Made by a program: the position numbers and the translations under genes
Source: a virus
Lineage: Duplodnaviria; Caudoviricetes
Length of the DNA: 25,534 nucleotides
Virus record (IMG/VR): IMGVR_UViG_3300037422_000108
Span: 1 to 25,534 of that record
Strand: one strand, 5' to 3'
Shown here: positions 1 to 25,534 of the stretch, in pieces
Layout of the letters: every line of letters starts with the position of its first letter
Numbering within the stretch: position 1 is the first letter of the stretch
Notes under the pieces: model-generated
Seen by the model: the letters and a program-made list of their open reading frames with translations, nothing else
What the model was told of the DNA's origin: nothing
Database searches by the model: none

Positions 1-41
1 CGACAAACCCGTCAGCTGAGAATAGGTGGTCGCCTTGGAGG

Positions 42-620
42 GTGGTTGAGGAACACTTGACCGAAGAAGCCAAGAAGCGGTGGCCGGCAGAGGACAACCG
101 ACTGGCCCAGGCCGCGAAGGAAGTAAGGGCAAAGGACAAGGCCGTCAGGAATGAGAGGTACTACCTGAGGAAAATGCTCAGGGGCCTGCTGTCAGAGACT
201 GAGGTTTTGGACTTAGGCCGGGAGAACGTGAACCTGCTACTGGACTTGGTGACCCTGCAGGAAATGGGTAGCCAGACTAGGGCCAAGCTAAGAACCGCGA
301 TTACAGACAAAAAGTTCAAGGAGGCTTATGACAGGCTCCTGTTTGACCGCCTGGACCTGGCCATGCCGCATATCATCGAGCGGCTGGCGGAGAAGGCCAG
401 GGAAGGAAACATGACGGCGATCAGGCTGTGCCTTGAAACAAGCGGTAGGCGTCCAGTGGGCAGCTCGAAGATAGAAAAGCCGACTGGCGACCCGAGGGAG
501 AGGGCAGACGAGGACCTGGACAAGGACATACTGCTGACCGCCAGGGCGGCTGGCCTTGACCTAAGGCCGTTTGACGAGGGCTCGGAGGACAAGAGTGACC
601 CAGACGCCTCAGGCTCCTGA
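42..620 (+). CDS. Putative terminase small subunit (possibly 5'-truncated)
   Basis: Immediately upstream of and overlapping TerL; helical, charged, with 'AEKAREGNMTAIRLCLETSG' typical of TerS-like proteins. The frame is open back to position 3, so the true start may lie outside the window. Confidence 0.6.
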   Translation: MVEEHLTEEAKKRWPAEDNRLAQAAKEVRAKDKAVRNERYYLRKMLRGLLSETEVLDLGRENVNLLLDLVTLQEMGSQTRAKLRTAITDKKFKEAYDRLLFDRLDLAMPHIIERLAEKAREGNMTAIRLCLETSGRRPVGSSKIEKPTGDPRERADEDLDKDILLTARAAGLDLRPFDEGSEDKSDPDASGS

Positions 621-2193
621 GGAGGACAGGGCTAAGCGGGAGGCCAAGCTACGCCTTGTCGAACTGCTACAGGAGAGGGCCAGGAGAAACCTGGAGGCCG
701 GAGTCACGGCCTGGAGGCCACCGGCTCCAGGGTGGGACGGGACGACAAAGCCGCCTGTTCCAATGTGGCATCCAGCTCAGTGGCCCATCGTTCAGGACAC
801 CTCACGGATACGCCTTGTCTCTGGGGGGAACAGGTCTGGGAAAAGCGCAGCGATGCTGGCAGAGATTGTCCTGGCCTGCCTGGGGAAGCATCCAACACGG
901 ACGTTCCACACACCCATAAGAGCATGGGTAGCCTCTGACTCACACCAGAAAAACAGGGACTCTGTCTGGCCACTGCTAGAGAAGCTAATACCGAAAAAGG
1001 ACTACCACCCGGTTTATGGGTCGCGCCGAGAAATTCTAAGAAACGTATTTTCCAATGGCTCGGAGCTGAGCCTAAAGAGCTACGAGGCGGAGCGCGAGGC
1101 GTTCCAGGGGCCGGAGATACAGGCTATAGGTCTGGACGAGAGGTCTCCAGAGGACATATTCACAGAATGCGAAATGAGGGGTTCGACATGCAACGGGCTC
1201 CTGATAATGACCACGACACCAGCGGACGGGATAGGTTGGGATTACCGGCGCCTCTACCTGCCAAGCAAAGACAAGGCCCGGGCCAAGGCCATGGGCCTGG
1301 CGGCCTACAAGCTGAACTCACTGGACGCATGGTGGGTCCCCAAGGAAGAAAAACTGAGGTTGAGGGCGTCACTGAACGAAGAGGAATACAGGATCAGGGT
1401 TCTGGGAGAGTACGTCCACCGGCAGGGCCTTGTGTACAAGGATTTCAGTGAGAACGTCCACGTCATGCGAAGCCACAAGCCACCAGACGGCGCCAGGGTC
1501 TATGAGATTTACGACCCAGGGACCAGGACATTCGCCGTGGGCTTGTTCTACGTGGCAACCACAGGGGTCTGCGTCCTGTTCGACGAAATTTACGAGTCAG
1601 AAAAATCAATACCGTTCATAGCTGAGATGGTGAACCAAAAGAGGGAATTTTGGGGATACAAACGGCCGGCCAGGGAACTGATAGACCCGGCGTCAGACCA
1701 GCACCAGCCTGGGATGATACTTTCCGTGAGAGAGCAACTGGACGAGTTTGGGATTCACGCCCAGAGGGCGAACAACGACGAAGCCGCGGGGATTATGAGG
1801 GTGAGGGACTATCTGGTTTTTGAGAAAGACCAGCACGGCCTGCCGATACCGGGCGGGGGGCCCATGTTTTTTGTAACGGACAACTGCAAGAATGCCATCT
1901 ACGAGTTTCAAAACCATTGTTACGACAAGACCGACCCTGAAAAAGAGGATGACAGGACTCAGAAAAAGCTGGACCACCTTCTTGACTGCTCAAGGTACTT
2001 CGTTCTTGACCTGCCCATGCCAGCCCGGGTCCTGGTGGACACTGGATGGGACAAAAGCATAGGAAACCTAGTCCAGCTTTCGCAGGAAAGGGTGCTGAAC
2101 CGGCCAGCAAAGCGGTTCAGGCGAGACGCCGTGAGACTGCACAGGCCAGGAAGGACTCAGGGTATTTCCATGAGGGCTCAAGAGGGCATATAA
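595..2193 (+). CDS. terL: Terminase large subunit
   Basis: Adenine-binding 'WHPAQ', Walker A 'VSGGNRSGKS', Walker B 'AIGLDE', motif III 'TTTP', RNase H-like nuclease 'IYDPG...DHLLDCSRY'. GTG at 595 preferred over TTG 571 because GGAGG lies at 584-588. Confidence 0.95.
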   Translation: MTQTPQAPEEDRAKREAKLRLVELLQERARRNLEAGVTAWRPPAPGWDGTTKPPVPMWHPAQWPIVQDTSRIRLVSGGNRSGKSAAMLAEIVLACLGKHPTRTFHTPIRAWVASDSHQKNRDSVWPLLEKLIPKKDYHPVYGSRREILRNVFSNGSELSLKSYEAEREAFQGPEIQAIGLDERSPEDIFTECEMRGSTCNGLLIMTTTPADGIGWDYRRLYLPSKDKARAKAMGLAAYKLNSLDAWWVPKEEKLRLRASLNEEEYRIRVLGEYVHRQGLVYKDFSENVHVMRSHKPPDGARVYEIYDPGTRTFAVGLFYVATTGVCVLFDEIYESEKSIPFIAEMVNQKREFWGYKRPARELIDPASDQHQPGMILSVREQLDEFGIHAQRANNDEAAGIMRVRDYLVFEKDQHGLPIPGGGPMFFVTDNCKNAIYEFQNHCYDKTDPEKEDDRTQKKLDHLLDCSRYFVLDLPMPARVLVDTGWDKSIGNLVQLSQERVLNRPAKRFRRDAVRLHRPGRTQGISMRAQEGI

Positions 2194-2194
2194 T
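2165..2194 (+). promoter_or_regulatory. Candidate sigma70-type promoter for portal gene (leaderless)
   Basis: TTTCCA (2165-2170) - 18 nt - perfect TATAAT (2189-2194); portal ATG at 2203 has no good Shine-Dalgarno. Confidence 0.4.
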
Positions 2195-2202
2195 CACTGC
2201 CA

Positions 2203-4158
2203 ATGGTGCGTTACGGGTCTGAGGCGCGAGGCGGCATCCTAAGTCCCTTGATGAAGGAGTGGTCTGAAAAGGCCATCATAGGGCTGAATGCCGTGCGGCC
2301 TTACCGAGAGAAGGCAGAGGAAAATCTGGAGTTCTACCTGGGGAACCAACTGGACTCCGGGCCGGAACCAAGCCCAGTCTTGACGAACTTCTACTACTCA
2401 ATCATGCGGATCATGCTGGCCGCCATCTACGCAGACAACCCAAGGGCGAGGGTAAAGCCAATTTTCGTAGGCGACAGCGACCCGGGTTCAATTCTGCTGA
2501 GGAAAGACCACGCTAGGGGCTACGAGGCCCTGATTATGGACGCATTGAAGGCGTGCAAAATGAAGAAGCAGGCCAAGAAGGGAATCCTGTCGGCTGGACT
2601 CTGCGGCAGGTCCATGATGTACATAGGATTTTCGGCGGTCATAGGCAAGCGCACTGGCCAGAATTACGTCACCCCAAAGACCAAGAGCAAGTATCAGGTG
2701 GGGACACCGGCAGACGAGAACTCGGACTCGGAGGTTAGGTCAGAAAAGGTGTGGGGCAGGCATTTCAGCCAGTTCAACTACTTCTATGACCCGGCCGCGG
2801 AGGAAATGGACGAGAGCCCGTACCTATTTATAGACCACGCCGCAGACCTTGAGGAAGCCAGGCACAACATGAACTTTGCCAACGCCTCAAAACTGAAACC
2901 CACCGGGACCTACGCAGAGTCCTCCTACTTCACTGGGCTCGAAGGCTTTGAGCAGAGACTGTTCAACAAGTCAGGGATGAGCCACAGGGGAATACCAGAG
3001 CACGCCAAGAAGGTGATCCTGAGGGACATCTACGCCTTGAAGGACAGGAAGGTGTACACCTACGCCGTGGGCAACGAGAACCTTGGAATGCTCAGGGACA
3101 CGCCGTGGCCATTTACAAAATTGAGGGGCTACCCGGCTGTGGAGCTTGCTTTCAACCCCATGGTTGACTCGCAGTGGTACATACCAGAAGTGTCGAACCT
3201 CAGGGGGGCGCAGGACGAGGTGAATATTCTGGATGTCCAAACATCAAACTTCTACAGGCGGCTGATGAACGTTGTCCTCTATGAGGAGGGTTCCATGGAG
3301 GACGAGGAAGTAGAGAAGCTGATGCAGGCCGAGATAGCCGAGGCCATCAAGTACAGGCGGACACCGCCTTCTGGGTTCAAAATGCCTCCCATGTCGCCGG
3401 AGTTTTTCGCGAGGCGCAGGGAACTGAACGAGTCAGCCGAGCGGGAGAGCCACCTGCCGGAGTGGGTCACGTCAGGCAGGTCCATGCGGACAAGGTCTGC
3501 CACGGAGTCCAACGCGATCCAGCAGGCCATGAGTTCATTTGTCAATGAGAAGGTGGACACGGTTCAGGAGTGGATGGGGGAAATATACGAGAAGATGGCC
3601 CTGCTGATGCAGGAAGCCTACCAGCTAAAGCACGTGGTCCCGGTGATAGGGGAACTTGGCCCCAGGTGGATAAACTTCAACGCCAGGGACGTCACAGAGG
3701 ATATTGACGTTTCCATAGTTCCATACTCAGGGCTTCCGAACACGCCTCAGATGGAATTGCAGAAGGCTCTGCAGACCCTGAACCTTGCCGTTTCGACTTC
3801 GCAGGCGGTCCCGGGACTAGTGCAACTGCCGACCCTCCTGAGGGACGTTTTTCAGAAGCTGAATCCAGGGGAGGACGTTGACGCCTGGTTCAATACCGCC
3901 ATGCTCCAGCAACTTATAACCAACCTGGAGGTTCAGAGGGTGCTGGCCGCGAGGCTGGCAGAAAGACTGCCGGAAATAATAGCCATGGCCCAATCGTCCC
4001 TGCCAGCCGTAGGGGGGGAACTAGGTGGGATCCTGCAGAGCGCGCTTGGTGGCGGGGGCCCAGGGGGGCCTGGGGGTAAGCCACAGGGACAGCCAGCCCA
4101 GGTCCAGCCAGAGGTGACAGAACAGACAGGAGCGCCAGGAAGGCCGAGAATAGCGTGA
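2203..4158 (+). CDS. Portal protein (P22/podovirus-like)
   Basis: 651 aa directly after TerL; 'NLEFYLGNQ', 'NFYYSIMR...NPRARVKP', 'YFYDPAAE', 'RSATESNAIQQ' and a low-complexity G/P/Q tail match podoviral portal patterns. Confidence 0.9.
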   Translation: MVRYGSEARGGILSPLMKEWSEKAIIGLNAVRPYREKAEENLEFYLGNQLDSGPEPSPVLTNFYYSIMRIMLAAIYADNPRARVKPIFVGDSDPGSILLRKDHARGYEALIMDALKACKMKKQAKKGILSAGLCGRSMMYIGFSAVIGKRTGQNYVTPKTKSKYQVGTPADENSDSEVRSEKVWGRHFSQFNYFYDPAAEEMDESPYLFIDHAADLEEARHNMNFANASKLKPTGTYAESSYFTGLEGFEQRLFNKSGMSHRGIPEHAKKVILRDIYALKDRKVYTYAVGNENLGMLRDTPWPFTKLRGYPAVELAFNPMVDSQWYIPEVSNLRGAQDEVNILDVQTSNFYRRLMNVVLYEEGSMEDEEVEKLMQAEIAEAIKYRRTPPSGFKMPPMSPEFFARRRELNESAERESHLPEWVTSGRSMRTRSATESNAIQQAMSSFVNEKVDTVQEWMGEIYEKMALLMQEAYQLKHVVPVIGELGPRWINFNARDVTEDIDVSIVPYSGLPNTPQMELQKALQTLNLAVSTSQAVPGLVQLPTLLRDVFQKLNPGEDVDAWFNTAMLQQLITNLEVQRVLAARLAERLPEIIAMAQSSLPAVGGELGGILQSALGGGGPGGPGGKPQGQPAQVQPEVTEQTGAPGRPRIA

Positions 4159-4173
4159 CCAAGGGATTGTGGC

Positions 4174-4203
4174 TTGACAAAATTGTAGCGCTAGGGGCAG
4201 TAT
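4174..4203 (+). promoter_or_regulatory. Candidate sigma70-type promoter upstream of Zn-ribbon/scaffold/capsid genes
   Basis: Perfect TTGACA at 4174-4179 in an AT-richer intergenic gap; -10 is weak (CAGTAT 4198-4203 at 18 nt, or TATAGC 4201-4206 at 21 nt). Confidence 0.4.
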
Positions 4204-4207
4204 AGCT

Positions 4208-4498
4208 ATGCCATGGTATGACCTGATTTGTGAGGATCCTGGTTGTGCCCACGAGTTTGATGTGCTTCATGGGATAAGGGAGCCTCACCCAGACTGCCCG
4301 AAGTGCGGTAAGACGGCGCGGAGGGATTTCAAGCCTGGAAGCCTCAGCCTGGACGGGACCAGTCAGCAGGGATGGCCCCGGCAGTGCATGAGCTTCGCGC
4401 CAGTGAAGGGGCCGGACGGGAAGGTGAGGGACATGGAGTTTAGGAACTCCAGGGAAATGGCGAAGTACGCGCGGAGCCAGCGCATAGACTTGGGTTAG
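4208..4498 (+). CDS. FmdB-family zinc-ribbon protein
   Basis: 'MPWYDLICEDPGCAHEFDV...CPKCGKTARR' fits the MPxYxYxC..C..FE...CPxCG FmdB pattern; such genes commonly sit between portal and scaffold in this phage type. Confidence 0.85.
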   Translation: MPWYDLICEDPGCAHEFDVLHGIREPHPDCPKCGKTARRDFKPGSLSLDGTSQQGWPRQCMSFAPVKGPDGKVRDMEFRNSREMAKYARSQRIDLG

Positions 4499-4501
4499 TT
4501 C

Positions 4502-4573
4502 GGGCCGGGAAGCCTCACGCGGGGCAACCGGGCCCACGGCAAAAACCCTCGCAACCCGGCGGACGACCCGCCG
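4502..4573 (+). promoter_or_regulatory. Two GC-rich hairpins in scaffold 5' UTR
   Basis: GGGCCGG..GCCTC-ACGC-GGGGC..CCGGGCCC (4502-4535) and CGGCGG-ACGAC-CCGCCG (4557-4573), directly before SD AAGGAG and GTG 4588. Confidence 0.45.
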
Positions 4574-4587
4574 AGAAGGAGCGAAAG

Positions 4588-5541
4588 GTGACGGGACCAA
4601 AGGGCGGGACTGGAACCATGACCCCATCGAAGGCTGGTGGAAGTGGAAATCAGGACCCCGCAGCTGGTTCACAGGACGGGCCGGACGACCAACTGCCAGC
4701 AGGTGGCGGAGTCGGCGGCTCGGACGGGGGCGGCAGTATCGGCCCTTCCTTGGAAACGATACCATCTGAAATCCGTCCCTGGGTTGAGAAGGGAACGGCG
4801 GAATACAAGCAGCAACTGTTGGCTGACTACACCAGAAAGACGCAGGAGCTGTCGGACAAGGGGAAGGGCATGGAGAGCACGATACGGCTCCTGGCCTTCT
4901 ACCGCGACGCGGCTTCGCATCCTCTGGTGCAGAGCGCCATAGGGGCTGTGAGTGGACGCCAGGACTTTATTGACCCGAGGTACGCGCATCTGGTAAAGGC
5001 TGTGTCCCCGTCAGGGGGAGCGCCGACGCCAGGAGCCGCACCAGCGGATGAACTGCCGCAGGATTTGGCCTCCATGAGCACCGAGGAATATACCAAGTGG
5101 TTACTCGGTAAAAATCGGAGCGAAATTCAGGCCGAGATAAGAGCGGCCTTGGCGCCGGTTGTAGGACAACTGGGGTCAAAGATACAGTCCTTTGAGAACA
5201 AGGGCCGCGAGGAGCGGTTCTCGATTCTCTCTCAGGACTTTCCGACAGCGGCAGGCAGACGCCAGGAGATTTTCGACCTGGCCGACAAACCGGGCATGGA
5301 TTTTGACCGAGCTTTCTATGCGGTCATGGGCCCGGACATCCAGAAGGGGCTGGAGGACAGAGCCGAGAAGGACAGACGCGAGGCGGTAACCAAGGCGAGA
5401 GGGCTCGACTTTGGCATGGGGCATGGAAGCGTCAGGGCGGTGGACGCCAGGTCCGTTCAAGGCGACAGCTTTGCGGAGATTATGGCGGACATGGCCAAGA
5501 ATGGCAGACTCCCAAGCCAACAGCAGGGCAAGGCAGCCTGA
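4588..5541 (+). CDS. Capsid scaffolding protein
   Basis: Directly upstream of MCP; disordered G/D/P-rich N-terminus, hallmark 'ADYTRKTQELS' scaffold motif, helical remainder; AGGAG SD before GTG. Confidence 0.88.
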   Translation: MTGPKGGTGTMTPSKAGGSGNQDPAAGSQDGPDDQLPAGGGVGGSDGGGSIGPSLETIPSEIRPWVEKGTAEYKQQLLADYTRKTQELSDKGKGMESTIRLLAFYRDAASHPLVQSAIGAVSGRQDFIDPRYAHLVKAVSPSGGAPTPGAAPADELPQDLASMSTEEYTKWLLGKNRSEIQAEIRAALAPVVGQLGSKIQSFENKGREERFSILSQDFPTAAGRRQEIFDLADKPGMDFDRAFYAVMGPDIQKGLEDRAEKDRREAVTKARGLDFGMGHGSVRAVDARSVQGDSFAEIMADMAKNGRLPSQQQGKAA

Positions 5542-5564
5542 GGCCGCAAGGAGCGTGAAGTAAG

Positions 5565-6509
5565 ATGGCCGCTATCAACTACGGGCCTGCGAACTTCGGT
5601 GACGACTTAACCGCTGGGCTGCAGGTCTATTTCGACAAGACGGCGGCGGACAACGTTTTCGGTCCCAATCCTCTGCTGAAGTATTTGACCGAGGACGCGT
5701 GGAGGGAAGAGGGCGGCGTGAGCATCCGGGTTCCCCTGGAGATCGCGACTTCCTCAGCTGTGGGTTCCTACTCACCCTACGAAACCCTCAACGTGACGCC
5801 TCAGCAGAATTTCACCACGGGTAACTATCCGTGGCGGGATTACTACGCGACCGTCACCATTTCGCACCAGGAGATGAGGCAGAACGCCGGGCCCAAGGTG
5901 TTCCCCCTCCTCCAGGCGCGCGCGAGAAACGCCATGGCGTCACTGCGGCGCCAGGTGTGGACAGACCTGTGGGCCACGTCAAAAGTCAAGGCAACCGACA
6001 TCGACCCCTTGCCCCTGCTGGTGGACGACACCGGCACAGTGGGAGAGGTGGACGGCGCTGTGTACGCCTTCTGGAGAAGCCAGGACATCACGTCCGGGCC
6101 CTTCACGACCCAAGGCGTGAGCGACATGAGAAGGCTGTTCGACAGCACCTCCAACGAGCTTGACGACCCGCCAACGGTCAGCTTCACGACCCAGACGGTG
6201 TACGAGCTCTACGAGGCTGAGACGATAAAGATTCTGCGTCTGGCCCCCGCGAGGAACGCTGACCTCAGCTTCCAGCATCTGCTCTTGAGGGGCATCCCGG
6301 TCATGTGGGACAGCAAGTGCCCGAGTGGGCAACTGTACATGCTGAACACGAGATCGACAAAGCTGGCTCTAGACTCCGGCGATGAGTTCACCGTCGGGAA
6401 GTTCATAGAAGCCAGGGACGCCAAGGTGATGACCAGCATCATCACCCTTCGCACTAACCTGATCACCTCCATTCGCAAGCGCGATGGACGGTTGGTCAGC
6501 ATCTCCTAA
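5565..6509 (+). CDS. Major capsid protein (HK97 fold)
   Basis: 314 aa after scaffold; 'DNVFGPNPLL', 'GGVSIRVPLE', 'GSYSPYETL', 'YYATVTIS', 'GIPVMWD..CPSGQLYMLNT' match a widespread podoviral MCP family. Confidence 0.92.
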   Translation: MAAINYGPANFGDDLTAGLQVYFDKTAADNVFGPNPLLKYLTEDAWREEGGVSIRVPLEIATSSAVGSYSPYETLNVTPQQNFTTGNYPWRDYYATVTISHQEMRQNAGPKVFPLLQARARNAMASLRRQVWTDLWATSKVKATDIDPLPLLVDDTGTVGEVDGAVYAFWRSQDITSGPFTTQGVSDMRRLFDSTSNELDDPPTVSFTTQTVYELYEAETIKILRLAPARNADLSFQHLLLRGIPVMWDSKCPSGQLYMLNTRSTKLALDSGDEFTVGKFIEARDAKVMTSIITLRTNLITSIRKRDGRLVSIS

Positions 6510-6518
6510 GGGGGGGCC

Positions 6519-7082
6519 ATGGCGACTCCGGCTATTGTTCGGATCATCAACACGACCTCTCTGAAAAACTCGGTCAACTTCCTGGCGGAAGCTGGCTTGG
6601 GCCGGAGGTCGGAAAACGTCAACTTCATAGGCGCGGACGTTTCGGGGAATATGTACACCCTGAAACTGAATGGCGACACCGCCGCGCGTCTGGAAGGGGA
6701 CTTGACCTGCCTCAAGTGGTCCAACGCCATCGACGCAGGGGGAGAGTGCATTCGGCCAACGACAGGGAATTTCAGGTCGCTGGTGGGTGCATGGGCCGGT
6801 GGGGTGGCCGCGTCAAACTCGACGACGGACAACCCCTACCAGTGGGTTCAGTGGTTCGGGGACGACGTTATCAACGTCACCGCCGGGTTAGCGCATGGCG
6901 CCGACCCGACGGACCTCTCCAGCTACATGATCCCGGCCAACGCCGCGGACAGCGCCGCTGCCGCAGCGGCAGTCGCGGCTGACCTGTCGGACCTCCACGA
7001 CTGGCGCGTGGCGCGCAACCTCAGCTCTATCGGGGCCGGCGCAACCACCGCTTCTGTCTGGTGGGGTCTGACGGCGCTCTAA
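6519..7082 (+). CDS. Putative capsid decoration/cement protein
   Basis: Immediately after MCP; small, Ala/Gly-rich, 'YQWVQWFG' resembles the YGWxQxxG motif of capsid-associated beta proteins. Confidence 0.6.
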   Translation: MATPAIVRIINTTSLKNSVNFLAEAGLGRRSENVNFIGADVSGNMYTLKLNGDTAARLEGDLTCLKWSNAIDAGGECIRPTTGNFRSLVGAWAGGVAASNSTTDNPYQWVQWFGDDVINVTAGLAHGADPTDLSSYMIPANAADSAAAAAAVAADLSDLHDWRVARNLSSIGAGATTASVWWGLTAL

Positions 7083-7112
7083 GAGGCCGAAGGGGAGAAA
7101 GCAAGGGCGGAT

Positions 7113-7143
7113 GGTCCCCGGGGGCTGCTGGCCCCCGGGGGCC
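7113..7143 (+). terminator. Strong GC hairpin after capsid genes (terminator, attenuator or mRNA stabiliser; no U-tract)
   Basis: GGTCCCCGGGGGC-TGCTG-GCCCCCGGGGGCC, 13 bp stem with one G-U pair. Confidence 0.5.
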
Positions 7144-7174
7144 TGTCCACCTCAAAGATTTAAAGGAGGATGGC

Positions 7175-7936
7175 GTGGGCGACAAGGGTGGTATTGAGTC
7201 TCTGCCGAGGCGGAAAAAGGACGGGTCTTTGGTGAAGGATGGCTATGGCTTTCCTATCACAGACCTGTGGACAACCGAGGCGATGTATGGCCTAAAGGTG
7301 CTGGTGGACAGGTACAACGAGGCCATGAACGAGGGGGAAAGGACGGACTGGGGCCGCAAGGCCACCATGAGGCCGACCCCCCTTGGGGACGGGCGTTTCA
7401 TCCTGGCCAGTTCCGCCGGGAGGCTACGGCTTGTCTCGGAGCCAGAGGTGAAGAGCAGGACTGCCCAGGTGCAGGACCAGCTGGCGGAGATTCACGCCAA
7501 GATGCAGGCCGGCGGGATTCAGATGCCAACGCCAACGGACGACAGCTACTTTGAGTCGTTCTGCGGTCAGAACGACGAGAAACAGATGGAACTCATCAGA
7601 ACAGGGGATGCCGACCACATCCTTGCCGACATCGTGAAAACCCAAAGGGTTTCTGATGCCGTCAAGAGCGAGGTGACCAAGAGGGTCGAGGCCAAGGTGG
7701 AGGAGCTGAGGGGAATCACCAGGGTTGAGGCGGACCCGGCCCCGGCCCCCTTGACCAAGGAAGAGGCTGAGGCGTCGCCACGCGGGAGTCTGGTGGACGA
7801 GCAACTTGGCGACAGGCCAGAGGAAAACGAGGCCCAGCCTGCGGTTGAGAAGGTTCCTGTGGGAGCCGGTGCAGGCACGGTGGGAAGGGTGGACCCGGGC
7901 AATCTAGCCGGACTTGGAGAGGAGGCTAGCAGCTAA
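7175..7936 (+). CDS. Hypothetical protein with acidic C-terminus
   Basis: ORF-track 7061..7936 trimmed to GTG 7175, which follows AGGAGG (7164-7169) and the intergenic hairpin; stop overlaps next start (TAATG). Confidence 0.8.
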   Translation: MGDKGGIESLPRRKKDGSLVKDGYGFPITDLWTTEAMYGLKVLVDRYNEAMNEGERTDWGRKATMRPTPLGDGRFILASSAGRLRLVSEPEVKSRTAQVQDQLAEIHAKMQAGGIQMPTPTDDSYFESFCGQNDEKQMELIRTGDADHILADIVKTQRVSDAVKSEVTKRVEAKVEELRGITRVEADPAPAPLTKEEAEASPRGSLVDEQLGDRPEENEAQPAVEKVPVGAGAGTVGRVDPGNLAGLGEEASS

Positions 7937-8286
7937 TGAACGGCCAGGTTCTTATCGAGAATGAGCGCATCAAGGATGCTCTGCTCCTTGACGCGCAGAG
8001 CGGGACCAGCGATGGGGCCTGGGTATCGGCTGGCCCTTACGGCGGGGATGATTACACCATCTCAGTTTCGGGGGTGTCTGGCGATACTATGCAACTGAGG
8101 GGCAGCAACGCCACAGAACAGCCACCGGCGGCAAATGACGGGGACGGCCAGATTGGCGGGGATATCACCGCCAACGGGGTCTATCAGAAAGAGACACTGG
8201 GCTCCCTGACCAAGTGGATCAAGATGAAAAAGACTGTCGGGGGCGGGACTGTCACGGCGCGGTTTTTCGGACGGAGGCCAAGCTGA
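7936..8286 (+). CDS. Small beta-sandwich virion-associated protein (putative)
   Basis: 'LLDAQSGTSDGAWVS..TISVSG..TMQLRGSN..KWIKMK' alternating beta-strand pattern common in podoviral accessory structural proteins; translationally coupled on both sides. Confidence 0.65.
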   Translation: MNGQVLIENERIKDALLLDAQSGTSDGAWVSAGPYGGDDYTISVSGVSGDTMQLRGSNATEQPPAANDGDGQIGGDITANGVYQKETLGSLTKWIKMKKTVGGGTVTARFFGRRPS

Positions 8287-9170
8287 TGAGAAGGTCAATC
8301 CTGGCGGCGCTGTGTCTTTGGGTCGCGGGGGCCTTGGGGGCTGACGAGAATATAAAGACTGGCAAGCCAGCCGCGGAGCCGCTTGGAAAGTGGATCCCAG
8401 CTATGGTCTGTGTGTCTAACGACGCCGGCCAGAGCATCATCATGGCGAGGGCGGACCCTTCCAGCAAGCGGTGGCTGGTGGACGCCTCTGGGGCTGTCAC
8501 GACATTACCATCAGGGCCAATGACCATAGAGCAACCAGTAACTGTGCTTGCAGAGGGATTTATCAGTGACGGTTCCTCAGGGGCGTCCGTGGAGGCCCTG
8601 GTGATTGGAGGCAAGGATTCCATAGGAAACGTCAGAACGGTAGGGGTAACCAGCGGCGGCGTCATGTCAACGGTAGTCGTTGCGGCCAGCGCCGACAGTA
8701 TAAGTAATACAATCGGTGGAAACCAAACTGGTTCTGGTGCAGCCACAAATGGTCAGACAGAGGTGCGGACATACTTTTATAACAACAGCAGTTGGGACAG
8801 GCCGCGCAATAACACCGATGCCACACTTCTGGCCTCCACAGGCAGAACGGCGACCACGAACTCCGCAGACCAAACAAACTATAACAACAGCGGTGTCTGG
8901 GTCGTTCTGAACATTACAGCCGTGCCAGGTGTGGACACGGTAACCATAAACATTCAGGGAAAGGACCCGGTCAGCGGGAGCTATGTGAACCTGTTGACGG
9001 GAGCGGCCCAGGTAGGCACAGGAACAACGGAATACGCCGTCTATCCGGGCGTGACGGAAACGGCAACGGTGGATGTGTCAAGGCCGCTTCCGCGTGTTTG
9101 GCGAGTCTCGGTCACGCATTCTGGCGCTGGCTCGTTCACCTATTCGGTGGGTTCTTCCACCCTCCGATAA
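8286..9170 (+). CDS. Signal-peptide-bearing beta-rich protein with C-terminal beta-sandwich domain
   Basis: ATG 8286 (TGATG overlap, GGAGG SD) gives 'MRRSILAALCLWVAGALGA|DE', a Sec-type signal. C-terminal 'TLLASTGRTAT..VWVVLNITAV..VTINIQGKDPVSG..LPRVWRVSVTH..FTYSVG' is a beta-sandwich pattern. Confidence 0.75.
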   Translation: MRRSILAALCLWVAGALGADENIKTGKPAAEPLGKWIPAMVCVSNDAGQSIIMARADPSSKRWLVDASGAVTTLPSGPMTIEQPVTVLAEGFISDGSSGASVEALVIGGKDSIGNVRTVGVTSGGVMSTVVVAASADSISNTIGGNQTGSGAATNGQTEVRTYFYNNSSWDRPRNNTDATLLASTGRTATTNSADQTNYNNSGVWVVLNITAVPGVDTVTINIQGKDPVSGSYVNLLTGAAQVGTGTTEYAVYPGVTETATVDVSRPLPRVWRVSVTHSGAGSFTYSVGSSTLR

Positions 9171-9184
9171 CAGAAAGGAAAGCC

Positions 9185-9556
9185 ATGCTCATTCCAGTTG
9201 TGCTCCTAGCTCTTTCGGCAATAGTGGCGACACCAACACCAGAGCCTACTGCCACGCCAACACTGAGCCCGACAAGAACGCACACCCCGACTCCGGGTTA
9301 CAGGGTTGAGGTGAAGTCCTCAAGTTTCACGCTGGAGGGAGTCTCGGTAAGAATTTTGTATGTGTATGACGGAGCCGACGCTTCCCGCAAGGGAGCGGTA
9401 TATCACGAGGCCACCTTGGAGGTAAAAAGGAACGACGGCGAGAGCGACGCCGACCTTCGAGCGAGGGCACAGGGCGAGGTAAAAAAGTATGTCCTGGCCA
9501 ACAAGCACGCGTGGGAGCCGGCATCCGACGCAAGCGTGCCGACACCAAGCCTATAG
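9185..9556 (+). CDS. Exported/membrane protein with Pro/Thr-rich linker
   Basis: ATG 9185 after GAAAGGAA; 'MLIPVVLLALSAIVA' hydrophobic leader, then 'TPTPEPTATPTLSPTRTHTPTP' and a small alpha/beta domain. Confidence 0.72.
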   Translation: MLIPVVLLALSAIVATPTPEPTATPTLSPTRTHTPTPGYRVEVKSSSFTLEGVSVRILYVYDGADASRKGAVYHEATLEVKRNDGESDADLRARAQGEVKKYVLANKHAWEPASDASVPTPSL

Positions 9557-9573
9557 CCAGGAGGGCCTAGCAC

Positions 9574-9840
9574 ATGACGAGGCGAGAACGCTTCTACGGA
9601 AGAATGAAGCACGAGACGGAGAGCGCGCCTATGCTGTGGAAGGCGCTAAAGACCGCCGCAGCTGTAATCGCCGTGCTCACCTTCTTCGGTGTCAAGGGCC
9701 TAAAAACAGAAAGCTCAGCCAGACTGGACAAGGTTGAGCCAAGGCTTGAGTCCGTGCAGACGGACGTGCAGTGGATGAAAAAGGCCATCGTAAGAATAGC
9801 CGCGAAGCTGAATGTCGAGATAGAGCCGCCGGAGAAGTAG
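9574..9840 (+). CDS. Small membrane-anchored coiled-coil protein (holin/antiholin-like)
   Basis: GGAGG SD; one TM segment 'TAAAVIAVLTFFGV' followed by heptads 'RLDKVEPRLESVQTDVQWMKKAI'. Confidence 0.65.
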   Translation: MTRRERFYGRMKHETESAPMLWKALKTAAAVIAVLTFFGVKGLKTESSARLDKVEPRLESVQTDVQWMKKAIVRIAAKLNVEIEPPEK

Positions 9841-9846
9841 GACACC

Positions 9847-10266
9847 ATGGGCTCCGTAAGCCTTTGGGAGAACCAGGCGCTGCCGGGGTCAGGCGGAGTT
9901 CTGACGAGCGACGGGATTGACATAGAGGGATACAAATTCGTTGCGATTACGGGCACATATCAGAGGGGCGGAAACGGCGGCGAGGTAGGCATATTCATAG
10001 AGTTTGGAAACGACGAGATAAATTTGTGGCGGCAACAGTCAGCTGTGTCCGATGTGTCGGTACCACCCGGCGTGGACACGGTGACACAAATCCAAAAAAA
10101 CATATACGCCCACAAGCCAAACTCGGCAGTCGTTTCTACATTTGGTTTTAGCATCACGGATGGGACGAAAATAAACGCATCCAAGATGCGGGTGAATATA
10201 TTTGAGAGAGGAAATCAGGGTTCTCCAGGCACGGCCTCATTGGAAGTGGTCAGGAGGAAGGAATGA
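9847..10266 (+). CDS. Small beta-sandwich protein (putative virion accessory)
   Basis: 'TSDGIDIEGYKFVAITGTY..IFIEFGND..W..ASKMRVNI' beta-strand pattern similar to 7936 and the C-terminus of 8286. Confidence 0.65.
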   Translation: MGSVSLWENQALPGSGGVLTSDGIDIEGYKFVAITGTYQRGGNGGEVGIFIEFGNDEINLWRQQSAVSDVSVPPGVDTVTQIQKNIYAHKPNSAVVSTFGFSITDGTKINASKMRVNIFERGNQGSPGTASLEVVRRKE

Positions 10267-10643
10267 GTCTATCGGTGCGTGGACAATCGGACCAGAGCAT
10301 AAAACGTCAGAGCTTTGAGATAATGGGGCCAGACTCGGACAAAAGGGAAACCATTATTGTCCCCCACGACGGAAAGAAGTTGAGACTACGGGAAGCCAGG
10401 CTATACGGAGGCGAGGCGGAGAACAGCAACAGCGCGGAGTTATACTTTGGCACAGGAGATACCTTGGCGGCGGACCCGTCCAAGGCCGTGGCTGACGCAA
10501 AGGCATCAGGGCAAGGGTGGGGGGATACCAGGGGGCTGGCTGACGGAGTATCGAAGGACGGGGGCCCGGGAGAGGTGCTGAGTATCCGGCAGACCCAGGT
10601 GACGGCGAAGACGTATGCCATAATCGAATGGGAGGAAGTCTGA
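10263..10643 (+). CDS. Small beta-rich hypothetical protein
   Basis: AGGAGG SD, ATGA overlap; 'IIVPHDGKKLRLREARL..GEVLSIR..YAIIEWEEV' beta-rich pattern. Confidence 0.7.
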   Translation: MSLSVRGQSDQSIKRQSFEIMGPDSDKRETIIVPHDGKKLRLREARLYGGEAENSNSAELYFGTGDTLAADPSKAVADAKASGQGWGDTRGLADGVSKDGGPGEVLSIRQTQVTAKTYAIIEWEEV

Positions 10644-10644
10644 A

Positions 10645-11334
10645 ATGACCTTTACCGAGATGATCCGCCGAATCAGAGAGATGGCAGACGTCGAGGGCAA
10701 CCTGTTCGACGACCAATCCTGCTTAGACGCCATCAATGACAAGTCCCTTGACATGGCCGAGAAGTCAAAATGCATTGAGTCAAGCCAGTTCCAGAGCATC
10801 GTAGCCGCGCAGGCTTCCTACCCGTTGCCAGCGGATTTTCTTTACATGCTAGGCGTAGACCACGACAAGGACACGCTGGAGTCGGTGACGGAGCAAAAGC
10901 TGGACCGCTACGTCTATAGGTGGCGCAACATGACGGGCAAGCCCTACCTCTACTACACAGACGTTGGCGCGCAACAGGTGGTTCTCGTGCCAACCCCGGA
11001 CACGCCCCTAACCGACGGGCTTTTCATCTACTACGCCCGGAAGCCGGCCCAGGCCCTGCTGTCGAACCTGAGTCTGAATGCAAGCTCGGACATGCCAACG
11101 CAGTTTCAGGAGGGGATATGCCACGGCGCCGCAGCCAGGGCCCTGAGGAAGATGGGGGACAACCAGCAGGCTTCCGTTGAGGAAAGACTTTACAGCGAGG
11201 CCGTGAGCAGGGCCATGTCTTGGCGAAACAACGTGGACCCCAGGCGCAGGAAGGTGAGGATTGACGCCAGGGTGGTCCCGACCCGCTACGCAGACCTTGG
11301 CCCGGGATACCCGCTTGCGCCTGTAGGAAGATGA
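10645..11334 (+). CDS. Head-tail adaptor / tail tubular protein A-like
   Basis: 'MTFTEMIRRIRE..D..INDK', 'YPLPADFL', 'GKPYLYY', 'LVPTPD..IYYARKP', 'P.QFQEGICHGAAARAL.K' are typical podoviral adaptor motifs; precedes the nozzle. Confidence 0.88.
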   Translation: MTFTEMIRRIREMADVEGNLFDDQSCLDAINDKSLDMAEKSKCIESSQFQSIVAAQASYPLPADFLYMLGVDHDKDTLESVTEQKLDRYVYRWRNMTGKPYLYYTDVGAQQVVLVPTPDTPLTDGLFIYYARKPAQALLSNLSLNASSDMPTQFQEGICHGAAARALRKMGDNQQASVEERLYSEAVSRAMSWRNNVDPRRRKVRIDARVVPTRYADLGPGYPLAPVGR

Positions 11335-14300
11335 GTAGGGACGACCCGACAGTCACCTTTGCCGACTTTGGCGGGGGGCTGAATACCACAGACGACCCGG
11401 TGCACCTCAGGGATAACGAGCTTCCAGACATGCTTAACTGGGACCCGTGGCGAAAGGCGCTGGTCAAGAGGCGTGGGATACTGAAATTCAACCCCCTGGC
11501 CTTGCCATCAAACCCTTACTTTCTTGAGAGCTTCATCCAGAAAAGCGGGGCCAAGAAGCTCATAACTCAGGCCACGGAAACGGCCAAGCACACGCCTGCC
11601 GTGACGCAGACAGGCGCCCTGTTCTACCAGTCGCCTGGGGACGGCGCAGTATCAGCGATACCCTGGTACACGACTGGAACTGTGAACGTAACCAACGGCC
11701 TAGCTGCGGTTACCGGGATTCTGACAGAGTGGGTGGCCAACCTACGGGTCCCGACTCAGTTCTGGTTTAGAGTGCTGCAGACTGGTGTAGGCGCGGACCC
11801 AAGCTGGTACACAATTTTGGCCGTGCCAGGGGCTACGAGCCTGACACTGAATCGGACTTTTGAGGGTTTGACACAGCTAGGTGTGGCCTACCAGATAGCC
11901 AAGCCAATGGCGGCAGACATCGAAGCCTACAGCCCGGGGACATTCAAGGACAATTTCTGGCTGTCGCAGGTGCCTTCCGACCCACAGAGGTATGACGGGA
12001 CAGTGATGCACGAGTGGGGAAACCTGGAGCCAGCGGCTGCGCCGGCGACCCTGGCCATAGCCGGAGCGACGGTAACGGCTGGCAACCATGGAATAGTGGC
12101 GGTCTATGACTACGGGACTTTTGGAAAGAGCATACCAAGCCCCAGCGTGACAATAAACGCGGCGGCGCCGAACAGAAGGTACACCATCACGCCGGCCAGG
12201 GGGCCGCAAGCTTGCCTGAACATAGAAATATATGGGACCTTGACGTCTGGTGCTGGACCAGTCCCGGCAGGGGCGACATACTATTTCATCGGTTTGGTGA
12301 GCAACACAGCTGGCGTGCTCAATGTGGACTTCAACGTGAGCGACGCGACCCTGGGAGCCGTAACGCAGACCCTGGAGATGGATTTCGGTGTGCCTGACCA
12401 AGGGAACACAAAGCCGGGGAAGATAAAGTACGCCAAATTCTTGGCTGGAAGGTGCTTTGCCGCAACGGTGGACAACCCAAATAACCTGATAATCAGCAAG
12501 CCCGACCTGCCTGGAATTTTCCCGCAGGGCAACACCATTCCGATTGAGCCAGAGGACGGGGAGATAATCTCGGGGCTGGCCGAGAGCTACGGGTTCCTGG
12601 TTGTGATGAAGGAACTGAGCAAGCAGTACTACCTGTCCGAACCTGGCCCCAACGCGACTGTAACCAGGATCAACGACTCGAAGGGTTGCGTGTCCCACAA
12701 GAGCATTGCCTACCGGGACGGCCTGTTCATTTACCACACGAGGGACGGGGTAGCCGCTGGAACCTACAGAGGCAGCAAGCTAATCTCAGAGAAGATTCTG
12801 AGCGCGCTGCAGACTGTGAAGCAGGCGATTACAAGGTTTGGCAGACACACCAAGAGCACAAAGTCAGAGCTTGAGACAGGAGCGTCCCTGGTGGACCTTG
12901 AGGTAAGCGCGGACAACGAAATTGTGCATTCTGAGTTTCCGTTCATAGACACAGCAAATGCAGACTGGATTGACCCATTGACGGCAGTATCCGGGGTCGG
13001 CGTTGGTGGTGGACTGACGAGGGGCGTAGGCGGCGGGAATGGGCCAGTGGCCACGCACAGAGTTCCAGACAAACTCTACTTAGACATGGTGGCAACTGCG
13101 ACACCAAGTCAAATCAGAAACATAGCCCACAATAACATGGGCGGGGTCCCATCAGCCTGGAGTTCGACTGTGGCTCAGCCTGTCACCAATGCTTTCGATG
13201 GAAACCCGGCAACGTACTGGAGCTCTCTAAACACGGCGACTCCTGGCGACTATGTTCTGTCATACACTTTTTTGGGTTCAAGATGGAAAATGAACAGAGT
13301 GAAAGCTCAGTACCAAGTCAGATTTTTTTCTGGTTCTGGCGGGGCTACAATAAACGCAACAGTAGAGGCTTTCACGTATTCCACATTGTCGGGAGGGCCG
13401 CCGGGGACTTGGACAGTCCTAAATACCGTAACTTCTGTCCCTATAGCCACGAGTGATGGGGCAAGAATACAGACGATTGACGTTAGCTTTCCAACAGTCA
13501 TAGCCGACGCAATAAGAATAAAGTTCAGCATCATTTCAAACTCAGGTCTGCTCCTGGTGTTCAGAACGTGGTACTTGGAGGCGTTTGAGCCGGGTTTCCT
13601 ACCGAGCGGGACATTCACCAGCGAGGTTTTTGATACCGGGGCAACCAGCGGTCCACCTGGGATACTTGAGACGCTACTGACATCGGGTGAGCAGAACAAC
13701 ACGGACCCAACAGGTGGCACGGCTGTAACCGCGGTGCTGCCAAAGGTAGAAATGTTTATGGCAACAGGGGACGTGGCGGTGCCGGATTCTACCTGGAGCG
13801 GTTTTGTGTTTCAGTCAGTAGGTTCCCCCATGCAGGCCGTGGTGCCATTGACTGGAAAGCACGGGCGCTACGTGCAGTACCAACTTGTGCTGACACAGGG
13901 GGCGGGCGGAACTCCAGAACAAAATGCAAGCGTCACACCAACCATAGACGAGGCTGGGATAAATTTCATCGTGCCAGGGACCTATGAGTCTGGCGTCATA
14001 GACATAGGGGCAGCGCCGACCGCCTGGGGGTTGTTCACATTCGACGAGATTCTGAATGGAGGAACAGTGGTAGGCAAGATAAGAACTGGCCCTGTTGCAG
14101 TGCCGGACGGGTCGTGGACTTCCTACACAACCTATGTCTCTGGCATGGCGATAACCAATACCTTGAACAGGTACGTGCAAGTCAGATTTGAGCTGTTTCC
14201 GGGGGCGGTGCCTTCGGTGTCAGAGGGCTCAAAGGTGATACAGTTTGAAATTAAGTGGAGCACAAGCGTAACGCCGGCATCTAAGTTTCCGTCCATTGGG

Positions 14301-14981
14301 AAGATTTGGGACGGCAAGTACTACCTTGCTGTGGAGAGAATGCAGTCAAGCTTCAACGACAGGGTCTATGTCTGCGACCTAGCCAACGTGGCCGAGGACG
14401 GGATTCCGCCGTGGACTGTGTACGACTGGAAGATGAACGGGCTGACGGTGCAGGGCAATACATTCTACGGAGCTGGCTCAAGCCTGCCGAGGCTTTACTA
14501 CCTACTGAGAAACTGGGATGACGACGGCACGGAGGTTCGGTCTTTTTTCAAGACTAAGCCTTTCCTCTTTGAGGGTAGGATGAAGAAGTTTAGAAGGGTG
14601 TGGGTGCTTGGCAACGCAAACAAGGCCGCGGACGTAAGCCCGCCAGTGGACCTGTTCAACAGGATAAAACTGTTCTTCAACACCAACGCAAATTCGCAGG
14701 ACTTGCCCATGGACTTTCTAGGACCGGGCCAGCGACTGTCAACGCTGGCCATGGTCGCATCGGGGAATACCGGGGAGGCCAGCGAATCGTCAATTACGGC
14801 GGTAAGCGGGGCGAAGGCCCTGGAACACAACCTGGGGCAGGGCCGCGCAGACCACAGGATGTCAGGCCGCGGGAACTACCTGCAGATCCGATGCGAGCAT
14901 AACGACAAGAACATAGTCAGGCTGTCCGTGACTGGCTTCCAGGTTCAGTTTGAGGTGAGGAAGCCAGTGGGGGCTCCGTAG
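11331..14981 (+). CDS. Tail nozzle / tubular protein B (P22 gp10-like beta-propeller) with several inserted domains
   Basis: N-terminal 'FADFGGGLNT..L.DNE...N..ALVKRRG', propeller blades 'DGEIISGL..LVVMKE', 'GCVSHKSIA', 'LISEKI', C-terminal 'FFKTKPF..KKFRRV..GNYLQIR'. Inserts are described in findings. Confidence 0.85.
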   Translation: MSRDDPTVTFADFGGGLNTTDDPVHLRDNELPDMLNWDPWRKALVKRRGILKFNPLALPSNPYFLESFIQKSGAKKLITQATETAKHTPAVTQTGALFYQSPGDGAVSAIPWYTTGTVNVTNGLAAVTGILTEWVANLRVPTQFWFRVLQTGVGADPSWYTILAVPGATSLTLNRTFEGLTQLGVAYQIAKPMAADIEAYSPGTFKDNFWLSQVPSDPQRYDGTVMHEWGNLEPAAAPATLAIAGATVTAGNHGIVAVYDYGTFGKSIPSPSVTINAAAPNRRYTITPARGPQACLNIEIYGTLTSGAGPVPAGATYYFIGLVSNTAGVLNVDFNVSDATLGAVTQTLEMDFGVPDQGNTKPGKIKYAKFLAGRCFAATVDNPNNLIISKPDLPGIFPQGNTIPIEPEDGEIISGLAESYGFLVVMKELSKQYYLSEPGPNATVTRINDSKGCVSHKSIAYRDGLFIYHTRDGVAAGTYRGSKLISEKILSALQTVKQAITRFGRHTKSTKSELETGASLVDLEVSADNEIVHSEFPFIDTANADWIDPLTAVSGVGVGGGLTRGVGGGNGPVATHRVPDKLYLDMVATATPSQIRNIAHNNMGGVPSAWSSTVAQPVTNAFDGNPATYWSSLNTATPGDYVLSYTFLGSRWKMNRVKAQYQVRFFSGSGGATINATVEAFTYSTLSGGPPGTWTVLNTVTSVPIATSDGARIQTIDVSFPTVIADAIRIKFSIISNSGLLLVFRTWYLEAFEPGFLPSGTFTSEVFDTGATSGPPGILETLLTSGEQNNTDPTGGTAVTAVLPKVEMFMATGDVAVPDSTWSGFVFQSVGSPMQAVVPLTGKHGRYVQYQLVLTQGAGGTPEQNASVTPTIDEAGINFIVPGTYESGVIDIGAAPTAWGLFTFDEILNGGTVVGKIRTGPVAVPDGSWTSYTTYVSGMAITNTLNRYVQVRFELFPGAVPSVSEGSKVIQFEIKWSTSVTPASKFPSIGKIWDGKYYLAVERMQSSFNDRVYVCDLANVAEDGIPPWTVYDWKMNGLTVQGNTFYGAGSSLPRLYYLLRNWDDDGTEVRSFFKTKPFLFEGRMKKFRRVWVLGNANKAADVSPPVDLFNRIKLFFNTNANSQDLPMDFLGPGQRLSTLAMVASGNTGEASESSITAVSGAKALEHNLGQGRADHRMSGRGNYLQIRCEHNDKNIVRLSVTGFQVQFEVRKPVGAP

Positions 14982-15229
14982 TGCCGGAACAGAGGGGGGT
15001 GGAGCTGGTTATGACGGCCCTGCAGAAATTGGGGCCAGAGGGCAGGGACGCTATAGCTGAGCTGCAGACGACCATAAACAGCCTAGTCCCAAAGCAGGGG
15101 ATGGCAAGCGGTTTCGTGCTCAAAAACGTGGACGTGGAGCCTGATGCGGTGAGCGATGGGGCGGTGGTTTATGCATTCGGCGGGGTGCTAAAGCGTGTGA
15201 ATGCCAATGGCTCTCGTGTTACTCTGTAA
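14981..15229 (+). CDS. Small tail-associated protein
   Basis: TAGTG overlap with nozzle; N-terminal helix plus 'GAVVYAFGGVLKRVNANGSRVTL', a short beta motif seen at phage fibre ends. Confidence 0.6.
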   Translation: MPEQRGVELVMTALQKLGPEGRDAIAELQTTINSLVPKQGMASGFVLKNVDVEPDAVSDGAVVYAFGGVLKRVNANGSRVTL

Positions 15230-15256
15230 CTACATGATGGCTAACTGCATACCAAC

Positions 15257-16060
15257 ATGGGTAAAATGGCTACAGAAAAGCTAGACGCCCAAGAACTGTA
15301 CAGGCAGGGCATGATTGCGTATCGTCGGGGCAGACCTGATGAGGCAAGAGATTTGTTCGGCAGGGCAGTGTTACAAAAGGGCGGGCATGAGAAAGCGGCC
15401 AAGGCATTGAATCGCATGGGCGGGAGGTACATTACGCCGAGCCCAACGGCCACGGCGACGCCAACGGCAACGCCAAGGTCGCCGCGTCAAACAGCGACAA
15501 TGACACCAACGTTTTCGGAGGCTGAAAAGGATTTGTTGGGGCTTGTGGGACCAGCGTTGGGTAGGCAGATTCCAGAAGGCGTGCAAACAGCAACGCCAAT
15601 GGCAACTCCTACAGAAACGCCGGGGCCACCAAGCTGGTTCGAGGAAGGTCTAACGCCGGCGCTACTGAATATGGCCGCTAATCCAATTCTGGCATCAAGC
15701 TATTTCACTGGAAGCCCGTCGTTCATAAATTTTGCGAGCAACGTAAACAGGCTAGCTGGGCCGGTGTCACCATTTGCGGACGTGAGTGCATTCCCTAAAG
15801 AAATACTTGATGAGAGAAGCTTTGCCGCTGTAAGGACAGGGGCCTTTAGAGATTTCCTACAAGGTGAGATAATGCAGAGGCTGGAGCAACAGAGGCGGGC
15901 TCAGCCAGACCCCGCCCTATGGGCTTTGGCGATGGAGGCAAGGCTGAGGCAGGCGGGTTCACTTACCGACCCAATGGCTCAGCTTTATATGTGGGGCGCG
16001 CCGCAGGGCGCACCGCAGTATCATCCAGAGGCTTTGGACCTACTACCGGGGGTGCGTTGA
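15257..16060 (+). CDS. Hypothetical protein with N-terminal TPR-like repeat and Pro/Thr-rich region (possible ejection protein)
   Basis: 'AQELYRQGMIAYRRGRPDEARDLFGRAVL...HEKAAKALNRM' matches a TPR consensus, followed by 'TPSPTATATPTATP'; stop overlaps next start. Confidence 0.7.
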   Translation: MGKMATEKLDAQELYRQGMIAYRRGRPDEARDLFGRAVLQKGGHEKAAKALNRMGGRYITPSPTATATPTATPRSPRQTATMTPTFSEAEKDLLGLVGPALGRQIPEGVQTATPMATPTETPGPPSWFEEGLTPALLNMAANPILASSYFTGSPSFINFASNVNRLAGPVSPFADVSAFPKEILDERSFAAVRTGAFRDFLQGEIMQRLEQQRRAQPDPALWALAMEARLRQAGSLTDPMAQLYMWGAPQGAPQYHPEALDLLPGVR

Positions 16061-16695
16061 TGCCTTTACTTTTGAGTGGAATTTCACCGCAGATAGAGTC
16101 TGTGCTGGGCCAGAGGCTCCTGGGCCAGGGCCCGGGCCTGGAAGCCTACGGGGCCCTGGAGCAAAGCCTGCTTGGGGACATAACTCAGCGCGGGGCGGAT
16201 GCCAGAAGGGCCTTGATGGAGCGGCAGGCCATCAGCGGCACAGGCAGGTCCGGGGCGACAGCGGCCCTTCTTGGAGGTCTTGAGCGGGACTTGGAGAGCG
16301 AGAGGACCAGGACTCAGGCCGGCCTTGGCCTGGAGAGGGCCGGGGCCTTGAACCGCATGATCGAGAATGCCATAGCCTCAGGGCTGACGCTTGAGGACTT
16401 GATGGGCAGAAGGGACTTGAGCCTACAACAACTTGAGGAACAGAGGCGGCAGTTTGACCTACTGAACCAGCCACCGGGAGCCCTTGAGGTTTTGGGCGGT
16501 GTTACAGGCGCCCTTGGTGGGCTGGGGGGTCTCGCTGCGGGATTGTTCGGACGGCAAGGGGCATTCCCGCTGGGTGGAAACGGGGGCGGTGGCGGGATGA
16601 GCACGACAAGCCAAAACTACGGGAACTACGGTCTGAACTATCTGCAACCAGTGGGCTCAAACTATAGTTCTTACTTTCCGGGCTACGGCTTCTAG
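16060..16695 (+). CDS. Putative ejection (DNA pilot) protein
   Basis: ATG 16060 (TGATG overlap; ORF track starts 15919). Helical Q/E/R-rich core and Gly-rich hydrophobic 'LGGVTGALGGLGGLAAGLFG' segment typical of podoviral ejected proteins. Confidence 0.65.
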   Translation: MPLLLSGISPQIESVLGQRLLGQGPGLEAYGALEQSLLGDITQRGADARRALMERQAISGTGRSGATAALLGGLERDLESERTRTQAGLGLERAGALNRMIENAIASGLTLEDLMGRRDLSLQQLEEQRRQFDLLNQPPGALEVLGGVTGALGGLGGLAAGLFGRQGAFPLGGNGGGGGMSTTSQNYGNYGLNYLQPVGSNYSSYFPGYGF

Positions 16696-16697
16696 GA

Positions 16698-18383
16698 ATG
16701 CCAGCGACAGCCTCTGACATCAGGGGACTGAGGGCCATAGGAGAGGGCCTAGCCAACATAGGTCAGGCCGGCCTGTCTGTCGGGGCGCAACGCCAGGGGG
16801 TGCAGGCCGAGGCTGAGCGCAGAAGGCAACAGGAAATAGAGAACCGTAGGGCTCTTACCAGGGAAGAACAAGTCCGCGAGTCCATGGAGCGGGAGGCCGA
16901 ACAATTCAGACTCCAGCTGGAGGAAGAAAAGCGGCAGGCTGATGCCGCGCAAATCCAGAGAGCGCAGGCCGAGCAGGCACGGCAGGCAGAGTCCCTGAGG
17001 GAGTTTGACGCCAGACTTGCGGCCATGGCGGTTGAGACAACAGGAAAGCCCATAAGCGACCCACGGACTCAAAAGGAGTTCAACATCCTGGCTCAGAGGT
17101 ATGGCCTTGGGGGGTTGCAGAAAACGATAGGGCGGCTGGACGGGCCAGAACCATTCACAGTCGAGGCCGGGGCCAACATAAAGGGGCTCGTCCCGGCACA
17201 GAGGGTCAGGGCCCCGGGCCAGCTCCTTGATGTGGCGGAGAACCGCCAACTATCAAACGCTTTCAGGATGGTGAGTCAGGAGCCAACGTCAAGCCGGATG
17301 AAAGAATTTGAGGAATTGCTGGTAAACCCAGACGGGACATTGACAGACACGGCACAGAACCTGGACCCAGAGGACCTGCAGAGCTGGATAGGCACACTGG
17401 ATGACCTGCGGAAGGCCAGGAATGCCCCTGCGGTAAAACTGAGGGGGGCCCTAGGGATAGCGCATAGGGTCGCAAAGGAAATGGCAATCGGCGGGACGAT
17501 TGGCTTAGCCACAGGTGGAGCTGGAACCTTGGCAAGACCGATTCTAAGGGGGGCGGGGTCGCTGGCGGGACGGTTTGGCGCACCGACCATAGGCAGTTTG
17601 CTCGCCAGGGCCGGGACACCAGGGGCGCTGGGCAGAGCCGCCTCAAGCATAGGCCAGAGATTCGGGCTAGGCAGGACCGCTGCGGCAGCAGCCGCGGCCC
17701 CTGCCGCGGGCCAAGTTGCCCCAAGAGTAGCGGGTCTGCTACCGGCCCCGAGCCGTCTTGCCTTGGCACAAACAAGGCTGGCTACGCCGAGCGTGGTTGG
17801 GCCATCAGCCGGGTCTGTTATCCCCAATGCACCAAGGGCGCTTCTGCCGGCGTCTGCCTTTGCGGCTGGAACCACGGCAGAGGGGTTTGTGCCGGGGACG
17901 GCGCTTAGGGCTTTGGCTCAAGCACCGGGAACGAGCGGGGCGCTAGCCTCTGGCTTGAGAACACCATCAGCATTGGCCTTGGGTGGAGGTCTGGGGGCGA
18001 TGGCCATGACGCCAGAGACAAGGGCCGCAGACACGGCCCTGGAGCTGACAAGGACGCCACCCGGGACCGCCCTGGACGGGGCATTCAGGCGAGTGCCAGG
18101 GGGACGAGAGGCCATCCTGCCTGACGCCGTGATTATCAATGGTTCTAGGATCCCAATGCCAAGGCTAGAGGGCGCCTCAGAGGGCAAGAGGGCGGCTGTC
18201 CAGGCCATCATCAACGAGATTCAGGTGGACCCGTCAGGGGAAAGAGCCCTAAAGGTCATGGAGCGCATCAGGTCGGACTACGAGAAGCACCCGACCCGGT
18301 GGACGCCACAGGAGTACAACGAGGTAATCAGGACTCTAGGCCAGGTAAGAATGGAGAGGTTACTGGAGCTGGGGTCGAGGTAA
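16698..18383 (+). CDS. Putative ejection/internal virion protein
   Basis: N-terminal 'GLRAIGEGLANIG' amphipathic helix, Q/E/R coiled coil, Gly/Ala-rich hydrophobic middle; position between nozzle and the largest core gene. Confidence 0.65.
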   Translation: MPATASDIRGLRAIGEGLANIGQAGLSVGAQRQGVQAEAERRRQQEIENRRALTREEQVRESMEREAEQFRLQLEEEKRQADAAQIQRAQAEQARQAESLREFDARLAAMAVETTGKPISDPRTQKEFNILAQRYGLGGLQKTIGRLDGPEPFTVEAGANIKGLVPAQRVRAPGQLLDVAENRQLSNAFRMVSQEPTSSRMKEFEELLVNPDGTLTDTAQNLDPEDLQSWIGTLDDLRKARNAPAVKLRGALGIAHRVAKEMAIGGTIGLATGGAGTLARPILRGAGSLAGRFGAPTIGSLLARAGTPGALGRAASSIGQRFGLGRTAAAAAAAPAAGQVAPRVAGLLPAPSRLALAQTRLATPSVVGPSAGSVIPNAPRALLPASAFAAGTTAEGFVPGTALRALAQAPGTSGALASGLRTPSALALGGGLGAMAMTPETRAADTALELTRTPPGTALDGAFRRVPGGREAILPDAVIINGSRIPMPRLEGASEGKRAAVQAIINEIQVDPSGERALKVMERIRSDYEKHPTRWTPQEYNEVIRTLGQVRMERLLELGSR

Positions 18384-18386
18384 GCC

Positions 18387-21344
18387 ATGCCAGACCTGGC
18401 GTCCCTGCCGGGGACTAAGCCAAGATTTTCGCAATCATTCGGTGGGTTCACCGGGTTTGGACAGCATGACGACTTCGGCCTGAGGTCGCAGGAGCCAGGC
18501 CCGGGGTCCCTGGTGCTGGACAAGCGGGACCTGAGGAAGCCAGAGAACGGCTTTTTGGCAGTGCTGGATGCCCTGAACCGGGGCCAATATCTAACCGCTA
18601 ATTCCGCAAGGGCTCTTTTCAACACAGAGGACCTGGACCCGGTGGGGGCTCTATCTGGAAGCCGCAAGAGTTCATTTGAGGACGTGGCAGACGACCTTGG
18701 CTTTACGGGCGTGCCGAAGAAGGCTCTTGGTTTTTTTGGCAACGTCGTGCTGGATGCCGGGAACCTAGTGGGGCTAGGCGCAGCGACAAAGGCCATGAAG
18801 GCGGCGCTGACAGCGCAGAAGTACGGAGTGAAGAATCTAGCCGACCTAGCGGAGTTGGCCAAGGTCAACAAGTCCGTGGCTAACGAGCTGCAGGTTGCCA
18901 TAAACAGCAAGATAGACATTTTCAGGCCCATCGGAAAGACGCTTGAGGCTCAGGGGGAACTGGGCCAGAGGGCTCTGGTTACCGTGGCCGGCCAGCCCGT
19001 CCCATACGTGGACGTGCTTACTAAGCCGGCCATGAAGTTCCTAACCAGGACAGGGCAGAAGTTCAGGGGCACAAACTTCGGAAAATTCACAAGCAAGATA
19101 TTCAGCACAGGGACGGGCGACGAAGCCTTTGACGACCTGACGAGAAGTTCCATGAGGCTGAGGCGGGCGGCAAAGTTGGCGGCCTGGGAGGCCAACGCGC
19201 CATTTATGGAAATGGCCTCAAGGTTCACGCCGGATGACCACAAGATGTTCTCCCATCTTTTACAGGTGAAGGGGCAAAGGGCCAACGAGGAGCTTGTCAG
19301 GTTCCTGACTGGCAAGGGCGTCAGCATTGTGAGGAAGAAGGGAATCCCGATGCGGCTGGGGGCCAACATAATGCAGAGCGTCCCCCTGACTCGGCCGGAG
19401 GCGGAAAAATACATCAAGAGCGCAAGGGAGATGACGGAGTTCCTTCTGCAGAAGGACTTGGCTGAGGGCTTGGACATTCAGGACCTGGGGGATGTAGTGG
19501 AGTACCTGCCTCAGAAGCTTACGGAGAAGGGCCAGGGCCTAGTGGGCAGGGCGATGGGATTCCCTGAGGACATCAGGAAGTGGAACATGAGCCACACCGC
19601 GGCCATGCACAGGCAGTTCAGGGGCATGACCTCAGTTCAGTGGAACGACCTAGCCAAACGCGAAGGGGTACACATAAACGGAAGGCCAACCGGGAAACTT
19701 GACTTTGACCTATTTGAAACAGACGTGCCTTCCTTGCTGGCCCAAAGGTACTACCAGACGACATCGGCCATGGTCAGCAGGTCGTACCTGCGCGAGGCGG
19801 CTGACAATTTTGGACTGCCATTTGAGAAGTCGCCAACGGACTGGGTGAAGGTGGACAACCCTTACCTGGAGGGGTTCGCCTTCCCGCCAGAAAAGGCAGA
19901 GGTCATAGACGAGCTGTTCAACAAAGGCATGGGCGATGAGGACATGAACAACGCCTGGGGGTTTATAAAGGCCGTCAACAGCCTGTGGCGCACAACGACC
20001 CTGGCTCTATTTCCCGCCACCTGGGGTAGGGACCTGCTGAGCAACACGTGGACCTACGGCATCAGCGGACACATGAACAACCCAGGGGCTTTGGCAAAGG
20101 GATTCAAGATTTCAAGCGACATTTTTTTGGACAGGGTTGAGTATGGACGCATAGGCCGCGACCTGTTCAACACGGCGGAATTGAAGGGCTTGGGCAAGGA
20201 CGTGGTCGCAAGGCACATCGACACGCAACAGCCACTGTACTACGGCGGCAGGATTCTAAACGGCGACCACATCGTTGAACTGAGCAAGAAGCTAGGGGTG
20301 ACTGGCAGCGCTTTCGCAGAGCAACTGGAGAGGGCCAAGTTCACAACGGCATACGTGAACGGAAAGGCCAAGAAAGTGCTGAGGGAAGCCAACCCGTTCA
20401 GCCAAAACTTCCTGCCATACAAGGGTGGGATGGCTATTAGGGAGCACGTCGTTGACGACCCCTACCGCCTGGGGATGTTCATTGACGGCCTTGAGCGGGG
20501 CATGGACCCGGAGGCCGCGGCGGCTGAGGTGAGGAAGTGGTACTACGACTGGTTTGACCTGACCAAAGCTGAGCGCAACGTGCTGCGAGAGGTTTTCCCT
20601 TTCTACGCATGGCTGAGAAAAAACCTGCCCCGCCAGCTGGAGATGCTGACGGAAACCCAGAGCATTTTTGGTATGCCGGTAAGGGGGGCGGTAATACCTT
20701 TGAAGGTCAAGCAGTCCGTAGAGCGGGACCAGATGATAAGCGACCCGAGGTTTGTGCCTCAGTGGATCAAGGACGGGACGCCTATTCAGATCAGGCGCGA
20801 CCCGGTCACGGGCAAGACCAGCTACATGATTCTTAATGGCTGGCATCCATCGGCGGACATCGCTAGGATTTTCGACCCAAGGGGACTCTTTGTGGGACAG
20901 CTAAACCCATTCCTGAGGGAAGCCATGTCGCAGGTAGCAAACTTCGACCTGAACTACAAGAGGAAGCTTGAAAGGTTCCCTGGTGAAATGGTTGAGTTCT
21001 TCGGTATGCCGATGCAGGGCCGGGTGACCCACGCCTTGAGAAACATCAGGATTCTGAACGAGGCCGACCGAATGATATTTGGGAAACACCTGCCGCCAGA
21101 GGTAAGGCTAAGGGGTGTCGTGCCAACGTCAGCCAGGTCTGTGGACATCGAGGCCGAGGCTTCCAAGCGCCTAAGGGAAATAGAGCAGGAGCTGGCCTTT
21201 GGGACTGGAGAGTCCAGGAGGGCGATGGCCTTCTACAAGAAGGGTATAAGGCCAGAGGCTTCGATGAAAAACCTTGAGCTTCTTGAGAGGAAGGCCATGG
21301 AGCTGCGAACCGAGCGGGATGCTATTGTGTCGGGGACCAGATGA
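18387..21344 (+). CDS. Large internal virion (ejectosome) protein
   Basis: 985 aa, last of the ejection-type genes; 'GNVVLDAGNLVGLG', 'WRTTTLALFPATWGRDLLSN', 'RLGMFID', 'LTKAERNVLREVFPFYAWLRKNLP.QL' resemble conserved segments of large podoviral core proteins. Confidence 0.7.
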   Translation: MPDLASLPGTKPRFSQSFGGFTGFGQHDDFGLRSQEPGPGSLVLDKRDLRKPENGFLAVLDALNRGQYLTANSARALFNTEDLDPVGALSGSRKSSFEDVADDLGFTGVPKKALGFFGNVVLDAGNLVGLGAATKAMKAALTAQKYGVKNLADLAELAKVNKSVANELQVAINSKIDIFRPIGKTLEAQGELGQRALVTVAGQPVPYVDVLTKPAMKFLTRTGQKFRGTNFGKFTSKIFSTGTGDEAFDDLTRSSMRLRRAAKLAAWEANAPFMEMASRFTPDDHKMFSHLLQVKGQRANEELVRFLTGKGVSIVRKKGIPMRLGANIMQSVPLTRPEAEKYIKSAREMTEFLLQKDLAEGLDIQDLGDVVEYLPQKLTEKGQGLVGRAMGFPEDIRKWNMSHTAAMHRQFRGMTSVQWNDLAKREGVHINGRPTGKLDFDLFETDVPSLLAQRYYQTTSAMVSRSYLREAADNFGLPFEKSPTDWVKVDNPYLEGFAFPPEKAEVIDELFNKGMGDEDMNNAWGFIKAVNSLWRTTTLALFPATWGRDLLSNTWTYGISGHMNNPGALAKGFKISSDIFLDRVEYGRIGRDLFNTAELKGLGKDVVARHIDTQQPLYYGGRILNGDHIVELSKKLGVTGSAFAEQLERAKFTTAYVNGKAKKVLREANPFSQNFLPYKGGMAIREHVVDDPYRLGMFIDGLERGMDPEAAAAEVRKWYYDWFDLTKAERNVLREVFPFYAWLRKNLPRQLEMLTETQSIFGMPVRGAVIPLKVKQSVERDQMISDPRFVPQWIKDGTPIQIRRDPVTGKTSYMILNGWHPSADIARIFDPRGLFVGQLNPFLREAMSQVANFDLNYKRKLERFPGEMVEFFGMPMQGRVTHALRNIRILNEADRMIFGKHLPPEVRLRGVVPTSARSVDIEAEASKRLREIEQELAFGTGESRRAMAFYKKGIRPEASMKNLELLERKAMELRTERDAIVSGTR

Positions 21345-21997
21345 CCACACCGACCCCGGAGGCCACAGACTACAGGAAGAAGGACTGGCTACCATACTTT
21401 GACCCGGTCCTAGTCCTGCCTGACAGGTGCGTATGCCCACCGACCAGGGACACCTTCAATGTTGACGCATGGCTGGCCATCAACGGTGGGACGCTTTACA
21501 AATATAAGGACCAAGCCACAGGCGAAACCGCAGCGCAGAGCATAGAACGCGCAGCGGACTCGGCGGGTGTCAGCAGGAGATTATTGCTGGTGACCCTGCA
21601 GAGGGAACAGAGCCTTGTAAAGACCAAGGCGACTCTTACCCAGTACAAAATGGACAGGGCCTGCGGCCAGGCGGTTTTTGACTCAAGGCCAACGGACTCA
21701 TTGGCGGTGCAGGCGCGCCGAGCTGAGATAACGGCGCGCAACAAGGGATTTAGAAATCAGCTTTTTGGAGCTGCGGTGACCTACGCCAAGAGGTTCAAAG
21801 AGTGGATCCCGGGGACGCCAATCAAGGTGAACTACAGCAACGGCGAGGACCCTATGACGGTGTCAGACGACAGCTGGGAGGTAAGGGTTCCGAACAACGC
21901 TGCGACGTGGGCCCTGCTGAGGTACACGCCGCATGACGTGGCAAGCCGTGTCACCAGAGATATTTGGAGAGGCTTCTTTGGAACAGGAGTGGTTTGA
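21341..21997 (+). CDS. Putative endolysin (lysozyme-like peptidoglycan hydrolase)
   Basis: 'IERAA..GVSRRLLLVTLQREQSLV..ACG..GFRNQL..AA..PNNAATWALLRYTPH' resembles a lysozyme-like family (LLxxLQKEQxL...ATxALYxYTP) with a candidate catalytic Glu; followed by holin- and spanin-like genes. Confidence 0.7.
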   Translation: MTTPTPEATDYRKKDWLPYFDPVLVLPDRCVCPPTRDTFNVDAWLAINGGTLYKYKDQATGETAAQSIERAADSAGVSRRLLLVTLQREQSLVKTKATLTQYKMDRACGQAVFDSRPTDSLAVQARRAEITARNKGFRNQLFGAAVTYAKRFKEWIPGTPIKVNYSNGEDPMTVSDDSWEVRVPNNAATWALLRYTPHDVASRVTRDIWRGFFGTGVV

Positions 21998-22020
21998 GCG
22001 ATTTGGGGTAAAATTATGGT

Positions 22021-22092
22021 CGCGGGAGGCAGGGCTTAGAGTCCGGGGGCGCTCATACCGCTCCGATCCGGGTGCGAGTCCCGGTCCCGCAA
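22021..22092 (+). tRNA. Divergent tRNA-Met(CAT), initiator-like (tRNA-like RNA or pseudo-tRNA)
   Basis: Acceptor C-GCGGGA/TCCCGC-A-A (C1xA72, A73); anticodon arm GGGCG-CTCATAC-CGCTC (CAT at 22054-22056); T arm CCGGG-TGCGAGT-CCCGG; atypical D arm GGGC-TTAGA-GTCC; no encoded CCA. Confidence 0.7.
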
Positions 22093-22113
22093 AACTTACG
22101 AAAGGGGACAACC

Positions 22114-22422
22114 ATGTGGAGTTCAATCGTAGGCGGGGTTGTGAAAGTTGTGGGATTGGTGGGGTCGCTGAGCAAGGACACAAAGGGCAAGGCTGGCGAG
22201 GTTGTTGACCGGCATTTGTCCAAGAAGTTCAGCGCCGCGGCAGGGCTTCTGCTATGGCTGTCTCAGGCGCCTCTGCCTGAGGACATGAAGGCCAAGTACA
22301 TGACGTACTTGGGCGCAGCCTACTTGTTCATGCAGGGGGTGGTTGACGCCGTAGAGAAATTCACCGGGCGAAAGCTGAACCTGCCCAAGATGCCAGGGGC
22401 GACACCAGCCGGACCCGCTTGA
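22114..22422 (+). CDS. Putative holin
   Basis: ATG 22114 after AAGGGG (ORF-track start 22072 would overlap the tRNA). Hydrophobic segments 'SKKFSAAAGLLLWL' and 'MTYLGAAYLFMQGVVDA' fit the SRKF...YxxxQGxxD small holin pattern; lies between endolysin and spanin-like gene. Confidence 0.7.
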   Translation: MWSSIVGGVVKVVGLVGSLSKDTKGKAGEVVDRHLSKKFSAAAGLLLWLSQAPLPEDMKAKYMTYLGAAYLFMQGVVDAVEKFTGRKLNLPKMPGATPAGPA

Positions 22423-22973
22423 ACGAGAAGGACAAGCTTGCGGTTGGTCTAATCCTGGTGGCCCTGCTGGCCGGGGCCGGCCTATTTGGGACTTGGCGCG
22501 GGTGTTCGGCGCTGAAAGAGGCGGAGGACGAGAAGGCCGCGCTGAGGATAGAGGCCGCTACCGCCAACGCCAACAAGCTCAGCGCCGAGAGGAAGTTGAA
22601 ACGGGCTCAGCTCATGTCCGGGCCCACGACCAGGATTGTCGAGGTCGTGCGGGAAGTGGAAAGGCAGGACCCGGGCGACTCAGAGGGGCCAGGCTGGCTA
22701 GGTGAGCAGCAGGAATCCGTGTGGCTTGAAGCCGGACAACCAGCGCCATTCCCGGGCCTGCTGATGCCGAAGGACACAGCCGCAAAGGCCGCTGCGGACA
22801 TGAGCCAGGTTGCCAAGCTGGAAGGTGAGAACGCTGGACTCCTTGGGCAGATGAAGGAGCTGGACAGGAAACGGCTGAGAGCCGAGTCCAAGGCCAGGGG
22901 CTGGAGGATTGGCGGCTTCGCCGTGGGGCTTGTTGGGCTGACGGCGGCGGCTGTAGAGGCTTTGCTGGACTGA
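22419..22973 (+). CDS. Spanin-like protein with N- and C-terminal hydrophobic anchors
   Basis: TTGA overlap with holin; N-terminal TM ending 'TWRGC', coiled coil, 'TTRIVEVVREVE', 'LEAGQPAPFPGLLM', second coiled coil, C-terminal 'WRIGGFAVGLVGLTAAAV'. Confidence 0.6.
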   Translation: MNEKDKLAVGLILVALLAGAGLFGTWRGCSALKEAEDEKAALRIEAATANANKLSAERKLKRAQLMSGPTTRIVEVVREVERQDPGDSEGPGWLGEQQESVWLEAGQPAPFPGLLMPKDTAAKAAADMSQVAKLEGENAGLLGQMKELDRKRLRAESKARGWRIGGFAVGLVGLTAAAVEALLD

Positions 22974-22979
22974 GGGGGG

Positions 22980-23333
22980 GTGAGTTCCACGCTTCACGGA
23001 TACCACAGGCGCATGATGGGAAAGCCCATGAGTCACGACGGCGGCATGGCCAGGGCCATGAGGCAGGTGCAGAGGCAGGCCAGAAGGGCAGGCTTCGACC
23101 CTGGCCCGGGCATGTCCTCAAAGGCCATGCACAACCCAGGCCGTGGGGGGCAGAAGTCAACGAGGTACTGGATTAAGGGAACCATCAAGCATCCGGGGGC
23201 CCTCCACAGGCAGTTGGGTGTGCCGATGGGAAAGAGGATCCCGGCGGGAAAGCTGGCCAGGGCGTCAAAGGCTGGCGGGAAGTTAGGCCGCAGGGCACGG
23301 CTAGCCATGACCCTCAAAGGCTTCCACAGATAA
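22980..23333 (+). CDS. Small highly basic protein (putative DNA-binding/core protein)
   Basis: C-terminal 'WIKGTIKHPGALHRQLGVP.GKRIPAGKLA.A.K.GGKLGRRARLAMTLKGF' is a conserved basic domain I recall from uncultured phages; start codon uncertain (several downstream ATGs). Confidence 0.75.
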   Translation: MSSTLHGYHRRMMGKPMSHDGGMARAMRQVQRQARRAGFDPGPGMSSKAMHNPGRGGQKSTRYWIKGTIKHPGALHRQLGVPMGKRIPAGKLARASKAGGKLGRRARLAMTLKGFHR

Positions 23334-23355
23334 GAACCGCGAGTCGAGGAAGGAA

Positions 23356-23388
23356 AGGGCCCTGCCTAGGCAGGGCCCTGCTGTTTTT
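23356..23388 (+). terminator. Probable intrinsic terminator ending the late operon
   Basis: Perfect 24-bp palindrome AGGGCCCTGCCTAGGCAGGGCCCT (23356-23379) followed by GCTGTTTTT. Confidence 0.7.
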
Positions 23389-23533
23389 GGGGTATCCGGG
23401 TGCTACTACAAGCCTGCACAGACCAGGGCCAGGGCTCCAAGGCGGTGTAGGGGTGGCCTGTTTTGACCCAAGGTAGCCAAAAGCTCAAACTTCTGCAGGG
23501 ATGGGCCTCTAAAATTACCAAGTAAAATTTAGC

Positions 23534-23562
23534 TTGACAGATACCAAGATGGTAATTACCAT
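23534..23562 (+). promoter_or_regulatory. Sigma70-type early promoter overlapped by operator-like repeats
   Basis: TTGACA (23534-23539) - 17 nt - TACCAT (23557-23562); palindrome ATGGTAATTACCAT (23549-23562); AAGGAG SD before ATG 23583. Confidence 0.8.
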
Positions 23563-23582
23563 GTAGGCAGAAAAGGAGAAAC

Positions 23583-23804
23583 ATGGGCGACAGGGTGACC
23601 ACGACAAGAGCGGCGATGGATGAGTTTGGGGTATCCCGCAAGACTCTGTACAACATGACGACCCGCCTTGGGATTATTCCGAGGATTGTCAAGCGAGGCA
23701 GAAAAACGCCGACCAACGGCTACACCGAGGCCATGATGGACCAGCTACGGGCAGACCTAAAGCCAGTAGGAAGGCCAAAGAACAAGGAGGAAGTGAATGC
23801 CTGA
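23583..23804 (+). CDS. HTH DNA-binding protein (MerR/Xis-like)
   Basis: 'TTRAAMDEFGVSRKTLYNM..RLGIIP...YTEAMMDQLR' MerR/excisionase-type HTH; 'GRPK' AT-hook-like tail. Confidence 0.8.
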   Translation: MGDRVTTTRAAMDEFGVSRKTLYNMTTRLGIIPRIVKRGRKTPTNGYTEAMMDQLRADLKPVGRPKNKEEVNA

Positions 23805-24381
23805 GTCCGCACAGGACAGCGCCATAATTCCGATCCCGGTCAAGTCGGACGAAAAGAGTTTTACGGTTGACCTGGGGGCCCTGACTCAATACATCAGGAG
23901 TATGCCTATACCGGCATTCACAAGGTTCTGCGCGGACGTGCTACCAGGCATCGAGAAACTGAGAAAGACCGCCAAGGACGTCGCCATAGAGAGAATGAAG
24001 GCATCAGGCCAGAGGGAACTGCCGGTGCTGACAGACGATGGGGAATTGACGGGCCGGGTCGTGATTACCGAGGCCAAGCGGGACTACGACGTGGACGTGG
24101 ACAGACTGAGGCACGCCGAAGAAATTTTCCACAAGGAAGGGCACACGGACGTAAAACTGGTGTGGACAGAGCAGGTGGAGAAGCACCCGACTGTGGCCCA
24201 GGTCCAGGCCCTGTGCAAGAAGCGTGGCGGCGAGGGAGCCAAGGAAGCCGAGCAAGCTTTTTCGGAGAGGTACTGCCGGTGGAGTCTCAAGGTCGAGGCC
24301 AAGGGCAAGAGCGCAACGGCTGACAAAAAAATTAAGAAGGCAAAAGAGGAGGTAAAGGACATTGGCAACCCCTGGAAGTAA
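23797..24381 (+). CDS. Hypothetical early protein (recombination-module associated)
   Basis: AAGGAGG SD; charged helical protein overlapping both the HTH gene and bet. Confidence 0.8.
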   Translation: MPESAQDSAIIPIPVKSDEKSFTVDLGALTQYIRSMPIPAFTRFCADVLPGIEKLRKTAKDVAIERMKASGQRELPVLTDDGELTGRVVITEAKRDYDVDVDRLRHAEEIFHKEGHTDVKLVWTEQVEKHPTVAQVQALCKKRGGEGAKEAEQAFSERYCRWSLKVEAKGKSATADKKIKKAKEEVKDIGNPWK

Positions 24382-25534
24382 GTCAACGGAACTGACGACC
24401 TTTACCGACCAACTGGTGACCAGGGGGGCATGGACCCGGGAGGCCATTGACCTTGTCAAGCGAACCTGCGCGGCTGACTCAACGGACGCAGAGCTTGCCA
24501 TGTTCCTGCACATATGTAAGACGGCTGGACTAGACCCTCTGCAGGGGCAGGCTCATTTCATAAAGACCAGGGACGGCAAGGTGGGGGTCAAGGCGGGCGT
24601 GGATGGGATGCAGGCCAGGGCGGAGGAATTTGAGGACTACGAAGGCACGCAGGTTTTCGATATCTGCGACAAGGACGACTTTGCCTTTGACGCCCTAAAG
24701 GGGGAGCCGGTCAAGCACGTCATGCCGCTACAGCGTGGCAACATCGTGGGGGCCTGGGCCAGGGTCGTGAGGAAAGGGATGATGCCATTTGTCTCGATTG
24801 TCAGAATGTCTGAATACTCCAGGCCGGGACGAGAGGGCAGGAAGTCGAACTGGGACATCATGCCTGGGGTGATGATAAAGAAGGTAGCCAGGGACACGGC
24901 CCTGAGGATGGCCTTTCCAAAACCATTCAGCGGAGTCTATGGGTCGGCAGAGATAGCGGAGGAAGGCGTGCCACAGACCTTTGATGAAATGAAATCGGTT
25001 TTTGAGCAGGAGAGGAAGCACTGGGCCACAGCCGAGGAATGGGGGGAGATCGCGGAGAAGGCCCTTGGTGCGGACGAGGTAAGGAAAATAACCAACTGGA
25101 CGCAGATGAGCGTCAGGGATATGTCCATGGTGGTTCAGGAGTCCAGGCGCAGGCGCCAGAAGGCGACAGAGCCGGTGGTAGAAGTGCCACAGGCCAGCCA
25201 GATTTTGGAGGCCAAGGCCGAGCCAGCCAAGCCAGAGCCAGACCCGGAGCCAGAGGCCGAGCCTCAGGGGAGGAAGGAAAAGGTTTTTCTGTCAGCGGCT
25301 CAGATAGGGGCCATCGAGGCGGAGCGCACACGGATAGGAGAGGACCAGTTCAGGTCCTGGTGGGGCAGGCTGTACGGGATGAGGCACATAGGCGACCTGT
25401 CCGACAAGGAGGCTTCTGAGTTTGTGGAAACACTAAAGACCGTCCAGACTATAAAGCACTGCGCCACCTGCAAGGCCGTCGTGGAAGCGGGCTACGCCAA
25501 GATGTTTGAGGAAAAGGGCATGACTGTAACGTGC
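24362..25534 (+). CDS. bet: Bet/RecT-family ssDNA annealing protein, 3'-truncated by the window (absent from ORF track)
   Basis: Manual translation from TTG 24362 (GGAGGT SD): 'WTREAIDLVKRTCAADSTDAELAMFLHICKTAGLDPLQGQAHFIK..GVDGMQARA..DYEG..IVGAWARVVRKG..SEY..NWDIMPGVMIKKVARDTALRMAFP..SGVY..E'. No stop to the window end. Confidence 0.92.
   Translation, partial: MATPGSKSTELTTFTDQLVTRGAWTREAIDLVKRTCAADSTDAELAMFLHICKTAGLDPLQGQAHFIKTRDGKVGVKAGVDGMQARAEEFEDYEGTQVFDICDKDDFAFDALKGEPVKHVMPLQRGNIVGAWARVVRKGMMPFVSIVRMSEYSRPGREGRKSNWDIMPGVMIKKVARDTALRMAFPKPFSGVYGSAEIAEEGVPQTFDEMKSVFEQERKHWATAEEWGEIAEKALGADEVRKITNWTQMSVRDMSMVVQESRRRRQKATEPVVEVPQASQILEAKAEPAKPEPDPEPEAEPQGRKEKVFLSAAQIGAIEAERTRIGEDQFRSWWGRLYGMRHIGDLSDKEASEFVETLKTVQTIKHCATCKAVVEAGYAKMFEEKGMTVTC

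Follow-up and report, generated by a model that had tools for sequence, protein, structure and literature searches.

A phage late-operon tRNA of initiator type with a rebuilt core and a flipped anticodon-stem pair

The window analysed here is the whole of the IMG/VR record IMGVR_UViG_3300037422_000108 (25,534 bases), a contig estimated to hold about 38% of its genome. It encodes a terminase, a portal, a major head protein and an SU10-type adaptor and therefore belongs to a tailed phage, and among annotated capsid proteins the closest share only about 27% identity with its own. Every gene from 42 to 23333 lies on the + strand, and the late-gene run that contains the tRNA described below is ended by a terminator-like hairpin of 10 bp (23356..23379, + strand). 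The sole sigma-70-like promoter in 21300-23700 is found beyond this hairpin, at 23534-23562. An A/T-rich inverted repeat stands just upstream of that promoter, a small HTH/excisionase-like gene follows, and 23500-23562 is likely to be an early control region. The window was found in one freshwater metagenome run, which may be the source sample itself; a 751-nt Logan contig spans the tRNA with no differences, and no RNA run was among the runs containing it.

Upstream of the tRNA lies an ORF of 218 amino acids (21341..21997, + strand) that is likely to encode a lysozyme-like peptidoglycan hydrolase, that is, an endolysin. Together with its eight homologues it makes up a small uncharacterised family of nine sequences with an invariant Glu89, and no Pfam or PHROG model was found for them. 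The AlphaFold model (pLDDT 80) points the same way, as lytic transglycosylases and glucosaminidases head the list of Foldseek matches (best E 0.049; no match reached E <= 0.001). Downstream of the tRNA, a Shine–Dalgarno-like purine-rich run (22101..22107, + strand) precedes the ATG at 22114 of a 102-aa ORF (22114..22422, + strand), which is holin-like by position, has weak hydropathy and no Pfam or PHROG match, and has a similar small ORF as its counterpart at this place in a related cassette, L066. The next ORF, of 184 amino acids (22419..22973, + strand), may be spanin-like: its hydropathy peaks, at residues 7 and 164, mark a hydrophobic segment at each end, and neither a homologue nor a family match was found for it. 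Of the lysis cassette assumed in a preliminary description of this DNA, the endolysin is likely, whereas 'holin' and 'spanin' are names drawn from position and hydropathy, with no family matches. A very basic 117-aa ORF closes the late-gene run at 22980-23333, where L066 has a different basic ORF.

The tRNA gene itself occupies 22021..22092 on the + strand (72 nt to the discriminator, A73). It is of initiator type, tRNA-Met(CAU), as judged from its sequence, from ARAGORN, which assigns it to tRNA-Met(cat), and from two models (R1 and R3), and it forms a four-armed cloverleaf with a 7+5 acceptor branch around a rebuilt core. All of its parts lie on the + strand. The 5′ strand of the acceptor stem (22021..22027) pairs with 22085-22091, with a C1xA72 mismatch followed by G2-C71 and C3-G70. 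Comparison with homologues indicates that a 4-nt connector, GGCA (22028..22031), replaces U8-N9, so that position 8 is G. The minimum-energy fold and compensatory changes in homologues place a shifted D hairpin at 22032..22044, with 4 bp (5 with a U-A pair) and a short loop containing A18 (22038) and G19 (22039); A14 is absent, and by straight numbering the R11-Y24 positions are A-C, although in a shifted D stem these need not be the equivalent pair. The anticodon arm (22046..22064) has 6 bp including an added G26-C44 pair, and its stem contains G29-C41, C30 (22050)-G40 (22060) and G31-C39 below a 7-nt loop with C32, U33, the CAU (22054-22056), A37 and C38. A 3-nt variable loop, defined by comparison with the family (22065..22067), leads to the T arm (22068..22084), the loop of which reads TGCGAGT (U54, G55 at 22074, C56 and A58). 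CCA is not encoded. The acceptor features, CAT anticodon, G-C/C-G/G-C stem, C38, T loop and missing CCA all agree with the preliminary description, as does the ARAGORN result that it had proposed as a check. It had also listed U8, A14 and G18G19 as missing; U8 and A14 are indeed absent, but G19 is there, preceded by A at position 18. To its account we add the G26-C44 pair and the variable loop of 3 nt.

The reality of this tRNA rests on its homologues, because neither folding energy nor the standard Rfam model supports it. The minimum-energy fold is the cloverleaf, and the shifted D register beats the canonical register by 6 kcal/mol. However, the folding energy is no better than that of shuffled sequences (z -0.97), and the D and T stems reach a probability of only 0.27 in the folding ensemble. 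Rfam RF00005 (gathering threshold 29 bits), the score of which had been suggested earlier as a check, gave no match in the window and at its gathering score missed all nine relatives tried (7/7 viral and 2/2 cellular); it does find six ordinary tRNAs in the loci of the relatives, at 46.7-73.7 bits. Under model R1 the window tRNA scored 56.5 bits, and under R3, a covariance model built from nine viral homologues with the window excluded, it scored 71.1 bits and came first of 91 sources, the best ordinary tRNA reaching 56.1 bits. A sequence-only profile fails to separate it from ordinary tRNAs (27.3 vs 27.6 bits). RNAalifold on 12 sequences predicts the same fold, with 13 of the 22 consensus pairs changed on both sides. 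The covariation and the ranking under R3 both support the earlier view that the tRNA is remodelled and not decayed.

The homologues lie on nine other IMG/VR contigs and carry compensatory changes. The starting point was L207, a match from a U55 control scan that has the D arm of the window tRNA. Searching IMG/VR with the D-arm pattern gave nine loci: six of the same layout (L486, L489, L491-L494), one variant (L490) and two chance matches. A second pattern, with the anticodon and acceptor left free, gave 25 loci, comprising 18 chance matches and seven cloverleaves, four of them found again and three new (L501, L513, L516). All seven have CAU and an unpaired 1-72, albeit under a pattern that was derived from CAU members and that cousins with other D arms could escape. 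The shared layout consists of G8G9 opening a connector of 4-5 nt, a D stem of 4-5 bp, a short loop with 18/19, one unpaired base, a 6-bp anticodon stem and a 3-nt variable loop. The combination of G8G9, a Watson–Crick 26-44 pair and a 3-nt variable loop occurs in a single one of 263 distinct initiator-type tRNAs from four sets, itself a member of the family.

Identity of the window tRNA to the eight parsed viral members is 64-73% (L489 was dropped by the parser, its pair 53-61 being A-U). The GGCA connector is identical in seven of the nine viral homologues, with one extra base in L486 and a variant in L489. An unpaired 1-72 with invariant pairs 2-6 is found in 13/13 parsed family rows, and so is a G-C, A-U or C-G pair at 26-44. 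CCA is encoded in only one of the ten viral members. U55 is kept in 8/9 viral homologues, so escape through the T loop is not a family trait. The D loop of the window tRNA is one base shorter than in most homologues, and the changes private to it are paired double changes (A18/G55, C30/G40 and A7-U66). Taken together, the comparisons indicate that the window tRNA is an intact gene and that its family, initiator-type tRNA-Met(CAU) genes in which the core is rebuilt, is small and conserved. Some further variation was seen in these scans. The anticodon loop in L513:2494-2566 has U32, G37 and G38 and could close to a 3-nt loop, and in five viral initiator-type tRNAs that lack U8 (L085, L107, L170, L223, L465) the D stem is longer and capped by a loop of 4 nt. 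Short D loops occur in 14/28 initiator-type tRNAs without U8 vs 18/235 with U8.

The window tRNA begins 23 nt after the stop of the hydrolase ORF, and 21 nt separate A73 from the start of the holin-like ORF. A TAAAAT hexamer at 22009..22014 (+ strand) had been likened to a -10 element. The sequence does not support it as a promoter: the promoter search gave no match there, the -35 region agrees at no more than 2/6 positions, 12 such hexamers occur on the + strand of the contig, and upstream of nine homologues no -10-like hexamer was better than 3/6. It is probably part of an A/T-rich leader.

Several of the features that look odd in the window tRNA are ordinary in phages. IMG/VR was scanned for an initiator acceptor, a CAU loop and G55, which gave at least 120 loci (about 320 estimated), 89 of them distinct and 80 passing the cloverleaf filter; the U55 control gave at least 121 loci (about 2,600 estimated), of which 110 were distinct and 100 passed. 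The same G55 scan of GTDB yielded at least 120 loci, of which 116 were distinct and 51 passed, many of them from Patescibacteria by record title. Among the matches listed, the D loop reads AG in 76/80 viral G55 tRNAs vs 1/100 with U55, and GG in 94/100 of the latter; AG is also found in 48/51 of the GTDB G55 set. Furthermore, 5/5 Patescibacteria genomes checked gave no initiator-type match besides the A18/G55 tRNA. Because AG tracks G55 and stands alone in these genomes, A18 with G55 is, on this comparative evidence, a compensated elbow that appears compatible with service as a house initiator. Again among the matches listed, the full three G-C pairs are present in 0/80 viral G55, 18/100 viral U55 and 5/51 GTDB G55 tRNAs; CCA is missing in 5/80, 32/100 and 34/51, and G30-C40 is kept in 75/80, 96/100 and 51/51, respectively. 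Incomplete G-C pairs, G55 and a missing CCA are thus common among phage initiator-type tRNAs, and of the oddities to which attention had been drawn the sequence comparisons leave the rebuilt core and C30-G40 as the rare ones.

The flipped C30-G40 pair is private to the window tRNA, which therefore has neither the three G-C pairs nor G30; 12/12 other parsed family rows, and L489, keep G30-C40. Its three pairs at 29-31/39-41 are identical to those of an engineered E. coli tRNA-fMet, the 'mid CG' mutant (GC/cg/GC) of Shetty et al. (PMC5389676). According to that report, 'mid CG' is charged and formylated, enters 70S complexes and keeps more IF3 in them, but its initiation is by and large lower and it cannot sustain E. 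coli; mutants without G30 are toxic in a metZWV deletion, and G30 is essential in E. coli. The mutant has a canonical body in E. coli, whereas the pairs of the window tRNA are natural and sit in a rebuilt body. By analogy, C30-G40 would make the window tRNA a weak initiator on ribosomes of the E. coli type.

Other viruses carry the same flip. In IMG/VR the pattern C30-G31/C39-G40 matched 47 loci (43 distinct sequences), among which L434-L480 hold 34 distinct viral initiator-type tRNA-Met genes that form clean cloverleaves with otherwise canonical bodies. The exact three pairs of the window tRNA occur in 18 of these, and 20/34 have no other tRNA near them in up to 6 kb. Their settings include a portal, a terminase and an Acb2/Tad1-type anti-defence gene, the last lying about 80 nt downstream of the tRNA (L473:2487-2720). 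In cells, the C30..G40 pattern was found in 0/201, 0/151 and 0/151 genomes of three phyla (503 genomes sampled from GTDB), where a G30 control pattern gave matches in 3/5. In a GTDB sample of five more phyla, a pattern allowing either base matched 193/305 genomes, all with G30 when read by eye.

Folds like that of the family are also found in cells. Among 151 Patescibacteria genomes, 83 gave an initiator-type match (84 matches), every one with G30; 14 of the matches have G55, all of them with AG (both read by eye). Two matches, G103 and G125, have a family-like core. In their order, 11/13 genomes matched, and in four of these, which are incomplete genomes, a tRNA with the core and A18/G55 is the only initiator-type match. 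These family-like tRNAs encode CCA, have A-U or C-G at 26-44 and score 52.5-60.9 bits under the viral model R3. At the two loci checked, the tRNA lies between divIC and ftsH-polA, and next to it stands another CAU tRNA, an ordinary one in which the first position is paired. The simplest reading of these sequences is that the rebuilt core can serve as the initiator of a cell. We regard the Patescibacteria fold as analogous to that of the phage family and leave common ancestry out of the claim.

Compared with bacterial initiator tRNA-fMet (E. coli metZWV/metY), the window tRNA has in common the acceptor (C1xA72, G2-C71, C3-G70, A73), C32-U33-CAU-A37, the 7-bp acceptor and 5-bp T stems, U54/C56/A58, G29-C41 and G31-C39. 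It differs in lacking U8, A14 and CCA, in its 4-nt connector, shifted D stem and short D loop, in G26-C44, the 3-nt variable loop, A18/G55, C30-G40 and C38, and in escaping RF00005. Its core also bears a resemblance to tRNA-Pyl, the anticodon of which is CUA, although this is a likeness of layout from which we claim no homology, and no pyl-type family was found among the 27 ORFs scanned in the window. As described in PMC11764691, tRNA-Pyl likewise has a 6-bp anticodon stem, a 3-nt variable loop and a 5-nt D loop, but it has one base between the acceptor and D stems and lacks U54/C56, whereas in the window tRNA the connector is four bases long, the anticodon is CAU, the acceptor is of initiator type and the 19-56 contact is intact.

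Phage tRNA-fMet genes and anti-defence phage tRNAs are already known (PMC12429752; PMC11555353). The former include the lone tRNA-Met/fMet(CAU) in small temperate tailed phages described for phiLM21-like prophages (PMC12429752), to which the window is similar. The anti-defence tRNAs reported so far (PMC10264068, and the T5-like tRNA-Tyr that acts against retron-Eco7, PMC11555353) differ from those of the host near nuclease sites, as the window tRNA does. However, those that these reports describe are canonical cloverleaves, and the T5-like tRNA-Tyr depends on a strong promoter of its own, whereas the window tRNA has a rebuilt core and no supported promoter. Novel cloverleaves of other kinds have been reported (PMC5389517).

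We tentatively favour a role for the window tRNA as a spare initiator that is cut from the late mRNA, charged, formylated and resistant to nucleases. The tight spacing and the lack of a promoter suggest that it would be transcribed together with the late operon and excised by host enzymes, through RNase P and 3′ trimming, the pathway by which tRNAs are processed. Other host enzymes would then add CCA, methionylate it and formylate it. All of the bacterial Met identity elements listed in Table 1 of PMC9976931 for the anticodon loop, together with A73, G2-C71 and C3-G70, are present, and so are the main formylation determinants, which include a mismatched 1-72, G2-C71 and C3-G70 (PMC11231383). 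Because the fold is strictly tied to CAU and an open 1-72 pair, it is presumably seen by MetRS and the transformylase.

Host defences that cut tRNAs would be expected to recognise the spare initiator poorly. tRNA-fMet is a target of VapC, which cuts it in the anticodon stem-loop, and of AtaT (PMC7180214; PMC8522696), and the Cash nuclease depends on U54 and U55 (PMC13462974); the window tRNA differs at positions 30, 38, 40 and 55, at or near known nuclease sites. Since C30-G40 would make it a weak initiator, any benefit would come late in infection, when host tRNA-fMet is depleted. The preliminary description had offered a cleavage-resistant substitute or a decoy. Both are plausible, and the substitute is the better reading, although we stop short of calling it probable. 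Counting against it are the 'mid CG' data, G30-C40 in the rest of the family, the scarcity of encoded CCA, the A-C that straight numbering gives at R11-Y24, the low ensemble probability of the D and T stems, the indifferent sequence-only profile, the retention of U55 by most homologues and the report by van den Berg et al. (PMC10264068) of a general avoidance of tRNA-fMet genes among Shigella phages.

Alternatively, the tRNA might be matured, charged and formylated but non-productive, either stalling 70S complexes or acting as a decoy for toxins specific to tRNA-fMet. The behaviour of 'mid CG', which enters 70S and retains IF3 without sustaining the cell, would suit such a poison, as would the toxicity of G30-lacking mutants when initiator tRNA is scarce (PMC5389676). 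So would the viral distribution of C30-G40, a clean double change in 34 tRNAs, often lone and in one case beside an anti-defence gene, and its absence from the 503 genomes searched, with G30 throughout the matches in further genomes. However, a phage most needs initiation late, when the window tRNA would be expressed, and the toxicity was seen, in that report, only in the deletion strain. Furthermore, a decoy should retain the sites that toxins recognise and not alter them, and the family fold goes with G30 in all other members. On balance we consider this reading unlikely.

A role in cis is doubtful as well. Here the tRNA would be a tRNA-shaped cut site for RNase P and 3′ nucleases that splits or stabilises the late mRNA and sets the ratio of upstream to downstream proteins, in the window that of endolysin to holin and spanin. 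The close spacing on both sides would fit, and in three related phages (flanks 70-80% identical in nucleotides) the tRNA lies 8-28 nt after the major capsid stop, with 28 nt between the tRNA and the next start. Moreover, 7/9 homologues have genes for head, packaging or lysis functions around them, most members lack CCA, and the elbow contact of 18/19 with 55/56 is kept. But a cut site needs neither CAU nor a mismatched 1-72, both of which are found in 7/7 anticodon-free cloverleaves, and cutting may be a by-product of maturation. The slot also varies. The tRNA lies between terminase and portal in L513, with a cement gene upstream and a holin-like ORF downstream in L486, 9 nt after a holin-like ORF and downstream of an amidase in L492, upstream of a terminase-like ORF in L501, upstream of head genes and beside a tRNA-Thr in L494, and inside a tRNA array in L489. 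Because the neighbours differ, it is placement in a late operon that recurs and not the lysis slot. L066, whose hydrolase is 64% identical, has its genes in the same order but no tRNA; a 124-aa ORF of no known family (L066:3334-3708) stands there between hydrolase and holin-like gene. The predicted accessibility of the Shine–Dalgarno run (0.57-0.62) is unchanged by the tRNA. These results, with only 2/9 homologues adjoining holin-like genes, support neither the conserved position before the holin nor the signal for lysis timing that had been envisaged earlier. Beside the family tRNA and tRNA-Thr of L494 there is also a match to a tmRNA fragment (L494:5325-5401).

It is improbable, in our estimate, that all of these strands combine into an undescribed class of initiator that has a tRNA-Pyl-like core and escapes the Rfam tRNA model, a house initiator in a Patescibacteria lineage and late-operon cargo in phages, of which the window tRNA would be a dominant-negative, virus-only form that, though charged and formylated, stalls initiation complexes or absorbs toxins. 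That the tRNA is a drifting or dead copy, either a decaying family member or an attachment-site remnant, is very improbable: the missing RF00005 match, the shortened D loop and its absence from the close cassette relative L066 would fit, but all stems pair, the private changes are paired double changes, it ranks highest under the leave-one-out model R3, no stretch of this whole gene of 11 nt or longer recurs in the contig, the 27 ORFs scanned in about 38% of the genome include no integrase, and the genomes searched contain no host-type tRNA of this sequence.

This work describes a natural tRNA core that is supported by covariation and missed by the standard Rfam tRNA model, and such genes are therefore likely to be under-counted in phages and small bacteria. 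In the open literature covered, we found no description of the rebuilt core or of natural C30-G40 initiators. The G30 rule of E. coli initiation can now be tested with natural sequences, as the window tRNA and 34 other phage genes flip this pair while G30 is kept in every cellular gene seen in these samples. Whether such tRNAs work as spares, decoys or poisons is relevant to the question why initiator tRNAs are found in phages at all.

Two minor observations concern the Patescibacteria loci. The non-canonical initiator-type tRNA of the four genomes of one order lies at L520:3200-3271 and L521:3248-3320 and in L526 and L529, and RF00005 missed both of those tested. In addition, L520:5396-5473 and L521:1555-1629 each hold a tRNA-Ile, the anticodon of which, UAU, is uncommon in bacteria.
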